Of a DNA stretch of 64,000 nucleotides, positions 1 to 64,000 are shown in pieces. Numbering within the stretch: position 1 is the stretch's first letter; the number at the start of each line of letters is the position of its first letter. The DNA is taken from the NCBI GenBank assembly GCA_002687175.1, contig NYZP01000019.1:14629-78628 (forward strand), read 5' to 3'. This DNA is from Parcubacteria group bacterium (GTDB lineage Bacteria; Patescibacteriota; Patescibacteriia; Buchananbacterales; UBA6539). Under the pieces are notes generated by a model, which was not told the origin of the DNA, did not search any database, and saw nothing but the letters and a program-made list of their open reading frames with translations. Made by a program: the position numbers and the translations under genes.

Positions 1-330
1 AGCCGCTTGTAATAAAATCTGGGTTCCAGTGACATTAGTTTTAACAAATGCTCCAGCATCAGTAATGGAACGGTCAACGTGTGACTCTGCCGCAAAATGA
101 ACGATTAAATCACACTCACTGACTAACGTTCCAACCACATCAACATTAGTAATACCTCCAAGTACAAATTTGTAATTATTATTTTTTTCAATCTCTTTCA
201 GATTTTCTAGATTTCCGGCATAAGTTAATTTATCTAAATTAACAATCTCATCACCTGGATGAGTCTTTAGCCAATAGCGAATAAAATTTGAACCGATAAA
301 ACCGGCTCCACCGGTAACAAGTAACTTCAT
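1..330 (-). CDS. rfbB: dTDP-glucose 4,6-dehydratase, N-terminal portion (gene continues beyond window start)
   Basis: Reverse translation from ATG at 330 gives MKLLVTGGAGFIGSNFIRYW...NLDKLTYAGNLENL...IVHFAAESHVDRSI...TNVTGTQILLQAA. This is the classic RmlB N-terminus: GxxGxxG Rossmann motif, then the DKLTYAGN and HFAAESHVDRS blocks. Confidence 0.8.
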   Translation of the reverse strand, partial: MKLLVTGGAGFIGSNFIRYWLKTHPGDEIVNLDKLTYAGNLENLKEIEKNNNYKFVLGGITNVDVVGTLVSECDLIVHFAAESHVDRSITDAGAFVKTNVTGTQILLQAA

Positions 331-332
331 AA

Positions 333-746
333 TTAGAATGCTTCTTTAATTTTTTTTAAGTATTCCTCTCTTTCACCCTCTTTATACTCTTTTTGTTTTA
401 AAAATCTAAAGCCATCATTGGCTACTCTGGGTACAACGTGAAAGTGACTGTGCTCAACAGTTTGTAGGGCAACTGGATCATTGTTAACTACTACATTATA
501 ACCTTCATAGCCTAAATTGTCTTTAATAATTTTTCCAACCTTTTTAACCATTTTAATGATAGCAACTAAATCTTCTTCTGGTGTTTCTTCTAAATTAGCA
601 TAATGTTTTTTAGTGGTAATTAAAGTGTGACCAGGGTGAACTGGTAGTTGATCTAAAAATACTATCAGTTGATCATCTTCAAATATTTTAGCTTCGTCGA
701 TTGGAATACCACCATCGACAATTTTACAAAAAATACAGTCAGGCAT
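333..746 (-). CDS. HIT-family (histidine triad) nucleotide hydrolase
   Basis: The ORF track protein contains MPDCIFCKI... and the HSHFHVVPR histidine triad (HxHxHxx). The likely true start is the internal Met (MPDCIF), which places the gene directly after the stop of the upstream gene at 748. Confidence 0.7.
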   Translation of the reverse strand: MPDCIFCKIVDGGIPIDEAKIFEDDQLIVFLDQLPVHPGHTLITTKKHYANLEETPEEDLVAIIKMVKKVGKIIKDNLGYEGYNVVVNNDPVALQTVEHSHFHVVPRVANDGFRFLKQKEYKEGEREEYLKKIKEAF

Positions 747-747
747 A

Positions 748-2439
748 CTACCTAGGTTCTTTAATCTTAAAAAAAACAAAATGCTCGTCTTCAAAAACTG
801 TAACAAAATATTGCTCATTTATCAAGTTTTTTGAAATTTTTATTTCTTCTTCACTGACTCCAGATGGGTAGTTATCTATACCAAAAATGACTGGGTAATA
901 TTCTTCAGCTTTAAAAAATAATAAGGCATCTACTTTGTCTATTGGAGAATTAATAAGTTTTTGATAAAAAGAATCGCTATCAACACTTGAAGCCAGCTCC
1001 GAAATAAATAAATGTCTTTCGGAAAAGTTAGCCGCGGGATGTGAAAAATGAATATTATAACTAATATAAAAATCAAGTGGTAAGTAAGCAGAAATTTGAG
1101 GAATACCGCTGGACAAAATAGTTAAATCTTGGATATTCTCAACATCTTTTAAATTATTAATTAAATTAACAAATTCCCCGCGTAAAGGTTGCTTCATTGT
1201 CACTAATTGTTTTTGAGTGTCTGGCTGATCCACAAAACTACCACCAAGCAGTTGATTGGCTAAAACCAACCAGCCTAAAATAAATAAACCAATTCTTATT
1301 TTTTCGCTTTTAATTTTTTCATTAATAAAAAAGCCGATGCCATAAGCTGCCGAAATTGTCAGAACCGCTCCACCTAAAAACAAAAACGGTTTTGCAGGTA
1401 GAAAAGTAACTTGCCAAAAAATTATGGTTAACAAATTAATAAACTGCCAAAGGTACATTGCTCCAAAAATCGTGGCTAGAGATTTAATAAAAGGTTTTGA
1501 CCAATAGAATATCATAGTCAATAAACCAACCAGAGATACTAAGCCAAAAATTGAAAACTCAAAGAATGGTAAATATAAATCTAAAAACTCAGGAATAAAA
1601 TAAGCTTGTGACCAATTCTCTGAACCAAAAGATATATACGAAGCAATCAGTGGCAGCAGAAATGGTGAAGAAACTATTATTGCTAAAATACCAACGATGG
1701 TTAATACGCTGAAATATCTCTTGGTGTTAACCTTACTAAAAAGTTTAAAAACCGTAAGAGCAATGGCAACTGGCAAAAACCAAAAATAGTAAGTCATAAA
1801 CAATAGGCCGCCAGTAAAACCATAAAAAATAACTTTTCCTAAATCAATTTTTTTATTTTCAAGGTCTGTCAATAAAAAAGCCGTCCAAAAAACTACCAAA
1901 ACGGCCGAGAGAAATTCATAAGGCTTTAAAATAATTGCCGTCCAATCCGCCACCACAAAAATTAAAGCCGAATTTAAAACTATTTGCCACTCGGCTAATT
2001 TTGTTTGCCAATGTGTTTTTTGCCAAACATAAACTATGAATGGTAGTAAAATTAAAACCAAGGTCACCCCTAATTGAGCAGCACTGATGCCATTAAGTTT
2101 AAACAAAAAAGCTAGTAAGCCAACTAGCCAAAAATAAAGTGGATGATAAAATGGCGGCAAGCTAGAGTAAAAAAAGTCAGAAAAGAATTGGCCGGCGGCC
2201 ATTTTTTGTAAAAAGGCAGTAACAAAAATTTCATCACCTTGTAATCCCCACCAAGTTAGCTGTGAACCGTAGATTAAAGCTAAATAAGTAGCCCCCAAAA
2301 AACCAGCTATTAAGCTGATAAACACAGTTGGCTTTTTTATTTTGAAATAAAATAATATTCCTAAACCAATAAACAAATAAAAAAGCAGTTTAACAGCTGC
2401 GATTTGCCATATTTCGCTACCAGTTAAAATCAGATCCAT
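748..2439 (-). CDS. large polytopic membrane protein, putative GT-C-type glycosyltransferase
   Basis: 563 aa. The N-terminal ~400 aa are strongly hydrophobic with many predicted TM helices, followed by a soluble C-terminal domain. It sits in the glycan locus. Fold assignment is inferred from architecture only. Confidence 0.4.
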   Translation of the reverse strand: MDLILTGSEIWQIAAVKLLFYLFIGLGILFYFKIKKPTVFISLIAGFLGATYLALIYGSQLTWWGLQGDEIFVTAFLQKMAAGQFFSDFFYSSLPPFYHPLYFWLVGLLAFLFKLNGISAAQLGVTLVLILLPFIVYVWQKTHWQTKLAEWQIVLNSALIFVVADWTAIILKPYEFLSAVLVVFWTAFLLTDLENKKIDLGKVIFYGFTGGLLFMTYYFWFLPVAIALTVFKLFSKVNTKRYFSVLTIVGILAIIVSSPFLLPLIASYISFGSENWSQAYFIPEFLDLYLPFFEFSIFGLVSLVGLLTMIFYWSKPFIKSLATIFGAMYLWQFINLLTIIFWQVTFLPAKPFLFLGGAVLTISAAYGIGFFINEKIKSEKIRIGLFILGWLVLANQLLGGSFVDQPDTQKQLVTMKQPLRGEFVNLINNLKDVENIQDLTILSSGIPQISAYLPLDFYISYNIHFSHPAANFSERHLFISELASSVDSDSFYQKLINSPIDKVDALLFFKAEEYYPVIFGIDNYPSGVSEEEIKISKNLINEQYFVTVFEDEHFVFFKIKEPR

Positions 2440-2471
2440 AGTAACTTAAATGATTGACTATTAATAATTAG

Positions 2472-2678
2472 CTATTTCTTGGTAATCAGTATTATAGCGC
2501 TAATTATAGCAATAATCAAGAGCCAGATCGGATTTAACCAATTGGTGACAAAGCCGGGCACCAGATAATCAATAGCTAATAAAACAGCAAAACCAATAAA
2601 GGTAAACCGAAAAACTAATTCCGCTAGGCCGTACCAGAATTTTTCTTCATACTGCAAAAAATCAAACTTCATTTTCAT
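2472..2678 (-). CDS. small membrane protein (2 predicted TM helices)
   Basis: 68 aa hydrophobic ORF. Its start overlaps the stop of the downstream ORF (2675-2678), suggesting translational coupling. Confidence 0.4.
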   Translation of the reverse strand: MKMKFDFLQYEEKFWYGLAELVFRFTFIGFAVLLAIDYLVPGFVTNWLNPIWLLIIAIISAIILITKK

Positions 2679-3196
2679 TTTTTTAGAATTACTTTTAATT
2701 GCTTAATTTGTAACTCCCCTTCTTTATCAGTTAATGATGTTGGCTCGGTAGAAATTAAAAAACGATTAATATTTTTTGGAGAATAAACATCAGCTAAGGT
2801 AAAATAAAAAACTGCCTTTTGCCAACCATCTTCTTGGTCAGTATTAATGGTAGCGGTTTTAACGTCATAATTAAATCCCGGACCGGCTTGCCCGCCAACT
2901 CCAGCTAGGCTAAGACCCTCTTCCTTATAAATCAAATGAACTTGGGCTTCTTTAAACCAAGGCATTGCTCGCAAATCAAAATAGATTGGACTTTCCAAAA
3001 CAGTTTGATAACCTTCAACCAATTTAACTCTTGGTTCGGGTCCCAGTTTAGAAATCGCCGGTAAATCTTGGCCTAACTCTGACTCAATAATTAAAGCATC
3101 GTATGACGGAAAATTAATATTAACCAGCCATATTGCAAAACCAATTGTTATGGCGGCGAAAACTAAACTGATTCTTTTTAACCAAGTTTTTTTCAT
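2675..3196 (-). CDS. membrane-anchored exported protein, unknown function
   Basis: 173 aa with an N-terminal signal/anchor (MKKTWLKRISLVFAAITIGFAIWLV). It overlaps the start of the upstream GT-C gene by 4 bp. Confidence 0.5.
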   Translation of the reverse strand: MKKTWLKRISLVFAAITIGFAIWLVNINFPSYDALIIESELGQDLPAISKLGPEPRVKLVEGYQTVLESPIYFDLRAMPWFKEAQVHLIYKEEGLSLAGVGGQAGPGFNYDVKTATINTDQEDGWQKAVFYFTLADVYSPKNINRFLISTEPTSLTDKEGELQIKQLKVILKK

Positions 3197-4764
3197 TTGA
3201 TCTTATATAATAATTCTTGACCAACATTAGTAACTAATTCAAGTTGCAAACCACGTTCCAAATCTAAAGTCGACTCCGGAGCTAAAGCATAATAATAAAC
3301 TGGAACAGCTTCTAATAAGCCTGGTAATAAATCTATAAGTGAGTCATTACGTGATAAAGCTTCAAATGAATGAATTACTCTACGGTCTGGAAAAAAAAGT
3401 TTATCTTTACGAACAGTAACTATCACTGCTTCTGGTTCCGTTAATTCAATGACCTTTGAAGCATTTTCTTTATAAGAAACAATCCGATTGCGTACTGGCA
3501 AAATACTATCAGGTTTTTTCTGTAATACTAAGTTGGCAGAACTATAAAATAAAAAAACTAGCAATAGGAATAAAACGATATTACGAAAACGACGTTTTAC
3601 AAAATTAGTTAAAAAAATTAAACCAATAGCGACAAACGGCAAAGCCAGTAAATAAAGTGGTAGCCAGTATCTGACATACGAAAGTCCTAAAGTATTTAAA
3701 TGTACGGTCAGTAAATCAGTAAACAGCCAGCTACCGTAATAAATAATAAGCCAACCAAAAATAAATAGACTAATACCCATGTAACCAAAGATTTCAATTT
3801 TTTGTTTACCGGTTTGAGTTAAAAAAGCAACTAATCCCAGTATTGCTAAAAGTGACAGCCACCACAAATTTGATAAGTAGTGATTCCAAAAATTTAGAAC
3901 CGCAGTGGTCGGATGAAAGCCAAAAGGTAAAATTAATGATTTAGCAATTTGGCAACTGTGACAAATTGATTCTGACCCTGCGTCAAGCTGACTGTAACCA
4001 GAGGTTAGAAAATTACCATAAATACTTTTTTGTTGATAAATTGCTGGACTAAAAACTATGACAGCCACCGCTAAAAATAAAATTATTTTAGTAAAACTTA
4101 TTTTACTTCTTAAATATACAAAAATAGAAGCATAAGTAGCCATTAGCCAAATAATTTCTGCAGGCCTAATAGCTACAGCCAAACCAGTCAACAAACCAGA
4201 TATTAATATTTGCGATAAGCTTAATTTATTACCTCTAAATAAAAAATAAATTGCTACTAAAATTAATGAAACAAAGGCGACATTAGGTAACATTGAAGTA
4301 ACCGAATAGTACCACCAGGCCGGATGAGCCAGCATCAGAATAGCAGCTAAAAAAGCTATTTGATTATTAAAAATTCTTCTGATAATACCGTAAAATGCTA
4401 AAACTCCTAAAATTGAGAGAATCGGCGTAAAATAGATTATCGCTTTAGTGCTAAATATTTTTGCTAAAGTGCCATAAAATAAAATTAATCCTAAAAAACT
4501 ACCAGGCACTAAGGCGCCATCGTCACGGACATTAAAACTTCGGGGATGAATTTGATTCTTAGCAATTATATTTAATGGTTCATCAATGATTAGTTGACCA
4601 GTTTGGGCATAATTGACTGACCAAAAATAGTTAGTGGTCTCGTCAGGCCAATCAAAACGATGGCTAACATTAGCTTCGGTTCGTCCTGGTGTCACCAACC
4701 AAAAATAAACACCCCCCATCAAGATGCTTAGAAAAACTAAAATAAAAATCTGCTTTTTAACCAT
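3193..4764 (-). CDS. ArnT/PMT-like GT-C family glycosyltransferase (polyprenyl-phosphate sugar dependent)
   Basis: 523 aa with ~11 predicted TM helices. An acidic DWPDET motif in the first periplasmic loop after TM1 resembles the GT39/GT83 loop motif. There is a soluble C-terminal domain. Confidence 0.55.
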   Translation of the reverse strand: MVKKQIFILVFLSILMGGVYFWLVTPGRTEANVSHRFDWPDETTNYFWSVNYAQTGQLIIDEPLNIIAKNQIHPRSFNVRDDGALVPGSFLGLILFYGTLAKIFSTKAIIYFTPILSILGVLAFYGIIRRIFNNQIAFLAAILMLAHPAWWYYSVTSMLPNVAFVSLILVAIYFLFRGNKLSLSQILISGLLTGLAVAIRPAEIIWLMATYASIFVYLRSKISFTKIILFLAVAVIVFSPAIYQQKSIYGNFLTSGYSQLDAGSESICHSCQIAKSLILPFGFHPTTAVLNFWNHYLSNLWWLSLLAILGLVAFLTQTGKQKIEIFGYMGISLFIFGWLIIYYGSWLFTDLLTVHLNTLGLSYVRYWLPLYLLALPFVAIGLIFLTNFVKRRFRNIVLFLLLVFLFYSSANLVLQKKPDSILPVRNRIVSYKENASKVIELTEPEAVIVTVRKDKLFFPDRRVIHSFEALSRNDSLIDLLPGLLEAVPVYYYALAPESTLDLERGLQLELVTNVGQELLYKIK

Positions 4765-4827
4765 GTTCTAATTATAGCAAAAAAAGCTCTTTTTGTGATA
4801 GAATGAATGTATTAAAATAAAATTCCC

Positions 4828-6924
4828 ATGGAGGAAAAGATTACTAAAGTAAAATATTTATCTGTCACTTTAATATTAGGTTTAATAGTGACTTTTAATT
4901 TTTTAAGTTTGTACAATCAAACAATTGGCCTACTAGCGGGCCTGGCTTATATTATTTTTTACAGTTTTATTTTTGGCTCAATTTTTATTAGTCAAAAACC
5001 TTGGCAGTCACTATTTGGTCTGCTTTTTTTTATTTCCCTAGTATCAATCGTTAGTGCTTTGGCTATTTATTTCTACAAGTTTAATGACATGTTCTTCATA
5101 ATTTTAATTTGGATAATTCCCCTGTTTCTCATTAATCCTTATTATAAAATTAGACCCCAAGAAAAATTTTCCTTGCCCAAACTTTTAAAAAAATATTTAG
5201 AAAAAGTTAGGCATCGTAAAGAACATAAATTACATTTTCTGCTGGTTATTCTGTATCTGGTTCTAACTAGTCTGAATTTTATTTTATTATTCTATGGTCA
5301 AACCATAGAATCAATTCAAGCTCCCTGGCAAGTGGTTCCCAGTGTATTTTTATTAATATATTTCTTGGCCACTCTTTGTTTATTAATCTATGTGTTTAAT
5401 GCTAAAAGGACAAAATTGCCTTTAATCTTAATAAGCATCCACACTTTTTTAAGTAGCTCCATTGCTTTAATAGTATATAAAATTGGCTACGGTTTCGACC
5501 CCTTCATTCATCAAGCCACCGAAAAGATTATCAACCAAACTGGTTCAATTGACCCAACACCTCTTTATTACTTAGGACAATATGGGTTGGTAGTTTTTTT
5601 ACATAAATTAACTTTAATTGATTTAGTAATACTTGATCGGTTATTAGTACCAGTATTATTTTCTCTATTATTACCATCAATTACTTTTTATGTTTTTAGT
5701 AAATGGATTCCCAAAAATTATGCTTTGATTTTATCCTTAGTTACTTTGATTATCCCCTATTCAAGTTTCATCATGACTGCCCCCCAAAATTTGGCAAATC
5801 TTTTTTTTATCATTACTATTTTGCTTTCCCTGCTTTATTTTAGAAACCAACTACCGGTGTCAATTCTTTACTTATTAACTATTACCACTTTGGTGATTCA
5901 CCCCCTAGCCGGTATTCCATTACTGATCACGGTTTTGCTAATCAATCTATTTAAAATGATGTATTCCAGTTATATAAAATCAATGAGTCTTTATTTCTTT
6001 GCCTCGTTGGTCTTTGTTTTATTTTTACCATTAGCATTTATGATTAATGGTTCTAATCTAAAGTTATCTATGCCAATATTTTCCAAAGTTGATTTCCCTT
6101 TACCTGTTTGGCTGGACCGCTTTGATCTACCACTTAATTTAGTTTATTTAATCAACTTTAATCAGGCGATCTTCGCTGGGTTGATTATACTAATTGGCAT
6201 AGTTTATATTGCCAAAAATAATTTGTTAAAAAACAATGCCCCCTATCTAATGGCCGCCTTTATAATTTTTTCCAATTTTATTATTACCAAGTATTTTTTA
6301 ACCTTTCCGGACTTAAGAATTTTTGATCAAAACTCTTTTGTCAGTCGTTTATCTGTCCTGACTTTTTACACTTTGCTCCCCTTCTTTTTAATTGGGCTTT
6401 ACGTAACTATTAAAAATGTCTGGACAAAAGATATTTATTTAAAATCATTTTTGGTACTTACTCTGGCTGGCGGGCTGACAATCTCGCTCTATCTTTCCTA
6501 TCCTAGATTTAATCAATTTGAACCAGCTAAATTTTTCAGTTTATCACAACACGATATTAACGCGGTTAATTTAATTGAAAAAACTGCTTCACCTCAACAC
6601 ATTGTCTTGGCTAACCAAATGGTTGGTGTTGCTGCGATAAAAGAATTTGGTTTTAAACAATATTATGACAATCAATTCTTTTACTCAATGCCCATGGGTT
6701 CTCCTCGAACCTTTTATGATCATTTCTTAGCTATGACCCATGAAGGTGCAAAAAAACAGACTATGGAGTCTGTGATGGACGAAGCCGGAGTTGATGAAGC
6801 CTATTTTGTGTTAAACAGCTACTGGCGAGATTTTGATAAAATTGCAACACAGGCACGACAATCAGCGGAAACGGTTTATGATATTGATGAAGGTAAAATC
6901 TTGATTTTTAAGTATATTAGGTGA
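4828..6924 (+). CDS. large polytopic membrane protein (YfhO/GT-C-like), unknown function
   Basis: 698 aa, highly hydrophobic, with many predicted TM helices and a ~150 aa soluble C-terminal domain. An extended -10 element (TGtgATAGAAT) lies upstream at ~4795. Confidence 0.4.
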   Translation: MEEKITKVKYLSVTLILGLIVTFNFLSLYNQTIGLLAGLAYIIFYSFIFGSIFISQKPWQSLFGLLFFISLVSIVSALAIYFYKFNDMFFIILIWIIPLFLINPYYKIRPQEKFSLPKLLKKYLEKVRHRKEHKLHFLLVILYLVLTSLNFILLFYGQTIESIQAPWQVVPSVFLLIYFLATLCLLIYVFNAKRTKLPLILISIHTFLSSSIALIVYKIGYGFDPFIHQATEKIINQTGSIDPTPLYYLGQYGLVVFLHKLTLIDLVILDRLLVPVLFSLLLPSITFYVFSKWIPKNYALILSLVTLIIPYSSFIMTAPQNLANLFFIITILLSLLYFRNQLPVSILYLLTITTLVIHPLAGIPLLITVLLINLFKMMYSSYIKSMSLYFFASLVFVLFLPLAFMINGSNLKLSMPIFSKVDFPLPVWLDRFDLPLNLVYLINFNQAIFAGLIILIGIVYIAKNNLLKNNAPYLMAAFIIFSNFIITKYFLTFPDLRIFDQNSFVSRLSVLTFYTLLPFFLIGLYVTIKNVWTKDIYLKSFLVLTLAGGLTISLYLSYPRFNQFEPAKFFSLSQHDINAVNLIEKTASPQHIVLANQMVGVAAIKEFGFKQYYDNQFFYSMPMGSPRTFYDHFLAMTHEGAKKQTMESVMDEAGVDEAYFVLNSYWRDFDKIATQARQSAETVYDIDEGKILIFKYIR

Positions 6925-6935
6925 CTCTGTTTTCC

Positions 6936-7054
6936 TTCTGTCATTCTGAGACCTCCTCTATTGTCATCCTGAGCGAAGCGAAGGATCTCTGGTGTTAAGA
7001 CGTAAGTAATATCACCAGAGATTCTTCGGCCTTCGGCCTCAGAATGACAGGAGG
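6936..7054. repeat. MITE-like palindromic intergenic element A
   Basis: Terminal inverted repeat CTGTCATTCTGAG (6938-6950) / CTCAGAATGACAG (7038-7050). There is an internal hairpin GAAGGATCTCTGGTG...CACCAGAGATTCTTC and a GGCCTTCGGCC mini-hairpin. A second half-site TTGTCATCCTGAGCGAAGCGAAGG lies at 6961-6984. The element fills the whole convergent gap between two genes. Confidence 0.6.
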
Positions 7055-7064
7055 AAAAAATGTT

Positions 7065-8237
7065 TTACACAAGCTTAGTGAGTTGTTTAATATAATTCGC
7101 CACCGAGAAGTTTCTGATGGACACAAAACAATTCTTGCGAAGCTTTTCAATATTTTCCGGATGATTTAAAAAGTGTTCCAATACTTCAATTAAAATTTTC
7201 TCATTACCGGGCACGAAAGTAAAACCATTATAATCGTCTTTTACAATCTCCGACACTCCCCCAATGTCCGCGGCAATCACTGGAACATTAGCCACCAAAC
7301 TTTCATCAATTACTTTAGGTGAATTTTCATAAACCAATGACGGCACTATCGTTAAATCCGTCTGACGATAATGCTCGGCCAACTTCGGCTGTTCAACATG
7401 GCCAATTAAATTAAACCGTTGATCATCTTTAATCGCTTGCTTAACATCTTTTTCCGCGCCACCAGAACCAATAATCTTCAACTGCCAATTAGTGGGGGTT
7501 ATTTTTTTAAGCGCTTCAATTAAAAATAAGATGCCTTTAAACTTTTCCAGCTGGCCAATAAACAGTAAATTAATTTTCCGGTTACCAATATCTTCTTGAT
7601 CTTCGCGTTTCTCTACTTGTTTAAATACCACTGGATTGGGCATGATTAGCTTTTTAGATTCATAAAAAAATCCTCGGGCTTGGTAATAACCTTGAAGCCA
7701 ACGCGATGGTGAAATTACAATATCGGGATTGCCAAACAACCGTTTAATGGTTTTCTCATAAACTTTGTCGATAATAAAGAAAGGTTTTTCCACTCCAAAG
7801 ATAATTAAACCAGATGGTCTTGATAACTGAACATCGTGAACCGTGTGAATGTGTTGAATTTTTAAACTCTTAATAGCCCTGGGTACCAAATAACCAATCC
7901 CTTTTAGATTATGGCTCATCACCACTTTTGGCTTTTCTTCCCGTAAAATCTTTTTAACTGAAAAATAAGAACTTAAATTAAAAACATCCAACGGATGCCA
8001 AAAAATACGTAACCAAATCGGCCGCTTGTTAATGTCTAAAAAAGAAAAAATATTAAGCGGCGTAATCCGGTGAATGGTTAGGTTGCCTTCCTTGCTAACT
8101 CCCTTTTTTCGGCCAACAGTAATTAACACCACTTCGTGCCCCAACTTCAAAAGCTCGTGGACAATAATTTCCACCACCACTTCCGCTCCCCCGCGAGTGT
8201 AAGGTTTATATAAGCTATGTATTAGACAGATTTTCAT
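7065..8237 (-). CDS. GT4 family glycosyltransferase (GT-B fold)
   Basis: Likely start at the internal MKICLIHSLYKPYTRGGAEVVV. A C-terminal EX7E-type block (SLVYENSPKVIDESLVANVPVIAADIGGVSEIV) is typical of GT4 retaining transferases. Confidence 0.8.
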   Translation of the reverse strand: MKICLIHSLYKPYTRGGAEVVVEIIVHELLKLGHEVVLITVGRKKGVSKEGNLTIHRITPLNIFSFLDINKRPIWLRIFWHPLDVFNLSSYFSVKKILREEKPKVVMSHNLKGIGYLVPRAIKSLKIQHIHTVHDVQLSRPSGLIIFGVEKPFFIIDKVYEKTIKRLFGNPDIVISPSRWLQGYYQARGFFYESKKLIMPNPVVFKQVEKREDQEDIGNRKINLLFIGQLEKFKGILFLIEALKKITPTNWQLKIIGSGGAEKDVKQAIKDDQRFNLIGHVEQPKLAEHYRQTDLTIVPSLVYENSPKVIDESLVANVPVIAADIGGVSEIVKDDYNGFTFVPGNEKILIEVLEHFLNHPENIEKLRKNCFVSIRNFSVANYIKQLTKLV

Positions 8238-8333
8238 AAATAGTTTATAAATAATATATACTTTAGCCAAAAAAGTCAATAAATTTTATATATCTACTAG
8301 TAATCAACTTAATTAATAATTAAACATAAAATT

Positions 8334-8594
8334 ATGTCCAAAGAACAAGGTCCATCTCCTGAAGAAATGGGTATAAAAAATGAAAATTCTGATGATGCAA
8401 AATTAAAAGAGTTTTGGGATCAGTATTCTACTGAAGAATTAAAAAGAGCAATTGAACCAGGTGATCCTATGGATGATATGTGGGGTATGACTCCAGATGC
8501 TGGTGAATTAGGTGAAGATTTCAATCCAACTAAAAGTAGTAAAGATGTTGTAAATAAAATTTTAGAAGAAAGAGGAGAAAATGTTGATAATTAA
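8334..8594 (+). CDS. small acidic hypothetical protein
   Basis: 86 aa ORF rich in D/E, placed 9 bp upstream of the methyltransferase gene. No recognisable motif. Confidence 0.4.
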   Translation: MSKEQGPSPEEMGIKNENSDDAKLKEFWDQYSTEELKRAIEPGDPMDDMWGMTPDAGELGEDFNPTKSSKDVVNKILEERGENVDN

Positions 8595-8602
8595 ATAAAA
8601 AA

Positions 8603-9451
8603 ATGGATCAAAAACAACAAGAACAATTAGAACAACAACGACAAACCTGGGATAAATTTTCCGCTGGTTGGAAAAAATGGGACGAGCTTTTAATGAGTAA
8701 AATGCGTCCGGTTAGTGAGGCCTTAATTGACTCTCTCACCATTAACGACAATGACTCTATCCTTGATGTTGCTTCCGGCACTGGCGAACCAGGTTTAACT
8801 TTAGCTAAAAAATTTCCTAATGCCCGAGTTACTGGCAGTGACTTGTCCGAACAAATGGTCAAGATTGCCAATGAACATGCCAAACAAAGAAATATTGCCA
8901 ATTACTTTAGTGTTCATGCTGATGCTTCTAACATGCCCTCTTTTGAAGATAACCAGTTTGACGGTTTGATTTGTCGCTTTGGTATCATGTTTATGCCCGA
9001 CCTGGACGGTTCGCTAAAAGAAATGGTTAGAGTGGTTAAACTAGGAGCTACCTTTTCCGTCGCTGTTTGGGCGGCACCACAATTTAATGATTTGTTGACC
9101 ACTATTGGTAAAATTGTTAGACATCAATTAAATATACCGGAACCTCCAGTAGACGTACCTGGTATATTTCGCTGTGCTCAAGAAGGTTTTACTTCAGGTA
9201 AGCTGGAGACGGCCGGACTTAATGAAGTTAAAGAATTTGAAATTGAAGGCGTTTCTGATTTTGATTCGCCAGAACATTACTGGGAAGTGATGTCCGACAT
9301 TGCCGGACCAATCATGGATGCCTTGAAAAAAGCCGATGAAGAAACTCAACAAGTAGTTAAAAAAGCAGTTTTGGAAGCAGCCGAAAAATTTGTGGTTGAC
9401 GGCAAGGTAAAATTAAACTGGAAAGCAATTATTGCCACCGGAATTAAATAA
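8603..9451 (+). CDS. class I SAM-dependent methyltransferase
   Basis: Motif I ILDVASGTGEPG and an acidic post-I block (SDLSEQMV), consistent with the Methyltransf_11/25 family. Its GC is moderately higher (~40%) than the neighbouring genes. Confidence 0.7.
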   Translation: MDQKQQEQLEQQRQTWDKFSAGWKKWDELLMSKMRPVSEALIDSLTINDNDSILDVASGTGEPGLTLAKKFPNARVTGSDLSEQMVKIANEHAKQRNIANYFSVHADASNMPSFEDNQFDGLICRFGIMFMPDLDGSLKEMVRVVKLGATFSVAVWAAPQFNDLLTTIGKIVRHQLNIPEPPVDVPGIFRCAQEGFTSGKLETAGLNEVKEFEIEGVSDFDSPEHYWEVMSDIAGPIMDALKKADEETQQVVKKAVLEAAEKFVVDGKVKLNWKAIIATGIK

Positions 9452-9454
9452 AAG

Positions 9455-9745
9455 AAAAAGGGTAAGTACTCTAAGAGCACTTACCCACATGGAATCCTTG
9501 AGGCCGTTACAGGCAGTGACGGGGTCGGATTAGCTAAGTTGCGGTATTTCACACCATTGCTGGTTACCCTCCCGAGGAGGACAATTGCGACTAGCTGTTT
9601 CCCAGAGAAAACAGTTCACAGTCTCCCGCATATTCTAGGAAGTAGCCATCCCCTCAATAGGACCAATGCTAGGGATTCGAACCCTAGTACGACCAACCAC
9701 TGTTTCCATGATGCTAAGATATTATTCTAAATTTTAAAAAAAGTC
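9455..9745 (-). ncRNA. candidate small structured RNA of unknown family
   Basis: A ~250 nt GC-rich (~50%) non-coding stretch in a 30% GC genome. On the minus strand a sigma70-like promoter (TTGACT, 17 bp spacer, TAATAT) sits at ~9743-9715. There is a canonical T-loop-like GGTTCGAATCC with a 5-6 bp stem at 9677-9695. Bases near the predicted 5' end (CAUGGA) can pair with UCCAUG just before the 3' hairpin. The 3' end is a hairpin (9460-9486) followed by a U-run on the minus strand. No full tRNA cloverleaf and no tmRNA/RNase P/SRP consensus could be aligned by eye. Confidence 0.3.
9460..9486 (-). terminator. rho-independent terminator hairpin (U-tract on minus strand; may also attenuate plus-strand read-through)
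   Basis: GGGTAAGTACTC-TAA-GAGCACTTACCC forms a 12-bp stem with one mismatch. The A-tract on the plus strand is a U-tract on the minus strand. Confidence 0.55.
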
Positions 9746-9787
9746 AAGGATAAAAAAAGGCCCAACTACGTTAATTCGTAGTCGGGC
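9746..9787 (-). terminator. rho-independent terminator of the GC-rich 3-gene cassette
   Basis: The plus strand reads AAAAAAAGGCCCAACTACG-TTAATT-CGTAGTCGGGC. On the minus strand this is a GC hairpin followed by UUUUUUU, immediately 3' of the stop at 9805. Confidence 0.65.
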
Positions 9788-9804
9788 TTAATGGTTGTAC
9801 GGAT

Positions 9805-10035
9805 TTACAACTCTATTCCTTGTTGCTCCGCCCATTCTCCTAGGGTCAGGTCTCCAGTGTGTTCTTCGTAGAAACCAAACTCTGGATATTCCGTTATACT
9901 GGGATTCTGCTTGGCCTTCTTAAGGGCTTCAACTTTTTTATCGCATTTAGCGACAACCAGTTCTTGCCACTCTTCTTCCGTGTCGATAACTTCACCGACC
10001 TGTCCGGAAAAACCAAATTTTGGCCACTTTGCCAT
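9805..10035 (-). CDS. hypothetical small acidic protein (foreign GC-rich cassette, gene 3 of 3)
   Basis: 76 aa ORF at ~50% GC. A strong RBS AAAGGAG lies 7 nt upstream of the ATG. It is followed by the terminator above. Confidence 0.55.
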   Translation of the reverse strand: MAKWPKFGFSGQVGEVIDTEEEWQELVVAKCDKKVEALKKAKQNPSITEYPEFGFYEEHTGDLTLGEWAEQQGIEL

Positions 10036-10053
10036 TGCACGCTCCTTTCTGGT

Positions 10054-10338
10054 CTAGTCAAAAACCTCGTAGACCTTCTTGGCTTCCAGAAGAATTCCAT
10101 GCCTGCGCGCTATCAAAAGTACGAACTCCTCGGTCAAGTTGCGACCGCCGGTGGTAGTGCGATTATGCTCCTCTACACCGTTGAAGAATTCATCTTGCTC
10201 GGGATCAAAGCATGGCTCTTCAGGATCTCCTTTGGTTAGATCCCATACCTGGACAAAAGCACCAACGGCCGGATGGTGATCGACACCAAACGCCATGGCA
10301 AACTGTGGGCCACTGACAACTTCGCGACTCATTGGCAA
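10054..10338 (-). CDS. hypothetical protein (foreign GC-rich cassette, gene 2 of 3)
   Basis: 94 aa ORF with RBS GAAGGAGA 8 nt upstream of the ATG. It is 12 bp downstream of gene 1 and 18 bp upstream of gene 3. Confidence 0.55.
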   Translation of the reverse strand: MPMSREVVSGPQFAMAFGVDHHPAVGAFVQVWDLTKGDPEEPCFDPEQDEFFNGVEEHNRTTTGGRNLTEEFVLLIARRHGILLEAKKVYEVFD

Positions 10339-10350
10339 TCTCCTTCTCGG

Positions 10351-10899
10351 TTAAACCAGAATTAAATTCCGGTTAAGTTTGATTCTGCTGCCTTGAGGAA
10401 TCTTTTTAAATTCCTTTTTATACGTTGCATACTGTATTGCGGTCTGGTACCAAGTTGACCAACGAAGTTCATAATCACGGCCAGCTGGGTCGTAAATTCT
10501 TTTCAACTCTTCCTTGAGTTTACGCCCGTACCAGCAATTCCTGGCAAAGGCTAAGCCGAGGAGCCAGTAGGCTGGTTCCAAGGTTAATGGCCCGGCAGGA
10601 ACTGCGGGTATGGAAACTTCACCAGTGACCCAGGTTCTGTTTATCGGCGCGCCGATAAAGTGCCTGGCTATAACCACGTTTCTCCCGGCAGCTTTTATTC
10701 CTTCGGCAAAGCTTAAGATGCAGCGATGCCGTGGCATCCATCCACCGAGTGCTTCGCCTAACTCTTTGGCTGGGTCAAAAAACCAAGCCTCACCGCGGGC
10801 GTTAGTCACCAGTACTGAACGCTCATGTTGAGCAAATCCACTTCTAACAATAATGATCTGGTTCTTCAGTCTCTGTTTCATTCCAATATCCTCCGTCAA
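10351..10899 (-). CDS. hypothetical protein, 182 aa (foreign GC-rich cassette, gene 1 of 3)
   Basis: RBS GGAGGA 8 nt upstream of the ATG. GC is ~50% and the codon usage is unlike the flanking genes. No motif I can assign confidently. Confidence 0.55.
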   Translation of the reverse strand: MTEDIGMKQRLKNQIIIVRSGFAQHERSVLVTNARGEAWFFDPAKELGEALGGWMPRHRCILSFAEGIKAAGRNVVIARHFIGAPINRTWVTGEVSIPAVPAGPLTLEPAYWLLGLAFARNCWYGRKLKEELKRIYDPAGRDYELRWSTWYQTAIQYATYKKEFKKIPQGSRIKLNRNLILV

Positions 10900-11112
10900 G
10901 CTCCCACTTGAAAGAAGGAGCTGGTGTTGTTGTGCAAACAGGTTGTAAGGTACTTCACTAAATACGTCAGAATTCGCAATACTAATTTACCTGGTTTAGA
11001 TTCTATATTGTTAGCTATATTTTTAGCTAGATAGAATACTAAAAGTTAATATTTTAGGTAAAAAAATAAGCGAATATCAAACAATTCACTATACACTATT
11101 TTACCAATTTTG

Positions 11113-11487
11113 TCAATGTTTTGTATCTCTTTTCTTCTGTATTAACTGCAAAACAATAAAGGCAATAATACCAAGGGCATCAATACCAACATCCATAATA
11201 CTACCAACACGTCCCAGAACAAAAGATTGATGCCATTCATCAAAGCCGGCATATCCAATGGCAAAAATAAAAGCGACGAATAATGATCGCTTGATGCCTA
11301 GACCAATACCTTTGAATGCATTAAATACTAAATAGGCTAAAACAAAAAATTCTGCACCATGGGCAATTTTTCGAAAAATTAAATCCCAGACTGGCTGTAG
11401 TTCTGATTTTAAATCTGGTTGAGCTGACAGAAAATAGATCAAGTGCATCCAAAAGTAGATGAGTACAAAGTTGATTATTTTTTTCAT
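11113..11487 (-). CDS. VanZ-like family membrane protein
   Basis: 124 aa with 4 predicted TM helices. It has the conserved HGAEFFVLAYL (H-x2-E-[FY]-x2-L) block and the GFDEWHQSF block typical of VanZ-like proteins. Confidence 0.65.
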   Translation of the reverse strand: MKKIINFVLIYFWMHLIYFLSAQPDLKSELQPVWDLIFRKIAHGAEFFVLAYLVFNAFKGIGLGIKRSLFVAFIFAIGYAGFDEWHQSFVLGRVGSIMDVGIDALGIIAFIVLQLIQKKRDTKH

Positions 11488-11532
11488 ACAATTAAAGCTT
11501 AGTAAAAATAGAAATATAGTTCAAAAAAATTT

Positions 11533-11663
11533 AAAATTCAAAATTTCAAATTTCAAATAAATTACAAATACCAATGATCAAAACTTAAAAATAATGATGA
11601 AAGTATATTTGTAATTTTGGATTTTGGATTTATTTAGAATTTGTAATTTTGGTTTTTGGATTT
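11533..11663. repeat. AT-rich imperfect palindrome built from CAAAAT/ATTTTG short repeats
   Basis: AAATTCAAAATTTCAAATTTCAAATAAATTACAAATA (11533-11571) is mirrored by TATTTGTAATTTTGGATTTTGGATTT...TTTGTAATTTTGGTTTTTGGATTT (11606-11663). It overlaps the last 11 codons of the GT4 gene ending at 11630. It may act as an intergenic terminator or promoter-spacing element. Confidence 0.4.
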
Positions 11664-12817
11664 AACCCATTATAAATCTCATCAAGCTGCTCCCCAATAA
11701 TCTTCCAGTCATATTTGGCCTTAACTTTACGTCGGCCAGCTTTGCCAAATTGTAATGCTTCGTCTGTGTCAGTCAATAAATAATTAATCTTATCGGCTAA
11801 TCCTTCAACATCTTTTGGTTTAACTAATAAACCATTAACATCTTGAGTGACCACACTACGAACACCAACCAAATCAGAAGCAATCACTGGTTTACCACAA
11901 GCCATTCCTTCAACCAAGGCTAAACCAAAAGCTTCGGACTTATCTATAGACGGTAATACTACAACGTTGGCTAAATTGTAATACTTTGGTAAATCTTCAT
12001 TGGAGACGTATCCAGTAAACACGGTCTTAAATTCCATTTTAAATTGAGAGGCTAAATTAAAATATTCTTCTTTTAATTCTCCAGAACCGACGATTACCAG
12101 CTTCCAACTATAAGTCGTGTCACGTAAACGGCTCATTGCTTCAATTAAACCTTCTATGCCTTTAAAGTAATGAGCTTTATCTAAACCACCAACAAATAAC
12201 ACAACTTTATCTTCTGGTTTAATTTCATGTTTGGACATTAAAGTCTGACTTTTGTCTTGTGGCTGAAAATTACTTGTATCAACACCATTAGGTACTTCAA
12301 TAAACTTGTTTGGCTCTTTAGCCGCCAACTTGGCTAAGTCAGAATTTTTACCATAATCCATGGAGGTAAAAATAACTTTATCAACCATCTTAACAATCCT
12401 AGGTAATAACAAGATTTTATGAATTTTAAAAATTAATTTGAATAAACCTTCACCAACCACGTCCATGTGATAGTGCAAGACAATTTTTGCTCCCCGCTTT
12501 TTAAACTTGCGTTTATAAAACCAGATAGTTTCCGCTCCACCAAAAAAGGGATAGTGAAGATGAATAATATTAAAGTCCTTAAGCATCCAATGTAAGGCCG
12601 GGACAAAGGCGGCATTACCATACTTAAGAAGCGGCTTAATCCGCTTGATTTTTAGCTCTGTAAGCTCCTCTTTAAAGTCTTTGGCCTTATTATACTGTGG
12701 GGTGAAAATAGTGACGTCATGGCCTAATTTTGCCAGTTCCAGAGCATTTGAGGCAGCGACATTACCAATACCACCAGCATATGGCGGAAGAGTTGGCGTG
12801 ATAATAGCAATCTTCAT
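11630..12817 (-). CDS. GT4 family glycosyltransferase
   Basis: MKIAIITPTLPPYAGGIGNVA at the N-terminus. The EX7E region is SEAFGLALVEGMACGKPVIASDLVGVRSVV. Confidence 0.8.
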   Translation of the reverse strand: MKIAIITPTLPPYAGGIGNVAASNALELAKLGHDVTIFTPQYNKAKDFKEELTELKIKRIKPLLKYGNAAFVPALHWMLKDFNIIHLHYPFFGGAETIWFYKRKFKKRGAKIVLHYHMDVVGEGLFKLIFKIHKILLLPRIVKMVDKVIFTSMDYGKNSDLAKLAAKEPNKFIEVPNGVDTSNFQPQDKSQTLMSKHEIKPEDKVVLFVGGLDKAHYFKGIEGLIEAMSRLRDTTYSWKLVIVGSGELKEEYFNLASQFKMEFKTVFTGYVSNEDLPKYYNLANVVVLPSIDKSEAFGLALVEGMACGKPVIASDLVGVRSVVTQDVNGLLVKPKDVEGLADKINYLLTDTDEALQFGKAGRRKVKAKYDWKIIGEQLDEIYNGLNPKTKITNSK

Positions 12818-12976
12818 AATTTTACTTAGTTATTCTAACCTATATTTTAATAAATATCAATGATTTTAGCTAAAATTAGCTACTTATTCTCACTATCTAT
12901 TGACAAAATATTAAAAAGTGGAAACAAAAATCACAAACAAATACATCCGCAAGGATGAAAACAAGGAGAATGCCTT

Positions 12977-13249
12977 ATGGCAATTACTGCTGATGACACC
13001 CGTGTTGGGAATGGCAAAGTGACTGATGAAGAGTCAACCGTAGTCTGCCCTTGCTGCGCGGGAATCATGACGGAAGACCCTGACACCCCGAACGGTATGG
13101 GTGTCAAGGGCTACTATGATTGTCCGGTGTGTGGCTTTAGTCACGAGAGTTACCTGCATACGCAGGGAGAAGACGCCGAGATAATACGCCGGGGAGTGGT
13201 CTATATGGACAAACTCGCGGCGGAAGCAGAAAAGGGACGAGGATCTTAG
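12977..13249 (+). CDS. small zinc-ribbon protein (CPCC...CPVC), GC-rich, probably horizontally acquired
   Basis: 90 aa at ~55% GC. Four Cys are arranged CxCC-x21-CPVC. An AAGGAG RBS lies 8 nt upstream of the ATG. It has its own terminator downstream. Confidence 0.55.
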   Translation: MAITADDTRVGNGKVTDEESTVVCPCCAGIMTEDPDTPNGMGVKGYYDCPVCGFSHESYLHTQGEDAEIIRRGVVYMDKLAAEAEKGRGS

Positions 13250-13301
13250 CGAATGCTCGATCTTATCGAGAACTCCGAAGAAAGACCCTAAGCTGCCTCT
13301 C

Positions 13302-13340
13302 CCCCCCCCGGACCCCACCTGATCACGAAAAGTGTGACGG
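13302..13340 (+). terminator. rho-independent terminator
   Basis: GACCCCACC-TGATCACGAAAAGTGTGAC-GGTGGGGTTC followed by TTTTTTT. A poly-C run precedes it. Confidence 0.6.
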
Positions 13341-13380
13341 TGGGGTTCTTTTTTTACCTAAAATTATTAAATTAAAATCA

Positions 13381-13410
13381 TTGGATGAATTTAAAACAAT
13401 CTGCTATAAT
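13381..13410 (+). promoter_or_regulatory. sigma70-type promoter with extended -10 (TGcTATAAT) for the peroxiredoxin gene
   Basis: TGCTATAAT at 13402-13410. A weak -35 TTGGAT lies ~18 bp upstream. Confidence 0.5.
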
Positions 13411-13453
13411 ACAAACGCTAAAAAATAATAATTTATTAAGAAAGGATAAAACA

Positions 13454-14017
13454 ATGATTAAAATAAATGAACAAATTCCTGATTTAGAGTTTGAAATATT
13501 TCATAATGATGAAGAAAAAAAAGCTAAGTTATCTGACTATAAAGGCAAATGGTTAATTTTAGTATTTTACCCGGCAGATTTTACTTTTATTTGCCCCACT
13601 GAATTACAAGAGCTAGCTAAACATTATGAGGAATTTAAAAAATTAGATGCCGAAATTATCAGTGTTAGTACTGATACTGTCTTTGTTCATAAAGCCTGGC
13701 ATGATAATTCCGAGGCAATTAAGCAAGTACAATACCCAATGGCGGCTGACCCAACTGGAAAAATTTGTCGTGCCTTTGGAACTTACATTGAAGACGAGGG
13801 GCTTTCATTGCGAGGTAGTTTTATTATCGACCCTGATGGTTATCTAAAATCTTCCGAAATTCACGATAACAGCATTGGCCGAAGTGCCAAAGAACTCTTA
13901 CGAACTCTTCAGGCTGCTAAATTTGTCAAGGAACACAAGGGACAGGTGTGTCCGGCCAGCTGGGAACCAGGCGAAGATACCTTAGAACCAGGTATGGATC
14001 TTGTGGGTAAAATATAA
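13454..14017 (+). CDS. typical 2-Cys peroxiredoxin (AhpC/TSA family)
   Basis: Peroxidatic Cys in FTFICPTEL and resolving Cys in GQVCPASW. The most plausible start is the internal Met (MIKINEQIPD), which lies after a GGA-containing RBS. Confidence 0.8.
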   Translation: MIKINEQIPDLEFEIFHNDEEKKAKLSDYKGKWLILVFYPADFTFICPTELQELAKHYEEFKKLDAEIISVSTDTVFVHKAWHDNSEAIKQVQYPMAADPTGKICRAFGTYIEDEGLSLRGSFIIDPDGYLKSSEIHDNSIGRSAKELLRTLQAAKFVKEHKGQVCPASWEPGEDTLEPGMDLVGKI

Positions 14018-14046
14018 ATATACCTCACAAATAAAATTAACATCGT

Positions 14047-15162
14047 ATGAGCGCTAAAAATCAAATTTCTAATCTCCTGGCAAAAGCTGATGTTAAAATT
14101 AACGGAAAACGTTCGTGGGATATTCAAGTAAAAAACGAGGCTTTGTACAGTCGATTAATGTCGCAAGGTTCAATGGGCCTCGGTGAATCGTACATGGATG
14201 GCTGGTGGGAATCTGCTGAGCTGGATGAATTTTTTTCTAAAATTTTATCTGCTGATTTAAGTTCACAGATTAAACCAAGTCCGGCATTAATCTTTTCTTA
14301 CCTTAGGAGTAAAATGTTCAACCTACAGAAAAGCTCTCGAGCTTTCCAGATTGGCGAAAGACACTACGATGTCGGCAATGATTTGTACCAAGTAATGCTG
14401 GATAAACGAATGGTTTACACTTGTGCTTATTGGGACAAAGGGGCAAAAAATCTAGATGCTGCCCAGGAAGATAAACTTGATCTAGTTTGTAAAAAAATGA
14501 AATTTAAAAAGGGCCAGCGGGTATTAGATATTGGCTGTGGCTGGGGTAGTTTTGCTAAATATGCCGCTGAAAAATGTGGCGTCAAGGTTGTTGGGGTAAC
14601 AGTGTCTAAAAATCAAGTAAAATTGGGGAACAAATTATGCAAAGGCTTACCAGTTGAATTAAGACTGCAAGATTATCGCGAACTAAATGAAAAATTTGAC
14701 CACATTGTATCCTTGGGAATGTTTGAACATGTTGGTAAAAAAAATTATAGAACATACATGGAGGTGGCTTCAAGAAACTTAAAAGATAATGGACTTTTTT
14801 TACTACAAACTATTGGTAGTAATTTATCAACCAAATCACTCGATCCCTGGATTGAAAAATATATTTTTCCTAATTCAATTCTGCCATCAATCTCAGAAAT
14901 TGCCAAAGCCTCCGAGAATATATTCATCATGGAAGATTGGCACAATTTCTCTTATGATTATTATCTAACTCTAAAAAGCTGGTTTAATAATTTTGATTCA
15001 CACTGGGATGAACTTAAACAAAATTATGATCAACGGTTTTACAATATGTGGAAGTATTACTTAAAATCAACCGCCGGTGGTTTTAAGTCCCGTTCTATCC
15101 AGCTGTGGCAAGTAGTACTGTCTAAGCACGGTGTTACTGGTGGTTACAAGTCGGTGAGGTAA
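14047..15162 (+). CDS. cfa: cyclopropane-fatty-acyl-phospholipid synthase family SAM methyltransferase
   Basis: VLDIGCGWGSFAKYAAEKCGVKVVGVTVSKNQ matches motif I and the post-I block of the CFA synthase/mycolic acid cyclopropane synthase family. Length 371 aa. Confidence 0.75.
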   Translation: MSAKNQISNLLAKADVKINGKRSWDIQVKNEALYSRLMSQGSMGLGESYMDGWWESAELDEFFSKILSADLSSQIKPSPALIFSYLRSKMFNLQKSSRAFQIGERHYDVGNDLYQVMLDKRMVYTCAYWDKGAKNLDAAQEDKLDLVCKKMKFKKGQRVLDIGCGWGSFAKYAAEKCGVKVVGVTVSKNQVKLGNKLCKGLPVELRLQDYRELNEKFDHIVSLGMFEHVGKKNYRTYMEVASRNLKDNGLFLLQTIGSNLSTKSLDPWIEKYIFPNSILPSISEIAKASENIFIMEDWHNFSYDYYLTLKSWFNNFDSHWDELKQNYDQRFYNMWKYYLKSTAGGFKSRSIQLWQVVLSKHGVTGGYKSVR

Positions 15163-15184
15163 AATATTGTTCATAACATTACCA

Positions 15185-15283
15185 TTTGTCATTGCGAACC
15201 CCGCGTATGCGGGGTGAAGCAATCTCTGTCTATAGAGATTGCCACGTCGTCCCGCTAAAGCGGGACTCCTCGCAATGACAAAA
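15185..15283. repeat. MITE-like palindromic intergenic element B (related to element A)
   Basis: Terminal inverted repeat TTTGTCATTGCGAA (15185-15198) / CTCGCAATGACAAA (15268-15283). Three internal perfect hairpins: CCCCGC-GTAT-GCGGGG, GCAATCTCT-GTCTAT-AGAGATTGC and GTCCCGC-TAAA-GCGGGAC. Confidence 0.6.
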
Positions 15284-15293
15284 AGAAAAGAAT

Positions 15294-15605
15294 ATGCCTT
15301 TTATTACTGTTTACACAACCAATAAAAACTTGGCGGAAGCTAAAAAAATTGCTAACTCTTTACTTAAACAAAAGCTGATTGCTTGTGCGAATTTTTTTCC
15401 AATCAAGAATATGTATTGGTGGAAAGGTAAAATAGAAAATGATAATGAAGTTGTCAGTATTTTAAAAACTCGTAAAGAAAATTGGAATAAAGTAAAAAAC
15501 CAAATAAAAAAACTTCATTCTTATGAAGTCCCGTGTATTGAAAAATTTAATGTTAGCGCTAACAAAGATTACGAAAACTGGATTATCAAATCTACCAAAA
15601 AATAA
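15294..15605 (+). CDS. cutA: divalent-cation tolerance protein CutA (CutA1 family)
   Basis: 103 aa. MPFITVYTT at the N-terminus, ...ACANFFPI...SYEVPCIEKF, and the conserved YEVPE-like block. Length and layout are typical of CutA1. Confidence 0.7.
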   Translation: MPFITVYTTNKNLAEAKKIANSLLKQKLIACANFFPIKNMYWWKGKIENDNEVVSILKTRKENWNKVKNQIKKLHSYEVPCIEKFNVSANKDYENWIIKSTKK

Positions 15606-16644
15606 TTTTTCTAATTATTTGCCAATACAAATTAAAGATTGGGTTGGCAACATACTTTAACAACGGATTCTGAACATCTTGAAAATCTATTGTGCCGACA
15701 AACCGTTTGGTAATTTTTTTATCACTAACCTCCCTAATTTTTTGAGCCTTAGTTCTGGCTTTAGATATTTTTATCCAATTAATTGGATTTAAAAAATAGC
15801 CATAAACTTTTAAAAGCTCCCACCACCAACCACTAAAGAATGAATAAAAAAACATTGCTACACTCATTAAAAGACAGGCTGGGGTAATTAAAATCAGCGT
15901 TGGGAGTTTATAATTTTGCAAAATAATTAAATAGCGATTTCGTTCCATCAAATAAAACTTTTTGATGCTTCGGGAGAACTGATACTTATGATAAACAATT
16001 GATTCTGGTGCCAACATTATTTTATAGTCAGCCAATCTCAAGCGCCAACCAAGATCACTGTCCTCGTGATAAGCAAAAAAATCGGGATTAAAAAACCCGA
16101 CTTTTTTTAAAGAATAAACACGTAGCAACACACTTGCTCCGGAAGGATAGGTTATTTCTTTAGATTCCATTTCAGAATCTGGTTTTCGATAGCCACCAGC
16201 AAAACCAAATCCCAGATAATGAGTTTCATTACCGATGCTGTTAATTTTATCTTTGTCAGGATGCAGTAATAACTTTGATTGAACTGCACCAATTTTATGA
16301 TCACTGTCTGCCACGGCCACTGCTTTTTCTAAAAAATCTGGCTCTACTATCGTATCTTGATTTAATAAATAGACATAGTCAAAAGCATAGTCAACGGCAT
16401 ACTGTAAACCCATATTATTAGCGTGAGCAAAGCCATAATTTTTTTGATTTTCCAACAGTTTAAGTGCCCCCCAATTATTTTTTACATAATCAACTGAACC
16501 ATCGGTGGAACCATTATCAACCAAAAAAAACTCATACCTACCGCGTTCGTAGGTAATCTTTGATAAGCTAGTTAAACAATCGCGGAGATAATCCGCGCCG
16601 TTATATATTACAATTACTATTAAAACTCTTTTAGGGTTTATCAT
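15592..16644 (-). CDS. GT2 family glycosyltransferase
   Basis: N-terminal VLIVIVIYNGADYLRDCLTSL and DNGSTDGS (DXD-type region). A soluble GT-A domain is followed by a C-terminal hydrophobic segment. Confidence 0.75.
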   Translation of the reverse strand: MINPKRVLIVIVIYNGADYLRDCLTSLSKITYERGRYEFFLVDNGSTDGSVDYVKNNWGALKLLENQKNYGFAHANNMGLQYAVDYAFDYVYLLNQDTIVEPDFLEKAVAVADSDHKIGAVQSKLLLHPDKDKINSIGNETHYLGFGFAGGYRKPDSEMESKEITYPSGASVLLRVYSLKKVGFFNPDFFAYHEDSDLGWRLRLADYKIMLAPESIVYHKYQFSRSIKKFYLMERNRYLIILQNYKLPTLILITPACLLMSVAMFFYSFFSGWWWELLKVYGYFLNPINWIKISKARTKAQKIREVSDKKITKRFVGTIDFQDVQNPLLKYVANPIFNLYWQIIRKIIFW

Positions 16645-16993
16645 TAATATCTTTTAAAGCAGTATTTCGAACAACTTTAGTAATTTCTTTATCTATTTTT
16701 TCTAGCTTCACAATAATACGAAAAACAATAAAAAACAAGGTGATAACTGATAAGTACACTAATAGGTCGGCTCCTCGTTCAACACCTAGATACTGAGAGA
16801 TAGTATCGGTTTGTTGTGGTACCAAAGTAACTCCCACGACTAGCAACCAAAAAACTGTCCAAATAACCACTTCCCGGCTGGTGATCTCAGCTGCTTTAAA
16901 TCTAACAAAAGTACGCCACAGCACAAAAGCCGCAAAAATAATTATAATAACTTTAATAATCATCGACTTATTCTCCCCAGGATTAAATCCCAA
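16631..16993 (-). CDS. small integral membrane protein (DUF2304-like) coupled to the GT2 genes
   Basis: 120 aa with 3-4 predicted TM helices. It overlaps both neighbouring GT2 genes (14 and 34 bp). Confidence 0.45.
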   Translation of the reverse strand: MGFNPGENKSMIIKVIIIIFAAFVLWRTFVRFKAAEITSREVVIWTVFWLLVVGVTLVPQQTDTISQYLGVERGADLLVYLSVITLFFIVFRIIVKLEKIDKEITKVVRNTALKDINDKP

Positions 16994-17631
16994 ATTATTT
17001 TAAACGAGTTACTGAACTTTTGACCTTTCTGTAACGAATACTCAGTATACTTGATAGTAACCGGAACTTCTCTGAAACGCAGCTGATGTTTTTTTATTTG
17101 TTCAATAATTTCCGAAGCATGCGCCATACCATCTTGTTTAATCTCAATTTTTTCTGCTGCCAAACGTGATAAGGCCCTAAAACCATTATGGGTATCAGTA
17201 ATTGATAATCCGGTATAGATTTTAGTAAAGTAAGTAGCTAATTTTAAGAGAATTTTTCTTGAAATTGGAATTTTACTTTTAGTGTTCAAAAATCTTGAGC
17301 CCAAAACAACATCCTCTTCACCAAGTAGTAGTGGTTTAATAACATTTTCAATATCATCCACTTGATGTTGACCATCAGCATCAAAAGTTACAATAATATC
17401 AGCCCCGGATTTTAAGGCAAAATTAATACCAGTTTGCAGTGCTGCACCCTGGCCTCGATTAATAAAATGTTGTACAACTTGAGCCCCAGCTAAACTGGCA
17501 ACTTCACCAGTCTTGTCGGTAGATCCATCATCAACCACAATTATTTTTGTCACCTTTCCTTTTAGATCAGTGACCACTTGGTTGATTACTTTAGCCTCAT
17601 TGTAAGCCGGCACAACTACTTGAATTTCCAT
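16960..17631 (-). CDS. GT2 polyprenyl-phosphate sugar synthase (DPM1/GtrB/ArnC-like)
   Basis: MEIQVVVPAYNEAKVINQVV...VVDDGSTDKT... This is the DPM1-like family that makes Und-P/Dol-P-linked monosaccharides. Confidence 0.75.
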   Translation of the reverse strand: MEIQVVVPAYNEAKVINQVVTDLKGKVTKIIVVDDGSTDKTGEVASLAGAQVVQHFINRGQGAALQTGINFALKSGADIIVTFDADGQHQVDDIENVIKPLLLGEEDVVLGSRFLNTKSKIPISRKILLKLATYFTKIYTGLSITDTHNGFRALSRLAAEKIEIKQDGMAHASEIIEQIKKHQLRFREVPVTIKYTEYSLQKGQKFSNSFKIIWDLILGRISR

Positions 17632-17643
17632 ATCTAGTTTTTA

Positions 17644-18672
17644 TTACTTTCTCAGTTTACTGGTAGGTCGTAAAATTGATTTATGAGCTTTAAAATAATC
17701 GATCGCGCCTTTTATCCCCTCTTCGAGCAGTACGACTGGAAACCAACTTAATCTTTCTTTGGCTAAAGTAATATCTGGTAGTCCTAAAGGAGACATAAAA
17801 AGTAAAGGCTTTTGAAAAACTACTTTTGATTTGGAGTCAGTTAGTTTAATAACTTTTTTAGCAACATCAGAAATTTTATAATCTAAATCACTGCCTAAAT
17901 TGACAGGACCTGACTCACCACTTCTCATCATTTTCATAAGTCCTTGTACTATATCGGATACATGACATAAAGAGGTTGAAAAACTATTATCGCCGTAAAT
18001 AGCAAGATCCTTGTTGTCTAAAGCATTAAATACAAAATCAGGAAGCATTCTACCTGTTTTCAGTTTCATTCTAGGACCATAGGTTCTAAATATTCTCACA
18101 ATTTTGGTATTTAGATTATATGATTGCCCGTAAGTATAGGTCATAGTTTCAGCAAACCTTTTTCCTTCATCATAACAAGAACGAGGATTTAAGTGATCCA
18201 TTGCTCCTTGATAATCCTCCTTGAAGTGAGGTTTTTTAATATCGCGTGGACCATAAACTACTGCCGAGGAGGTTAACAAAAATTTAGCTTTATATTTTAC
18301 GGCTAAATCTAAAATATTTCTCACGCCAACGGAATTTGCTAACACTGTTGCAATTTGAGTTTTTTTAAAGTCTTTTGGTGAAGTTGGGCAGGCCAAATGA
18401 TAGATTTCCTGAATACCTTGAAATTTAACTTGAAATTTTTCCAATTCTCTTAGGCTCTCTAAGTCAATTGGTTCATTTACATCATGTTTAATAAATTGAA
18501 AATCAGAATTCTGTAATAGATGATCAATGTTAGCCTCATCACCAGAAACAAAATTATCAATACAAATTACTTTATTTTTTTTAACTAGCTCATCACAAAG
18601 ATAAGAGCCAATAAAACCAGCTCCTCCAGTAACTAATATATTCTTTTTTTCAAAAATTGCTTTTGTTGCCAT
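17644..18672 (-). CDS. UDP-glucuronate decarboxylase (UDP-xylose synthase, UXS)-like SDR
   Basis: ILVTGGAGFIGSYLCDELV Rossmann motif. Strongly UXS-like block YDEGKRFAETMTYTYGQSYNLNTKIVRIFRTYGPRM (UXS: YDEGKRVAE...RIFNTFGPRM). Confidence 0.65.
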   Translation of the reverse strand: MATKAIFEKKNILVTGGAGFIGSYLCDELVKKNKVICIDNFVSGDEANIDHLLQNSDFQFIKHDVNEPIDLESLRELEKFQVKFQGIQEIYHLACPTSPKDFKKTQIATVLANSVGVRNILDLAVKYKAKFLLTSSAVVYGPRDIKKPHFKEDYQGAMDHLNPRSCYDEGKRFAETMTYTYGQSYNLNTKIVRIFRTYGPRMKLKTGRMLPDFVFNALDNKDLAIYGDNSFSTSLCHVSDIVQGLMKMMRSGESGPVNLGSDLDYKISDVAKKVIKLTDSKSKVVFQKPLLFMSPLGLPDITLAKERLSWFPVVLLEEGIKGAIDYFKAHKSILRPTSKLRK

Positions 18673-18707
18673 ATAAATTTATTCTACACATTTAGTATAA
18701 CTAAAAA

Positions 18708-19166
18708 CTATTCTAAAGGCAATTTGGTCATTATTTGATTATTTTTAAAAGTCCAAAACCGGTTAAAGCTAAAATTCCAAACGGTAACTAGGGCCGTTGC
18801 GAAAACCCAGGACAATAACCAATGCAGATTAACAAATTCGGTTAAACTATAAATGATACCAGTGTTAATTGTTAATCCAGAGACCATAACAACGGAAAAT
18901 TTTATTAATTGATTTAATACTTCTCTACCCTTTTCGATATTTCTAAAAGTCCAAAATTTATTAGCCCCGAAATTAAAAATGGCCGAGATCAAAAAAGCCC
19001 AAATGGCTGAATTAATATACCAAAATCCTAACCATTGAGTTGCTGAATAATAAATTAAAAAATTAATGACAGCAGAGGTTCCGCCAACAATACAAAATTT
19101 AACCACCTGTTTAAAAAATGGATACTTACGAATATGTTCAATAATTACTTTGGTTTGATACCTCAT
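18708..19166 (-). CDS. GtrA-family membrane protein (polyprenyl-phosphate sugar translocation/accessory)
   Basis: 152 aa with 4 predicted TM helices. It has the GtrA signature blocks KFCIVGGTSAVINFLIYY and NFGANKFWTFRN / NFSFNRFWTFKN. Confidence 0.7.
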   Translation of the reverse strand: MRYQTKVIIEHIRKYPFFKQVVKFCIVGGTSAVINFLIYYSATQWLGFWYINSAIWAFLISAIFNFGANKFWTFRNIEKGREVLNQLIKFSVVMVSGLTINTGIIYSLTEFVNLHWLLSWVFATALVTVWNFSFNRFWTFKNNQIMTKLPLE

Positions 19167-19172
19167 AAAAAA

Positions 19173-21428
19173 TTAATAGCTAATTACTTCGGGACGAACC
19201 CCACCTTTATAGTTTTGCAGATGAGTAACCAAATCAAATAACATTTTACCATTCAAATCAAAAACTTTAACTTCCGAGCTTCCGCCAACACCCATGCCAG
19301 TAACTATTTCATCAATGCCATCATTATCAATGTCATCAGCTGAAACATACACACCATCTAAAAAATTTGGTTCATAGGCAAAGAAGCTGGATAATTGCTC
19401 TCCTCGATGAGAAAACACCCTAACCGTTGGGACTGAATCTTTTTCAATGCTAGCAATGACTTCCGAACCACCATCACCCAATAAATCACCAACCGCAACG
19501 TTAACACCACCTTTGAAATTTTTATTATAAGCAAAAAATTGCGAGATCAAACTACCATCAAAGTTAAAAATTCTAACATGGGGTCCCCCGCCAGCACCAG
19601 CTCCACTAACAATATCATCAACTCCATCACCATTAACATCACCAGTAGCAACGTTAACACCTCCAGTAAAATTTTCTTGATAAGCCATGAATTCTGAAAA
19701 TAAATTTCCTTTAAAATCAAAAATTCTGACTTGTGGTAAACCGCCCTTACCAATTCCGGTGATAATTTCATCGACACCATCGCCATCAACATCACCTACT
19801 GAAACAGGAATTCCACCTCTAAAGCTTTTATCATAGACAAAAAATTGTGACAACACTTGCCCTTCAATATTAAATATACGAATATGCGGCCCACCGCCAA
19901 GTCCAGCACCAGTAATAATTTCATCTAAGCCATCACCGTTCACGTCACCAACCGCCACATTAATTGGACCTGAAAAAAGTGGATCGTAAGCATAAAATGT
20001 TTTAAACTCAGAACCATCAGTTCTTAATATTTTTATTTGGGGCAATGAGCCAAAACCTAGGCCAGCAACAATATAATTATTCTGACCACCTTTAGACTGT
20101 GGTAACTTGGTTCCTAAAGCAAGTTCCAAGGCCTTACCACCATCAATCAACCCAGAACCAAGTTTAGTTAAATAAGCCGGATTATGTGAAGATATATCTT
20201 TAGCAGTTTCTAATATAAAATCTCTAATTTCGTCGGCACTAAAGCCAGGCCTTAAACCTTTAATAGTCGCTAAAACACCACTAACCATCGGTGCCGACAA
20301 AGAAGTACCAGACCAATACCCGTCGTAATACTTGGTAAAACCACTGACACCTTCTTCGTAAACTTGCGCCGCATAAATATTTTCTCCTGGAGCCACAATA
20401 TCAATACAATCACCATAGTTTGAAAAACTTGATTTAGCTAAATTTGATCCGACTGAAGCTACACCAATGAGTATATTTTCAGAATCATCATAACAAACTG
20501 GATAAGATTTATTAAAATCTAAATTAATGCCATTAGCCTGAGGGTCAGTATTACCAGCAGCGGCAACTACTAGAATATCATTATCAAATGCTTTTCTAAC
20601 AGTAGCCAAGAAAAAATTATTAAAACCTGAACCAACAAAACTCATATTGATAACATCAGCACCATTATCAATCGCATAGTCAATAGCTTGCACGACGGAA
20701 AACACATCACCAGAGCCGTTGCTATCTAATACTCTAAGAGGCATCACTTTACTAAACCAGCTACTACCGGCAATGCCTTTAACGTTATGAACACTGGCCG
20801 CAGCCACCCCAGCAACGATAGTACCATGTTTCACGGCGTCTGCATTGTAACCATCACTAAACGATGGGTTAGGGTCAGCGTCACTATCGATAAAATCCCA
20901 ACCATTAATGTCATCGATATAGCCATTATTATCATTATCAATATTGTCGCCAGCAATCTCACTATTGTTGACCCAAATCTTATCAACTAAATCTGGGTGA
21001 TCTAAGTCAACCCCAGTGTCTAAGATGGCAATAGTCGGCTGGTAAGTTATTGTTTCTTGTTGACGAATTAATAAATCCTGAGACCACATATTTCTGGCAT
21101 TTATTTCCGATAGGTACCACTGTAAGGTATAGTCAGGATCATTTGGAAAGGCTGTTATAGTAAACAAGTAATTTGGTTCAATAAACTCTACCGTGGGATT
21201 ATCTTGATAACTGTTAATAATTTCCAATACGTCTTCTTGGTCTGAAAATTGAAATTTATATATTTCCGGATCATTTTTAAATTTAATTAAAAATTCACCA
21301 GACCTAAACTCCAGAATGTCTTCCTCATTTTCATAGGCAAACACTGGAAAATAAAAAAATAATCCGGAACCGATGGATACCAGAGTCAAAAAAAATATAA
21401 ATAAAAATGTTAGTTTAATCCTTAACAT
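19173..21428 (-). CDS. secreted S8 subtilisin-like serine peptidase fused to C-terminal FG-GAP/VCBS-like repeat beta-propeller
   Basis: Signal peptide. Catalytic triad blocks D (ILDTGVDLDHPDL), H (HGTIVAGVAAA) and S (GTSLSAPMVSGV). These are followed by at least 6 tandem ~50 aa repeats of the type GDVNGDG(L/V)DEIITGAG-GGGP-IRIF. Confidence 0.8.
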   Translation of the reverse strand: MLRIKLTFLFIFFLTLVSIGSGLFFYFPVFAYENEEDILEFRSGEFLIKFKNDPEIYKFQFSDQEDVLEIINSYQDNPTVEFIEPNYLFTITAFPNDPDYTLQWYLSEINARNMWSQDLLIRQQETITYQPTIAILDTGVDLDHPDLVDKIWVNNSEIAGDNIDNDNNGYIDDINGWDFIDSDADPNPSFSDGYNADAVKHGTIVAGVAAASVHNVKGIAGSSWFSKVMPLRVLDSNGSGDVFSVVQAIDYAIDNGADVINMSFVGSGFNNFFLATVRKAFDNDILVVAAAGNTDPQANGINLDFNKSYPVCYDDSENILIGVASVGSNLAKSSFSNYGDCIDIVAPGENIYAAQVYEEGVSGFTKYYDGYWSGTSLSAPMVSGVLATIKGLRPGFSADEIRDFILETAKDISSHNPAYLTKLGSGLIDGGKALELALGTKLPQSKGGQNNYIVAGLGFGSLPQIKILRTDGSEFKTFYAYDPLFSGPINVAVGDVNGDGLDEIITGAGLGGGPHIRIFNIEGQVLSQFFVYDKSFRGGIPVSVGDVDGDGVDEIITGIGKGGLPQVRIFDFKGNLFSEFMAYQENFTGGVNVATGDVNGDGVDDIVSGAGAGGGPHVRIFNFDGSLISQFFAYNKNFKGGVNVAVGDLLGDGGSEVIASIEKDSVPTVRVFSHRGEQLSSFFAYEPNFLDGVYVSADDIDNDGIDEIVTGMGVGGSSEVKVFDLNGKMLFDLVTHLQNYKGGVRPEVISY

Positions 21429-21439
21429 GTAGACAAAAA

Positions 21440-23938
21440 CTATTGTTCTAATAACTCGCCCTTATTTAAAAGATCCAAAAATGTTTCGGCTTCAGTTGCA
21501 AAATTAGGATCTAGATCAATTGCCATTTGGGTTATCTCTCTAGCTTTTTGATTTTGACCAACCTTGGCATAAATAGCAGCCAATTTTGCGTAATTCTCGG
21601 GGCTAACTTCTAACTCTGAAATTATTTCTTGAAATTCAATCATCTTGGTAAAATCATTGACCCGATTATATAGATCAAAAACTCTTTGATAATCACTAAC
21701 TGTTGGCTCCCACTCAAAATTTTCAAGCATATAAGTAAATCTCCGTTCAGCTAAATCTGTCTTTCCAAAAACTATATAAATTGTAAGTAAGTTCCATTGA
21801 TCAGCAATGACTTCTGGTGCAAGTTCAGCGCCTTTACTAAAAAATTCTTCGGCTTTTTCATAATTATTTAAAAAGGCATAAGCTTGGGCAATTTCATAAT
21901 AAATATGAGGACGAGTCGGTGAAAGTTCTATCGCTTCAGTCAATATATCAATGACTTGTTGAGAATGGCCTCGATCATACCTAGTAGTAGCATTTAAAAA
22001 AGTTGTTAAAAATAAATATTGCCTTATATTTTTTGAATCTTCAGCCACACTTTCTTTGATTTCGTCAATTGTGAAATCTACCAATTCCCTAGCCTTCGAG
22101 TCAGGCAAATTTTGTTGATTCCTAAGTACCCCATTAACAAAGTTAGCTAATTGTTGTCTGGCTTCATATTTGGTAACTACCGACAGGTCTATAGCTTTTT
22201 CAAAATGTTCCATCGAGTCTAAAAAAGTTTGATCAGATCTTTGGCTCACCAAGGCTTTAAAAATATAATTGTTAGCCTTTAGAGTTTTAATATTAATCGC
22301 CAGCGATCCAATTAAAACTACCAGAATCGTAGCCAAAAAGATATAAGCCGTAAGATCTAATTTATAGCCTTGAATATTATTCTCATCATCTTCGCTAGAA
22401 TTATTATTATTTATACTAAAAGCAACAAAAGCTAAAAATAGAAAAAACGGAATTTCGGTATTTAAAGTATCAAACACAAAAAAGTTCTGCATAAAATATG
22501 CAATGATCAAAGAAACTAACAGCCAACTATAACTAACTGATTTTGTTTTTTTATAATTATTTATTAATGCCAAAGATGCCAAAATTAATATGGCAAAATA
22601 AAGGAGCAATCCTAAAACACCAGTGGTAACAGCAACATCAAAAAAGATATTGTGAGCACGGTCAAACCAAATTCTCGAACCCTCATCCTTATATATTTCG
22701 TTTGGAAAATATTTATTAAAGGCGTAATAATAATTTTCGGGACCATAGCCAATTAAAAATGATTTTGGAGACTCAGTCCAGCCTTTCCAACTTGCTTCCC
22801 AGGTTAATAAACGAGATTCGGTAGTTAGGTCAGTTAACGAAATAGTGGCTAAACGTCTCAAAGTATTGTTCCCTTTAACCAATGCCGTATCTTTACTGGC
22901 CACCAAAACTAGAGGCGAAATTAATATCAAAATTAACAGAACTAGACTTACTATTTTAATCTTTTTATTAATTTTTAAAAATAGACTGACCAAAGCTAAA
23001 AACCCAATACCAGAAGCAAAACCAATAATCGCTCCACGAGTCTGAGTTTGATAAAAAATAAAAAATTCAAAAATAAATATTACCGAAAGTAAAACCCTAA
23101 TAACATGTGTTTTTTGCCGAAAAAACCAAACAGTAAATATAAAAACTTGGGATATTAAAAATGGCCAAAGAAATCTGGGAAATTTAAATGCTTCAATTAG
23201 CATTGGGGTTTTAAAAAATTCAAACAATCCCCAATTTGCACTACTAAATAACTTAAAGAAAATTGAGGAAATAATTAAAAAACCGTCAAACACGGCAAAA
23301 CTTAAAACAAAAAGTTTTAGATCAAATCTTCTTTCTTTAGCCCAAAAATAAAGAATAAAAAATAAATTAAGAACCAAAAAAGCTGCAAAAAAAGTTGGAT
23401 TACCAACTGTACCCGATAATCTACTACCACCTGATGATTGTAAAAGAAAAGTAACGTTGAGCCATTGAGCTAATGCGAGAAAACTCATAACAACGCTACC
23501 AAAAATTGAGAAAGTAAAAAATGAATGCCAATCCTTCTTTTCTTTAAAGGTACTGACTAAAATAAAAAAGTATAAAAGTATATGAAGGAAATGAAAAATT
23601 CCACCCATTCTTTCATAATTTCCCCAAAAGCTTCGATTAAAATTGATGCCAAGAATACCAGCCAAGGAGAATGCTCCAAAAAATGCCAAGACCGTCAAAG
23701 TTAATTTATTAAATTTCGGTCTGAACCTTGGCTCAAAATAAGCTAATATTAAATAAGCTGTGAAAATTAATTCAACAGCAACTCTAAATAAAACATTTTT
23801 CGGAACAATAAAAGGAAAGAAAAACTTACTGTTCATGACTAATGGTAAAAATAAAATAAAAAGAACACCAGCTTTTATAAATTTTTCTAAGTAAAATAAA
23901 ACTTTATCTTTATTAAGCATAATAAAAAGAAACCTCAA
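21440..23938 (-). CDS. O-antigen ligase/Wzy-like polytopic membrane protein fused to C-terminal TPR repeats
   Basis: 832 aa. The N-terminal ~520 aa has >10 predicted TM helices with a large periplasmic loop. The C-terminal ~300 aa are helical TPR-like repeats (YYEIAQAYAFLNNYEKAEEFFSKGAEL...). Confidence 0.65.
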   Translation of the reverse strand: MRFLFIMLNKDKVLFYLEKFIKAGVLFILFLPLVMNSKFFFPFIVPKNVLFRVAVELIFTAYLILAYFEPRFRPKFNKLTLTVLAFFGAFSLAGILGINFNRSFWGNYERMGGIFHFLHILLYFFILVSTFKEKKDWHSFFTFSIFGSVVMSFLALAQWLNVTFLLQSSGGSRLSGTVGNPTFFAAFLVLNLFFILYFWAKERRFDLKLFVLSFAVFDGFLIISSIFFKLFSSANWGLFEFFKTPMLIEAFKFPRFLWPFLISQVFIFTVWFFRQKTHVIRVLLSVIFIFEFFIFYQTQTRGAIIGFASGIGFLALVSLFLKINKKIKIVSLVLLILILISPLVLVASKDTALVKGNNTLRRLATISLTDLTTESRLLTWEASWKGWTESPKSFLIGYGPENYYYAFNKYFPNEIYKDEGSRIWFDRAHNIFFDVAVTTGVLGLLLYFAILILASLALINNYKKTKSVSYSWLLVSLIIAYFMQNFFVFDTLNTEIPFFLFLAFVAFSINNNNSSEDDENNIQGYKLDLTAYIFLATILVVLIGSLAINIKTLKANNYIFKALVSQRSDQTFLDSMEHFEKAIDLSVVTKYEARQQLANFVNGVLRNQQNLPDSKARELVDFTIDEIKESVAEDSKNIRQYLFLTTFLNATTRYDRGHSQQVIDILTEAIELSPTRPHIYYEIAQAYAFLNNYEKAEEFFSKGAELAPEVIADQWNLLTIYIVFGKTDLAERRFTYMLENFEWEPTVSDYQRVFDLYNRVNDFTKMIEFQEIISELEVSPENYAKLAAIYAKVGQNQKAREITQMAIDLDPNFATEAETFLDLLNKGELLEQ

Positions 23939-24023
23939 TGAATTAAGAAGAAGCTAAATAAAAGTGTATTAATTTTACCAATTAAATGATAAATTATCAA
24001 ATAATAAAAAAGTTAATTCAAGA

Positions 24024-24052
24024 TTGACGAAAATAGCTAAATATCGTATAAT
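24024..24052 (+). promoter_or_regulatory. near-consensus sigma70 promoter for the plus-strand operon starting at 24088
   Basis: TTGACG (24024-24029), 17 bp spacer, TATAAT (24047-24052). It lies in the divergent gap between the O-antigen-ligase gene and the PGT gene. Confidence 0.6.
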
Positions 24053-24087
24053 CTATTATAATCAATATTTTAGTTTGTAACTCCTAA

Positions 24088-25482
24088 ATGTCAAATAATT
24101 CAGTTATTAGTTTTAAAAAATATATACTTATTTTTGGGGATATAGCTATCCTCTATTTTTCTCTTTGGCTTACTTTAATTATCCGTTATCAAGCAGATTA
24201 CAACACGGGTTTGTGGCTTAAACATTTTTGGCCATTTACGATGGTCTTTGCTGTCTGGTTAATTATTTTTTATATTGATGATCTTTATGAAATTAACTAC
24301 AACCAAGGTAAAGCCGGACTATTGAGTAGGTTATTAAGAAGTATGCTGATTGGTATTATTTTTGCCATCATTATATTTTATCTTGGTCAAAATAGACTAT
24401 TTACCATTAGACCTCAAAGAGTATTGTTTATCGATGCCGCGTTTGTCACCATCCTAATTTATCTTTGGCATTTACTTATTAGATCATTAATAAAAATTTC
24501 TGGGCGAGCAAATGGTTTAATGATCATTGGTTATAATAAATTAGCTCAAGAGGTTATAACTGAAATTAATAAAAAATCACAATTTGGACTTCAATTAAAA
24601 ACAATTATATTGGATTCAGAAAACGATGAGGTGCCAGAAAAACTCAAAGCCATAACTAAATATAATCAGTTTGATAATCTAAAAAATATTTGTATCGATC
24701 AAAAAATAAATACTATAATTTCTACTGTTCATCCACGAGAAAATACCAAGTTATCTAAGAGTCTCTTTGAATGTTTACCCCTTAAAATTAATTTTTTTGA
24801 AGTTGCCACTTTTTATGAAAAAATTACTGGTAAAATACCAGTCACCACTATAGAACAAATTTGGTTTTTGGAAAATTTATCGGAGAATAGCAAAAAACCT
24901 TATGAAAGCTTGAAATTACTTTTTGACATATTCTTTTCTTTTATTCTTCTACTGTTTTCCTTACCTTTTATACCCTTAATCGCCCTGATTATAAAATTAG
25001 ACAGCAAAGGACCAGTATTTTTTACACAAATTAGAACCGGAAAAGACGGAAAAACATTCAAGGCTATTAAATTTAGAACCATGGTAGAAAATGCTGAGCA
25101 TAATGGTCCACAGTGGGCCAGTCAAAATGATCCACGAGTTACTAGCTGGGGAAGATTTTTAAGAAAAACCAGAATTGATGAGATTCCTCAACTGATCAAT
25201 GTACTGTGGGGAGAGATGAGCTTAATTGGACCACGTCCAGAACGTCCAGAATTTGTTCAACAATTAGAAACTGATATTCCATTTTACCGGGAGAGACTTC
25301 TGCTAAAACCAGGGCTGACAGGGTGGGCTCAGATTATGGGTCCGTCATACGGTGGATCGAAAGAAGAAAGTTTGGAAAAACTTCAATACGACTTGTTCTA
25401 CCTAAAAAATCGCTCACTGGCATTAGATTTAAGCATTTTACTAAAAACAGTTAGAACTGTTCTTAGTGTAAAAGGACAATAA
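24088..25482 (+). CDS. initiating polyprenyl-phosphate hexose-1-phosphate transferase (WbaP/EpsL-type bacterial sugar transferase)
   Basis: N-terminal TM helices, a central Rossmann-like region and the C-terminal bacterial sugar transferase domain, with blocks SLIGPRPERPEF, GLTGWAQI and FYL. Confidence 0.8.
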   Translation: MSNNSVISFKKYILIFGDIAILYFSLWLTLIIRYQADYNTGLWLKHFWPFTMVFAVWLIIFYIDDLYEINYNQGKAGLLSRLLRSMLIGIIFAIIIFYLGQNRLFTIRPQRVLFIDAAFVTILIYLWHLLIRSLIKISGRANGLMIIGYNKLAQEVITEINKKSQFGLQLKTIILDSENDEVPEKLKAITKYNQFDNLKNICIDQKINTIISTVHPRENTKLSKSLFECLPLKINFFEVATFYEKITGKIPVTTIEQIWFLENLSENSKKPYESLKLLFDIFFSFILLLFSLPFIPLIALIIKLDSKGPVFFTQIRTGKDGKTFKAIKFRTMVENAEHNGPQWASQNDPRVTSWGRFLRKTRIDEIPQLINVLWGEMSLIGPRPERPEFVQQLETDIPFYRERLLLKPGLTGWAQIMGPSYGGSKEESLEKLQYDLFYLKNRSLALDLSILLKTVRTVLSVKGQ

Positions 25483-25483
25483 A

Positions 25484-26464
25484 ATGACCACCGATGCCAA
25501 ACAAAAAATATTGATTCTTGGTGGAGCTGGATTTATTGGATCAAGAATTGCAAAAAAACTGGTTGACCTTGGACACCAAGTTATTGTCTATGACAAGTTT
25601 TATAATTTTATTGAACCAGAAAAAAGTAAATATGTTTTTTATCTTCAGAAACGTCTAAAAAACTTTTCCCCTGATGTAAAAATTATTTATGGTGATATCA
25701 GAGATGACGTGTCTTTGACAAAGACTTTAAATGAACATCGGCCAGATATTATTATTCACTTAGCCCAAATTCCTCTAGCCAATGTTTCCAATAAAATTTC
25801 GGGGGAAGCTCTAGATATTAATGTTAACGGAACAATTTCTTTAATTAAAGCAATTGGCTCAGTTGATTTTGTTAAACGATTGGTTTACGCCTCTTCAAGT
25901 TTTGTTTATGGTCATTTTCAATACGCTCCGGCTGACGAAAAACACCCGACTAACCCGATTGATGTTTATGGCGGGACAAAACTGGCCTGTGAAAATATAA
26001 TAAAAGGTTTTGGTACTCGTTTTGGAATTGATTATACAATTATCAGACCTTCCGCTGTTTATGGACCAACTGACGTTAACCTAAGAGTCAGCCAAATATT
26101 TGTTGATAATGCTTTTGCTGATAAAGAATTAATTTTAGATGGCGGTGGCCAAACTACCCTAGATTTTACTTACGTTGATGACATAGCCCAGGGTTTTGTT
26201 TTAGCAGCTTTATCAACTGAAGCAAAGAATGAGATATTTAATATCACTCGTGGTGAAGGTAGAAGTTTAAAAAATCTGGTCGATATTTTAAAAACACATT
26301 TTCCAGACTTAAAAACCGAAATTAAACCAGCGGACGAAACAAGACCCAAAAGAGGTGCCCTGGACATTTCCAAGGCAAAAAAAATTCTTGGCTATCAGCC
26401 TAAATATTCTCTTGAAGAGGGAATAAAAGAATATATTGAATACATTAAATCAGTAAAAAAATAA
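25484..26464 (+). CDS. NAD-dependent nucleotide-sugar epimerase/dehydratase (SDR)
   Basis: ILILGGAGFIGSRIAKKL Rossmann motif, a YxxxK-type region (YGGTKLACE), ~326 aa. Confidence 0.75.
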   Translation: MTTDAKQKILILGGAGFIGSRIAKKLVDLGHQVIVYDKFYNFIEPEKSKYVFYLQKRLKNFSPDVKIIYGDIRDDVSLTKTLNEHRPDIIIHLAQIPLANVSNKISGEALDINVNGTISLIKAIGSVDFVKRLVYASSSFVYGHFQYAPADEKHPTNPIDVYGGTKLACENIIKGFGTRFGIDYTIIRPSAVYGPTDVNLRVSQIFVDNAFADKELILDGGGQTTLDFTYVDDIAQGFVLAALSTEAKNEIFNITRGEGRSLKNLVDILKTHFPDLKTEIKPADETRPKRGALDISKAKKILGYQPKYSLEEGIKEYIEYIKSVKK

Positions 26465-26466
26465 AA

Positions 26467-27585
26467 ATGAAAATATCTTTATCAAAACCAGCTATTAGTA
26501 ACGCTGAACTTAAAGCTGCCCAATCAGTTCTCAAGAGTGGCTGGTTAACCGATGGCCCAAAGAATGAGCAGTTTGAACATTCCTTTGCTAAATACGTTGG
26601 GACTAAACATGCTCAAACAATTAATTCTTGTGCTTCGGCACTTTTTATTGTTTTAAAAGCTTTAAACATTAAAGGTGAAGTTATTATCCCCAGTTTTACT
26701 TTTGTTGCTACAGCCAATGCAGTTATGGCTGCTGGTGCTAAACCAGTTTTTGCTGATATTGATTTTGAGTCAGGTAACGTCACGGCTGATACTATTAAAC
26801 CACTAATTACTTCAAGAACAGAAGCGATTATGCCAGTTCATTTTGCTGGTCAAAGTTGTCAAATGGATCCAATTATAAAACTGTGTCGAAAACACAAATT
26901 AGTATTAATTGAAGATTCAGCTGAAGCTATCGGCAGTACCTACAAAAATAAAAAAACTGGCTCATTTGGTATTGGCTGCTTCTCTTTTTTCCCCACAAAA
27001 AATATTACTACTGGAGAAGGTGGAATGATAACAACTAACGATAAAAATCTGAAGCAAACTATAAAAACCATGATTTCCCATGGTATTGCAAAAAATACAA
27101 AAACAAGGTATAATTGGCAAAGAGAGGCGGTAGTAGCAGGCTTTAATTTACGTATGAGTAACGTTCTAGCAGCGATTGGATTAGAACAGCTAAAAAAACT
27201 CAATAAGCTCAATAATTTGCGTCGCCAGCACGCAAGATATCTGACAGCTGGATTAGATAAACAAATAGTTATCCCCCCTTCTGCTAAACAATTCTGTAAG
27301 CATGTTTATCAAATGTATACCGTAAAAGTAGATCCTAAAATTAGAAATAGATTAGTTGAAAAACTAAAGAAAGTAGGTATTGGGGCATCAGTTCACTTTT
27401 CACCGCCAGTTCATCAGCAAAAATTCTACAAAAAGTTTGCTCATCAAAATTTGAAAAATACTGACAAACTGGCAAATTCTATATTAACTCTTCCGATGTA
27501 CCCTGATTTAAAAATAAAAGAGTTAGATTATATTATCAATCAAACAAACAGATTAACTCATAAATTGTTGGAGGACAGAACTTAA
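26467..27585 (+). CDS. DegT/DnrJ/EryC1/StrS-family PLP-dependent sugar aminotransferase
   Basis: SGWLTDGPKNEQFEHSFAKYVGTKHAQTINSCASALFIV, and the SFFPTKNITTGEGG block with the PLP-binding Lys (FFPTK). Confidence 0.8.
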   Translation: MKISLSKPAISNAELKAAQSVLKSGWLTDGPKNEQFEHSFAKYVGTKHAQTINSCASALFIVLKALNIKGEVIIPSFTFVATANAVMAAGAKPVFADIDFESGNVTADTIKPLITSRTEAIMPVHFAGQSCQMDPIIKLCRKHKLVLIEDSAEAIGSTYKNKKTGSFGIGCFSFFPTKNITTGEGGMITTNDKNLKQTIKTMISHGIAKNTKTRYNWQREAVVAGFNLRMSNVLAAIGLEQLKKLNKLNNLRRQHARYLTAGLDKQIVIPPSAKQFCKHVYQMYTVKVDPKIRNRLVEKLKKVGIGASVHFSPPVHQQKFYKKFAHQNLKNTDKLANSILTLPMYPDLKIKELDYIINQTNRLTHKLLEDRT

Positions 27586-27588
27586 ACC

Positions 27589-28503
27589 ATGGAACGCTTT
27601 AATCTACCTTACATAGTAGTCTTTATTCCTGCTTATAACGAGGAGGAATCAATTGAGGAAGTAATTCGAAAAATTAAAGAGACGTATCAAGGACCTAATC
27701 AAAAAGATTTTGTTCTTGATATTATAGTCGTAAATGATGGATCAAAAGACAACACTTTTGAAGCTGCTCAAAAAGCCGAAGTTAGAAAAATAGTGAATCA
27801 TCCTTATAATAAAGGTCTGGGAGCGGCTACCCGAACAGGTTTACAAACAGCTTTGGAGATGAACGCTGATGTTGCGGTTAAGATTGACGCTGATATGCAA
27901 AATGATCCCAAGGATATTGAAACGGTTGTTCGTCCAATTCTTGATGACCAAGCTGACAGCGTTTTTGGATCTCGTTTAATGGGCGGATTAGAATATAAGA
28001 TGCCATTTTATCGAGATATGGGAAATAAATTTTTTGCTTGGCTGACCTCTAAGATAACTGGGCTGAAAGTCACCGATGCGACAACCGGCTTGATGGCTTT
28101 TCATAAAAGGTATTTAAAAATTTTTACAATTATCAAAGATTATAATGAAACTCAGCAATTGATTATTGATTCTTGGGGTAAACACATGCGAGTAATGGAA
28201 GTTTCAACAGTATTTCACGAAAGAAAAACTGGTCAATCATTTATTAAAATTGGTTTCAAATATCCGGGGATTGTTATCCCAACAATGATCCGGATGTATA
28301 TGCACTTTAAACCATTACGATTTTTTCTGACAACTGGTTTAATTTTTATAATCGTGGGTATTCTCGGCGGACTTCATATCATATTCAATGGTGGTGAAAC
28401 AACATTGTTTGGTGACGCCGCCGTGACTATTACCACTATACTAGGCTTTCAAATCATATTCTTTGGTTTATTAGCTGACCAGGTAAGTTACCGCAGAAAA
28501 TAA
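27589..28503 (+). CDS. GT2 polyprenyl-phosphate sugar synthase (ArnC/GtrB-like) with C-terminal TM helices
   Basis: VVFIPAYNEEESIEEVI...VNDGSKDNT. Two C-terminal TM helices. It is adjacent to the aminotransferase, as in arnB-arnC. Confidence 0.75.
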   Translation: MERFNLPYIVVFIPAYNEEESIEEVIRKIKETYQGPNQKDFVLDIIVVNDGSKDNTFEAAQKAEVRKIVNHPYNKGLGAATRTGLQTALEMNADVAVKIDADMQNDPKDIETVVRPILDDQADSVFGSRLMGGLEYKMPFYRDMGNKFFAWLTSKITGLKVTDATTGLMAFHKRYLKIFTIIKDYNETQQLIIDSWGKHMRVMEVSTVFHERKTGQSFIKIGFKYPGIVIPTMIRMYMHFKPLRFFLTTGLIFIIVGILGGLHIIFNGGETTLFGDAAVTITTILGFQIIFFGLLADQVSYRRK

Positions 28504-28561
28504 AACAATTAAAGAAATTTACAAGTTAAAAAATTATTAGTAATTAAATATCAATTAATAT

Positions 28562-30016
28562 ATGAAGATACTACTCATTAACCCCCCTACTTTCAATATG
28601 ATTACTTCGGCTTTGCCCGGTGTCATTGAAGAGGAACGAGGAGTCAATCCCCCCTTAGGCATCCTGTATATTGCAGGTTACTTAAGAAAATTTACTGACC
28701 ATGAAGTAGAGATGTTTGATACTCAATTGGAAAAGTCTAGCTATGAGGAAATTGAAGAACGTATCAAGAAAAGTAATCCTGATGCCGTTGGTATTACGGC
28801 AATGACATTTACCATTATTGATGTGATAAAAATTTGTAAAATTATTAAAAACTTTAACCCTAACATTAAAGTTATTTTAGGCGGACCGCACATCAATATT
28901 TATCCAAATGAAACAATGGAAATTCCCGAGGTAGACTTTCTGGTAATGGGTGAAGGAGAAATGGTGATAAAAGATTTGGTCAACAATATTAATGATCAAG
29001 AAAAACTACATCAAATTACTGGATTAGTTTTTAGAGATGATGGACAAATTGTTAAAACCGGTGTCAGAGAACTACTTCAAGATTTAGATATCTTGCCTTT
29101 TCCGGCCAGAGAAATAACGCAATACAAAAAATACTCTTCTGTTTTGGCAACGCATAAAATTGTAACAACAATGTTTACTTCTAGGGGTTGCCCTTACAAA
29201 TGTTCATTTTGTGATCGACCGCATCTAGGCAAAAGATTTAGAGCTCGAACAGCAGCAAATGTCGTAGACGAAATGGAATTATGCCAAAACATGGGTATTG
29301 GTGAAATATTAATTTACGATGATACCTTCACTATTGATCGACGTCGTGTTGTTGCTGTATGTGAAGAGTACTTAAAAAGAGGTCTAAAGATAAATTGGGA
29401 CATCAGGGCCAGGGTTAATACTGTTGACACCGAACTACTAAAATTAATGAAAAAATCTGGCTGCACCAGAATTCATTACGGTGTTGAAGCAGGAACCGAG
29501 AAGATACTTAAGGTATTGAAGAAAGGAATTAACCGTAAAATGGTTAAAAAGGCCTTTAAATTAACTAATAAAGAAGGTATAGAAAGCTTAGCCTACTTTA
29601 TGATTGGTTCTCCAACCGAGACAGTAGATGATATTAAAGAAACAATAAAATTTGCTAAAAAAATAAAACCAAATTTTGTACACGCTACAGTTTTAATGCC
29701 TTTTCCGGCCACTGATATTTACTACCAAGGTCTAGAAAGTAAGGTAATAAAATCAGACCATTGGCGAGAATTTGCCAAAAATCCTACAGCCGATTTTAAA
29801 CCACATCTTTGGACTGAAAACTTTGATGAGAAAGAACTGTTTCAATTGCTGCGGTTATTTTATCATAAATTTTATCTGAGACCATCGTTCATCGTTAAAA
29901 AATTAGCTGAATTAAAGTCTTGGGATGAATTTGTTAGAAAATTTAAAGCTGGGATGAGCATCATAAAAATGAAAAAAAATCCGCACAAGTTAATCTCCGC
30001 TAGAGTTGCCGAATAA
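28562..30016 (+). CDS. B12-binding domain radical SAM enzyme (class B radical SAM methyltransferase-like), paralog 1
   Basis: N-terminal cobalamin-binding Rossmann region (ILLINPP...VGITAMTF), then the radical SAM cluster motif CPYKCSFC (CxxxCxxC). 484 aa. Confidence 0.75.
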   Translation: MKILLINPPTFNMITSALPGVIEEERGVNPPLGILYIAGYLRKFTDHEVEMFDTQLEKSSYEEIEERIKKSNPDAVGITAMTFTIIDVIKICKIIKNFNPNIKVILGGPHINIYPNETMEIPEVDFLVMGEGEMVIKDLVNNINDQEKLHQITGLVFRDDGQIVKTGVRELLQDLDILPFPAREITQYKKYSSVLATHKIVTTMFTSRGCPYKCSFCDRPHLGKRFRARTAANVVDEMELCQNMGIGEILIYDDTFTIDRRRVVAVCEEYLKRGLKINWDIRARVNTVDTELLKLMKKSGCTRIHYGVEAGTEKILKVLKKGINRKMVKKAFKLTNKEGIESLAYFMIGSPTETVDDIKETIKFAKKIKPNFVHATVLMPFPATDIYYQGLESKVIKSDHWREFAKNPTADFKPHLWTENFDEKELFQLLRLFYHKFYLRPSFIVKKLAELKSWDEFVRKFKAGMSIIKMKKNPHKLISARVAE

Positions 30017-30087
30017 TATATATCCAAAATTAAAAAACCAAAGTATTTATGGTTTTTTAATTTGACCAAAATTGAATTATCATAAAT

Positions 30088-31077
30088 ATGTCAATAGCAT
30101 CTTATTTACTCTCAAAATCAAACGTTAGAGAATTGGATAAGCTTATCGCCAAAACACCAATTCTAAAACATCCCAGAAAATTATTAGTTCAGGGGTTGAT
30201 TGATTATGAGTTTCCGGTTCATATTTTTATGGAGCTGACTAGTGCTTGTAATTATTTATGCTTAATGTGTCCACGAACCAAGCCGGGTACCTTAGTAGGT
30301 CATATGGAAATCGACGTGATAAAAAAAATTGTTGATGAAGCAAGTAAGTATGGTGGTAAGTCATTCTCACTCCACGGTTTTGGTGAACCATTCATGGCAA
30401 AAAATTTCGACTTTGCCGTCAAATATATTAAAGAGAAACATCCCCAAAATAATATTTTACTTACTAGTAACGGTTCAAGAATAACTGACGATAAAGCCAA
30501 AAAAATAGTTGAAGCCGGCGTTGATAATATATATATAAGTTTCACCAGTCCTGATAGAGAAACTGCTATTAAAAAAGTTGGCGTTGATCAACTCGAGATA
30601 TCTGAAAAAAATATTAATAACCTGATTAGAATTAAAAAAGAACTTAATTCAAAAACTCCAAAAATTTATGTTCGGTTAATTGTTGATGCCGAGACAAAAC
30701 CGCAGACAGAAGAATTTGTCAATCGTTGGAAAGACAAAGACGTAACAGTAGAGCTCAGAGAAGTACATAACTACGGTGGTGAAATTGAACAACGCATAGA
30801 AAAAAAGCTGCCTACGAGGCACCCTTGCTATCATCTATGGTTTGCTCCAATGATTCACTGGAATGGAGATTTTTCTATCTGCTGCGATGACTGGCCACGA
30901 AAAGCAGTTCTTGGCAGTATTAAAAATCAAAGCATCAATGAGATCTGGAACAGTCGAAAGATAAAAGAATTTAGAAAACTTCATCTCTCAGGACAATACG
31001 ATAAAATGTCGCTCTGTAAAAACTGTAATGTTTGGTCTGAGTACAACGACTTCTTCTTTAAACATCAAAAAAAGTAA
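30088..31077 (+). CDS. radical SAM protein with C-terminal SPASM/twitch-like Cys-rich domain
   Basis: CNYLCLMC (CxxxCxxC) at residues ~54-61. C-terminal cysteines CYHLW...CCDDWP...CKNCNVW suggest an auxiliary Fe-S cluster. Confidence 0.65.
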   Translation: MSIASYLLSKSNVRELDKLIAKTPILKHPRKLLVQGLIDYEFPVHIFMELTSACNYLCLMCPRTKPGTLVGHMEIDVIKKIVDEASKYGGKSFSLHGFGEPFMAKNFDFAVKYIKEKHPQNNILLTSNGSRITDDKAKKIVEAGVDNIYISFTSPDRETAIKKVGVDQLEISEKNINNLIRIKKELNSKTPKIYVRLIVDAETKPQTEEFVNRWKDKDVTVELREVHNYGGEIEQRIEKKLPTRHPCYHLWFAPMIHWNGDFSICCDDWPRKAVLGSIKNQSINEIWNSRKIKEFRKLHLSGQYDKMSLCKNCNVWSEYNDFFFKHQKK

Positions 31078-31090
31078 TACTTTTTAATAA

Positions 31091-32071
31091 CTATTTTCTA
31101 AGATCTTTTAGCTTGATTGGTTTGAGTATCCAGGCCACTAGGCCAAAAATAGTTGTAGCCACGGTGATTAGTAGTAATAACATTGAAAAAATTATTGCCT
31201 TCTCGGCAGCAACGTCTTTCAGACCAAATAATAAAATAACCAAAGCATCGCGAGTACCAATTCCATATATGCTAACTGGTACTAGACTGATCAGCATAGA
31301 TAGAGCCAAAACTATAGCAGTATAGATAAATCCAAGGTAGTCTAAATTCATTGCCTTAACTATCCACCACGACATTACAAACGACAATAACCATGAAAAA
31401 AAAGTTAGAAAAGAAATTACTAAGTAGTCATTCAACTTAAATTGTTTAAATCGTTCAACAAAATCTGAGAAAACTAAATTAGCATTTTTACGATATTTTT
31501 TGGGAGTTAACCCAAAAAATATTTTTTTTAAAACACTTTTATAAATTCCTTTCTTGTATACAATAAAAATTAATAAAATCAACACTATTAATATTACTAA
31601 AGAAAAAAATATTACACTACTGCTATCAAGATAGGACGTAAAATAAAAAAAACTTGCTAGGCAAACGATAAGCAGAAATAACAAGTCAGATAATCGGTCT
31701 AAAAAAACTGAGACAATACCAGGAACTAACGGGTGGCCATCGGATTTTAAATAGTATACTTTACTAAACTCCCCTATTCTAGCCGGCGTAAACGAACCGA
31801 TATAAATTGAAGATAAGTAAGCCAAAAATGAATCTTTAAAACTGTAACTAATACCCATCGTACTAAGTATCATCTTCCAACGAAAAGATCTAATCATAAT
31901 AATTGGTAGTCCTAAAAAAATGGCTCCTACTATATAGATGATGTCAATTTGATTCAATAAACTAAGATAATAGCCAAAGTCAATCTTCGATAAGATAAAA
32001 ATAAAAAGACCAATACCAAATAAGTATATCAGCTTATCTACCCTACTAAAAAACCAACGTCCTAAAGCCAT
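31091..32071 (-). CDS. flippase-like (UPF0104/lysylphosphatidylglycerol-synthase TM-region-like) membrane protein
   Basis: 326 aa with ~8 predicted TM helices. The N-terminal block GAIFLGLPIIMIRSFRWKMIL is typical of the UPF0104 family. Confidence 0.5.
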   Translation of the reverse strand: MALGRWFFSRVDKLIYLFGIGLFIFILSKIDFGYYLSLLNQIDIIYIVGAIFLGLPIIMIRSFRWKMILSTMGISYSFKDSFLAYLSSIYIGSFTPARIGEFSKVYYLKSDGHPLVPGIVSVFLDRLSDLLFLLIVCLASFFYFTSYLDSSSVIFFSLVILIVLILLIFIVYKKGIYKSVLKKIFFGLTPKKYRKNANLVFSDFVERFKQFKLNDYLVISFLTFFSWLLSFVMSWWIVKAMNLDYLGFIYTAIVLALSMLISLVPVSIYGIGTRDALVILLFGLKDVAAEKAIIFSMLLLLITVATTIFGLVAWILKPIKLKDLRK

Positions 32072-32078
32072 AAAATAA

Positions 32079-33791
32079 TTACTTTACTAGATTTAGGAAC
32101 CACATTTCATTAGTATAAACATCGGTTGGTTTCACTAACTCATCCTCTGCCGGAGCAGAAGAAATATTAATTACAGAAGTTTGTTCAAGAATTTTTACTG
32201 ATTGATCTTCATGAAAACCAACAATATATTTAACCCCAAATTTATCAAAAGCTGACTGCAACTCTCCTTCTGCTATTAGTCGATCAGTCGTTTCGGGAGA
32301 AAAGTAAACAAAAGATTTTTCTGCCAAGTAATTGAATAAGACATGCCCTTCTCTAAATGATGTAGCAATTATTTCATCGTCAGCTACCTCTGATTGTTTA
32401 ATTTGTTCACCAATATAAATTGCAGCTAAATTATCTTTGTCGTCGTAAGCTCGTCCCCAAAAAACATGGCTGGCAATCACTAAATTATAAACTACCAACA
32501 AAACAACAATAATATAAATTGGCCAAAGGAATCTTTTTAATTTAAAATAATCTTTTAATAATAAAAATATAGAACTTAATCCCAACGATACCAAAAGAGC
32601 AATCACCCAACCAAAATCTATTAACCTATTTCTGGTAGATAAGCCCAGATAAGATAACAAAAATAAAACACCAATCATCCAAAAAATAAAAAATTGAAAA
32701 AGTTCTTTACTAATATACTTCAATTTATACAAACCCAATAGCATTAACAGGGTTATTAAGGGACCGCCAATTGCTTCGATCGCCAAAAAACGTGACATGT
32801 GCTTCAAAAATATATTACTACCCACTAACAAGCGCTCACCAAAACCAATAGACCGTTCACCAATATTAGCTCCTACTTTTAAACGACCTAAAACAGTTGC
32901 AAAATCAGAATCAGTATTGGTGATTTGTTGCTCTAACTCTTGATCAGCATCACCTTTCGCAAAATGGTAAGTATAAGGATCAGCGTATAAATGTCCGTAA
33001 AGATGGTAGGCAGGCGATTTTAATTCCTCGGAAGCACCAGTTTTAAAAAGATATAAATTAGAATTTTCTTGACTAAGAAAACTTGGTGCCCAAAAAACTA
33101 ACAGCATTAATGCTAAAGGAATAAAAACTGATAAAATTTCCAGCTTCTTTTTATGGAACACTAAATAAATAAAAAATAGTGGCAAAAACATCATGAAAGT
33201 CTCTCTAGACATTACGGTCAAAGACAGAAAAAATCCTGCCAAAACCAAATAAATTATTTTTAATTTCTGATCTCGCCCCCAAAAATAAAATAAACTGAAA
33301 AGTGATAAATAAAAAAGAGCAAACTCGTAAGTAGCTAGAAACTGGGAGTGTTGCCATTGAAAAGGGAAAAAAATATAAATAAAAGGAAAAACCAGGGCTA
33401 TTGATGAACCAAATAAATAGAAAATAAGCACTGTAAACAATACTAGCGCTAGGGCATGCAATATAAAGCTGGTTATTAAAAGTTGATTAATACTTAGCTG
33501 CCCAATGGCTTTAAATAAGTAACCATACGAATAGTAAGTAAATTTGTTACTGACTGTGCTAGTATTAGCCCTTTCTTCGACTAAACTTGGGGCAACAAAA
33601 ATATTAAGGTTATCTTCCATACCAAATACATCCGATTGACTATAATTTCTAGCTATTAAAATACCATAACCCATTGGCTGTGATGAATAACCTTTTAACA
33701 AAACAGGCGAATACCAAACAGTAATCGCCAATAAAAAAATAAAAACTAAAAATATACTAAACAATAAACGAGTCTTCAGCCGTCTAGACAT
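32079..33791 (-). CDS. large polytopic membrane protein, putative GT-C-type glycosyltransferase
   Basis: 570 aa with many predicted TM helices, large loops and a C-terminal soluble domain. No diagnostic motif. Confidence 0.4.
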   Translation of the reverse strand: MSRRLKTRLLFSIFLVFIFLLAITVWYSPVLLKGYSSQPMGYGILIARNYSQSDVFGMEDNLNIFVAPSLVEERANTSTVSNKFTYYSYGYLFKAIGQLSINQLLITSFILHALALVLFTVLIFYLFGSSIALVFPFIYIFFPFQWQHSQFLATYEFALFYLSLFSLFYFWGRDQKLKIIYLVLAGFFLSLTVMSRETFMMFLPLFFIYLVFHKKKLEILSVFIPLALMLLVFWAPSFLSQENSNLYLFKTGASEELKSPAYHLYGHLYADPYTYHFAKGDADQELEQQITNTDSDFATVLGRLKVGANIGERSIGFGERLLVGSNIFLKHMSRFLAIEAIGGPLITLLMLLGLYKLKYISKELFQFFIFWMIGVLFLLSYLGLSTRNRLIDFGWVIALLVSLGLSSIFLLLKDYFKLKRFLWPIYIIVVLLVVYNLVIASHVFWGRAYDDKDNLAAIYIGEQIKQSEVADDEIIATSFREGHVLFNYLAEKSFVYFSPETTDRLIAEGELQSAFDKFGVKYIVGFHEDQSVKILEQTSVINISSAPAEDELVKPTDVYTNEMWFLNLVK

Positions 33792-33855
33792 AAATAAATT
33801 TTGAGATTTATCCTACTGTTGTTATTTTAAAATGACAATAAAATAACAATATGTA

Positions 33856-35286
33856 TTACATTTTAACAAAAATTCCTCTAAGCACAATAAACAATCCGCT
33901 AATACTATTTTTCAATTCACTAAAATTCAAATTCATTAATCTTTTAAAGATGTACTTTGGTCGAAAATAAAATGAGGTTACTGCTTTACGATATGCCTTA
34001 CTGAGCTCTTTGTCTGTCATTTTAGTGGCATTAATTTGTAATTTTTCATATCCATAATCGTTGATATCATTCTTGTCTATAAACCAATCATTCTCAATGG
34101 CCTGACCATAAAGGTCGGAGCCAGGAAAAGCCGTCAGATAAGTAAACGAAGCGTAATCTGGATCAATATCTCTTAGAAACTTTAAAGTCTCATCTAAAGT
34201 CTCTGTGGTTTCTCCGATGCCACCAAGGATCATATCAACGGCTGACTTAATCTTATATTTTTTAGTTAACCTCATTGCCTCTACCGCCTGTTCAATTTTA
34301 GCATCTTTATTGAGGTTATCAAGTATTTCTTGACTACCTGACTCAACGCCGAACGTGATAAGCGAGCAACCAGCCCTACTCATTAGATCTAAAATTTCGT
34401 CATCAACCCGATCTACTCTAGAATTACATGTCCACACAAAATCATAATTCTTGGCAATCATTAAACGACAAAGGTCAGCAACATTTCTTCTGTTTATCAA
34501 AAAATCACTATCTTTAAAATTAATTTCTTTGACATTATAATCTCTAACTAAAGTATCAAGATTTTCTATTGTTTTTTCTGGAGACTCACTACGATACTTA
34601 CGGCCAAACATTGAACGAACGCCACAAAAATTACAGTTGAAGGGGCATCCCCGACTTCTAATATAAGTTACGTAAGGTTTACGTGTTGAAGCTAGACTAC
34701 TGTATTTATCTAAGTCTAGAAGGTCGTAGGCAGGAAACGGTAAACTGTCAACTTCTGGCATCAGCTGCCGAAATTCGGTCCGTATTAATTTGTCACCTTC
34801 GTGATAAAGAATACCTTTAATTTTACTATAATCTGAATCACCAGCCTCAAACTGTTTTAATAACTCAATCATAGTAATTTCCCCTTCACCGACAACCACA
34901 AAATCATAATTTTTGTTTTGAATTACTTCATGAGGCCTAACTGTGGAATGATAACCACCACATATCACAATAGTGTTAGGATTTATTGACTTAACAATGT
35001 CGGCAACGTCTGTTGCTCCGTCAACGAGCAAACTAGTATAGCTAAGGCAAACTACTTCTGGTTTAAACTCGAGAAGTACTTTTTTGATATTTTTAATAGG
35101 ATCTTTTTCAACATTACCATCAAATAATTTAACCTGATAACCATTATCTCTTACCACTGAAGCTAACGCCGTGATACCTATTGGTGGATATTTTAATTTA
35201 CCCACGATCCGATAACTAACCGTGGTTGGTGGATGAATAAACAATATTTTTTTGTCTTTGACTAACACTTTGTCTTTGACTAACAT
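33856..35286 (-). CDS. B12-binding domain radical SAM enzyme, paralog 2
   Basis: ILFIHPP...VVCLSYTS B12-binding region, then CPFNCNFC. 476 aa, colinear with paralog 1. Confidence 0.75.
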   Translation of the reverse strand: MLVKDKVLVKDKKILFIHPPTTVSYRIVGKLKYPPIGITALASVVRDNGYQVKLFDGNVEKDPIKNIKKVLLEFKPEVVCLSYTSLLVDGATDVADIVKSINPNTIVICGGYHSTVRPHEVIQNKNYDFVVVGEGEITMIELLKQFEAGDSDYSKIKGILYHEGDKLIRTEFRQLMPEVDSLPFPAYDLLDLDKYSSLASTRKPYVTYIRSRGCPFNCNFCGVRSMFGRKYRSESPEKTIENLDTLVRDYNVKEINFKDSDFLINRRNVADLCRLMIAKNYDFVWTCNSRVDRVDDEILDLMSRAGCSLITFGVESGSQEILDNLNKDAKIEQAVEAMRLTKKYKIKSAVDMILGGIGETTETLDETLKFLRDIDPDYASFTYLTAFPGSDLYGQAIENDWFIDKNDINDYGYEKLQINATKMTDKELSKAYRKAVTSFYFRPKYIFKRLMNLNFSELKNSISGLFIVLRGIFVKM

Positions 35287-35306
35287 ATATGTAAATTTGA
35301 TATTAA

Positions 35307-35984
35307 TTAAAATTTTTTACCAACGATTAATTGGTTACACATTATTTTTCCTAAACCAATACGACTTAAAAAATTTTCATATTGCTTTTCAAATGGAATT
35401 TTAAAAAAAGGAAATAACATAAAGTATTTCGATTTGACTACTTTAAAATTACTATCTCTTAGAATTGCTTCTAATTTTTTTAAAGTAAACTTCTCATTGT
35501 GCTCTTCAGAAGGGGTATACCCAAACATTTCTGACATATTGTCATGCCAGGGATTTGCAACAGTCAAAATAACGATACCATCATCTTTTAAAGCCCTAAA
35601 ACACTCTTTGAGCACTTTATGAGGGTCTTCTAAATGATCAATAGCAGATATTATTATTATAACATGAAATGAGTTATTTGCAAACTCTAAATTTGCGGCA
35701 TCACCAAGCTTTAATTGAATATTTGGATCCTTGTTTGTATCAATTAAATCTTGGCTCATATCAATGCCAATGGCTTGATTAAACTTAAAAATTTTATTAA
35801 GTTTGCTCAACATTAAACCATCAGCTGTCCCAATATCTAAGCAGTTTAAATCAGAATAGTTACTAAAATTCTTTTTAATCACCCTTTTAACTTCATCGGT
35901 GCGACGATTTAAACGATAGATATAATCAATTCTTTTTTGTCTTTGATGATGATAATGTTTTTCTACTACTCCTGGCTCATGCAT
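35307..35984 (-). CDS. class I SAM-dependent methyltransferase
   Basis: Motif I CLDIGTADGLM. 225 aa. Confidence 0.65.
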   Translation of the reverse strand: MHEPGVVEKHYHHQRQKRIDYIYRLNRRTDEVKRVIKKNFSNYSDLNCLDIGTADGLMLSKLNKIFKFNQAIGIDMSQDLIDTNKDPNIQLKLGDAANLEFANNSFHVIIIISAIDHLEDPHKVLKECFRALKDDGIVILTVANPWHDNMSEMFGYTPSEEHNEKFTLKKLEAILRDSNFKVVKSKYFMLFPFFKIPFEKQYENFLSRIGLGKIMCNQLIVGKKF

Positions 35985-35990
35985 AAATTT

Positions 35991-37262
35991 TTATTCTAAT
36001 GATTCAAAATAAAACTTCTCTAACTTTCTGGCCTGTTTTTCTAAAGTAAAAAACTTAGTGACTCTTAACAAACCATTATTACCAAACTCCTGAGCTAAAT
36101 CTTCGTTCTTCAAAAGAGTTAATAATTTTTCAGCGAACCTGTCAATATTTAACGGATTAACAATAAAACCTGTCAAATCATTTATCACTAGCTCTTTCGT
36201 GCCACCGAAACAGGTTCCAACTACAGGTAACCCAGCGGCCATTGCTTCCAAATTAACAGTCGGAAAAGGATCAAGGTATATTGAAGGCACCACAACGATG
36301 TCTGATGCTTGGAAAGCAACAGCAATCTCCTCTCGATCTAACCAGCCTGTAAAAACTAGATTATCTTCAACTCCTAATTTCTTAGCAAACTCAATTAGCT
36401 TAAGTGCAACGTCACCTTTTTTGCCAGCGATCAATAATTTTGTTTGTGGAGCTTGATGAATTAATCTGGCCAATGCTGCTACTATTACTTCAGCGCCTTT
36501 AGCCCCGGAAAGTCGTCCGCCATATAAAATAATTTTATTACCCGCTAACCCATGTTTAATCTTAAATTTTTCCTTCTGATCCTTGTTAACTGTTGAAATA
36601 ATTGAATCAATTCCGTTATGAACCGTTATAATATTTCTAACACCGTTAGTCTCCAAAGCATTTTTTAATTCATCACAGACGCTAAAAATTTGATCGATAT
36701 ATTTTAAGTAATACCTAATAATAATATTACGAAAAGGGTTAAAACGTTTTTTAGAAAACCTTAAAAGATGCCAAACTGAAATTTTATAATTAAATTTTGG
36801 TTTATCAGACAAGTCATTATAATTTACAAACTCTCTAAACTTATCATAATGAACTAACATCATATCATGAACGGTTAAAAAAGTTTTGGCACCGAATTGC
36901 TTAGCCAGCTTGAAACAAGCATAAGATAATCGCCAATGCACATTATGAAAATGAACGATATCTGGTTGAATATCTGATATTAACTGTTTAACTCGCTTAA
37001 CAGTATTTTTATTATACAAACTGTGATAAGCGCGCCAGCGAACATGATGGTTAGTATAAATTTGAAAAATTGTTAAACCTTGATATTCAATTTTCTCTGG
37101 TAAATCAGATTCTTGAACAGTAGTGATTATATAAATCTTGTGTCTCAACTCTTTCATTTTTTTAGCTAAATTGTAAGCAACAATACCAGCCCCAGCCGAA
37201 TGAGGTGGAAAGGAGTCATTAAAATAAATGATTTTTAATTTTTTATTTAGTAGATCTGCCAT
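35991..37262 (-). CDS. GT4 family glycosyltransferase
   Basis: EX7E block PFPTVNLEAMAAGLPVVGTCFGGTKELV. Glycine-rich GGRLSGAKG nucleotide-binding loop. Confidence 0.8.
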   Translation of the reverse strand: MADLLNKKLKIIYFNDSFPPHSAGAGIVAYNLAKKMKELRHKIYIITTVQESDLPEKIEYQGLTIFQIYTNHHVRWRAYHSLYNKNTVKRVKQLISDIQPDIVHFHNVHWRLSYACFKLAKQFGAKTFLTVHDMMLVHYDKFREFVNYNDLSDKPKFNYKISVWHLLRFSKKRFNPFRNIIIRYYLKYIDQIFSVCDELKNALETNGVRNIITVHNGIDSIISTVNKDQKEKFKIKHGLAGNKIILYGGRLSGAKGAEVIVAALARLIHQAPQTKLLIAGKKGDVALKLIEFAKKLGVEDNLVFTGWLDREEIAVAFQASDIVVVPSIYLDPFPTVNLEAMAAGLPVVGTCFGGTKELVINDLTGFIVNPLNIDRFAEKLLTLLKNEDLAQEFGNNGLLRVTKFFTLEKQARKLEKFYFESLE

Positions 37263-39274
37263 AAATAATAGTCTTCATCGGGATCAGAACTGTTCCATTG
37301 TCCTAGAATTTTAAATAATTCGGGATCAGATAAAAGCTTATCCCAAAGAATTTTTTCTCTAGGGTAATAGGTATTATTATTTTTTAAAACGTACTTTATA
37401 TTTTTATCCTTAAACAGTGCCGATAGTTCTTCTACAGTTAGATCATCGTTATATTCTAAATCCGTTAGCAGATTAAAGCCAAAAGTGGTTATCCGGGCAA
37501 CATTATAGTCACCGTGCCAAGCTAAGTACTGAGTCTGGCGAGTCAGAATATAAAAATCATCCTTATTATTTGGATGAAGTTGATCCAAAATTTTTCTTGC
37601 TTCAACACCACCGTAATAAACGTGTTGTACTGGAAAATGGAAACCACCATGTCGAGGGTAATAGACAAACGACATTCCCCAGGAGTTTAAAAACAAAATG
37701 ATTATAATAAAAGCCATCAACCATGCAGCTTTTACCTTTTTTAGCATCGGAACTAATAAAACAAAAAATAAGAAAATTAAAATTGGGATCCAAACATTAA
37801 CCCAACTTTTATTAGCGACAAATCTTATTTTAAGAAAATATAGACTATAGGTAAAAAGTAATACTAATTTATAACGATCAGTATTTTTCCATATTGCCAC
37901 CGCCATAAATGGCAACAAAATAATTAATACTGTCAAAGCATTATTGGCTACCAAGTCAACAAAAAATTTAAGTGGTTCTAAAATTGTCTCAAATTTTGAG
38001 ATAAAAACACTTGATGAATCAACAACGGCTGTTGTTAAAATACCGAATATCGCTAAAAGCTGCAAACCAAGTAAGAACCACTTAGACTTAAGCTGTTGGA
38101 GATATAAAATACCATAAACCAACCAAAGGCCAAAAAAGGCATAATGCCAACGATCAATTGAAACCGAAGAAAAGAAAATTGTTAAAGTGGCAACAAAATA
38201 GATTATATTGAAAGAAAGATACTCCCATTTTTTATTTTTTATAAACCCCAAAAAACTTAAAATAATAATCGGGTATATAAAAAACATCTGTCTAAATGAA
38301 TAGATAACTCGATGTAAAGGCTGCAGTAATCTATCATCAAGAATAGTAAAAAGCCTTGAAGCATCAAAAATTTCATAATACTTACCCTTGAATATATCAT
38401 TAAATAGTGGAAAAACTGGATTCTCGTAAATTAAATAATTTCGGATGAACCAAAGTATTACTGGAGTACCTAAAAGTAAAGCATAAATGATAAATCTTTT
38501 TTTGTTTTTTGACTTCCAAAACATGTAGAGCAACAATAAACCCCACAACAGTCCTACCATCTTAGATAAAATAAGTAGGACAAAACTTAATATAACGATA
38601 AGTAAATCAAAGTTTGACTTTTGAATTTGATATTTCTCCCAAAAGTATAAAAAACAAGTAGCCGAAAAAATAATTAATGTTTCCTGCATTATATTCCAAC
38701 CACCCCAAAACCAAACCATTTCATTTGTCAAAAATAAAAGAACTAGAAATGCTAAGTTAGTCTTATTGATACCCTTCTCTTCCCCCCACTTGTAAATCAA
38801 ATACAATGTCAATGAGCCGAAAATAAATGGAATCCACATCAATGTTAACTCATTAAATGTGTTAAGAAGTAAAAAGGTGCTGGCTGACAGAATTGGTAAT
38901 AATGGCATACGGGCAAAATGATACAACTCTGTACCATAAGCAAAATCAACAAAGCCATTATTTTCAACAACTAGCCTAGCGTAAGGTAACCAATAGCCAG
39001 TAACATCACCGGAGAAAAAACCACGAAGCATCATTACTCCTAAGATACTTGCGGGAAATAAAACTAGAAAAATTAGCACCTTTTTATCAAAAACTATTTT
39101 TTTTCGAAATACGAATAGCAATAATAAAATGAAAAATAAAGAGAGTGAAACCGTAAAAAAATTAAGGATCCCTGCTAACCCAAAAATTAAATTTAATAAA
39201 AAGAAACTATAAACTAAAATTAGAAATGATTGAATGGTATCTAGGTTAGGTAATTTTTTAATAAAATTTTGCAT
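37247..39274 (-). CDS. large polytopic membrane protein, putative GT-C-type glycosyltransferase
   Basis: 675 aa. The N-terminal ~540 aa are highly hydrophobic and the C-terminal ~130 aa are a soluble domain rich in W/Y. Confidence 0.4.
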   Translation of the reverse strand: MQNFIKKLPNLDTIQSFLILVYSFFLLNLIFGLAGILNFFTVSLSLFFILLLLFVFRKKIVFDKKVLIFLVLFPASILGVMMLRGFFSGDVTGYWLPYARLVVENNGFVDFAYGTELYHFARMPLLPILSASTFLLLNTFNELTLMWIPFIFGSLTLYLIYKWGEEKGINKTNLAFLVLLFLTNEMVWFWGGWNIMQETLIIFSATCFLYFWEKYQIQKSNFDLLIVILSFVLLILSKMVGLLWGLLLLYMFWKSKNKKRFIIYALLLGTPVILWFIRNYLIYENPVFPLFNDIFKGKYYEIFDASRLFTILDDRLLQPLHRVIYSFRQMFFIYPIIILSFLGFIKNKKWEYLSFNIIYFVATLTIFFSSVSIDRWHYAFFGLWLVYGILYLQQLKSKWFLLGLQLLAIFGILTTAVVDSSSVFISKFETILEPLKFFVDLVANNALTVLIILLPFMAVAIWKNTDRYKLVLLFTYSLYFLKIRFVANKSWVNVWIPILIFLFFVLLVPMLKKVKAAWLMAFIIIILFLNSWGMSFVYYPRHGGFHFPVQHVYYGGVEARKILDQLHPNNKDDFYILTRQTQYLAWHGDYNVARITTFGFNLLTDLEYNDDLTVEELSALFKDKNIKYVLKNNNTYYPREKILWDKLLSDPELFKILGQWNSSDPDEDYYLWQIY

Positions 39275-39277
39275 AGG

Positions 39278-40057
39278 TTATCTAAAACTTTTGCCTAAAG
39301 ATCTAAATTTTTTAATTTCTTCTTTACCAGGATCGCTAAAATTTGTGCCATCAATTGGATCATTAGCTTTCGGCTCTACCTGATTTTGCTTAATTAGATT
39401 AACTGCTTTAATTAATAAATCTCCTCCTAAAGGAACCGTTTTTTTATAAAGGCTATCAACGGTCTCATTAGAAGAAATTGAAACCTCTTGTTGATTAATA
39501 ATTTTTCCGGAATCTATTTTATCATCAATATAATGAACAGTCACTCCAGTCTTAGTCTCTTGATTCAACAGCAGCCAAAAAGCAATATTTTTTCCTCGGT
39601 ACCTTGGTAACATAGAACCATGAACATTGATATTACCATGCTTTGCTTGTGATAACAAAGGTATTTTTAAAATCACCGGACAAGCGATTGATATAACTAT
39701 GTCAATTTCTAAATCTTTTAATTTATTCACAAACTGTTGATCATTAACGTTTGCCGGATAATGAATAGGTATTTTATTATCTTTAAAAATCTTAGCCACT
39801 GAATAATATTTTCTGATAGGAAAAATGTAACTAATTTTATTTAACAACTTGGCTTTCATAAAATCAAACACCTGAATAACAAAACTTCGTAAACCATATA
39901 ATTCAAAAAGTCCGGACATGACCTGAAAACTGGACTTCCTTGTATACCTTGGTAAAATTGCCACTCCCACAATTTCGGTTGCCAATGATCTTACTACTTT
40001 CTCTATTGATAAAGGTAAGTAGAATGGTTCATCTTGGGTGATTATAAAAATTTTCAT
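39278..40057 (-). CDS. formyltransferase-domain protein (ArnA N-domain/Fmt-like sugar N-formyltransferase)
   Basis: HGSMLPRYRGKNIAFWLLLN...GVTVHYIDDKIDSGKII carries the formyl_trans_N signature (SLLP-x-xRG, H...D). Confidence 0.65.
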   Translation of the reverse strand: MKIFIITQDEPFYLPLSIEKVVRSLATEIVGVAILPRYTRKSSFQVMSGLFELYGLRSFVIQVFDFMKAKLLNKISYIFPIRKYYSVAKIFKDNKIPIHYPANVNDQQFVNKLKDLEIDIVISIACPVILKIPLLSQAKHGNINVHGSMLPRYRGKNIAFWLLLNQETKTGVTVHYIDDKIDSGKIINQQEVSISSNETVDSLYKKTVPLGGDLLIKAVNLIKQNQVEPKANDPIDGTNFSDPGKEEIKKFRSLGKSFR

Positions 40058-40851
40058 CTCAATTTTGTTTGGTAATCGTTAGCTAATTCAGAAATGGCAG
40101 CTGACTTGTAACCCTGAGCCAAAATATATTTAATAAATTTCTCTAAAATTTTTAATCCTTTGCCCTGATTCCTAATATAAAAAATTCTTTGCAAAAGTGG
40201 TAATTTTTGTTTACCAGCGATTTTACTTAAATTATGGAGATGAAAATCAAATATTAAAACGTGTGGCAAACCAAGAAGCTTTAAAATAATTTTGTAAACA
40301 TGCCAACCTAAAAATTGAATGTAACTCTGAGAAATTGGAAACCTAAGCTTTGGAGTAACGGCAAAAGGAAACTCTAAAATTCCATTTGTCTGTTTAAAAG
40401 GTACCATTGGTGAACTGGCGTTATTAAACACTCCTGGTCGATAAAATGGGAATAAGCTAAAATTATTTTTAAAACCAAATTCTTTCAGGACATCAAGATC
40501 TTGGTCAGTAAAATATCCTTGAGGAAAACGATAATGCTCTGGCGGACTGTTGAAATAATTAATAAAAGCCTGCTGAGACTTTTGAACTTCTTCTCGAGTC
40601 TCTGCCAGGCTATTTTTTTTACCAGATATATGATAATAAGAATGCACTCCAAAATCACATCCAAATTTTTGCAATTTACTGATAACTTCAGGATATTCAT
40701 CAATTAAATGCCCAGAAAGAAATACCGAAAGTTTAATATTATATTTTTTAAAAAGATTCAGTAAAGGATCTATGTTTTCTGCTGCCGTAAAAGTGTCTAA
40801 CCAACCATAATCTTTTTCTAAATCTAAGGTGAAACAAACTAATTTTTCCAT
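40054..40851 (-). CDS. NodB-type polysaccharide deacetylase/deformylase (ArnD-like)
   Basis: FTLDLEKDYG (Asp motif) and HSYYH (His motif) of the carbohydrate esterase 4 fold. It overlaps the formyltransferase gene by 4 bp. Confidence 0.6.
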   Translation of the reverse strand: MEKLVCFTLDLEKDYGWLDTFTAAENIDPLLNLFKKYNIKLSVFLSGHLIDEYPEVISKLQKFGCDFGVHSYYHISGKKNSLAETREEVQKSQQAFINYFNSPPEHYRFPQGYFTDQDLDVLKEFGFKNNFSLFPFYRPGVFNNASSPMVPFKQTNGILEFPFAVTPKLRFPISQSYIQFLGWHVYKIILKLLGLPHVLIFDFHLHNLSKIAGKQKLPLLQRIFYIRNQGKGLKILEKFIKYILAQGYKSAAISELANDYQTKLR

Positions 40852-40935
40852 AAATTACATTCTTATACTTTCTTTTTACCACCCTACCAATTAATATCTC
40901 AGACAAAATCAGCAATTATTTGATTTGCTTTATAT

Positions 40936-41154
40936 TTATTTATTGACTGCTTGATCTTCACCATTCCATTCTTTTATTTTTTTTGTTTGATTGTCTACCG
41001 CTTTATTATAACTGTTGCAATTTTCTGCTGTCCAATGCACGGCATCATCTGAAAAAACATGGATTTTATCTAACTTAATTGCTTCAACAACAGCTTTAGA
41101 TATTTCCTCGACTGAACTATTGGGATATTTAGCCTTCAGCTCCTTTAAAGTCAT
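40936..41154 (-). CDS. small hypothetical protein
   Basis: 72 aa ORF filling the gap between the deacetylase gene and the radical SAM gene. No motif. Confidence 0.35.
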   Translation of the reverse strand: MTLKELKAKYPNSSVEEISKAVVEAIKLDKIHVFSDDAVHWTAENCNSYNKAVDNQTKKIKEWNGEDQAVNK

Positions 41155-41156
41155 AC

Positions 41157-42593
41157 TCAGTTACATTTTTTAATTTCTTGTTTCCACTCAAACATACGAC
41201 GTATAAGGCCATACAGCCCTCTGCTATAAGCTTTAAACTCACCCCAGGTTTTAATTCTAGAAATCATTTCAAATACTTTCTTTGGCCGAAAATAAAACTG
41301 TTTAAAAGCACTATTAGTATAGTCTTGAAGTTCTTGACTGGAAACATCACAAATATCTGCCATTGGAACGACACCTTTTGGTACAAAATCATCCCAATTA
41401 GTGGCATTGTCTAAATGTTTGTAATGAGTGGTATATACTTCTGTACCAGGAAAAGGTATGAGGCGATTAAATGAGGCTATCGTTGGGTTAACCTCTTTTG
41501 CAAAATCAATAGTTTGCTCAACAGTTTGTTTTGTTTCACCAGGAGCACCTAAAATAAAAGAGGCGATAGTTTTAAAACCAAGTTCATTTGACCTTTGAAC
41601 AGCCCAACGAATTTGATCAAGAGTTGTTCCCTTTTTAAAATTATTTAAGATGTCTTGATTACCAGATTCAATGCCATATAAGATACTAAAACAACCGGCT
41701 CTTCTCATCAACTTTAACATTTCTTCATTAATGGTATTCACTCTAGAAAAGCAGTACCAATCAATTTTCAATTGACGATCAATTATTCCTTGACAAATTT
41801 CCGTTGTCCTTTCTTTATTTACGGTAAAAGTGTCATCAACAAAAATAATATATTCAACTCCATATTCCTTCATTACGTACTCTATTTGGTCTAACATATA
41901 TTTAGGGCTATGATATCTAAAAGAGTAACCTAAAGTTTTCCACGAAGCGCAAAATGTACACCTTGCTGGACAGCCACGACTAGATATTAAAGTAATTGAT
42001 TTTTTACCCCTATCTAAATGGACATTTGGTCGATAATTATTAATATCAACAAGTTCCCAAGCAGGATATGGCAAATCGTCCAGCTCTTGAATTAATTGAC
42101 GAGCTTCTGTCACTACAATCTCACCATCTTTGTTTTTATAAACGAGCCCTTTAACATCAGAAAAATCCCGTGAGCCACTTTCATATTTTTTAACAATATC
42201 AAGTATGGTGTAATCTGACTCAGCAATTGATATTAAATCAAATTGTGGAAAATTTTTGGCTATTTGAGTTGGTACTGATGAGGCGTGAATACCACCTAGG
42301 ACAGTAAAAGTACCTAATTCTTCCTTGATTAATTCCGCCATTTTAGATGCCCCTTTAAAATTTGCTGTCATACAGGTGATACCAATAATTTCAGGATTTT
42401 TTGCTCGTAAGTAAGTAAGTATTTCTTCCTTACCCATATTATATATTTCCGGCTCAAAGATTGATACCTCATGACCCTCTCTCTTTAAAACAGCTGCTAA
42501 ATAACCAATACCAATGGGAAAAGTATAATTAGGACCAACATTTAATGATCCGTATATATCAAGATATGGAGCTTGGATTAAGACTACCTTCAT
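41157..42593 (-). CDS. B12-binding domain radical SAM enzyme, paralog 3
   Basis: VVLIQAP...IIGITCMT B12-binding region, then CPARCTFC. Confidence 0.75.
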   Translation of the reverse strand: MKVVLIQAPYLDIYGSLNVGPNYTFPIGIGYLAAVLKREGHEVSIFEPEIYNMGKEEILTYLRAKNPEIIGITCMTANFKGASKMAELIKEELGTFTVLGGIHASSVPTQIAKNFPQFDLISIAESDYTILDIVKKYESGSRDFSDVKGLVYKNKDGEIVVTEARQLIQELDDLPYPAWELVDINNYRPNVHLDRGKKSITLISSRGCPARCTFCASWKTLGYSFRYHSPKYMLDQIEYVMKEYGVEYIIFVDDTFTVNKERTTEICQGIIDRQLKIDWYCFSRVNTINEEMLKLMRRAGCFSILYGIESGNQDILNNFKKGTTLDQIRWAVQRSNELGFKTIASFILGAPGETKQTVEQTIDFAKEVNPTIASFNRLIPFPGTEVYTTHYKHLDNATNWDDFVPKGVVPMADICDVSSQELQDYTNSAFKQFYFRPKKVFEMISRIKTWGEFKAYSRGLYGLIRRMFEWKQEIKKCN

Positions 42594-42598
42594 ATTTT

Positions 42599-43468
42599 TT
42601 ATTTTTCCCGCCTTAATGATGCCAACTGATCAGCCAATAATCCATTAAAAAATAAAATAACACCAGTTAATATTATAAGGATGCCAGAATTTGGCATACG
42701 ACCAAAAATGACAATACCATTGACCGAGAACAGTAAACCAAAAATAGTTAAAAATAAACTAATTGGCATAAATATTTTAAGTGGATTAAACAACATAATA
42801 ACTCTTAAAATTAATAGAATTGTTTTAAAACCATCTCTAAAATATTTAACGGAACTGTGACTACCTGGTTTTCTTTCTTGAATATGGATTGGAACATAAC
42901 CAACGTTAAGACCTTCTTTGAAAAAAGCTAAAGTGATTGTTGTTGACAAAGAAAATGAATTAGGCAAGATATGAACAAACTTTAAAAATAAATCTTTTTT
43001 AACAACTCTTAATCCTGAATTTAAATCAGGAATTTTTTTATCAACTAATACATTAGCTATCAACTGTAATATTTTCTTACCGGGCATTCTAGATTTTGGA
43101 CCTTTATACTCAACCCGAGAACCAACGACCATATCAAACTGATCAATTTTTTCTAACACCGGTTGCAAAATTTCGGCTTGATGCTGGCCATCACCATCAA
43201 AAAATAATACCCAATCATATTTAGAATTTTTTACACCAGTTTTCAATGATGCACCATAACCCTTATTATAAGGATGATTAATTAATCTGACAGGTTTAGA
43301 CTTTACTAATTCTGCTGTCTTGTCAGCTGAAGCATCATTAACAATGATAATCTCATGTTTATAATCTTTAAAAAAATTATTTAAGTTATCAATAACTCCT
43401 GAGATTGCTTTTTCTTCATTGTAGGCAGGAACAATAACTGAAATTCCCTGATTTTTAAAACTCATCAT
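42599..43468 (-). CDS. GT2 polyprenyl-phosphate sugar synthase (DPM1-like) with C-terminal TM helices
   Basis: ISVIVPAYNEEKAISGVI...VNDASADKT. Two C-terminal TM helices. Confidence 0.75.
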   Translation of the reverse strand: MMSFKNQGISVIVPAYNEEKAISGVIDNLNNFFKDYKHEIIIVNDASADKTAELVKSKPVRLINHPYNKGYGASLKTGVKNSKYDWVLFFDGDGQHQAEILQPVLEKIDQFDMVVGSRVEYKGPKSRMPGKKILQLIANVLVDKKIPDLNSGLRVVKKDLFLKFVHILPNSFSLSTTITLAFFKEGLNVGYVPIHIQERKPGSHSSVKYFRDGFKTILLILRVIMLFNPLKIFMPISLFLTIFGLLFSVNGIVIFGRMPNSGILIILTGVILFFNGLLADQLASLRREK

Positions 43469-44433
43469 ATAAAATCAATATTAGACTCACGGTCAGGATG
43501 TTTAATATGATAAAGTAATTTATTTATTTCATGATCTTTGCAACATACTTGGCAATCATTATCAACTAATTTACAAGCTTTAATCTTTTTTCTTTTATCT
43601 GATTTCCAGATATCAAGAAAACTGTGTTCATTCAAATTACCAAAAATATATGGCTCCTTACCAAGCTTGTACATGCAAACATTGACATCACCTCGAAAAT
43701 CGATTACTGGACAAAAATTATGGCCGTAGCAGGTATCATAAGTTCTAGGTTTTGTAGCATCTTCAAATTTATATTCTGATAAAATGATTTTAAAATTTTC
43801 GTCTTCTAATTCTTTCAGCTTATAAGGTATTTCAAGATTCTTCTGTTTATCATAGGTTTTGGCTAAAGCTGGTCTAACTTGAAAATAATAAACTCCTAAC
43901 TCTTTGGCTTGTTTGGCATATTCATAAGCTTTTGGATAACTTTCTTCAGTAACATTTAAACAAATACCTATTGGTGTTTTACTGCTGGTATATTCTTTGA
44001 GTAATTTACGATCAATACCATCCATAAATTTCTCGGTTAAAGAAATACGAATCCAATCATAAAATTCTGGATTTATTCTATTTTTTTCGTAACTTAAAGC
44101 ATTAGTAAAAAGTCCTTGAGAAAAACCAAGTTTATGAGCAGTTTCATTAAATTCGTTAATATTTGGATGTAGAGTTGGTTCTCCTCCACCAGTCCAGGAA
44201 ATAGCTTTAATACCCATTGAAGCCATGTCAGATAAGGTTCTAAGCATTACATCTTTATTAATACCGTCACCGCTATGAGTACCACCATAAAAACACCACG
44301 GACATTTAGCATTACAGTAGTTTGTTGGTGAAATCTCGATTAGTACCGGTACGTTATCGCCTGTTTTTAACCAGTCATTAACACGATCCCAATTCCAGAG
44401 TAATTTCATTTGCGGATTAAAGGTAACTTTCAT
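43465..44433 (-). CDS. radical SAM protein (non-B12) with Cys-rich C-terminus
   Basis: SPTNYCNAKCPWC (CxxxCxxC). C-terminal CQVCCKDH cluster. 322 aa. Confidence 0.65.
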   Translation of the reverse strand: MKVTFNPQMKLLWNWDRVNDWLKTGDNVPVLIEISPTNYCNAKCPWCFYGGTHSGDGINKDVMLRTLSDMASMGIKAISWTGGGEPTLHPNINEFNETAHKLGFSQGLFTNALSYEKNRINPEFYDWIRISLTEKFMDGIDRKLLKEYTSSKTPIGICLNVTEESYPKAYEYAKQAKELGVYYFQVRPALAKTYDKQKNLEIPYKLKELEDENFKIILSEYKFEDATKPRTYDTCYGHNFCPVIDFRGDVNVCMYKLGKEPYIFGNLNEHSFLDIWKSDKRKKIKACKLVDNDCQVCCKDHEINKLLYHIKHPDRESNIDFI

Positions 44434-45208
44434 GTATGTATTCTTTTAAAGCTAATTTATAAGATCTTAAGTGTTTAGTTTTAATTGATGAGTCTTTAAC
44501 TCTCGGGGCAATTTCTTTGAAGTTATTATTGATAAAAAATTTATGTTTTTTCCCTAAAATATTTGCTATTTCGTTAGCTAGTTGCCAACGGGTGACCCGA
44601 CCTTGATTACCAACTTCATAAATCCCAAACTGTTTATTTTGATATTTTTTCCAACAAAAATCTATTAGATCTTTAATATAAGTTGGCGAGCTATACCGAT
44701 TATTAGTAAGTTCTATCCGGTGTCCAGTTTTTAAAGATTTCAGTAAAAATCCTACAAAATTTTTATCCTTATGTTTTCCGCCACCAAACAGTAAGTCCGT
44801 CCGAAAAACAAAAAACTTTTTATAAATTTTTTTATTAAATAACTTAACTGATAGATATTTAGTAACTGCGTAAACATTTATCAAATCTTTATCTTGGGTA
44901 GACCCAAAATGCATCAGGGGAACATTTTTTTGTTGACAGATTTTTAACAGATTAGCTGGGCCTAAAAAATTTGTTTTTACTGCTTGTTTAGGATTTTTTT
45001 CACAGTAATCTATATTACTAATAGCAGCACAGTTTATTACTAGATCTATTCCTTTTTTAATATACTGTTTCACCTCTGGTAACTCAGCAATGTCACACTC
45101 TTTTTGTGTAGGTAAAATCAATTCATAGTCTTTGTCAAGAAACCTTACAAACTCACTACCCAACATACCATTACTACCGAAAATCAAAATCTTTTTATTT
45201 TTTACCAT
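44417..45208 (-). CDS. dTDP-4-dehydrorhamnose reductase (RmlD)-like NAD(P)-dependent reductase
   Basis: KILIFGSNGMLGSEF Rossmann motif. A YxxxK region (YAVTKYLSVK). 263 aa. Confidence 0.55.
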   Translation of the reverse strand: MVKNKKILIFGSNGMLGSEFVRFLDKDYELILPTQKECDIAELPEVKQYIKKGIDLVINCAAISNIDYCEKNPKQAVKTNFLGPANLLKICQQKNVPLMHFGSTQDKDLINVYAVTKYLSVKLFNKKIYKKFFVFRTDLLFGGGKHKDKNFVGFLLKSLKTGHRIELTNNRYSSPTYIKDLIDFCWKKYQNKQFGIYEVGNQGRVTRWQLANEIANILGKKHKFFINNNFKEIAPRVKDSSIKTKHLRSYKLALKEYIHESYL

Positions 45209-46774
45209 CTAGGTAACCCGCGCTTCCTTCTGGGTCAATACTTGAAACAAAAATTTTATTCTTTCGGCAAACTTCAAAATTGAACCACTAAATAAATATA
45301 CCAATATTCCTTTAGAAGCTAACAAGCGCTCATTGGTCTTATTAAAAAAACTTCTTTTTTCTGGATCACCAATTCGAAAAATATGCTGTCTGATTAATAC
45401 TCGACTTAAATAATGATCATTATATCTTAAAGATTCTTTAATAAGATGTGGTAAAACAGTCTCGTGAGGAATATTTTCAAATAATGGAATGTGTGTTGGC
45501 GTTGACATTAAATAGTTACGCTTGTCTTCAAACGGTTCAACCCAACTAAAATTCATTTGATTTCTTCTTTCAGCTACTTTTTCTAATTCAGCACCAGGAT
45601 AAATTCTTAAAGCGCCAATACCACCAGCTTCAATCAAATACTTTCTTAATTTTTTATGTAATCTGACATTTTCTGAAACATCATCGAGGGTCTCACCAGG
45701 AGTGGAAATTAAAATACCACCACGAACAATAATTTTATTTCTGTTGAGAGTTTCGAGACACTTAAAAGTTTGATCTATACCAATCTTTTTCTTCATTAGC
45801 TTCAAAGAATTGTTGCTTAAATTTTCTATACCTAAGGTAATCATTCGGCAACCACTTTCGTAAAGTTTCTTAGCTGTTTCATCATCAACTGAATCAATCC
45901 TAGCCAAGCAAGCATAACGTATTCGACTGTCTAGATTCTTTAGACCGTCGGCTAACTCATGAAACCATTTTTTATTGGCGATTAAATGATCGTCCTGAAA
46001 AACAAAATCGGTGATTCCTTGATCTAAAAAATACTTTACTTGCTTTAAACAATTTTCTACTTTTAATGTTCTTAATGTTCTGGTCCACATTGCTTCGGCT
46101 GAACAAAAGACACAGTTAAACGGACAACCACGAGAAAAAATTAAATTAGCCATTGGCTTTTCAGTTTTGTTCTGACGAACAATGGACATCTTATCTAAGT
46201 CATCATATTCTTCTTCCTGTGGAATATAAGATTTATACTTATGATTGTTAGCCAGTGAGAAATCCGGCATTGGCAAGTCATTCAAATCTTTGACAGCATC
46301 TTGAGCAGGGTTAATAATTGTCTTACCATTTTCTCGATAAGTTATACCCTTAACTTCCGCCATTGACCTTTTGCCTTCTAAAACTTCAAATAACTGAACA
46401 ATTGTTTTCTCACCTTCACCGCGAATTGCCACATCAACATAATCTAACTTATCAATAATATCTCGGTGAACCATGGTGGGAAAAGGACCACCCAGTACCA
46501 CCAGTGACTGCGGACGCGCTGCTTTGGCAAGCTTAGCCGTGTCAAAAGCGGCAATGCGGTCTTCAACATTAAAAGATATTCCAATAACGTCTGGCTTAAA
46601 ATCTTTGACCATGCCTTGAAACTCTTCTGGGCTTGGATTATCCAAATAAGCATCCATATACTTAACCTCCGCGCCATACTGTTTGGCAACCGTGGCTATA
46701 CTGAGCATGCCAATTGGGCTTAAAATGTGCTTTTCGCCATAATACCCTATTGGATTTGTAATAAAAAAACGCAT
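45209..46774 (-). CDS. B12-binding domain radical SAM enzyme, paralog 4
   Basis: B12-binding N-terminal region, then CPFNCVFC. 521 aa. Confidence 0.75.
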   Translation of the reverse strand: MRFFITNPIGYYGEKHILSPIGMLSIATVAKQYGAEVKYMDAYLDNPSPEEFQGMVKDFKPDVIGISFNVEDRIAAFDTAKLAKAARPQSLVVLGGPFPTMVHRDIIDKLDYVDVAIRGEGEKTIVQLFEVLEGKRSMAEVKGITYRENGKTIINPAQDAVKDLNDLPMPDFSLANNHKYKSYIPQEEEYDDLDKMSIVRQNKTEKPMANLIFSRGCPFNCVFCSAEAMWTRTLRTLKVENCLKQVKYFLDQGITDFVFQDDHLIANKKWFHELADGLKNLDSRIRYACLARIDSVDDETAKKLYESGCRMITLGIENLSNNSLKLMKKKIGIDQTFKCLETLNRNKIIVRGGILISTPGETLDDVSENVRLHKKLRKYLIEAGGIGALRIYPGAELEKVAERRNQMNFSWVEPFEDKRNYLMSTPTHIPLFENIPHETVLPHLIKESLRYNDHYLSRVLIRQHIFRIGDPEKRSFFNKTNERLLASKGILVYLFSGSILKFAERIKFLFQVLTQKEARVT

Positions 46775-46778
46775 ATTG

Positions 46779-47999
46779 TTAAGAATTTCTTAATAATAAC
46801 GAAGAATAAGAATCTCTGATTCTTAAAGCTAATTGGCTAAAATTAGTATTTTTCTCGACAAATTGACGAGCATTTTTGCCGAATTGTGATATATGAGAAG
46901 GATATAAGATAAAATGCTCCATGGCTTTAGATAACTCCTCTATATTACCATGATTTATAGAAATTCCAAGACCACTATTCTCAAAGTTAATTGTATCATA
47001 CTTCTTTGATAAAATCACTGGTTTTCCCATTGCCATGGCCTCGATATGGACTTTATAAATACCAAATTGACCCAAGGCATCAGACACGAAAACATCACAA
47101 ACAGCATAATAGTCAAGTCGTCTATTTCCGACTACTTTTCCGACAAATTCGATTTTTTTATTATCTCCAGCTAATTTTTTAAAATCAGCTTCACTTGAAG
47201 GGGCTCCTTCACCAGCAATAATTAATTTAACATTTTTATATTTTTGACAAAGTAAATTAAAGGCTTGAATAACATAATGGAGACCTTTTCTCTTTGATAG
47301 CATACCTAAAAATAAAAAAGTAATAGCTTTATTATCTTTTTCTATATTAGACTTGTAATCTAAATTAAATTTTTCAGCATTAACTGCCATGGGGAAAAAA
47401 ACAAAATCAGATTTATAACCCTTAGCTTTTAAGTCATCAATAATTTTTGTTTCCCTAACAGCGTACAAATCAACGCCGCGAGGAAACTTTTCATCAGGAA
47501 TAAAAATTTTGTAAAAGTAATGAGAAAACTTATTAAATATTTTTTCTAATAGGCCATACTTAGGTTGTGGCAAAGAAATTTCTTCCCATTTTTTTTGACG
47601 GTCATAATTAATGTCGTCAAGAAACTCTTTATCTTCATAATCGTACGGTAGGTCAGCAGTTGAAACAAATGGTCTAAGTTTAAATCGACTAAAAGGATGA
47701 GGACCATTAGTTGGTATTAAATGAATAATATCTATTTTTTTAAAAAATATTAATGGCAGGGAATAAAAAAATGTTTTTAGCATATATGGTTTAGTGAAAT
47801 TAGGAATTTTTTGACACCCCGGAACTGTATAAACTTTAATATTAGGATGAAGCTTGGACTCTTTAATCTCGGTAAAGCAAGACACTACATAAATTTTAAT
47901 ACCTAGCTTGGCCAGTTCATGTGATAACCCCCAAGCACCTTGGACCTCCCCGCCAACATGGATGTCAGAAAATATGTGTGTGATAAATAAAATTCTCAT
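46779..47999 (-). CDS. GT4 family glycosyltransferase
   Basis: Two-domain GT-B layout. A C-terminal block HIEAMAMGKPVILS ends in an acidic/G-rich region. Confidence 0.7.
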   Translation of the reverse strand: MRILFITHIFSDIHVGGEVQGAWGLSHELAKLGIKIYVVSCFTEIKESKLHPNIKVYTVPGCQKIPNFTKPYMLKTFFYSLPLIFFKKIDIIHLIPTNGPHPFSRFKLRPFVSTADLPYDYEDKEFLDDINYDRQKKWEEISLPQPKYGLLEKIFNKFSHYFYKIFIPDEKFPRGVDLYAVRETKIIDDLKAKGYKSDFVFFPMAVNAEKFNLDYKSNIEKDNKAITFLFLGMLSKRKGLHYVIQAFNLLCQKYKNVKLIIAGEGAPSSEADFKKLAGDNKKIEFVGKVVGNRRLDYYAVCDVFVSDALGQFGIYKVHIEAMAMGKPVILSKKYDTINFENSGLGISINHGNIEELSKAMEHFILYPSHISQFGKNARQFVEKNTNFSQLALRIRDSYSSLLLRNS

Positions 48000-49396
48000 G
48001 ATGCTTTTTGCTGTATTTTATTTAATTGATTTCTTAACAGAAAAAAATTAACTACTAAGGAAAAAAGAGCCCAATAAATTATCAGAGTGATAACACTTTT
48101 TAAAGGTGACATAAATTGCAATATAAAAATAAATAAAGCGAGGCCAGAAACTAAATTAGTGACATTAGCTGCTATCACTGTCTTCATTTTATTCATCGTT
48201 CTATATAATGAACTGTAACCAACGGCAAATCCTGCCATGATAGTACTAAGACTTAAAACATAAACTAAATTAATACTTGGAATAAATTCACGCCCATATA
48301 AAAATTTAATAAGCACTGAAGCAATCACTAAAAAACCTAAAGTTAAAATAATAAAAATTATACCAGTATAAAATGACGATTTATAAAAATTACTTTTTAA
48401 ATCTCTAGCGCTAGCAGCCTTAGCTTTAGGTAATTGAACTTGTAATAGTCTGGCAATTGGTCCTAAAAATATTTTTGGTAATGTTAAATAAGCAATCGCT
48501 ATTTTTAAATTAGCAACTTGCTCTGGTGTTCCTAAAAAACCTAAAAAAATTAAAGGTAAAATAGCAAAAGAGTTAGCAATGTTTTTATCAACTGCAATAG
48601 TAAAACCAAATTTAAAATATTTAGAAACTTTTACTTTACTAAAGTTTTTATATATTTCTACCAATGATGGGACTAATTTATTACGCCGAGAAAAATGAAA
48701 GTATACCCATAACGAAAAAAACATAAAAACTATCGTGGTCAATAAGTGACCCCAAACAATCCCCCAAAGACCCAAACCTAATAAAACAAAAATAGCCGGA
48801 ATAAGATTTAAAAATAATTTATTAATATTTTCTACTACTGTTAAGTACCTTATTTTTCTTAATACTTGAAGCATAATTACCAGTAAAGAAAAAAATGTAC
48901 GAATAATAACAGCTATTAAAATTAATCTAGCTAAGTTACCAATTTGTGGTTGATGATATAAAATATTGGTTAACCAGGGAGCTAGAATAATTGCTAAAAA
49001 ACCAACGGTTAATACAGAAATTAAACTAACTTTTAAAAAATAGGTTAGAATATCTTTTACTTCGTCTTTATTACCGTTAGCATATGCCTCAGACAACAAG
49101 GTAATAGTGGCATAGCCAATCCCCCAATCCATAAAAATACCAACTAAAGCAGTAAAAGCAAAAATCAAAGCATAATTTCCATAAACTTCAGCTCCTAAGA
49201 CACGGGCAAAGATAACCGAGGCTACCAAGGCGATAGCTGTACCAAAAAAAGATCCTACTTGTAAGGTAAATACATCTCTGACAAACTTTAAATTTCTAAA
49301 ATAATTAAATTTATTTGTTAAAACCTTAACCATAAACTTTTTTATATTTTTCAATAACCTCTGACCAATCAAATTGTCGTACCCATTTTTTACCAT
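47996..49396 (-). CDS. Wzx-like oligosaccharide flippase (polysaccharide biosynthesis protein, MOP superfamily)
   Basis: ~12 predicted TM helices. The true start may be the internal MVKVLTN (~49333), which would remove the 71-bp overlap with the upstream GT4 gene. Confidence 0.65.
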   Translation of the reverse strand: MVKNGYDNLIGQRLLKNIKKFMVKVLTNKFNYFRNLKFVRDVFTLQVGSFFGTAIALVASVIFARVLGAEVYGNYALIFAFTALVGIFMDWGIGYATITLLSEAYANGNKDEVKDILTYFLKVSLISVLTVGFLAIILAPWLTNILYHQPQIGNLARLILIAVIIRTFFSLLVIMLQVLRKIRYLTVVENINKLFLNLIPAIFVLLGLGLWGIVWGHLLTTIVFMFFSLWVYFHFSRRNKLVPSLVEIYKNFSKVKVSKYFKFGFTIAVDKNIANSFAILPLIFLGFLGTPEQVANLKIAIAYLTLPKIFLGPIARLLQVQLPKAKAASARDLKSNFYKSSFYTGIIFIILTLGFLVIASVLIKFLYGREFIPSINLVYVLSLSTIMAGFAVGYSSLYRTMNKMKTVIAANVTNLVSGLALFIFILQFMSPLKSVITLIIYWALFSLVVNFFLLRNQLNKIQQKAS

Positions 49397-50444
49397 TGAC
49401 TCCTAATTCTTGTGAGAAGTCTTTATCTTTTAAAATTTTAATAATTGCTTGAGCAGTTTGGTCAATGTTCTCTTGTTCAACTAATAAACCGCTATAACCA
49501 TCTCTGATGGCATCTTCGGCACCGCAACCTTTAGTACCAATAACTGGTTTACCATAGGCGCTAGCCTCTAAATAAACTAAACCAAAACCCTCAAACTTAT
49601 TTTTACTGACAACAATTGGCGTTAACAAAAAAAGATTACATTTTTGATAGAAATCTTTTAGCTCATTATCAGATAAATTTTGTAAAAATATAACAGTTTG
49701 TTCTAATCCATGTTTAGCGGTTAATTCCTCAAGTTGATTAAAATAGTCAGCGTCTGGTTTACTGGCAACAATAAAATATTTAACGTCGGGAATTTCTTTT
49801 TTAACCTTGGCCATAGCGGCAATAGTAACATGATAACCTTTACGATGTTTCAAGTTACCGACACTTAGGACAATCGGAAAATCTTCTTGACCATGACGAT
49901 CAACTAACTGGCCTTGACTGGTAAATTCATCCAAGTTAATTCCATTACTAATGACTTCTAAATTATTGAGTTCTATCCTTTTGGTAATTTGTTGCTTAGT
50001 AAAATTACTAACACATATAACTTTGTAAGCCACTTTAAAGGATTTTATTAACAGACCACGAGAACGTTTATTGTCCAACGGGGCAACACCGTAAGTACCG
50101 TGAACGGTAATAAATCTTTTTTTAAATTTAGCTGGAATGAAACTAAAAAAAGTACAGTAAGGATAATCAGAAAAAAAATGAACTAAATCTGCTTTTAAAA
50201 AATAAGGTAAAATTTTAAGTGTTTGCCGTAGATAAATCAACGGCTTTGTTAATTTTTCTATTGCCGGTAAATCGTAAATTTTCAACTTCAAACCGTCTAA
50301 ATCATGTTCGTCAGACCTTGGTCTTTCCGAAGTAAAAACAGTGATTTGAAAATCACTACTTAACTGCTTCAGCATTTCCACAGAGTATCTCCCCTGCCCT
50401 TCAGTCACCGATAACGACCTGGTTAAAACTAACAATTGTTTCAT
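49326..50444 (-). CDS. GT4 family glycosyltransferase
   Basis: EX7E block GFGLVYLEASAYGKPVIGTKGCGAEDAI. Confidence 0.8.
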   Translation of the reverse strand: MKQLLVLTRSLSVTEGQGRYSVEMLKQLSSDFQITVFTSERPRSDEHDLDGLKLKIYDLPAIEKLTKPLIYLRQTLKILPYFLKADLVHFFSDYPYCTFFSFIPAKFKKRFITVHGTYGVAPLDNKRSRGLLIKSFKVAYKVICVSNFTKQQITKRIELNNLEVISNGINLDEFTSQGQLVDRHGQEDFPIVLSVGNLKHRKGYHVTIAAMAKVKKEIPDVKYFIVASKPDADYFNQLEELTAKHGLEQTVIFLQNLSDNELKDFYQKCNLFLLTPIVVSKNKFEGFGLVYLEASAYGKPVIGTKGCGAEDAIRDGYSGLLVEQENIDQTAQAIIKILKDKDFSQELGVNGKKWVRQFDWSEVIEKYKKVYG

Positions 50445-51814
50445 AATGCTGAGCGGACAAATTTTACTAGCCGAGTATAAAATTCCGGCTTTAGGAAATA
50501 AAAATTACCAAAATTGTATTTATATTTATAGTGCCAACGGTAAATTCTGGCTAACCACGGTGGCTGAGCTACGCCAACACGGCCGGCATATTTTTCTAAA
50601 TTTTCCCAGTCAAAATCTTTACCTTCTTGTTTTTTTAACATCTGATACATTTCCGTTCCAAAATAAGGGATTGGTAAGTTAGGAGCACACATCGTTTTTA
50701 TTTTATTATCAGCTAAAAATTTTTCGGTTTCAGCAATCGTCTGCCTGGTTTCACCAGGAAGATTCAAAATTGAATAGGCACCAATATTAATGTTGTGCTT
50801 TTTACAAATATCAATTGAATTTTGGGTCTCAGACATCTTAACCTGTTTTTTGGCCATGTCTAAAACTTTTTGAGAGCCACTTTCAAAACCAATGTTAATT
50901 CGGACACAGCCAGCTTTTTTCATTTTAGCTACTCGTTCATCTGTTAAATCAGAAACCCTGGCATTGGCGCCCCATTTAATATCTAAACCGGCTTCAATAA
51001 TTAAATCGCAGATCTTTTCTACTCGTGAATGAATTATCAAAAACTCCCAGTCCTGAAAATATATTCCCTTGATCCCATAATTTTCTGCCAAGTACTTCAT
51101 CTCTGCTACTACACTTTCCGGACTGCGAACAATGTAAAGTTTATCCATCATCTTTTTTAAACAATAAGTACAGTTAAATGGACAACCACGGGAAGTGATC
51201 ATCAAAGAAAATGGTTTAGGAATATCAGGGAAAGAATAGCTGTACTTGTCCATTGGTAATAAATCAAAAGCCGGGTAAGGCATCTCATCTAAACTTTTAT
51301 TCCGTCTGGCATCAGGGTTATTAGTGATCTGGCCGTCTTTAACATAAGAGATGCCGGCGACGTTTGAAGTATCTCCACCAGCAACCAAGGTATTTACTAA
51401 ATCTACGGTGGTTAGTTCTGGTTCGCCACGAATGACATAATCAACTTTGGCTCTTTCTAAAATCCATTCCGGTTTCACCGTACCATGTGAACCAAGTAAT
51501 ATAGTATGCTTGATTTCTACACTATTGATAGTATTTACCAAATTATCAATCAATAACTTAATGTGGGCATGCGATGGTACCTCCCAACGGTCCATGGGAG
51601 TTGAGGTTAAAATAAGCATGTCCGGTTTAAACTTTCTAATTTTTTCAATAGTACTGGCAAAATCTAACTTAAGAACGTTAGCATCCAAGAGTCTAATTTC
51701 ATGCTTATCACGAAGCAAACTGGCAATGTAAGCCAAGCCTAGCGGCTGACGTCGACGTGACAGCGTTTTAAGTTTTCCCGTAAAAAGAAATGGATTAAGA
51801 ATAAATATCTTCAT
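50441..51814 (-). CDS. B12-binding domain radical SAM enzyme, paralog 5
   Basis: B12-binding N-terminal region, then CPFNCTYC. 457 aa. Confidence 0.75.
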   Translation of the reverse strand: MKIFILNPFLFTGKLKTLSRRRQPLGLAYIASLLRDKHEIRLLDANVLKLDFASTIEKIRKFKPDMLILTSTPMDRWEVPSHAHIKLLIDNLVNTINSVEIKHTILLGSHGTVKPEWILERAKVDYVIRGEPELTTVDLVNTLVAGGDTSNVAGISYVKDGQITNNPDARRNKSLDEMPYPAFDLLPMDKYSYSFPDIPKPFSLMITSRGCPFNCTYCLKKMMDKLYIVRSPESVVAEMKYLAENYGIKGIYFQDWEFLIIHSRVEKICDLIIEAGLDIKWGANARVSDLTDERVAKMKKAGCVRINIGFESGSQKVLDMAKKQVKMSETQNSIDICKKHNINIGAYSILNLPGETRQTIAETEKFLADNKIKTMCAPNLPIPYFGTEMYQMLKKQEGKDFDWENLEKYAGRVGVAQPPWLARIYRWHYKYKYNFGNFYFLKPEFYTRLVKFVRSAL

Positions 51815-51828
51815 ATATCTAATATAAA

Positions 51829-52413
51829 TTATTTGATCATATAAGCATTATACCCCGACGTTTGGTTTTTAGAAGGTAGTAAATTATCTAAAATTCTGGC
51901 TATTGGCCGACAAAACCGACGGATTGGACTAACCGGGAATAGATTAACAATGGTCTCAAAAATACCTCTAACTTTAAAAATTTCAATTTTAGAAAAATCC
52001 CTAAACATATACTTAACACCATCGGCAGTAAAGCGATAAAAATCGCCATAATAGCCCTTTTCCGCATGATAAGGGTATAAAAATGGTACTGATACCAAAC
52101 ACTTGCCACCGGGCTTTAAAACACGGTGCATTTCAGCCACTGCTTTAAAAGGATCATCAATATGTTCCAGAACCGCCCGACAAATTAAAGCATCAAGGCT
52201 AGCATCAGCTAAAGGAATATTCTTGATATCCCCGATAATATCTGGTTTATAGTCAGGTACATTATCTAAAGTTTTGTAATCAGCTTGACTAAACAAGGCC
52301 TCATATTCCTTCATTCCTTTTTGAAATCTGTTGCCACCTCCAACATCCAAAACAGATTTGGAAGTTTTGGCAATTTCAGATATTTTTTCATCCCAAAATA
52401 TTTTCCACTTCAT
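51829..52413 (-). CDS. class I SAM-dependent methyltransferase
   Basis: Motif I VLDVGGGNRF and the LDALICRAVLEH block. 194 aa. Confidence 0.65.
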   Translation of the reverse strand: MKWKIFWDEKISEIAKTSKSVLDVGGGNRFQKGMKEYEALFSQADYKTLDNVPDYKPDIIGDIKNIPLADASLDALICRAVLEHIDDPFKAVAEMHRVLKPGGKCLVSVPFLYPYHAEKGYYGDFYRFTADGVKYMFRDFSKIEIFKVRGIFETIVNLFPVSPIRRFCRPIARILDNLLPSKNQTSGYNAYMIK

Positions 52414-52461
52414 ATAATTATGACGTTATTTATCACTATTAGTTTCAGAAGGTATACTCGT

Positions 52462-53616
52462 TTAGGAAATAAAATTTAACACCTTTTTAGCTCTTTTATC
52501 CCAGGTGTAATCCTGAACCGTAGTATAGGCATTCTGGGAAACCTTCTCTGCTAGCTCTTCGTTGGATAAAATATTTTTAATACCATCTGCTAGGGCTGAG
52601 GAATCATCTGGTGCAACTAGCACTGCATTGTCTGAATTTAAAACTTCTTTGATCGACGGAATGTCCGAAGCAACAATCGGTTTGTTAGCGGCCATATATT
52701 CAAACATCTTCATTGGTGAAGTGTAATGTTCAGAAATTTTATTCTTGCCTGAGTTAGGTAATACTAGGATATCGGCGGCTTTAAGGTAAACTGGAATATC
52801 CTTTGGCGGTTTATAACCAACGATTAAAATATTTCTTAAATTTTTTTCTGAAATAAATTTATTTAATTTTTTTTGATCATGTTCCATGCCGCCAACTATA
52901 ACTATTAAATCATTATCGGCTAAATAACTGGATGATTCAACCAATCGGTTTACTCCCTTCCAACCAAATAAATGCCCCGTGTATAAAATAATATTTTTAT
53001 CAAGCGGTAAACCTAATTGGTCGCGACACTCTTTTCTAGTTTTGGAAATTACAAATTGTTTTAGGTCTACAGCATCGGCCGATACCACAATTTTATCTTG
53101 ACTTACCCCCAATTGATTCTCTAGTAAACCCTGAAGACCTTTAGTGATAACAACTATTTTTTTTACTCTGCGAAAAAGAAATTTGAATAAAATCATTTTG
53201 TATAATTTTTTGCTTTCAGTAAAAGTATGAAGTTCAAAAACCAAATTTTTTTTAAAAAAACTTAATAAGAACAAAGAAAATTCATCTCGAGAATAAATAA
53301 TATCTGCTTTACTAAACAGTAAGCTAAAAAATGCTGAGATGGCAAACGAAGTATTTTGCAATGGTACGCTTAAGCCTTTAATTGAGAGACCAAGGTCAAC
53401 TAAATCTATTAGCGGTAATTTTTTAATTTTGAATCTTTTTTTAAGACCGTAATAATTAAAAGGATCTTCATGCTCCAGTTGATTATTAGCCCGCTTAGCC
53501 ACCACCAATTCTACGTCAACTCCCTGACCTTGAAAAGCTTCTACCATCTTCATTATCTGAAGACCGTGAGCTTTTTCAGTTGGAATTCTAGCATTTTCTA
53601 AATAGATCATTTTCAT
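52462..53616 (-). CDS. GT4 family glycosyltransferase
   Basis: GT-B layout with a C-terminal EX7E-type block EHYTSPMKMFEYMAANKPIVASDIPSIKEV. Confidence 0.75.
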   Translation of the reverse strand: MKMIYLENARIPTEKAHGLQIMKMVEAFQGQGVDVELVVAKRANNQLEHEDPFNYYGLKKRFKIKKLPLIDLVDLGLSIKGLSVPLQNTSFAISAFFSLLFSKADIIYSRDEFSLFLLSFFKKNLVFELHTFTESKKLYKMILFKFLFRRVKKIVVITKGLQGLLENQLGVSQDKIVVSADAVDLKQFVISKTRKECRDQLGLPLDKNIILYTGHLFGWKGVNRLVESSSYLADNDLIVIVGGMEHDQKKLNKFISEKNLRNILIVGYKPPKDIPVYLKAADILVLPNSGKNKISEHYTSPMKMFEYMAANKPIVASDIPSIKEVLNSDNAVLVAPDDSSALADGIKNILSNEELAEKVSQNAYTTVQDYTWDKRAKKVLNFIS

Positions 53617-53623
53617 AATAAAA

Positions 53624-54724
53624 CTAGTTTCCTGGAATCTGTTTTAAACTATTAGCTACGTACTCTTGCTCTTCTTTAGTAATTCCCAAAAATAGTGGCA
53701 AAGACAGTACTTGTTCAGAAACTTTATCGGTTATTGGACAGGGGTCACCCGATTCTTTATAAAAGGGCTGATCATAAACCGGTACCGGATAATGGACTGC
53801 TGTTTGGATTCCTAGCTCTAACAAGTCTTGTCTAACTTTATCTCTATCCCCTTCTAAGATTCTAATTATATATAAATGATAAATACCAGAGCCCTTATCA
53901 AGCTCTTTAATTAATTTAATTTTATTATTAGATATTAGATCATTATAAATTTTAGCAGACTTAATTCTAGCGTCATTATTATCTTCTAGAAATGGCAACT
54001 TTAAATTTAAACAAATGGCTTGGATTGGATCAAGGCGCATGTTATAACCTAACTGCTCATGTTGATTATTTTTGTTCTTACCTAAATTCCTAATAACATT
54101 AATTTTATTTTTTATTTCTTCATTGTTAGTGACTACTGCTCCCCCATCACCAAAAGCCCCTAAATTTTTAGTCGGATAAAAACTGAAGGTTGCAACATCA
54201 CCCCAATTACCAACGTATTTATCTTTAAACTTTGTCAGATGGGCTTGAGCACAATCTTCAATAACATATAAATTATGCTTTTTAGCAATCTCTACAACTG
54301 TTTCAATGTCACAAGATTGACCATATTGATGTACTGGTAATATTGCTTTGGTTTTGTCAGTGATAATATCCTCAAGTTTCGTAACATCAAGTGTTAAGCT
54401 GTCTTCATTAATATCGCAAAATCGTGGCACAGCTCCCACTCTTAGAATTGCGGTAACCGTGGCATTATAAGCATTCCCCTGAGTTATTACTTCATCACCA
54501 GCTTTAATATCTAGGGCTCGTAAAGCTAAATACAAAGCATCAGCACCGCTACTGGTGCCGATACAAAATTTAGTACCAACGGCTTTGGCCCAGCTATGTT
54601 CAAACTTTTCTACCTCTTCAGTTAAAATAAAACGACCCTGATCTAAAAATTGATCAACTGACTTTAAATAGTCTTCTTTGATTTGTTGAGTATTTTTAGT
54701 TAAATCGTTAAATGGTACATTCAT
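53624..54724 (-). CDS. DegT/DnrJ/EryC1/StrS-family PLP-dependent sugar aminotransferase (second copy)
   Basis: GTKFCIGTSSGADALYLALRAL, and SFYPTKNLGAFGDGGAV with the PLP-binding Lys. Confidence 0.8.
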   Translation of the reverse strand: MNVPFNDLTKNTQQIKEDYLKSVDQFLDQGRFILTEEVEKFEHSWAKAVGTKFCIGTSSGADALYLALRALDIKAGDEVITQGNAYNATVTAILRVGAVPRFCDINEDSLTLDVTKLEDIITDKTKAILPVHQYGQSCDIETVVEIAKKHNLYVIEDCAQAHLTKFKDKYVGNWGDVATFSFYPTKNLGAFGDGGAVVTNNEEIKNKINVIRNLGKNKNNQHEQLGYNMRLDPIQAICLNLKLPFLEDNNDARIKSAKIYNDLISNNKIKLIKELDKGSGIYHLYIIRILEGDRDKVRQDLLELGIQTAVHYPVPVYDQPFYKESGDPCPITDKVSEQVLSLPLFLGITKEEQEYVANSLKQIPGN

Positions 54725-54811
54725 AGTTGTTGACTGATTGATTCATCTCTGTCAAAATGTGAAATAGATATAAATTGGATTAATAATTAATTTGTTATTT
54801 AAGATAATACT

Positions 54812-55303
54812 ATGATTGATGGTGTAAAAGTAAAAAATTTAGTTATTCGCCAGGACATGCCCGACAAGGGAGAAAAAGGTGATGCTCCCAGTGGTGAAAA
54901 ACGCGGTATCTTATTAGAAGTTCTTCGAAAAGATGAAGGACTGTTATCTAAATTTGGTCAAACCGTTTTTACCATTTCTTATAAAAATACGATTAAGGCA
55001 TTTCATTGGCATCGAAAACAAGATGATCTGTGGTTTGTCGCCAGTGGTAAAGCCAAAATTGTTTTATATGATCAGCGTAAGGACTCGCCAACTCATGGTG
55101 AAACTCAGGTTCTTTACGCCGGTACTGATGACTACAAACTTATTTTGATTCCAGTTGGTGTGGCCCATGGTTATAAAGTAATCGGTGATGAACCGGTTCT
55201 GCTGTTTTATCACGTGACTGAAACTTACGTTGATTGGGAACCAGACGAAAAGCGTATTCCCTTCGATGACCCAACTATCAACTTTAACTGGGACGAAGAC
55301 TAG
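54812..55303 (+). CDS. RmlC-family cupin (dTDP-4-dehydrorhamnose 3,5-epimerase or 3,4-ketoisomerase-like)
   Basis: FHWHRKQDDLWFVASGKAKIVLYDQR...LIPVGVAHGYKVIGDE...YHVTETY matches the RmlC blocks (H-x-H/Q, WIPxGFAHGF, YK-T-Y). Confidence 0.65.
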   Translation: MIDGVKVKNLVIRQDMPDKGEKGDAPSGEKRGILLEVLRKDEGLLSKFGQTVFTISYKNTIKAFHWHRKQDDLWFVASGKAKIVLYDQRKDSPTHGETQVLYAGTDDYKLILIPVGVAHGYKVIGDEPVLLFYHVTETYVDWEPDEKRIPFDDPTINFNWDED

Positions 55304-55310
55304 TGGCTAT

Positions 55311-56027
55311 CTAATGCTTAAATAATTTAGTCTCGTCGTCAATCTCTAAAAATTTCTTCATCTTACTAATATCTAAACTGGTGTCTTGGGGCACCCACTC
55401 AGGACGAGGAATGGTTTCAATATCAGACCTCGTTCTTTTGGCATAATCTTCTAAGCTATTTCGCGGCCCACCCAAATTCATTACTCCGGTCGCTTCTGAT
55501 TTAGCTGCTTGAACAATCAATGGTGCCATCTCGTCAACATAAAGCTTGGAATTAAATTGGTCTTCATAAACTTTTTCCCAGGGAAATGGTATTGGACCAA
55601 AACTTAACCGAAGAATCAAATGGTTATCAATCATTCGAACAGCACACTCACCACCAACTTTTGACCAACCAAATTTATAAGGTGTTAAAATAGCTTCATC
55701 TTCTTTATGTGGTCCTGGTCCAGTATATAAATAATCAGTTGAAGTATAAACTAATTTGGCGCCAATCTGATGACAACCTAAAACTATATTAGCCGTACCT
55801 TTAATATTAATTTCTAATCCTGGCTCAGGATTTTTTTCATGTTCTGGTGGTTGAGTAAAAGCCGCTAAATGAATAACCACATCTGGTTTTTCTTTTTGTA
55901 AAACCTCGATCACCTGATCCTTGTTGGTAATGTCTAATTCGGCAACATCAGTAGCAATAATTTCTGGATCAACTTTTTGTATTTCACTACCCATTAAGCC
56001 GGCGCTGCCAGTCATTAAAATTTTCAT
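55311..56027 (-). CDS. short NAD(P)-dependent epimerase/reductase (SDR fold)
   Basis: MKILMTGSAGLMGSEI Rossmann motif, and YTSTDYLYTG. 238 aa. Confidence 0.55.
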   Translation of the reverse strand: MKILMTGSAGLMGSEIQKVDPEIIATDVAELDITNKDQVIEVLQKEKPDVVIHLAAFTQPPEHEKNPEPGLEINIKGTANIVLGCHQIGAKLVYTSTDYLYTGPGPHKEDEAILTPYKFGWSKVGGECAVRMIDNHLILRLSFGPIPFPWEKVYEDQFNSKLYVDEMAPLIVQAAKSEATGVMNLGGPRNSLEDYAKRTRSDIETIPRPEWVPQDTSLDISKMKKFLEIDDETKLFKH

Positions 56028-56665
56028 ACGTTTAATTGTTTAAGATAATCTAAACCTTCTTTAAAAGACGCCATAGCATAATTAGCGTCGCCACTGTTGG
56101 CTAACTGGCGATAATTTAATATTCTAGCAAACTCGGCTGATAATCTTCCTAAACGAGTAGTCACTTCTGGCGGACTGGCTAAAGCTTTTATTTCAATTTC
56201 TTCCATCCAGTTACAATTATTCAAAGTCTTGGGATAAAGTTTTGTGTTAACTTGATTTTTTTTGAAAGTTGCTAAATTTGTCAAAAATGCTCTAATAATA
56301 TGTTGTGGCGTAGAAATTATAATTGCTGAATCAATATTATTTTCTTTAGCAAATTGCATAAAACCTTTGGCTTCAGCATAAGTATGATCAGCCTCGCCAA
56401 TGGAGTGAATCACATCTTGCGGAATAGAAAATTTGTTTTCTAGCTGTTCTTTCCAATATTCAAAACCTTTTAAACCAACTTCGTATTCGTCGTGGCCATT
56501 GAGCACAATCATCTTAGCTCCTGAATCTTCATAATGAAGAGCCACTAATTTAATCATGTCATCCTTTAAATCATCCCAGCCATGGACAAAAATTGCTTCA
56601 GCTTTAACCTGATCTTGATTAAAAATTTTGTTAGTTAGCTCTAACCAGTCTTGTTGGTTTTCCAT
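56024..56665 (-). CDS. DUF218/YdcF-like domain protein
   Basis: IFVHGWDD...IVLNGHDEYE...ISTPQHIIRAF resembles the ElyC/SanA/YdcF fold. Low-confidence family call. Confidence 0.35.
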   Translation of the reverse strand: MENQQDWLELTNKIFNQDQVKAEAIFVHGWDDLKDDMIKLVALHYEDSGAKMIVLNGHDEYEVGLKGFEYWKEQLENKFSIPQDVIHSIGEADHTYAEAKGFMQFAKENNIDSAIIISTPQHIIRAFLTNLATFKKNQVNTKLYPKTLNNCNWMEEIEIKALASPPEVTTRLGRLSAEFARILNYRQLANSGDANYAMASFKEGLDYLKQLNV

Positions 56666-56668
56666 AAA

Positions 56669-57841
56669 TTATTCAATGATTCGTGGCTGCGGGACATGAG
56701 TAATCCATTTACCGCCACCTTGGCGAAACCAAGCTTGGTACTTATCAATTTCTGGTAAATGATTCCAAGCAAACAAGAAAGAATAATCAACATTTTTAAA
56801 TTCTTCTTGGGGCACAATTGGAATATGTACTCCTGGATAAAATTTACCTTGCTTGATTGGCGTATTGTCAGTAATAAATGGAATTAAATCAGGACCAATG
56901 TCACAGTAATTACAAATAATTACTCCCTTTGAAGTTGCGCCAAAACCACAAATCTTTTTATTTTCTTTTTTAACTTTATTCAAAATGTTTACTAACTCAA
57001 CCTTAGACTTTTTAATATTGCTGTTTAACTCCTCCATTTTTCGGTCTAGATCTTTTTCTTTATTCAACCATTTATCAACTTCTGGTTTCTTAGGAAAATT
57101 ATCTTTGTGACCAACGTACATTCTAAGTTCACCACCATGAACATCAATATGCTCACAGTCAAAAACATGATAACCTAGTGGCTCTAAGACATTATTGATA
57201 AACGAAATGGTAAAATACCAAACATGCTCATCATAGACTTGGTCATAAGAAGTTTTTTCATAGATATCCATAAAGTAAGGATCTTCAAATACCCAAACAC
57301 CTTCTTTGCCAATTAGTTTAGTCACATTTTTTACATAACTTAAAAAATCTTCTATATGACAAGAAACATTGGCACCAAAAACTAAACTAACCTTACCTTT
57401 GCTTAATATATCTTCGACGACTTTATCGTTCATGAAACTATTAATTACATGATGACCTTTAGACCGAGAAACTTCAGCCACATTTTTTGATGGTTCAACC
57501 CCAACTGCGGCCACACCTAATCTTTTCCAAGCTTTAAGCATAATGCCATCATTAGAACCAACTTCCACCACAATTCCCTCTTTAGCATAGGGCGCTAATT
57601 TTTGAGCAGTCTCAGCAAAATGCAATGCCATCCCTTGAGAAGTTGAAGAGAAGAAAGCATAATTTTCGTGAAACATTTTTTCTGGCGGTACTTTATTAAT
57701 TAAGCCAATCGCTTTTGTGTTAGCATCATAACCAAGCACCATGTCATAAAAAAACTCATCTTTAAATTGATCCTCAGTTAAAAAAGCATTAGCAATGGGC
57801 ATTTTGCCAAAATCAATTAGTGGTTGTAATTTTATATCCAT
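56669..57841 (-). CDS. SAM-dependent sugar C-methyltransferase-like protein (TylCIII-like architecture)
   Basis: Motif I VVEVGSNDGIMLKAW. The ~390 aa length and the C-terminal extension resemble NDP-hexose C-methyltransferases. Confidence 0.5.
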   Translation of the reverse strand: MDIKLQPLIDFGKMPIANAFLTEDQFKDEFFYDMVLGYDANTKAIGLINKVPPEKMFHENYAFFSSTSQGMALHFAETAQKLAPYAKEGIVVEVGSNDGIMLKAWKRLGVAAVGVEPSKNVAEVSRSKGHHVINSFMNDKVVEDILSKGKVSLVFGANVSCHIEDFLSYVKNVTKLIGKEGVWVFEDPYFMDIYEKTSYDQVYDEHVWYFTISFINNVLEPLGYHVFDCEHIDVHGGELRMYVGHKDNFPKKPEVDKWLNKEKDLDRKMEELNSNIKKSKVELVNILNKVKKENKKICGFGATSKGVIICNYCDIGPDLIPFITDNTPIKQGKFYPGVHIPIVPQEEFKNVDYSFLFAWNHLPEIDKYQAWFRQGGGKWITHVPQPRIIE

Positions 57842-58750
57842 TTATTTTTGTATTCCTTTTAAATTATTAATAGTTGTGGCAATCCCTTCTTCTAAATCAC
57901 CCTGAGCGGTAAATCCTTTTTGGGCTATCTTGTCAATTTTAACATCATAAGACAATTGATTCATAATTTCTGATTCAACCATCTTTACCTCTAAATCTGG
58001 AATAAACTTCTTAATTGTTTCGATAATATCTTTGACCGCCAAATTTGCAGTCACCACATTATAAATTTCTTCGTCAAATATATCTTTATTTAGAATTAAA
58101 TTTATTGCCTTAACGCAATCAGCTAAATCTAAATAAGGTCTTTTTTGATCCATGGCAGTTTGCCAAACAGTTACCGGCTGACTATTGACCGCTTGCCAGG
58201 TAAATTTATTAACCGCCGTATGGAAACGCATGCCAACTGACCAACCAAAAATAGTACCGAACCGACAAATCACATATTTTAAACCTTTAATCTTTAATTC
58301 AGCTAAATATTTTTCGGCATCGATCTTTGATTGAGCATAAGGACTTTGAGAATTAACTTCACTGGTTTCATCAACAATTGACTCTTTACTACCATATACA
58401 CTAGTAGTTGAGGGAAAAATTAATTTAACATTTTTTTCCAAACATTGATCAGCAACTTTTTTTAAACCATCAAGGTTAACTCGCTCAACTTCTTCTGGTT
58501 CTTTTGTCGAATAAGTAGCATCGGTAATTGCCGCTAAATGAATTACCGCTTCTACACCATCAAGTGGCAAAGCAGTATCTAAAATATCACCCTGAATGAA
58601 TTGATATTTTTTATCAGTTGGTAAATTAAAAAGTGAGGCATATCGCTGGGTAACTAAATTATCAACTAAAATAATTTCTTCAGCCTCAATTTCTCTGATT
58701 AATTTTGAACCGATGTGACCAAGAGCACCGGTAACTAAGACCTTCTTCAT
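57842..58750 (-). CDS. NAD-dependent nucleotide-sugar epimerase/dehydratase (SDR)
   Basis: VLVTGALGHIGSKL Rossmann motif. A YAQSKIDAEKY catalytic YxxxK. Confidence 0.7.
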   Translation of the reverse strand: MKKVLVTGALGHIGSKLIREIEAEEIILVDNLVTQRYASLFNLPTDKKYQFIQGDILDTALPLDGVEAVIHLAAITDATYSTKEPEEVERVNLDGLKKVADQCLEKNVKLIFPSTTSVYGSKESIVDETSEVNSQSPYAQSKIDAEKYLAELKIKGLKYVICRFGTIFGWSVGMRFHTAVNKFTWQAVNSQPVTVWQTAMDQKRPYLDLADCVKAINLILNKDIFDEEIYNVVTANLAVKDIIETIKKFIPDLEVKMVESEIMNQLSYDVKIDKIAQKGFTAQGDLEEGIATTINNLKGIQK

Positions 58751-58752
58751 AA

Positions 58753-59724
58753 TTATTTTTTAATTCTTTCCTTGGTTAACTTTAGACCTTCAGCTAGTGA
58801 ATATTTCGGTTGCCAATCAATTAAGCCCCGAAGTTTGTCTGAAGAAAATAATACTTTTTCAATTTCAATACGTTTACGTAAATCAGGCCACGGTTCAAAT
58901 TCTACTTTAATTTGACCAAATGTTTCGGCAATGGCCTCAGCAATTTCCTTAACACTATGATGATCAGTATGAGTTGCAAAATAAGATTCCCCAAATAATT
59001 TAGAACTATGAGCTGCTTGCCATAAAATTTCGGTTGCGTCATCGACAAACATCACATTTCTAGTCTGATGGCCATCACCAAAAATTTTAATTGGTTCATT
59101 GTCAGCAGCTAAACCAATAAAATAATTTACAAAACCAAAGGCTGGATCCTTTTTGCCATAAGGACCATACAAATTGGCAAATCGTAAGACGACTGTTTTA
59201 ATATCATAAACCGTATTAAAAACTCGATAATATTTTTCGGCTACTCCTTTGTTAGTCGAGTAGATGTCTAATGGGCGCTCACCATGATTTTCATCAATCA
59301 CGTCACCAACCGCTTTACCAACAACTGTTGAGGATGATGGATAAACCACTACCGCGTCTTTGGCATGATCACGAACAGTTTCTAAAAGTTTAATGTTACC
59401 AATGCAGTTAACTTCTGTATCAAAAACAGGATCTTTAAAAGATAAAGTGTGAGAAGTTTGGGCAGCACAATTAAAAATAATATCTTGACCAGTTACTACT
59501 TCCTGAAGTAATTTTCTATCTAAAATATCACCTTCAATAAAGGTGATTTTATCCATGACATCAGCCAAGGTATCTTTGGTGCTTAACAATTTTGGATCTA
59601 GAGAATCAACGGCAGTTACTGCAATATTTTCTTCTTGAAGTACCCGACGAACCAAGTTTGAACCTAAGAAGCCGGCAGCCCCTAAAATTAGCACTTTTTT
59701 TGGGTTTTTTAAGCTATTTTCCAT
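58753..59724 (-). CDS. NAD-dependent nucleotide-sugar epimerase/dehydratase (SDR)
   Basis: VLILGAAGFLGSNLVRRV Rossmann motif. A YSTNKGVAEKY YxxxK. Confidence 0.7.
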   Translation of the reverse strand: MENSLKNPKKVLILGAAGFLGSNLVRRVLQEENIAVTAVDSLDPKLLSTKDTLADVMDKITFIEGDILDRKLLQEVVTGQDIIFNCAAQTSHTLSFKDPVFDTEVNCIGNIKLLETVRDHAKDAVVVYPSSSTVVGKAVGDVIDENHGERPLDIYSTNKGVAEKYYRVFNTVYDIKTVVLRFANLYGPYGKKDPAFGFVNYFIGLAADNEPIKIFGDGHQTRNVMFVDDATEILWQAAHSSKLFGESYFATHTDHHSVKEIAEAIAETFGQIKVEFEPWPDLRKRIEIEKVLFSSDKLRGLIDWQPKYSLAEGLKLTKERIKK

Positions 59725-59825
59725 TTAAAATTAGTGGTTACTAATACAAAATAATAACACAAAAGGTATAAAATTACAAGGGTTTAATGTTCATTGACAA
59801 AGTCAAGTATTTTTAATAGGATTAA

Positions 59826-60908
59826 TTGTTGGCATTACGTCAATTTGCACCTATAAAACTCAGAGGAGAGATACTGATGGAAATTACATTGTTTGATTTC
59901 GTGCTTCATGTCATGGAAGAGATTGACAAGCAACGCATTCGGCTCAAAGATCAGATCTCCCAAGCGGTTGAGTCAACTGATCGAGGTAAACAACAAGCTC
60001 GGCTGGAACAATGGATTTATGATTTTCTCAAACAAGAAGTCATGGAATCACTCAAGTCGATGAATGCGGGGGTTCGGCTCAATGCTGAAGGTTATGAACC
60101 AGTAGAAAACGGCTTACCGGTAGAACAAGTGATCAATATTGATCCTTGGGATGGCACGGCCAATGGTTGTCGCTTCATAGATGGCGGTCAGCAAATTGGC
60201 TCCTCCTTTGCGACGGTGATCTCGGTAATGCCGGAAATGGAAAATACGACGTTTGGTGATGTTTAAATCGGCGCTGGACTTGACCTTCGTACCGGACAGT
60301 ATTGGATTGCTGAAGTAGGACGAGGGGCTTTTAGTGGAATTGAGGCAGCTCAAAGATCAACAATTCAAAGATCAGAAATACAACAGCTGGCTCCAAATCC
60401 TCAGTACCACCGCCACAGTCCATTACTGGCCTCTGAGTTCTGTCGTCAGATCAATTGGCTCACTCGTTTGCTGATCAACCAACCAGTTGAATGGACCGAC
60501 TGCGCTAGCAGTTTCATCAACATGCTACGGGTTGCTCTTGGTGAAACTGACTGTTTCTTCAATAATGTTTTCCCATCAATCTCCAAGGAGGGACAGCGTG
60601 GACACGAACTTGGTGCCATGATGCCGTTCATTAAAGAACTTGGGGCTTGTGCCATTGATACCAGAACTGGTAAAAATCTAATGACAACACCTTTCACCTT
60701 TGACGGTATGACACCGGTGATGATCGGCGTTGACGAAGATACGGTCAAGTACTACAAAGAAATGATGGAGGAAAATCTTGAACAAGAAATTCAAATTTAT
60801 CCTGGGCTGGCTATAAAGCTTCGAGATCTGATTCCGGCCATTCATAACGGAATTGGCACTCAGCGCTGGTCTCATCGAGATCTACCACGAGCTAAAGTCG
60901 AAGTTTAA
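59826..60908 (+). pseudogene. GC-rich inositol-monophosphatase-like gene split by one in-frame TAA (two ORFs in the same frame)
   Basis: ORFs 59826-60266 and 60468-60908 are in the same frame, with no other stop between them. The first contains the IMPase-family DPxDGT-like block INIDPWDGTANGCRF. A strong RBS (GAGGAGAG) precedes the internal ATG at 59877. Both annotated ORF starts are TTG. GC is ~45% against ~30% background. A terminator follows at 60920-60950. Confidence 0.5.
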
Positions 60909-60919
60909 ACATTGTTCTT

Positions 60920-60950
60920 TATTTCTGCCATTCCATTGGAGTGGCTCTTT
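60920..60950 (+). terminator. rho-independent terminator
   Basis: GCCATTCC-ATT-GGAGTGGC hairpin (8-bp stem, one G-U pair) followed by TCTTTTTTT. Confidence 0.6.
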
Positions 60951-60957
60951 TTTTACT

Positions 60958-62013
60958 TTAAAGTTCTAACAAAATATTTTTAAAAGTCTCACCAATCTTT
61001 TTTGATGTAATTTCTGCTTTAAACAACTGATAACCATTGTTGGCAATCTTGTCTGCGAAATCTGGATTATTTTTTAGTTCTAAAATCTTTACCGCTAAAT
61101 CCTTGCCATCAGCACCCTTACAAAACAAGATATGTTCCCGGTCAACAAAAAATTCTTGCATTGCTGGAGTGTCAGCGGTGATTACCGGTTTTTTTAAAGC
61201 CATGGCCTCAATTACTTTAAAAGCCGCAGTCATGTAGGACTTTTGAACATGGCCAAACATTCCTAAACAAATATCAGAAACTGCCATTTGCTCAGCCAAT
61301 TTTTCGTACGGTAGTAGATCAATAAAGTTAACTCTGGCTAAACTGTTTTTTCTACAATAATCTATTTCTTTATGATAATTGCCCAATTTTCCAATAATAT
61401 TAAAGGTTATACCTTCATTTTTTAATTCTTCGGCGGCTTTAATAATATAATCCACCCCTTGAACCGGGGCATAACTGCCGTGAAAATGGACGATAAAGTC
61501 ATCACCATCTCTTTTAATATCTCGAGGATAAAAAATATCTTCATCACAACCAATTTCTAGTCGTCTAAATTTCTTCTTTGAAATTTTAAAAGTTTTTACA
61601 AAATAATCAATATGGGTATTAGTTTCTAATAAAACTCTGTCCGGCAAAAAACTGGCCAACCAATCCATAAAATAATATTTCAAACCCCAAAAACTGTATT
61701 TTGAATGGGCCTTACGATCAAAGATAACTGAATCATATTCCGAAACAAACATGTCAATGACTAACTTTTTTCCATTTAGTTTAGCTAACAACCAAGCCAA
61801 AGGCATAATGGCATGTCCAGCAAAACCAACCACCATCACGTCATAGTTATTCTTAACAGCTTTATGTTTTTTTATTAAATCAAAATATTTCCTTTTTGAT
61901 TTTAGTTCTGTCCGGCACTCGATCACTTCAATACCATTTTCTTTTAAACCCTTTATATTAATTCTATTGCGAGTATACAAAGGATCAAATGTTCCAAAAT
62001 AACAAACCTTCAT
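60958..62013 (-). CDS. GT4-like glycosyltransferase (GT-B fold)
   Basis: C-terminal block AAFKVIEAMALKKPVITADTPAMQEFF (EX7E-like). 351 aa. Confidence 0.65.
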   Translation of the reverse strand: MKVCYFGTFDPLYTRNRINIKGLKENGIEVIECRTELKSKRKYFDLIKKHKAVKNNYDVMVVGFAGHAIMPLAWLLAKLNGKKLVIDMFVSEYDSVIFDRKAHSKYSFWGLKYYFMDWLASFLPDRVLLETNTHIDYFVKTFKISKKKFRRLEIGCDEDIFYPRDIKRDGDDFIVHFHGSYAPVQGVDYIIKAAEELKNEGITFNIIGKLGNYHKEIDYCRKNSLARVNFIDLLPYEKLAEQMAVSDICLGMFGHVQKSYMTAAFKVIEAMALKKPVITADTPAMQEFFVDREHILFCKGADGKDLAVKILELKNNPDFADKIANNGYQLFKAEITSKKIGETFKNILLEL

Positions 62014-63273
62014 CTAGTTTTTTATAATTTCTAAAAACTTATTAATGATCGCATCGTAAGTATAGTTTTCTAAAACTCTCTTCCGAGCATTGTCGCCCAA
62101 TTTCTTGGCCAAAGCCTCATCTTTTAAAATATTAATTACCGAGTTAGCCAAAGTGACTGAATCTCTAACTGGCACCACAAAACCGGTCTGACCATTAATA
62201 TTTATTTCTGGACTGGCTCCGGCATCAGAAGTAACCACTGGTACTCCACAAGACATTGCCTCAATAGTGACTTGACCAAATGCCTCCATCCAGATGGACG
62301 GCACAACAAACACGTCAGAGGCATTAATATATTTTACTAAATCCTTGAACGGTTTTTTACCAACAGCTTGAACATTATTTTGTAAGTTCAAATCACCAAT
62401 TAACTTATTCATCCACTCGCTCTCTCCTCCTCCACCAATGATTACCAAATTTGAATTAGGAACTTCAGTAATAATTTTTTGCATCGCATCAAGCAAAACA
62501 CCAATGCCTTTTTCGGCAAAATTTATTCGACCAATAAATAAAACTACTTTTTCACCTTTAATTCCCAGCTCTTGCCGTAATTCAGATTTTCTATTCAACG
62601 GTTTAAATAAATCTTCTTCAATGGCCACACCTAAGTCAACCGCTTTTGTTTGATCAAGACGGAAGGCCTTACTTTCTTCAATTGCTGCTTTACTTAAAAA
62701 AACTATTTTGTCAGCATTATCATAAATTGACTTGGCAAAAATTTGTTGAGATTTTTTATCCAATAAAAACTTTAATATTATATTAACGCCAAAATTCCGT
62801 AATACTTTATGCCAACGACGATTAGCAAAAATTTCTTCCGGACCACGTTTAAAATGCCACTGCCAAGCAGTAATTTGCCGAAAATAAAATGGTACTCCCA
62901 ATTGCTCTTTAATTTGGGCAATAGCGTAACCGCTTTCCCTAGCCTGCCAAACATAGACTAGATCTACCGAGTTTTGTTTGACTACTTTTAAAGTTACTTT
63001 TTGGGTTTGTTTAATATAAAGCCGTCTAATAATCTTGTTAATTGGCCACAACCAAATTTTATTAACCATTAATGGCCAAAAACGGATAATTTTTACACCA
63101 TCAACTTCTTTACTGCCGCGTTTAGTCAAACTTAACCACGGACAAACCACATAGACTTGATGGCCTTGTTTAACCAACTTCCGCATTTTTTCAATAAAAT
63201 AATGATACGTTCCGAGATGTTCTCCCAACTCTTTTTCAGTACCAAATTTATAAGCCACTACACAAATTTTCAT
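62014..63273 (-). CDS. GT4 family glycosyltransferase
   Basis: EAFGQVTIEAMSCGVPVVTSDAGASPEII EX7E block. GIGVLLDAM loop. 419 aa. Confidence 0.8.
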   Translation of the reverse strand: MKICVVAYKFGTEKELGEHLGTYHYFIEKMRKLVKQGHQVYVVCPWLSLTKRGSKEVDGVKIIRFWPLMVNKIWLWPINKIIRRLYIKQTQKVTLKVVKQNSVDLVYVWQARESGYAIAQIKEQLGVPFYFRQITAWQWHFKRGPEEIFANRRWHKVLRNFGVNIILKFLLDKKSQQIFAKSIYDNADKIVFLSKAAIEESKAFRLDQTKAVDLGVAIEEDLFKPLNRKSELRQELGIKGEKVVLFIGRINFAEKGIGVLLDAMQKIITEVPNSNLVIIGGGGESEWMNKLIGDLNLQNNVQAVGKKPFKDLVKYINASDVFVVPSIWMEAFGQVTIEAMSCGVPVVTSDAGASPEININGQTGFVVPVRDSVTLANSVINILKDEALAKKLGDNARKRVLENYTYDAIINKFLEIIKN

Positions 63274-64000
63274 ACAAATTGTTCAACAATTTTTTTAACT
63301 AGATTATCTAGGTTATGATTGTCTACAACTTCTTGTCTTAACTGTTTACGTAACTGAATGGCTTTATCTTTAAGATCAAATAATGATCTAATACTTTCTG
63401 CCAAAGCCTTTGGATTATTTTGTTCAACCATTAATTCTAAAGGCAAAATATTTTTAAAGGCTTCATTACTGGTTAACACTAAAGTCCCCGAAGCCATGGC
63501 TTCTAAAACCGCCTTATCAATGCTGCCCGTTCCACTAAGGTTTATAAAAGCATCCGCTATCCTTAAATAATCCGGGATTTGAGAATTTTTAATAGCCCCC
63601 AAAAAATGAACTTGCTCACTTAAATTCATCTTAGTCACCATGGTTTTAAGATTTTCTTCATAGGCCTTGTGATTCTCAAGACCTGGCTGACCAATGATAG
63701 TTAGGATAACATTTTTATCATCTAAAATATCAACGGCTTTAATCATTGTTTCATAATCCTTGGTTGGTGAAATTCGACCGATTGACATTAAATTGAATTC
63801 ATCTGTATCCTGACCATAGAAGCCGGGACTAAATTTTTCAGTATCAATTCCATGTCCGGTTATTTTTAATTTTTTGGTATCTAAACGAAAACTTTCCTTA
63901 GAAGCTGATAAAACAACATCTGCCAACTTTTCCATTTTTTTCATTTTATAATCAACTTGTTTATGCATATACCAGCTAACAACTTTTTTCTTATGTCGTT
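63270..64000 (-). CDS. GT4 family glycosyltransferase, C-terminal portion (gene continues beyond window end)
   Basis: EX7E block KAVLEAMASGTLVLTSNEAF. The reading frame stays open upstream of the listed ATG to the window edge (...RHKKKVVSWYMHKQ...), so the N-terminal domain lies outside the window. Confidence 0.7.
   Translation of the reverse strand, partial: RHKKKVVSWYMHKQVDYKMKKMEKLADVVLSASKESFRLDTKKLKITGHGIDTEKFSPGFYGQDTDEFNLMSIGRISPTKDYETMIKAVDILDDKNVILTIIGQPGLENHKAYEENLKTMVTKMNLSEQVHFLGAIKNSQIPDYLRIADAFINLSGTGSIDKAVLEAMASGTLVLTSNEAFKNILPLELMVEQNNPKALAESIRSLFDLKDKAIQLRKQLRQEVVDNHNLDNLVKKIVEQFV

Follow-up and report, generated by a model that had tools for sequence, protein, structure and literature searches.

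Heads-out pairs of hairpin motifs in intergenic gaps of a Patescibacteria contig and their probable link to Ssn-family GIY-YIG nucleases

Two palindromic elements in intergenic gaps

The stretch of DNA analyzed here (64 kb, hereafter the window) has a G+C content of 34%, and an inverted-repeat analysis revealed two intergenic, strongly palindromic elements in it. Element A (6930-7058) fills the gap between two convergent open reading frames (ORFs), 4828-6924(+) and 7065-8279(-), which encode a 698-amino-acid protein without a Pfam match and a GT4 glycosyltransferase, respectively. Element B (15185-15282) fills the gap between the cyclopropane-fatty-acid synthase gene CMAS (14047-15162, + strand) and cutA (15294-15605, + strand). 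The distance from the stop codon is 6 to 15 nt for A and 23 nt for B. A preliminary description, made from the sequence alone, had proposed that two palindromic elements each fill an intergenic gap, and the inverted repeats, the folds, and the ORF context confirm this.

The outer inverted repeat of element A comprises 24 nt (6930-6953 / 7035-7058; 92% complementary) and has a perfect 13-bp core, CTGTCATTCTGAG / CTCAGAATGACAG. Its interior contains a half-site, TGTCATCCTGAGCGAAGCGAAGG, that starts at position 6962, a stem formed by 6979-6997 and 7010-7028, and the hairpin GGCCTTCGGCC. In element B, a perfect 13-bp repeat, TTTGTCATTGCGA / TCGCAATGACAAA (15185-15197 / 15270-15282), encloses three hairpins, namely, CCCCGC..GCGGGG, GCAATCTCT..AGAGATTGC, and GTCCCGC..GCGGGAC. 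The 13-bp perfect terminal repeats and the internal hairpins described initially are consequently present in both elements. The shared terminal core ending in GAG that had been assigned to both elements is found in A and in the right arm of B, but the left end of B reads TGTCATTGCGAA. When folded as single-stranded DNA (ssDNA), A and B reach -36.7 kcal/mol (z = -9.2 relative to shuffled sequences) and -36.6 kcal/mol (z = -11.3), respectively. The head GTCATYSYGA occurs five times in the window, against 0.41 occurrences expected, and none of 100 shuffled sequences reached five; a chance similarity of the termini, named at the outset as a possible refutation, is therefore unlikely. A and B belong to one superfamily, as had been assumed.

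Both elements can be resolved into individual hairpin units, the pairs being arranged heads-out. According to the inverted repeat and the ssDNA fold, the entire extended palindrome of element A consists of an orphan head followed by such a pair. The orphan head, TGTCATTCTGAG (6939-6950, + strand), contains the tag, the 5' half of the foot, and GAG but has no matching AGAAT, and a pyrimidine-rich spacer of 11 nt (6951-6961) follows it. Unit A1, TGTC-ATCCT-GA-GCGAAGC-GA-AGGAT-CTC (6962-6989, + strand), has the foot ATCCT/AGGAT and the inner mini-hairpin GC-GAA-GC; its definition is based on sequence, fold, and the family-wide covariation of the foot. A spacer or loop (6990-7017) separates the two tails, which continue into the stem TCTGGTG / CACCAGA, and is followed by unit A2, read on the minus strand as TGTC-ATTCT-GA-GGCCGAAGGCC-GA-AGAAT-CTC (7018-7049; sequence and fold). 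The "extra half-site" noted earlier in A does exist at position 6962, but it represents the actual left-hand unit of the pair, and the outer TGTCATTCTGAG, which had been taken for the terminus of the element, is a head without a stem partner. The layout of an orphan head, 9 to 14 nt, and a full unit recurs in 31 cases among 820 full units of other loci.

Element B is a heads-out pair that forms a four-way junction when single-stranded, as judged from its inverted repeat and ssDNA fold. Its sequence comprises unit B1, TGTC-ATTGC-GA-[ACCCCGC GTAT GCGGGGT]-GAA-GCAAT-CTC (15187-15226, + strand), the central loop TGTCTATA (15227-15234), also seen in the fold, and unit B2, TGTC-ATTGC-GA-GGA-[GTCCCGC TTTA GCGGGAC]-GAC-GTG-GCAAT-CTC (15235-15280, minus-strand reading). 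A and B differ in their feet and inner hairpins, so that neither is a recent copy of the other. Scanning the window with less strict hairpin criteria was unspecific (17 matches versus 14.4 expected), and a look-alike at 28622-28648, located within a conserved coding motif, was attributed to chance. A search of the whole window for tRNA and tmRNA genes returned none. An intrinsic terminator at A was considered and rejected, as none was called and the T-rich flank lies 5' and the A-rich flank 3' of the element, which is the wrong way round.

Anatomy, distribution, and turnover of the repeat family

The repeating unit is one arm, i.e., a single hairpin, and not the pair. Each unit consists of a 5' (T/C)GTC tag, a 5-bp foot that opens with A-T and T-A pairs, tandem G.A mismatches, a variable inner hairpin, and a C after the foot; the units of the window are 28 to 46 nt long and those of the family 25 to 46 nt. 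The two halves of the foot covary within an arm, since ATTGC is matched by GCAAT in 88% of the cases, ATTCT by AGAAT in 67%, and ATGCT by AGCAT in 71%. The value for ATTCT rises to 90% in an independent set of A-type units, the feet ATTCC, ATTGT, and ATCCT behave likewise, and off-diagonal pairings amount to 0 to 8%, two low-count classes excepted. Symmetry between terminal inverted repeats (TIRs) would not demand covariation within an arm, which therefore counts against a TIR model. In the inner helix, evaluated in a subset of the same length, five of six pairs show compensatory changes, and the covariation score is 0.256, compared to 0.064 for shuffled data, with none of 500 shuffles scoring as high. 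At least two Watson-Crick closing pairs are found in 80% of 205 distinct junction sequences but in only 10% of the shuffled ones. The sequence of the inner hairpin is free while its pairing is kept, and the loops are chiefly GNA triloops.

Read in unit orientation, the mismatches are G.A or A.G in 102 cases and C.T or T.C in 4. This excess argues for selection of the fold on one strand, as a single-stranded nucleic acid, and a heads-out pair consequently offers one good unit per strand. A C directly follows the foot in 778 of 800 family units and likewise in A1, A2, B1, and B2. Heads-out pairs account for 243 of 313 units, a count that is biased by the search design; arms are also found solo, in tandem, and, rarely, heads-in. 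The most frequent family tail is CTC (120), followed by CCC (47), CGC (46), and CCA (22), and conservation ends abruptly at TGTCA..TGACA. K-turn, loop-E, and attC readings of the unit, made from sequence, were dropped; a K-turn is contradicted by the bulge, which has a length of 1 nt and lies on the wrong strand, and RYYYAAC/GTTRRRY cores are absent.

The family is large and widespread. Exact B-type pairs (TGTCATTGCGA N50-80 TCGCAATGACA) were detected at at least 120 loci in one-genome-per-species contigs, where our own arithmetic from the collection size predicts about 1 to 2 chance matches. The named records cover at least 14 phyla and include Bacteroidota, Cyanobacteriota, Chloroflexota, Patescibacteria, Planctomycetota, and several proteobacterial classes, as well as Bacillota, Nitrospirota, Campylobacterota, Verrucomicrobiota, Omnitrophota, Gemmatimonadota, and others. 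Exact A-type pairs (TGTCATTCTGAG..CTCAGAATGACA) are present at at least 120 loci in metagenomes, in agreement with the recurrence in assemblies of uncultivated bacteria that had been anticipated. The B type is carried by 40 viral contigs, and the family is almost absent from cultured phages and PLSDB plasmids, whose records gave no informative annotation of it. One locus (L028 6732) harbors a heterodimer of an A-type unit and a classical CGTC-1 unit. The pairs lie mostly after genes, between tandem (62), convergent (28), or divergent (14) neighbors, with no orientation bias relative to gene direction. Direct repeats of 2 to 6 bp, as expected for a target-site duplication, were not in excess at any offset in 126 copies, and no flank motif was found beside the copies. 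Searches of Rfam returned only noise, both at the gathering score for the whole window and at E values up to 10 for the two elements.

The site of element B was compared in syntenic relatives, of which the CMAS proteins are 74% identical to that of the window and 83% identical to each other. In locus L126 the CMAS-CutA junction is occupied by a family member of 214 nt that shares with B identical tag, foot, and tail blocks and differs in the inner hairpins and the loop. In L125 the junction is empty, the CMAS stop codon overlapping the cutA start codon (TAATG), and in the more distant L130 it has a 3-nt gap and no element. One occupied and two empty orthologous sites demonstrate that pairs are gained or lost without target-site duplication, and the REP-like, nonautonomous, intergenic nature attributed to the elements at the outset is supported. 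With the window and L126 occupied and L125 empty, two gains or one gain plus one loss are equally parsimonious. The same inner hairpins are shared by five of eight copy pairs within genomes and by 2% of those between genomes, which points to amplification inside genomes. For element A, the search for a clean empty site gave none, and in L126 the ortholog of the GT4 gene lies beside a different neighbor.

A stand-alone GIY-YIG nuclease gene beside the units

ORFs located at most 400 nt from unit heads were clustered for 280 loci. The resulting clusters comprised housekeeping families (ABC, TPR, SDR, and glycosyltransferases), a gene set common to related viral contigs, and one small protein that is found near units across distant phyla, a stand-alone GIY-YIG nuclease (PF01541) of approximately 96 amino acids. 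Apart from the genes common to related viral contigs, this protein is the sole recurrent non-housekeeping neighbor of the units in the 280 loci. In 1.98 Mb of element-centered loci, all eight GIY-YIG homologs lie 2 to 110 nt from a unit, usually with units on both sides; 20% of all ORFs are that near a unit (P of about 3e-6). All eight genes are located between TGTCATTGCGAG or TGTCATTCTGAG units.

A gene association that starts from the elements carries an ascertainment bias, which we countered with two small samples that start from the protein (5 loci and 33 viral loci). In all five of the former, from Berkelbacteria, Daviesbacteria, Calothrix, Cloacimonetes, and Thiohalophilus, TGTCATTGCGAG units directly adjoin the gene; the flanking pairs are degenerate in the Cloacimonetes locus, and the downstream units are not inverted in that of Thiohalophilus. 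Among the 33 viral loci, the gene is directly flanked upstream and downstream by units of many foot types, which reach a density of 2.10 per kb up to a distance of 300 nt, compared to 0.13 per kb farther away. The foot type tracks the protein clade, the nucleases associated with ATTGCG and ATTCTG forming a clade distinct from the ATTCCC, ATCCCG, and ATCCCA clades. Members of the ATTGCG/ATTCTG clade, from Microgenomates, Berkelbacteria, Daviesbacteria, Calothrix, Cloacimonetes, and Thiohalophilus, are 62 to 74% identical. In two Patescibacteria loci (L326 and L328), the gene occupies precisely the loop of a heads-out pair, i.e., the position where A and B have a loop of 6 to 30 nt. Taken together, ATTGCG and ATTCTG units flank a GIY-YIG gene of approximately 96 codons heads-out in many phyla, including Patescibacteria. 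In the 64-kb window, no ssn-like ORF was detected (best E value, 1.6), so that the enzyme would be encoded elsewhere in the genome, or else be absent, with A and B as orphan sites.

Interpretation and relation to known systems

These data indicate that A and B are probably heads-out pairs of Ssn-related hairpin motifs, which belong to the class of CGTC/TGTC-tagged REPs and are linked to Ssn. The Ssn family (cd10448) consists of single-domain GIY-YIG nucleases that bind hairpin repeats similar to the Neisseria NTS, termed SRM, as ssDNA only and cut a few nucleotides upstream; ssn genes are bordered by their own motifs, "like an IS," and the Neisseria Ssn system restricts transformation (Chenal et al., Nat Commun 2025; PMC11893778). 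For SsnA, no position matters more for binding than the C after the palindrome, and cleavage is controlled by the three bases that precede the palindrome (PMC11893778); the conservation of the C after the foot and of the tag in the family agrees with this mutagenesis. An SRM is an oriented hairpin of 20 to 50 nt with an HGTC tag (PMC11893778), and in all four units of the window TGTC stands directly 5' of the foot and a C immediately 3' of the palindrome; in other genomes, ATTGCG/ATTCTG units flank a single-domain GIY-YIG gene, usually on both sides. The published SRM pattern, HGTCWYN(0-2)YYVSBRHN(0-5)WNVSBRGN(0-2)RNCYNB, which is a search tool and not a mechanistic criterion, gave 0 matches on both strands of the window; it fits neither A1, A2, B1, and B2 nor the canonical short unit, and a classical NTS-like control does fit it.

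The preliminary description had read A and B as MITE-like elements with TIRs. As a classical MITE, each would be a deletion derivative of an insertion sequence with a DDE transposase, which would use the 13-bp TIRs as binding sites for cut-and-paste mobility. The perfect 13-bp terminal inverted repeats, the small size, the intergenic position, the coexistence of empty and occupied orthologous sites, and the existence of a longer, gene-enclosing form with identical ends are in line with this reading. However, the 126 copies show no target-site duplication at any offset, the supposed TIR corresponds to the head and the 5' half-foot of a hairpin unit, which is seen solo and in tandem as well, the foot covaries within one arm, and the enclosed gene encodes a GIY-YIG nuclease of 96 amino acids and not a transposase, with no recurrent transposase nearby. 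We regard the classical MITE reading as largely refuted and assign it a very small probability. Equally little, if marginally more, speaks for a strict REPIN, a REP doublet mobilized by RAYT, the HUH Y1 tyrosine transposase of the IS200/IS605 superfamily: inverted hairpin doublets, a strand-specific ssDNA fold, the lack of a duplication, and the position after genes are what it predicts, but the tag is (T/C)GTC instead of GT[AG]G, and Di Nocera et al. reported no tyrosine transposase flanked by CGTC repeats (PMC3733652). In a phmmer search with E. coli RayT (E value up to 10), a single-sequence search of limited sensitivity, no ORF was retrieved from 126 loci and the window or from the vicinity of the units in the 280 loci. 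A TnpB, IS200-like, or other transposase as partner, as initially suspected, is not supported; the gene located between such ends encodes the Ssn-family nuclease of approximately 96 amino acids.

Hardly credible is a folded recombinase site, attC-like or Xer-like, that marks gene cassettes. Such sites are imperfect palindromes with conserved ends and a variable center that are recognized folded as a single strand, and A and B do bracket 8 kb that include GC-rich, foreign-looking DNA; however, the RYYYAAC/GTTRRRY cores are missing, there is no recurrent integrase or recombinase nearby, and the elements do not occur one per cassette. An element acting at the RNA level, in which a transcribed hairpin shields or terminates the preceding mRNA or serves as a protein-binding site and the spread as DNA is secondary, is improbable as the main explanation. 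The prevailing location after genes, the short distance of A and B to a stop codon, the very stable folds, and the known role of REPs as transcript stabilizers (PMC3733652) are consistent with it. Against it stand the lack of an orientation bias relative to gene direction, of an Rfam family, and, at A, of a T-tract and a terminator call. Moreover, the units have GNA triloops with tandem G.A pairs, which are typical of stable DNA mini-hairpins, and not GNRA or UNCG loops. In addition, SsnA does not bind RNA (PMC11893778). A role in RNA is compatible with the Ssn-related reading of A and B, and the two do not exclude each other.

For the Ssn-related pairs, a mechanism can be proposed by analogy with SsnA and its NTS target in Neisseria meningitidis (PMC11893778). 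The cognate Ssn nuclease would bind each unit solely as ssDNA, a state that may arise in replication, transformation, conjugation, or an ssDNA stage of a phage, and would cleave a few nucleotides 5' of the tag; in a heads-out pair, each strand would carry one correctly oriented Ssn site. That the ATTGCG/ATTCTG-type motif would be cleaved by the Ssn of its own clade is an assumption based on the same analogy. More tentatively, the pairs of 85 to 130 bp may be internally deleted, gene-less derivatives of a unit-ssn-unit module and may be copied within genomes by a process that requires the Ssn nuclease together with host repair or replication, and those inserted after genes might additionally serve as 3' hairpins of transcripts. 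This copying mechanism is a possibility to which we attach limited confidence. A GIY-YIG nuclease alone is not known to carry out strand transfer, which speaks against this copying step.

A bolder version, which we consider conceivable but rather doubtful, is that the unit-ssn-unit module is a genuine horizontally moving element driven by the 96-amino-acid GIY-YIG nuclease, with the pairs of 85 to 130 bp as its "MITEs." The 12-nt and 11-nt motif blocks are the same from Patescibacteria to cyanobacteria and gamma-proteobacteria, with nucleases that are 62 to 74% identical, and these shared blocks and the related nuclease in different hosts, together with insertion without duplication and empty sites, allow this reading. 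If it were true, the long-orphaned CGTC-REP superfamily would gain a mobilizing enzyme, and a GIY-YIG ssDNA nuclease with host repair would provide a transposition-like mechanism. The empty and occupied orthologous sites and the gene-containing and gene-less forms make the mobility of the Ssn module directly testable.

Several consequences follow for annotation and for the literature. Such pairs should be masked as Ssn-type/CGTC-type REP pairs, as otherwise they end up as hypothetical proteins or are taken for MITEs or terminators. Because the ATTGCGAG/ATTCTGAG unit subtype lies outside the published SRM pattern, current surveys would undercount Ssn targets. One pair of nuclease and motif is common to many phyla almost unchanged, including the small genomes of Patescibacteria, and a new sequence-defined specificity would be on offer for Ssn-based ssDNA tools. 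The biology of these sequences had initially been called poorly described; the class was, however, cataloged in 2013 (PMC3733652), and its cognate nuclease was characterized in 2025 (PMC11893778). The later article makes no mention of Patescibacteria, Bacteroidetes, cyanobacteria, or the CGTC-REP paper, and the present data join these two separate literatures, the one on CGTC REPs with "no dedicated transposase" and the one on Ssn and SRM. A literature search by DNA strings and mistranslated peptide strings gave nothing relevant. The ATTGCGAG strings are absent from the supplements of PMC6006769 and PMC3733652, and the subtype may still figure in Supplementary Data 5 of PMC11893778.

Four known systems resemble A and B to different degrees. 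Bacterial MITEs (Correia/NEMIS and Nezha) are likewise short, have TIRs, lack the gene of a longer relative whose ends they share, and show presence/absence polymorphism, but the present elements have neither a target-site duplication nor a DDE transposase, and each of their ends is one half of an autonomous hairpin unit. REPINs and the REP-RAYT "REPtrons" (Bertels & Rainey 2011; Quentin et al. 2018, PMC6006769) share with our elements the inverted ssDNA-hairpin doublets, the lack of target duplication, a cognate gene flanked by repeats, and amplification within genomes; they differ in the GT[AG]G tag of REPINs and in the enzyme, which is of the HUH Y1 type in REPtrons and of the GIY-YIG type here, where no RAYT was found.

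Much closer are the CGTC-tagged REPs (Di Nocera et al., BMC Genomics 2013; PMC3733652), reported in five phyla in the families CGTC-1 to -4, which include Neisseria dRS3 and Rickettsia RPE-4/-6. They have an unpaired 5' CGTC (often TGTC, with CCTC allowed), an uninterrupted stem of 8 to 9 bp that opens with A-T and T-A and has at most one mismatch, a loop of 4 to 5 nt, and a 3-nt tail with the consensus CCA, and they form chiefly head-out dimers between tandem or convergent genes (PMC3733652). The elements analyzed here agree with them in the tag (TGTC in all four units of the window), the start of the stem (ATCCT/AGGAT, ATTCT/AGAAT, and ATTGC/GCAAT), the C-first tail, the head-out dimers, the location between tandem or convergent genes, and the lack of a flanking transposase. 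In contrast, the units here do not have the stem and loop of the CGTC REPs but are two-tiered, with a 5-bp foot, tandem G.A pairs, and an inner hairpin of 1 to 7 bp with mostly 3-nt GNA loops; their commonest tail is CTC, present in all units of the window, instead of CCA, and their spread over phyla is much wider. The SRM, exemplified by the Neisseria NTS CGTCATTCCCGCGMAVGCGGGAATCYRG (PMC11893778), differ from the present units, which have a 5-bp foot, tandem G.A pairs, and a nested hairpin that varies in length, and whose nuclease clade and motif blocks, known here from sequence alone, are nearly identical over at least 14 phyla, including Patescibacteria. Both have in common a hairpin oriented by the GTC tag upstream of it, a foot that opens with AT, a C after the palindrome, hundreds of intergenic copies, an IS-like motif-ssn-motif arrangement, and one motif type per nuclease clade. 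The units of A and B are a subtype, outside the published SRM and CGTC-REP definitions, of an already described class.

Flanks of element B in a syntenic relative and G+C-rich islands of the window

At the CMAS-cutA junction of L126, a syntenic relative of the window's CMAS-cutA region, we found a family member of 214 nt (positions 6078 to 6291) that contains an AT-rich loop of approximately 60 nt and occupies a site matching that of element B. The flank strings ACCAT.. and ..AAGAATATG are common to the window, at the element B site, and to L126, and this sharing hints that a single insertion, not two separate events, lies behind both elements.

Two islands of 55 to 60% G+C, in a genome of 34% G+C, are found at window positions 9484 to 10900 and 12977 to 13350. 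Their ORFs had no Pfam matches and at most one weak PHROG match, and those at 9.5 to 10.9 kb were absent from L126, the sole relative with a locus extending that far. The gene preceding CMAS encodes Pterin_4a in the syntenic relatives L125, L126, and L130; in the window, a 90-amino-acid ORF and AhpC take its place. The islands are probably acquired DNA, placed between elements A and B.

Orphan heads, look-alikes, and pair asymmetry

In 31 cases among 820 full units of other loci, an orphan head, made up of the tag, the 5' half of the foot, and GAG (TGTCATNNNGAG) and followed by a spacer of 9 to 14 nt that is often pyrimidine rich, was located immediately 5' of a full unit. The arrangement is found in the window (6939 to 6961, directly 5' of a full unit) and in the retrieved loci L244 (3375), L218 (12678, minus strand), L177 (12080), and L287 (9909, minus strand); in some loci, head and spacer form tandem arrays of 21 to 23 nt. 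This layout may be a by-product of unit cutting or copying. Another window sequence, TGTCATTGAAGAGGAACGAGGAGTCAATCCC (28622 to 28648), resembles a solo unit; it lies inside the ORF at 28562 to 30016, where it codes for GVIEEERGVNP close to the N terminus, and was treated as a chance look-alike.

Among the B-type pairs (ATTGC-foot pairs like element B) of loci L001 to L120, read in the contig plus orientation, 41 had a long left and a short right arm versus 17 with the reverse arrangement. Contig orientation should be random, and the asymmetry, which bore no relation to gene direction, may be a retrieval artifact. Locus L093 carries three identical pairs, at 1565, 5571 (minus strand), and 7318, within a larger inverted duplication of several kilobases, and their flanks are reverse complements of one another.

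Viral contigs with B-type units

Nine related IMG/VR contigs (L254, L255, L258, L264, L266, L267, L271, L277, and L278) have in common an ORF of approximately 460 amino acids adjoining B-type units, and share several further genes beside these units.

Relation to the CGTC-REP and Ssn literature

The 2013 article on CGTC-REPs (PMC3733652) and the 2025 article on the nuclease Ssn and its hairpin motif, SRM (PMC11893778), treat the same repeats. Both cover Neisseria dRS3, Sphingomonas/Rhizorhabdus wittichii, and Wolbachia, and the former additionally covers the Rickettsia RPE; a text search of the 2025 article did not return the name of the 2013 authors. CGTC-REPs were described as having "no dedicated transposase" (PMC3733652); as far as association goes, at least, Ssn provides an answer to this statement.

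Follow-up and report, generated by a model that had tools for sequence, protein, structure and literature searches.

A candidate orphan small RNA with a tRNA-type T-arm beside a horizontally acquired gene islet in a marine Parcubacteria genome

The window considered here is a 64-kb stretch of a metagenome-assembled genome from a marine bacterium of the Parcubacteria (CPR), with an overall GC content of 34%. In Pfam scans its genes are predominantly concerned with cell-surface glycans (glycosyltransferases, sugar epimerases, a Wzy-type ligase and a set of five paralogues of the B12-binding radical SAM type). Within this glycan-biosynthesis region lies a horizontally acquired, GC-rich islet, a cassette of three genes on the minus strand (10881–9805). 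A gap of 353 nt (9452–9804) separates the islet from a methyltransferase gene on the plus strand (8603–9451), and houses a segment of 226 nt and 50% GC (9487–9712) that would be read on the minus strand, convergent with the methyltransferase. The question raised by this locus is what the segment is: the gene of a small RNA, an extension of one of its neighbors, a short coding region, or a remnant of foreign DNA. The reading that we prefer, and hold tentatively, is that it specifies an orphan, independently transcribed small RNA beside the islet. To our knowledge the RNA biology of CPR bacteria is almost unexplored, and most of these bacteria are not culturable; very few candidate RNAs with a regulatory or scaffold role have been described from the Candidate Phyla Radiation, and this one, if real, would join them.

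Boundaries of a predicted transcription unit

A reading made earlier from the sequence alone had described the segment as GC-rich and non-coding, with no credible open reading frame. That description holds: no frame of 9487–9712 has a Pfam match, and gene callers call no gene here in other assemblies of the organism. To it must be added an open frame of 92 codons on the plus strand, in which the reading frame of the methyltransferase continues past its stop codon. A stretch of that length in that frame is somewhat unexpected, and it includes a 63-residue open reading frame starting with TTG (9539–9730); on the minus strand, 24 codons follow a nearly leaderless AUG at 9709. That one of these frames is a small protein gene is nevertheless barely credible. 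In no frame is the start preceded by a Shine-Dalgarno sequence, whereas the cassette genes are all preceded by GGAG-type sites, and homologues of the methyltransferase stop at the same length, about 282 residues.

A sigma-70-like promoter lies on the minus strand at 9747–9719, with the −35 element TTGACT at 9747–9742, a 17-nt spacer, and the −10 element TAATAT at 9724–9719. It matches consensus at 9 of 12 positions and places the predicted start near A9712. The sequence and strand of this element had been recognized earlier, at coordinates (9743–9715) that are displaced by 4 nt. In the surrounding 3.4 kb, nine promoter-like matches are found and 7.4 are expected from shuffles; because such matches occur at the shuffled rate in AT-rich DNA, the promoter by itself provides no evidence for transcription.

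The downstream boundary is better defined. An intrinsic terminator occupies 9486–9450 on the minus strand, comprising a 12-bp stem (9486–9460) followed by TTTTTCTTTT (9459–9450). Its hairpin has a pair probability of 1.00, and it counts as a high-quality terminator, beyond chance; the 12-bp hairpin and U-tract of the sequence-only reading are thus borne out. The terminator adjoins the stop codon of the methyltransferase (9449–9451). The hairpin at 9460–9486 is followed by a T-tract only on the minus strand and has none on the plus strand, and it therefore serves a minus-strand RNA and not the convergent methyltransferase gene. The cassette has an intrinsic terminator of its own at 9787–9753, also on the minus strand, with an 11-bp stem (9787–9760) followed by T7. 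This terminator is strong, and cassette transcription should end before the RNA begins, leaving the unit isolated. Two strong terminators thus lie on the same strand, 300 nt apart, with the promoter-like site between them.

It might be argued that the segment belongs to the transcripts of its neighbors, either as an extended 3′ end of the cassette operon, reached by read-through beyond the first terminator, or as a convergent zone that damps read-through from the methyltransferase by antisense collision. The genes are convergent and tightly packed, and the methyltransferase has no plus-strand terminator of its own. We consider this quite improbable: the cassette terminator argues against read-through, and neither version explains the T-arm and the closing stem described below.

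The base composition of the gap changes abruptly. The 47-nt spacer that holds the promoter-like site (9713–9759) has a GC content of 19%, as compared with 50% for 9487–9712; the step exceeds what chance would give and coincides with the predicted start, and GC drops again at the second terminator. Intergenic DNA elsewhere in the window has mostly 10–31% GC. Three other intergenic regions reach about 45%, two of which (6925–7064 and 15163–15293) resemble nested GC-rich palindromes, while the third (13250–13384) is a 3′ region with a terminator hairpin at its end. GC-rich foreign DNA is also found at 12977–13249. Because such DNA occurs elsewhere in the window, high GC alone is no proof of an RNA.

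The argument for a separate RNA thus draws on several features together: the second terminator, the promoter-like site between the two terminators, the sharp GC step, and a closing stem that brackets the predicted transcript. Its own promoter, at chance level when taken alone, and its own Rho-independent terminator flank the non-coding unit in the manner of a small RNA gene, and the segment is a plausible stand-alone transcription unit on the minus strand. We infer that a sigma-70-type promoter would initiate transcription close to 9712, and that the transcript would end at the terminator hairpin with its T-tract (9486–9450).

The T-arm and the predicted fold

The most distinctive element of the segment is a hairpin with the features of a tRNA T-arm, CUAGGG-UUCGAAU-CCCUAG (CTAGGGTTCGAATCCCTAG), at 9687–9669 on the minus strand (RNA positions 26–44), with a pair probability of 0.99. 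The T-loop consensus GGTTCGAATCC spans 9683–9673. Within the hairpin, UAGGG-UUCGAAU-CCCUA (9686–9670, minus strand) constitutes a canonical T-arm, with a 5-bp stem, a 7-nt loop and a G53–C61 closing pair, and every tRNA-invariant position (G53, U54, U55, C56, R57, A58 and C61) is present. The 13-nt core GGGTTCGAATCCC is found a single time in the window, and none of 100 shuffled versions of that 64-kb sequence contains it. The T-loop is canonical solely on the minus strand, which is also the strand of the promoter and terminator. A canonical T-loop with a flanking stem had been noted previously and is indeed present, although its placement at 9677–9695 was off by about 8 nt.

The two ends of the RNA are predicted to pair in a closing stem of three helices, all on the minus strand. 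P1 joins CAUGGAA (9710–9704, RNA 3–9) to UUCCAUG (9494–9488, RNA 219–225) with a probability of 0.95, in agreement with the earlier proposal that a CAUGGA 5′ end pairs with UCCAUG near the 3′ end. P2 (9702–9697 with 9519–9514; RNA 11–16 with 194–199) and P3 (9694–9690 with 9527–9523; RNA 19–23 with 186–190) have probabilities of 0.65 and 0.74. The stem opens 2 nt after the predicted start and closes 1 nt before the terminator hairpin. The duplex formed by the 5′ and 3′ strands of P1–P3 has a free energy of −19.5 kcal/mol, a value equalled by 3% of shuffles and by 2% of equally spaced windows in the cassette coding sequence.

The body of about 226 nt would thus close on itself, the first 23 nt pairing with the last 40 nt that precede the terminator. 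From the closing stem, the junction would carry in order the T-arm, an interrupted hairpin of about 100 nt, and a small hairpin. The long arm (9665–9561, minus strand; RNA 48–152) has helix probabilities of 0.56–0.89 in a single-sequence prediction; CUGUUUUC/GGAAACAG and CCUCC/GGAGG could form local hairpins within it instead. The small hairpin, GGUG-UGAAA-UACC (9555–9543, minus strand; RNA 158–170), has a probability of 0.51 and takes the position of a D-arm; the sequence AAUGGU directly precedes it, at the base of the hairpin and right after the long arm. It is followed on the same strand by a junction, GCAACUUAGCUAAUC (9542–9528; RNA 171–185), that is predicted to be unpaired and contains the palindrome UUAGCUAA at 9537–9530.

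Folding energy lends less to this picture than it first seemed to. The whole transcript has a z score of −2.98, which derives from the terminator hairpin and vanishes once the terminator is excluded. For the 226-nt body alone z is −1.03, a value that is not significant, with 35 of 200 shuffles equally stable; for the opposite strand it is −1.35, and windows of cassette coding sequence are no less stable. The claim that the RNA is structured is weakened as a result: it holds for the T-arm, the terminator and P1, but not for the folding energy of the body, and the remainder of the fold is best regarded as a prediction.

What such an RNA might do is suggested chiefly by the T-arm. TruB and TrmA recognize isolated stem-loops of the T-arm type, and enzymes of this kind could recognize the T-arm of the candidate. 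It is possible that the RNA works as a protein-binding partial mimic of tRNA, though this seems unlikely on present indications. If it is real, it would be a mimic of tRNA that belongs to neither the Ro/Y-RNA nor the tmRNA system, and would bear on the use or decoying of T-arm-reading enzymes and tRNA-targeting factors. We do not think that it acts as an antisense regulator; no complementarity to start sites in the window is better than that of shuffled controls.

Known families, relatives and origin

The segment belongs to no RNA family that we could recognize. ARAGORN finds no tRNA or tmRNA gene in the whole window, permuted tmRNAs included, and Rfam 15 yields no match at gathering score over the same 64 kb for RNase P, SRP, 6S, tRNA or any other family, an outcome that the sequence-only reading had named as part of what would count against it. 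In a permissive scan of 9300–9900 (E up to 10) the matches amount to noise. The tmRNA model (Rfam clan CL00001), for which the gathering score is 47, reaches 7.3 bits and covers model positions 346–363, the T-loop only; a match to the Bacteroidales small SRP RNA, at 19 bits, sits on the terminator hairpin, and the remaining matches fall on the two terminator hairpins. The tRNA model is absent even at this threshold, and identity as a tRNA is rejected, as are RNase P RNA, SRP RNA and 6S RNA; inspection of the RNA also reveals no conserved RNase P or SRP blocks.

Identity as a tmRNA is rejected on further grounds. On inspection the T-arm is followed by GCAUUGGUCCU, and the RNA contains no complementary YYRRUGY strand; there is no acceptor strand beside the T-arm and no G3:U70. 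No short frame is alanine-rich or has a hydrophobic end, as a tag would require, and the best candidate ends in ...EIPQLS*. The earlier failure to fold a complete tRNA by eye, or to align tmRNA, RNase P or SRP RNA, is matched by the programs, and the suggestion of a tmRNA-like element is not supported. Of the reading as a novel small RNA, a discrete non-coding unit with a tRNA-type T-arm survives, and membership in any of the families named (tmRNA, RNase P, SRP, 6S and tRNA) does not.

Nor does the segment have relatives among the collections searched. Over this region every further assembly of the organism shows 100% identity, and blastn detects no homologue in phage or plasmid records. Pattern scans, which reach close relatives only, were run on larger collections. 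A gapped pattern running from P3 through the T-loop to the base of the long arm has 53 matches in 185,579 species genomes, a collection that does not include the source genome, and none of them is similar beyond the pattern. A second pattern, in which the T-loop and the nucleotides of the junction are fixed, retrieves four metagenome contigs from 241 million records; they share the T-arm alone, and three of the four lie in tRNA arrays. IMG/VR, scanned five times, yields a single chance match, which falls inside a gene. The candidate RNA is thus an orphan, without a match to any known RNA family in Rfam 15 or ARAGORN. For a candidate from a single genome, its practical use lies in seeding covariance-model searches of Patescibacteria genomes and marine metatranscriptomes.

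The neighboring genes do not supply a partner. The islet encodes proteins A (176 residues, 10881–10351), B (92 residues, 10332–10054) and C (76 residues, 10035–9805), all on the minus strand; its GC content is 46–51%, and a cassette protein appears in the NCBI record as ‘MAG: hypothetical protein CMI53_03175 [Parcubacteria group bacterium]’. Protein A matches nothing in Pfam, PHROG or PADLOC. A full HMMER search recovers about 30 remote homologues of 140–200 residues, an uncharacterized family in which R13, P37, R51, G61, G66, G109 and W117 are invariant. The AlphaFold model is confident (pLDDT 82.8), and Foldseek searches of PDB and BFVD matched nothing to the predicted fold. In four independent contexts the genes downstream of protein A homologues are unrelated to B and C of the window, and no similar RNA accompanies them; the RNA is therefore not a conserved partner of the protein A family. 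The best homologues of the methyltransferase, at most 61% identical, come from unrelated bacteria, and no similar RNA lies downstream of the homologues in the two nearest contexts.

These surroundings raise the main rival to the small-RNA reading, namely that the segment is a non-functional relic, decaying foreign DNA delivered with the islet or the methyltransferase, in which a T-arm is left over from a tRNA or tmRNA and the promoter and closing stem are coincidental. We judge this somewhat unlikely. The locus is indeed a mosaic of horizontally acquired pieces, to judge from the distant methyltransferase homologues and the composition of the islet; the insignificant folding energy of the body, the chance-level promoter, and the lack of homologues in the species-genome and metagenome pattern scans are all what a relic would be expected to display. 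In one lineage, moreover, protein A homologues lie 220–330 nt downstream of tRNA-Arg(CCG), a hint of tRNA-associated insertion, though no att-like repeats surround them. A relic is harder to reconcile with the state of the sequence. The true spacer of the islet has already drifted to 19% GC, whereas the segment retains 50% with sharp edges, is followed by a dedicated strong terminator, and has a T-arm that is intact at every invariant position. The resemblance to tRNA and tmRNA is, in addition, confined to that T-arm.

The specific form of this idea raised in the sequence-only reading, a tRNA fragment marking an integration site, fares worse. No direct repeat of the T-arm region is found at the far end of the islet within 8300–11700, Pfam detects no integrase domain among the neighboring genes, and the window contains no full tRNA; a tRNA-fragment att site is rejected on these grounds. 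Probably the candidate small RNA was itself acquired by horizontal transfer, and it may have come with this particular islet or independently of it.

Comparison with tRNA fragments, tmRNA and YrlA RNAs

Three known systems invite comparison with the candidate. Like the tRNA fragments found at genomic-island sites, it presents an isolated T-arm beside a GC-atypical, horizontally acquired cassette, and the association of the protein A family with tRNA-Arg in another lineage adds to the likeness. It differs from them in having no direct repeat, integrase or intact tRNA partner, in T-arm flanks that are unlike a tRNA 3′ half, and in the possession of its own promoter-like site and terminator.

With tmRNA the candidate shares a T-arm with a UUCGAAU loop, a roughly similar size class, and a GG-containing stretch near the T-arm, CAGUGGUUGG, that may be compared with the D-loop analogue of tmRNA. 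In the candidate, however, the T-arm lies on the 5′ side, with no downstream acceptor 3′ strand or CCA, and the acceptor partner strand, G3:U70 and a plausible tag frame are lacking, in keeping with the negative results from ARAGORN and the Rfam clan.

The closest parallel in architecture is provided by the YrlA RNAs, bacterial Y RNAs that are circularly permuted, tRNA-like and bound by Ro60/Rsr (Chen et al. 2014, PMC4201824; Wang et al. 2018, bioRxiv 10.1101/312249). Their elements follow the order terminal stem, (V), T stem-loop, closed acceptor-like stem-loop, D stem-loop and terminal stem (PMC4201824; bioRxiv 10.1101/312249). The same order of helices is found in both the minimum-free-energy and the pair-probability structure of the candidate, each a single-sequence prediction: stem, T-arm, closed arm, a hairpin where the D-arm would be, and stem, as in a tRNA permuted at the anticodon loop. 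The candidate also resembles YrlA in the predicted pairing of its 5′ and 3′ ends, in its canonical T-arm, and in being, by prediction, a free-standing small RNA.

The correspondence weakens in the details. The D stem-loop of YrlA is nearly invariant, of the type GCUC-AAUGGUA-GAGC, with G18 and G19 and a single nucleotide before the stem (bioRxiv 10.1101/312249). The D-loop sequence of YrlA, AAUGGU, occurs in the candidate, but it lies at the foot of its hairpin; the hairpin itself has a 5-nt loop without GG, and 15 unpaired nucleotides replace the single nucleotide that in YrlA and tRNA separates the D stem from the closing stem. The ‘acceptor’ arm is about 100 nt long. The motif of YrlA that contacts Rsr near the 5′ end, GNCGAAN0-1G (PMC4201824), is absent from the candidate, in which the 5′ region reads ...UUGGUCGUACUAGGG and the closest stretch is GUCGUAC. 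A YrlA gene is expected on the same strand as a Ro60/Rsr gene and no more than about 4 kb from it. No TROVE/rsr (Ro60) gene is found by Pfam among 30 open reading frames of the window, which include all that lie closer than 4 kb and, across the 64 kb, all whose size resembles that of Ro60. When the candidate is re-permuted to tRNA order and trimmed, ARAGORN calls a tRNA, but it does so as well for about 50% of controls in which the D region is shuffled, which makes the call uninformative. No sequence similarity between YrlA and the candidate is detected. Used as a positive control, the Salmonella YrlA module from the literature finds no counterpart by blastn in E. coli genomes, phages or plasmids.

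It could be proposed that the candidate is a very divergent member of a known RNA family, for instance a Y RNA of the YrlA type or a tmRNA in two-piece or permuted form, that the models have missed. Rfam seed alignments cover CPR genomes poorly, and the canonical T-arm, the YrlA-like helix order and the AAUGGU right after the long arm are what such a member might retain. Against this, ARAGORN is empty even for permuted tmRNA, the permissive Rfam scan touches only the T-loop, and the features by which each family would be known, an acceptor stem adjoining the T-arm with G3:U70 and a credible tag frame for tmRNA, the contact motif and, among the frames scanned, a TROVE gene for YrlA, are missing; we regard a missed family member as very unlikely.

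The resemblance to YrlA, so far as the predicted structure allows it to be judged, stops at topology and the T-arm. Within the small-RNA reading, one may nonetheless speculate, as a long shot, that the candidate is a Ro-independent, circularly permuted tRNA mimic, carried on a mobile CPR islet beside the protein A family with its predicted fold unmatched in PDB and BFVD, that combines a YrlA-like architecture with a much enlarged ‘acceptor’ arm and in which the UUAGCUAA junction could mediate dimerization. If that were true, it would give the most reduced bacteria a tRNA-like effector RNA of a new class, comparable to the YrlA RNAs in the order of its helices and independent of the protein that binds them.

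The protein A family and its leaders

Protein A, the product of the cassette gene at 10351–10881 (minus strand), is the defining member of an uncharacterised family of about 145–200 aa, with homologue loci L057–L068 in other genomes. About 30 remote homologues were collected, and Arg13, Pro37, Arg51, Gly61, Gly66, Gly109 and Trp117 are invariant across the family. The AlphaFold model of protein A is confident (pLDDT 82.8), and a Foldseek search with it against the PDB and BFVD returned no matches. In one lineage a tRNA-Arg(CCG) lies directly upstream of the gene.

The regions preceding protein A genes, at 10882–11116 (minus strand) in the window and at 3700–3992 of L066 and 530–782 of L067 at two homologue loci, combine a strong TTGACA-17-TAnnAT promoter with a long leader of about 200–280 nt. 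These leaders carry TTAGCTAA-like palindromes and, immediately 5′ of the Shine–Dalgarno site, a conserved GCUCC…GGAGC hairpin. The leader may be regulatory.

The methyltransferase gene, other foreign-looking genes and radical SAM paralogues

The convergent methyltransferase gene (8603–9451, plus strand) has a GC content of 40%, against 34% for the genome, and its closest homologues, at most 61% identical, come from unrelated bacteria such as Ignavibacteria; contigs bearing some of the homologues reach about 5 Mb. The gene is itself probably a horizontal acquisition. Beyond its TAA the frame continues for 92 codons without a stop (9452–9727, plus strand), spanning the entire candidate RNA, which is encoded on the opposite strand. 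Because a Pfam search of this extension found no match, and because methyltransferase homologues stop at about 282 aa, the open frame probably arose by chance in GC-rich sequence.

A second small, GC-rich and foreign-looking gene (12977–13249, plus strand; 53.5% GC) has a good Shine–Dalgarno site and its own terminator at about 13310–13350. Its 90-aa product contains two zinc-ribbon-like CxxC pairs and had no match in Pfam. At 59826–60908 (plus strand; 44–49% GC) two consecutive ORFs of 146 aa each lie in different frames; they may be the halves of a single foreign gene that a frameshift has broken, or else a pair of small genes, each of foreign origin. Scattered through the glycan-biosynthesis cluster, at 28562–51814, are five paralogues of a B12-binding radical SAM gene (457–521 aa).

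Intergenic palindromes and tRNA arrays

Nested, GC-rich (45%) palindromes occupy intergenic positions at 6925–7064 and 15163–15293. Their arms read gtcattctgag...ctcagaatgac, with an inner gtcatcctgagcgaagcgaaggatctc, and gtcattgcgaa...tcgcaatgac; they resemble repeat elements of the REP or MITE kind.

Three metagenome contigs, L074, L075 and L076, hold dense tRNA arrays; that of L074 has 17 tRNAs within 8.8 kb, one with a UUA “stop” anticodon. ARAGORN did not call the T-arm-bearing segments of these contigs (L074 7605–7635, minus strand; L075 1533–1563, plus strand; L076 2273–2303, minus strand) as tRNAs. Such segments could represent tRNA-like elements or, alternatively, atypical tRNAs within phage-like arrays.

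Follow-up and report, generated by a model that had tools for sequence, protein, structure and literature searches.

How did a compact run of three small, GC-rich genes come to lie in the AT-rich genome (33.6% GC) of a marine Parcubacterium, and do these genes work together as one system? The first-pass annotation of the 64-kb stretch of DNA that we analyzed (the window, from whose first letter all positions are counted) had described them as a horizontally acquired module dropped into a glycan locus, possibly a novel toxin-antitoxin, anti-phage or phage-derived system. We find that the cassette is probably a recently acquired mosaic accessory operon of three unrelated genes, not a conserved multi-gene system. 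Its three proteins, A, B and C, appear as CMI53_03165, CMI53_03170 and CMI53_03175 in the annotation of a Parcubacteria metagenome-assembled genome (MAG) from Tara Oceans, and Pfam tags on the neighboring genes (GT4, GT2, PMT_2 and GtrA) bear out its placement in a glycan locus, where it is surrounded by genes for VanZ, GT4 and GT2 glycosyltransferases, methyltransferases and a peroxiredoxin.

The cassette with both of its junctions recurs at 99.99-100% identity in the separate assemblies ENA ERZ11848503, ENA ERZ909154 and Logan SRR5321589, and the cassette only, at the same level of identity, on a separately assembled contig of JGI 3300035205. Since the junctions are identical in independent assemblies, the cassette is not chimeric, which settles the concern about an assembly artefact that had been raised at the outset. 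All long contigs with an identical vanZ or methyltransferase gene also carry the cassette, 100% identical across samples, indicating that it is fixed in the sampled population. A metagenome scan with the flanking methyltransferase found matches of 26-44% identity and among them no close relative with an empty site, so the case for acquisition is made from composition and distribution, not from a comparison of before and after.

Anatomy and composition of the cassette

The signals and genes of the operon and its surroundings are as follows:

11044..11116, minus strand: a pair of overlapping candidate promoters resembling sigma-70 sites, 5' of the cassette (consensus scan only)
10889..10894, minus strand: Shine-Dalgarno (SD) site GGAGGA of gene A, 7 nt 5' of the ATG
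10351..10881, minus strand: gene A, 176 aa (ATG at 10881, stop at 10351)
10340..10345, minus strand: SD site AAGGAG of gene B, 7 nt 5' of the ATG
10054..10332, minus strand: gene B, 92 aa (ATG at 10332, stop at 10054)
10042..10047, minus strand: SD site AAGGAG of gene C, 6 nt 5' of the ATG
9805..10035, minus strand: gene C, 76 aa (ATG at 10035)
9752..9787, minus strand: intrinsic terminator of the operon, an 11-bp stem (9787-9760) with 7 GC pairs followed by a T7 tail
12977-13249: second islet, a single 90-aa zinc-ribbon ORF with an AAGGAG site
59877-60908: third islet, a 1-kb unit of two ORFs, the first with AGGAG and the second without an SD core

The three small minus-strand genes (10881-9805) form a foreign operon of ~1.1 kb with intercistronic gaps of 18 nt each between A and B and between B and C. 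Among the ORF sizes originally given (182, 94 and 76 aa), the last stands and the other two do not, as the TTG starts at 10899 and 10338 are replaced by ATG codons that yield 176 and 92 aa. The strong SD sites described in front of each ORF can be read directly from the sequence at a spacing of 6-7 nt, and the run does end in a GC hairpin with a U7 terminator, the tail after the stem being CTTTTTTTAT. Just beyond the stop codon of vanZ, the consensus scan detected TTGACA-17-TATAGT (11116-11088) and TTGATA-18-TAAAAT (11080-11051), whose role as promoters is predicted from their consensus match, and between these candidates and gene A lies an AT-rich leader of 160-190 nt (10882-11044). A TTGACAAAA-type -35 box is also found 5' of A homologues at seven other loci, and the leaders of A homologues gave no convincing alignment beyond the promoter. 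Judging from this anatomy, a single mRNA would cover the whole operon, starting at a host-type TTGA-35/-10 promoter downstream of vanZ and ending at the hairpin and T7 tail, with an SD site for each cistron that is best read as a relic of the donor.

A 16-nt exact repeat, TTTTTTTACCTAAAAT (11051-11066 on the minus strand and 13349-13364 on the plus strand), was considered as a common border signal of the islets and rejected; a terminator tail together with the TAAAAT -10 box accounts for it best. Beside the cassette, the stretch at 9455-9725 looks like a non-coding RNA and includes, 60 nt beyond the terminator, a T-arm-like GGTTCGAATCC with a flanking stem (9665-9690), a motif that would by itself be expected by chance in 33% of shuffles with up to one mismatch. 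ARAGORN calls this fragment only at a 70% threshold, as "tRNA-???", and ARAGORN and Rfam were otherwise empty for the stretch, so that we rejected it as a tmRNA, tRNA or Rfam RNA; a permuted tmRNA was discarded as well after manual pairing of the acceptor stem had failed. Across the cassette itself, Rfam found nothing above noise and gave sub-threshold matches at the terminator hairpin only.

The base composition and codon usage of A, B and C fall outside the range of the host, for which 54 long ORFs served as the reference set. Sliding GC within the cassette is 0.46-0.54 versus ~0.33 for the window, and the genes themselves have a GC content of 0.48 (A), 0.51 (B) and 0.45 (C), whereas genes of the host average 0.336 (sd 0.027). 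The contrast to the flanks had been put at about 20 points, a figure that is reached at third codon positions only, the overall excess being 12-17 points. At these third positions, A, B and C have a GC3 of 0.47, 0.53 and 0.44, while the host genes average 0.264 (sd 0.042) with a maximum of 0.37, giving z-scores of 5.0, 6.3 and 4.3, respectively. Codon bias relative to the host set (Karlin's B(F|C)) is 0.47-0.71 for the cassette versus 0.25 (sd 0.07) for the host. The compositional check proposed with the first-pass annotation thus returned an atypical cassette and not uniform composition.

The two further GC-rich islets in the window each have their own TTGACA-type promoter and a GC-rich terminator, and the use of SD sites separates islet genes from host genes. 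Scored at -18..-5, a GGAG or GAGG core precedes five of the six ORFs in the GC-rich islets but merely 3/54 host genes (Fisher p = 6e-5), in line with the initial impression that host genes mostly lack strong SD sites. An anti-SD motif has been detected in only 48% of Parcubacteria 16S rRNA genes, and SD helices are thought to be unable to form in some Parcubacteria (PMC9297842). The host, whose own 16S lies outside the window, seems to behave like an SD-poor Parcubacteria lineage without an anti-SD. Given that proportion of 48%, the SD sites of the cassette may or may not still function in their present host.

Relatives of genes A, B and C

Gene A encodes a basic protein (pI 10.1, net charge +14) that matched itself only in a word-indexed search of 5.8 billion proteins. 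A full HMMER search of 1.84 billion cluster representatives retrieved 30 remote homologues of 32-45% identity (E from 6e-20 to 9e-4), mostly 140-150 aa in length, which amounts to a rare family with about 30 clusters at the 50% identity level. Its members match over their full length with common motifs (in A numbering R13, E20, DPxxE 36-40, R51, SFAxGxxAAG 57-66, G109 and W117), and all those with a name are Patescibacteria, Uhrbacteria or Parcubacteria. They sit in unrelated core neighborhoods of Patescibacteria and Uhrbacteria genomes or contigs with ~46-54% GC. Supplied with the family alignment, AlphaFold2 models A with a pLDDT of 89.5 and a pTM of 0.86 as an N-terminal βββααββ unit followed by three C-terminal helices, compared to a pLDDT of 35 only from the single sequence.

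Of the structural check suggested for all three proteins, which we applied to A alone, modeling thus gave a confident result, and Foldseek found no structural neighbor of this model at E<0.1 in PDB or BFVD. Pfam, PHROGs, PADLOC and NCBIfam had no match for 31 members of the A family except one with a C-terminal TerB fusion, two pattern sets did not find the family in IMG/VR, and tblastn of the window's A against GenBank phages returned nothing significant. For A, B and C, we obtained no match in Pfam, PHROGs or NCBIfam, zero families at E <= 1 with the PADLOC-DB v2 HMMs and nothing significant in sequence searches of the PDB. The earlier statement that none of the three proteins belongs to a nameable family therefore holds in these libraries, with the addition that A is part of a family that is real but unnamed. 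Taken together, gene A is shown to be a real, conserved and folded protein that works without fixed partners.

This autonomy is apparent from eight other contexts in which A homologues were inspected and found either to stand alone or to precede small ORFs that are unrelated; five longer contigs have the family member by itself, without conserved neighbors. One homologue stands alone between genes for a DEAD-box helicase and a transporter in a Patescibacteria MAG of ~50% GC (L005), another lies between ruvC and rpoC on a 951-kb contig (L052), and a third adjoins a mur/ftsW cluster on a 352-kb contig (L053). In a Candidatus Uhrbacteria MAG, the homologue is placed between an rsmB-like gene and trmD with unrelated neighbors of 88 aa and 120 aa (L006). 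In another context (L050/L051), it is followed by an ORF with a CX5R(S) motif, which we take to be suggestive of a low-molecular-weight phosphatase, and then by a 79-aa ORF; the remaining homologues are on short contigs (L045-L047). No homologue of B or C was present at any inspected locus of an A homologue, and the small ORFs behind the A homologues are homologous neither to one another nor to B or C.

The nearest homologue of A (42% identity) heads a 1.6-kb islet of 0.48-0.53 GC that sits between corA and dus on a CPR contig of 0.38-0.42 GC whose other genes have 0.37-0.44 GC and mostly lack SD sites (L007/L049). Behind this homologue, at whose annotated start no SD is evident, the islet contains three unrelated small ORFs of 80, 95 and 63 aa with the strong SD sites GGGAGGAG, AAGGAGGTG and TAGGAGGGG. 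The similarity of this islet to those in the window suggests that small, GC-rich and mostly SD-led units are recurrent insertions in SD-poor, AT-rich CPR genomes.

Gene B encodes an acidic protein (pI 4.7, charge -9) with exactly two relatives, neither of which is found beside a relative of A. The first of them (P0003; 58% identical) is encoded on a 1.7-kb JGI contig of 50% GC downstream of a large secreted-type protein that is presumably PA14-like. The other, an 87-aa ORF of 55% identity, comes from a 222-kb viral contig (IMGVR_UViG_3300017971_000190), where it belongs to a series of small ORFs that all point one way and have five tRNA genes scattered among them. ORFs close by match a PHROG RNA ligase and a PHROG annotated as "polymerase", the latter of which we read as PARP-like. 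The three sequences can be aligned and share conserved residues, and gene B is shown to be common to the cassette and to a huge phage. With tblastn, B gave nothing significant against GenBank phages. An assignment of B as an EF-hand protein was rejected, its similarity to the calmodulin C-lobe being sub-threshold (E ~0.05) and without a canonical Ca-binding loop.

Gene C likewise encodes an acidic protein (pI 4.5, charge -8), has an internal P(K/E)FGF repeat that is also repeated at the DNA level, and follows a coding-like pattern of GC1 > GC3 > GC2 (0.60, 0.44, 0.32). It matched only itself in the search of 5.8 billion proteins and has no relative in IMG/VR. With low confidence, we take B and C to be accessory proteins of the phage type.

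Origin of the cassette and competing explanations

Horizontal acquisition, as proposed by the first-pass annotation, is well supported by a base composition, codon usage and frequency of SD sites that lie beyond those of the host genes and by the occurrence of composition-matched homologues in distant genomes, for A on Patescibacteria and Uhrbacteria contigs and for B on the 50% GC contig and the phage contig. The source would be a GC-richer (~50%), SD-using gene pool of other Patescibacteria/CPR and/or their phages, and A, B and C may have become neighbors by chance or through successive insertions. On this view, GC3 and the SD sites would be donor signatures with amelioration still pending. 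If the genes were instead native and owed their high GC and strong SD sites to selection, for example for very high expression, their presence on all long flank-bearing contigs and complete identity across samples would be readily accommodated. Nonetheless, we regard this as extremely improbable in view of a GC3 that is raised by 18 to 27 points and a codon bias 3-6 sd off the mean, for which 0/54 host genes offer a parallel, as well as relatives of A and B in distant, GC-richer lineages with none found in close relatives, and a comparable islet, carrying other genes, in a second AT-rich CPR genome. To our knowledge, a synonymous GC enrichment of such size is not a known signature of expression. 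GC-rich stretches of AT-rich genomes are often structured RNAs, and the adjacent stretch resembles a non-coding RNA, but the idea that the cassette is itself a large structured RNA with accidental ORFs is scarcely credible: the stretch is taken up by three ORFs in a row on one strand, each with its SD site at 6-7 nt from the ATG, A and B have homologues at the level of protein sequence in which residues are conserved, and the alignment of A yields a high-confidence model, whereas Rfam is empty.

The composition of the operon from small, tightly spaced genes with opposite charges (+14 versus -9 and -8), its horizontal acquisition and the small same-strand ORFs often seen behind A homologues would all suit a toxin-antitoxin or abortive-infection/defense module in which basic A is the effector and acidic B and/or C are neutralizing partners. 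We nevertheless consider such a module very improbable. When the cassette was sought in other taxa, relatives of A and of B did turn up, but separately, and A, B and C are together nowhere else; there is no conserved adjacent pairing, as the eight other A loci lack B and C and the B relatives (L004, L048) lack A. Because A occurs alone between core genes, as in the ruvC-A-rpoC arrangement or next to the mur/ftsW cluster, a role as a toxin in need of its own antitoxin is excluded, and the small ORFs behind A, being unrelated to one another and to B or C, do not provide a recurring partner. The PADLOC, Pfam, NCBIfam and PHROG libraries are empty for all three proteins, and the locus is no defense island, the neighbors being the vanZ, glycosyltransferase, methyltransferase and peroxiredoxin genes and not other defense genes. 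The initial suggestion of a single toxin-antitoxin, anti-phage or otherwise novel small system is thus not upheld, and nothing in the sequences appears to support toxin-antitoxin or defense activity. Since A, B and C do not travel together elsewhere, the cassette is better seen as a mosaic gene islet of an ordinary sort. It also seems unlikely to us that the cassette is what remains of an integrated phage or mobile element, with A, B and C as surviving cargo (morons) and the T-arm as a leftover attachment site, even if B is 55% identical to an ORF among the tRNA and phage-type genes of the 222-kb IMG/VR contig, the T-arm-like GGTTCGAATCC with its stem lies just past the terminator, and the zinc-ribbon ORF (90 aa) that makes up the second islet has a weak match to phrog_6504 (E = 1.5e-4). 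ORFs and Pfam tags reveal no integrase, transposase, recombinase or phage hallmark within 10 kb on each side, the cassette borders have no convincing flanking direct repeats or target-site duplication, the 64-kb window is devoid of intact tRNA genes, and the T-arm motif is of a kind expected by chance as described above. A and C are without phage relatives so that B alone links the cassette to phages, and the whole foreign stretch amounts to only ~1.1-1.5 kb. A blastn search with the cassette as query was negative for GenBank phages and PLSDB plasmids.

Within the mosaic operon that we favor, the strong positive charge of A, its own promoter and its long leader hint at a nucleic-acid-binding or regulatory protein acting alone, with B and C as independent acidic passengers of the phage "moron" type, and we put this forward as a tentative possibility. 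We note that this guess at the function of A is drawn from its charge and autonomy, the model being without a structural neighbor. It is quite improbable that A represents a CPR-only family with a new fold that moves as a promoter-leader-gene unit with variable small-ORF cargo, that is, a minimal mobile or conflict module; were this the case, A could be, for example, a single-protein defense, exclusion or DNA-binding element. Islets with SD sites in an SD-poor and perhaps anti-SD-free Parcubacterium would then also let one observe how such hosts translate foreign genes led by SD sites.

Significance and comparison with known systems

The significance of the cassette is modest, and it does not point to a new biological mechanism. 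It provides a clean, small case of genes passing into a streamlined Parcubacteria genome from other CPR bacteria or by way of phages, and its SD sites illustrate a donor fingerprint in lineages that have largely given up SD-led initiation, a marker that could help in tracing transfers and estimating their age. As a member of an uncharacterised Patescibacteria family with a confident fold and no structural neighbor, gene A is a reasonable target for structural and functional work.

With type II toxin-antitoxin operons, the cassette shares small, adjacent and co-transcribed genes of opposite charge and horizontal mobility, but it has neither homology to toxin or antitoxin families nor conserved pairing, and A, which would be the toxin, stands alone in several other genomes. 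The self-contained unit of promoter, genes and terminator and the small acidic proteins recall phage morons and the small-ORF clusters of huge phages, as does the homologue of B (55%) in the small-ORF/tRNA region of the 222-kb phage contig. Unlike phage morons, however, the cassette is outside any prophage, has no structural or replication genes nearby, and includes two genes, A and C, without phage relatives. CPR genomes hold enriched protein families of unknown function, as family-content surveys have made clear, and the A family is similar to these in that all its named members are Patescibacteria and that it has no Pfam or NCBIfam model. It differs in being undescribed in the libraries searched and in a fold without a Foldseek neighbor in PDB or BFVD.

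A close parallel may be drawn to the horizontally acquired islets of Patescibacteria described by Gios et al. (2025, mSystems, PMC12455944), who show genomic islands and single-gene transfers to be frequent in this group, mostly from CPR to CPR and partly via viruses. The cassette resembles these islets as a compositionally atypical block among host genes, with donors that are most likely other Patescibacteria or their viruses and with cargo that is accessory, unknown or regulatory. It departs from them by its very small size (1.1 kb and three genes) and by having no mobility gene, and SD sites as a donor signature in an SD-poor host are a feature of the cassette that goes unmentioned in the abstract of that paper. 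A small horizontally acquired islet in a CPR genome is thus of an already known kind, of which the cassette is a fresh example.

Flanks of the GC-rich cassette

Directly 3' of the terminator of the GC-rich cassette (minus-strand genes A, B, and C) lies a candidate non-coding RNA with a GC content of 44-45% and its own predicted promoter and terminator:

9455-9725, minus strand: candidate non-coding RNA of ca. 250 nt, directly 3' of the cassette terminator
9747-9719, minus strand: promoter of the candidate RNA, TTGACT-17-TAATAT
9486-9460, minus strand: terminator of the candidate RNA, a 12-bp hairpin followed by T
~9665-9690, minus strand: tRNA-like T-arm CUAGGGUUCGAAUCCCUAG inside the candidate RNA

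Folding of this stretch predicts a long-range helix closing the 5' and 3' ends on each other (MFE -90.9 kcal/mol, z = -2.4); ARAGORN made no call on it, it matched no Rfam family, and no homologue was found.

At the upstream border, three short contigs from other assemblies (L055-L057) begin at differing points in the neighboring vanZ gene but share an end point, at 11047 or 11048 of the window. One JGI contig (L003) spans the GC-rich cassette alone (10940-9803). This pattern could reflect a drop-out of coverage in the AT-rich leader between vanZ and A or, alternatively, a junction that exists at the level of the population. The upstream regions of A and its homologues were inspected at the following positions:

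Window, 10882-11116: upstream region of A
L049, ~6930-7215: upstream region of an A homologue
L045, ~520-785: upstream region of an A homologue

Every A-family gene inspected is preceded by a TTGACAAAA-type -35 box, and the leaders of the three closest family members, 190-240 nt in length, share TAGCTA/TTAGCT palindromes and a CTGACG motif. Overall, the leaders of the family align poorly to one another, and they could function as operator or as leader RNA.

Further GC-rich islets in the window

Two more GC-rich blocks and a repeat that lies next to one of them were found in the window:

~12900-13350: islet 2 (GC 0.53, GC3 0.54), with an ORF at 12977-13249 on the plus strand
59877-60908, plus strand: islet 3 (GC 0.44-0.50)
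11051-11066, minus strand, and 13349-13364, plus strand: exact 16-nt repeat TTTTTTTACCTAAAAT in inverted orientation, present at these two sites only

The ORF of islet 2 encodes an acidic protein of 90 aa with a CxxC...CxxC zinc-ribbon, has an AAGGAG Shine-Dalgarno (SD) sequence, and is served by a TTGACAAAA promoter and a GC-rich terminator of the islet's own. It weakly matches phrog_6504 (E = 1.5e-4), and no relative was found in IMG/VR. The minus-strand copy of TTTTTTTACCTAAAAT precedes the cassette leader, the plus-strand copy lies just past the islet 2 terminator, and the repeat is most simply read as the tail of a terminator with a TAAAAT -10 box after it. Islet 3 consists of one frame of 343 codons, broken by a single in-frame TAA at 60264-60266; it contains an IDPWDGT motif and matches Inositol_P (PF00459) weakly and below cutoff across the stop codon (E = 0.044). 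The likely explanation is an acquired gene in decay or else an oddity of sequencing or recoding.

Relatives of A and B, and Shine-Dalgarno use by the host

The closest A homologue heads a GC-rich islet (7131-8743) with strong SDs on three small cargo ORFs; the islet lies on L049 (JGI 3300029288, 15.5 kb), a CPR contig that is likewise AT-rich and SD-poor. Elsewhere, L049 encodes an IS200-type Y1 transposase and a VirD4/TraG-like coupling protein, together with other ORFs of high GC that are led by an SD (1115-1417 and 13448-14654). The sole domain association found for the A family is that of P0023 (ENA, 1.1-kb contig), whose N-terminal A domain (ca. 105 aa) is followed by a fused TerB domain at the C terminus (Pfam E = 5e-9).

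A homologue of B resides in a tRNA and RNA-repair neighborhood of a huge phage:

L048 (IMGVR_UViG_3300017971_000190), 4661-14900 of 221,679: region with tRNA genes among small ORFs

Small ORFs are interspersed there with five tRNA genes (for Ser, Pro, Gln, Val, and Lys). The region also contains an ORF resembling RNA ligase (KxDG motif, phrog_548) and one that matches a PHROG annotated as "polymerase" that we take to be PARP-like.

Across the whole window, an SD core was detected for 3 of the 54 host ORFs, and the upstream regions of the host genes are A/T-only. The host's 16S rRNA lies outside the window, and the scarcity of SDs in host genes fits a published subgroup of Parcubacteria without detected anti-SD motif (PMC9297842).
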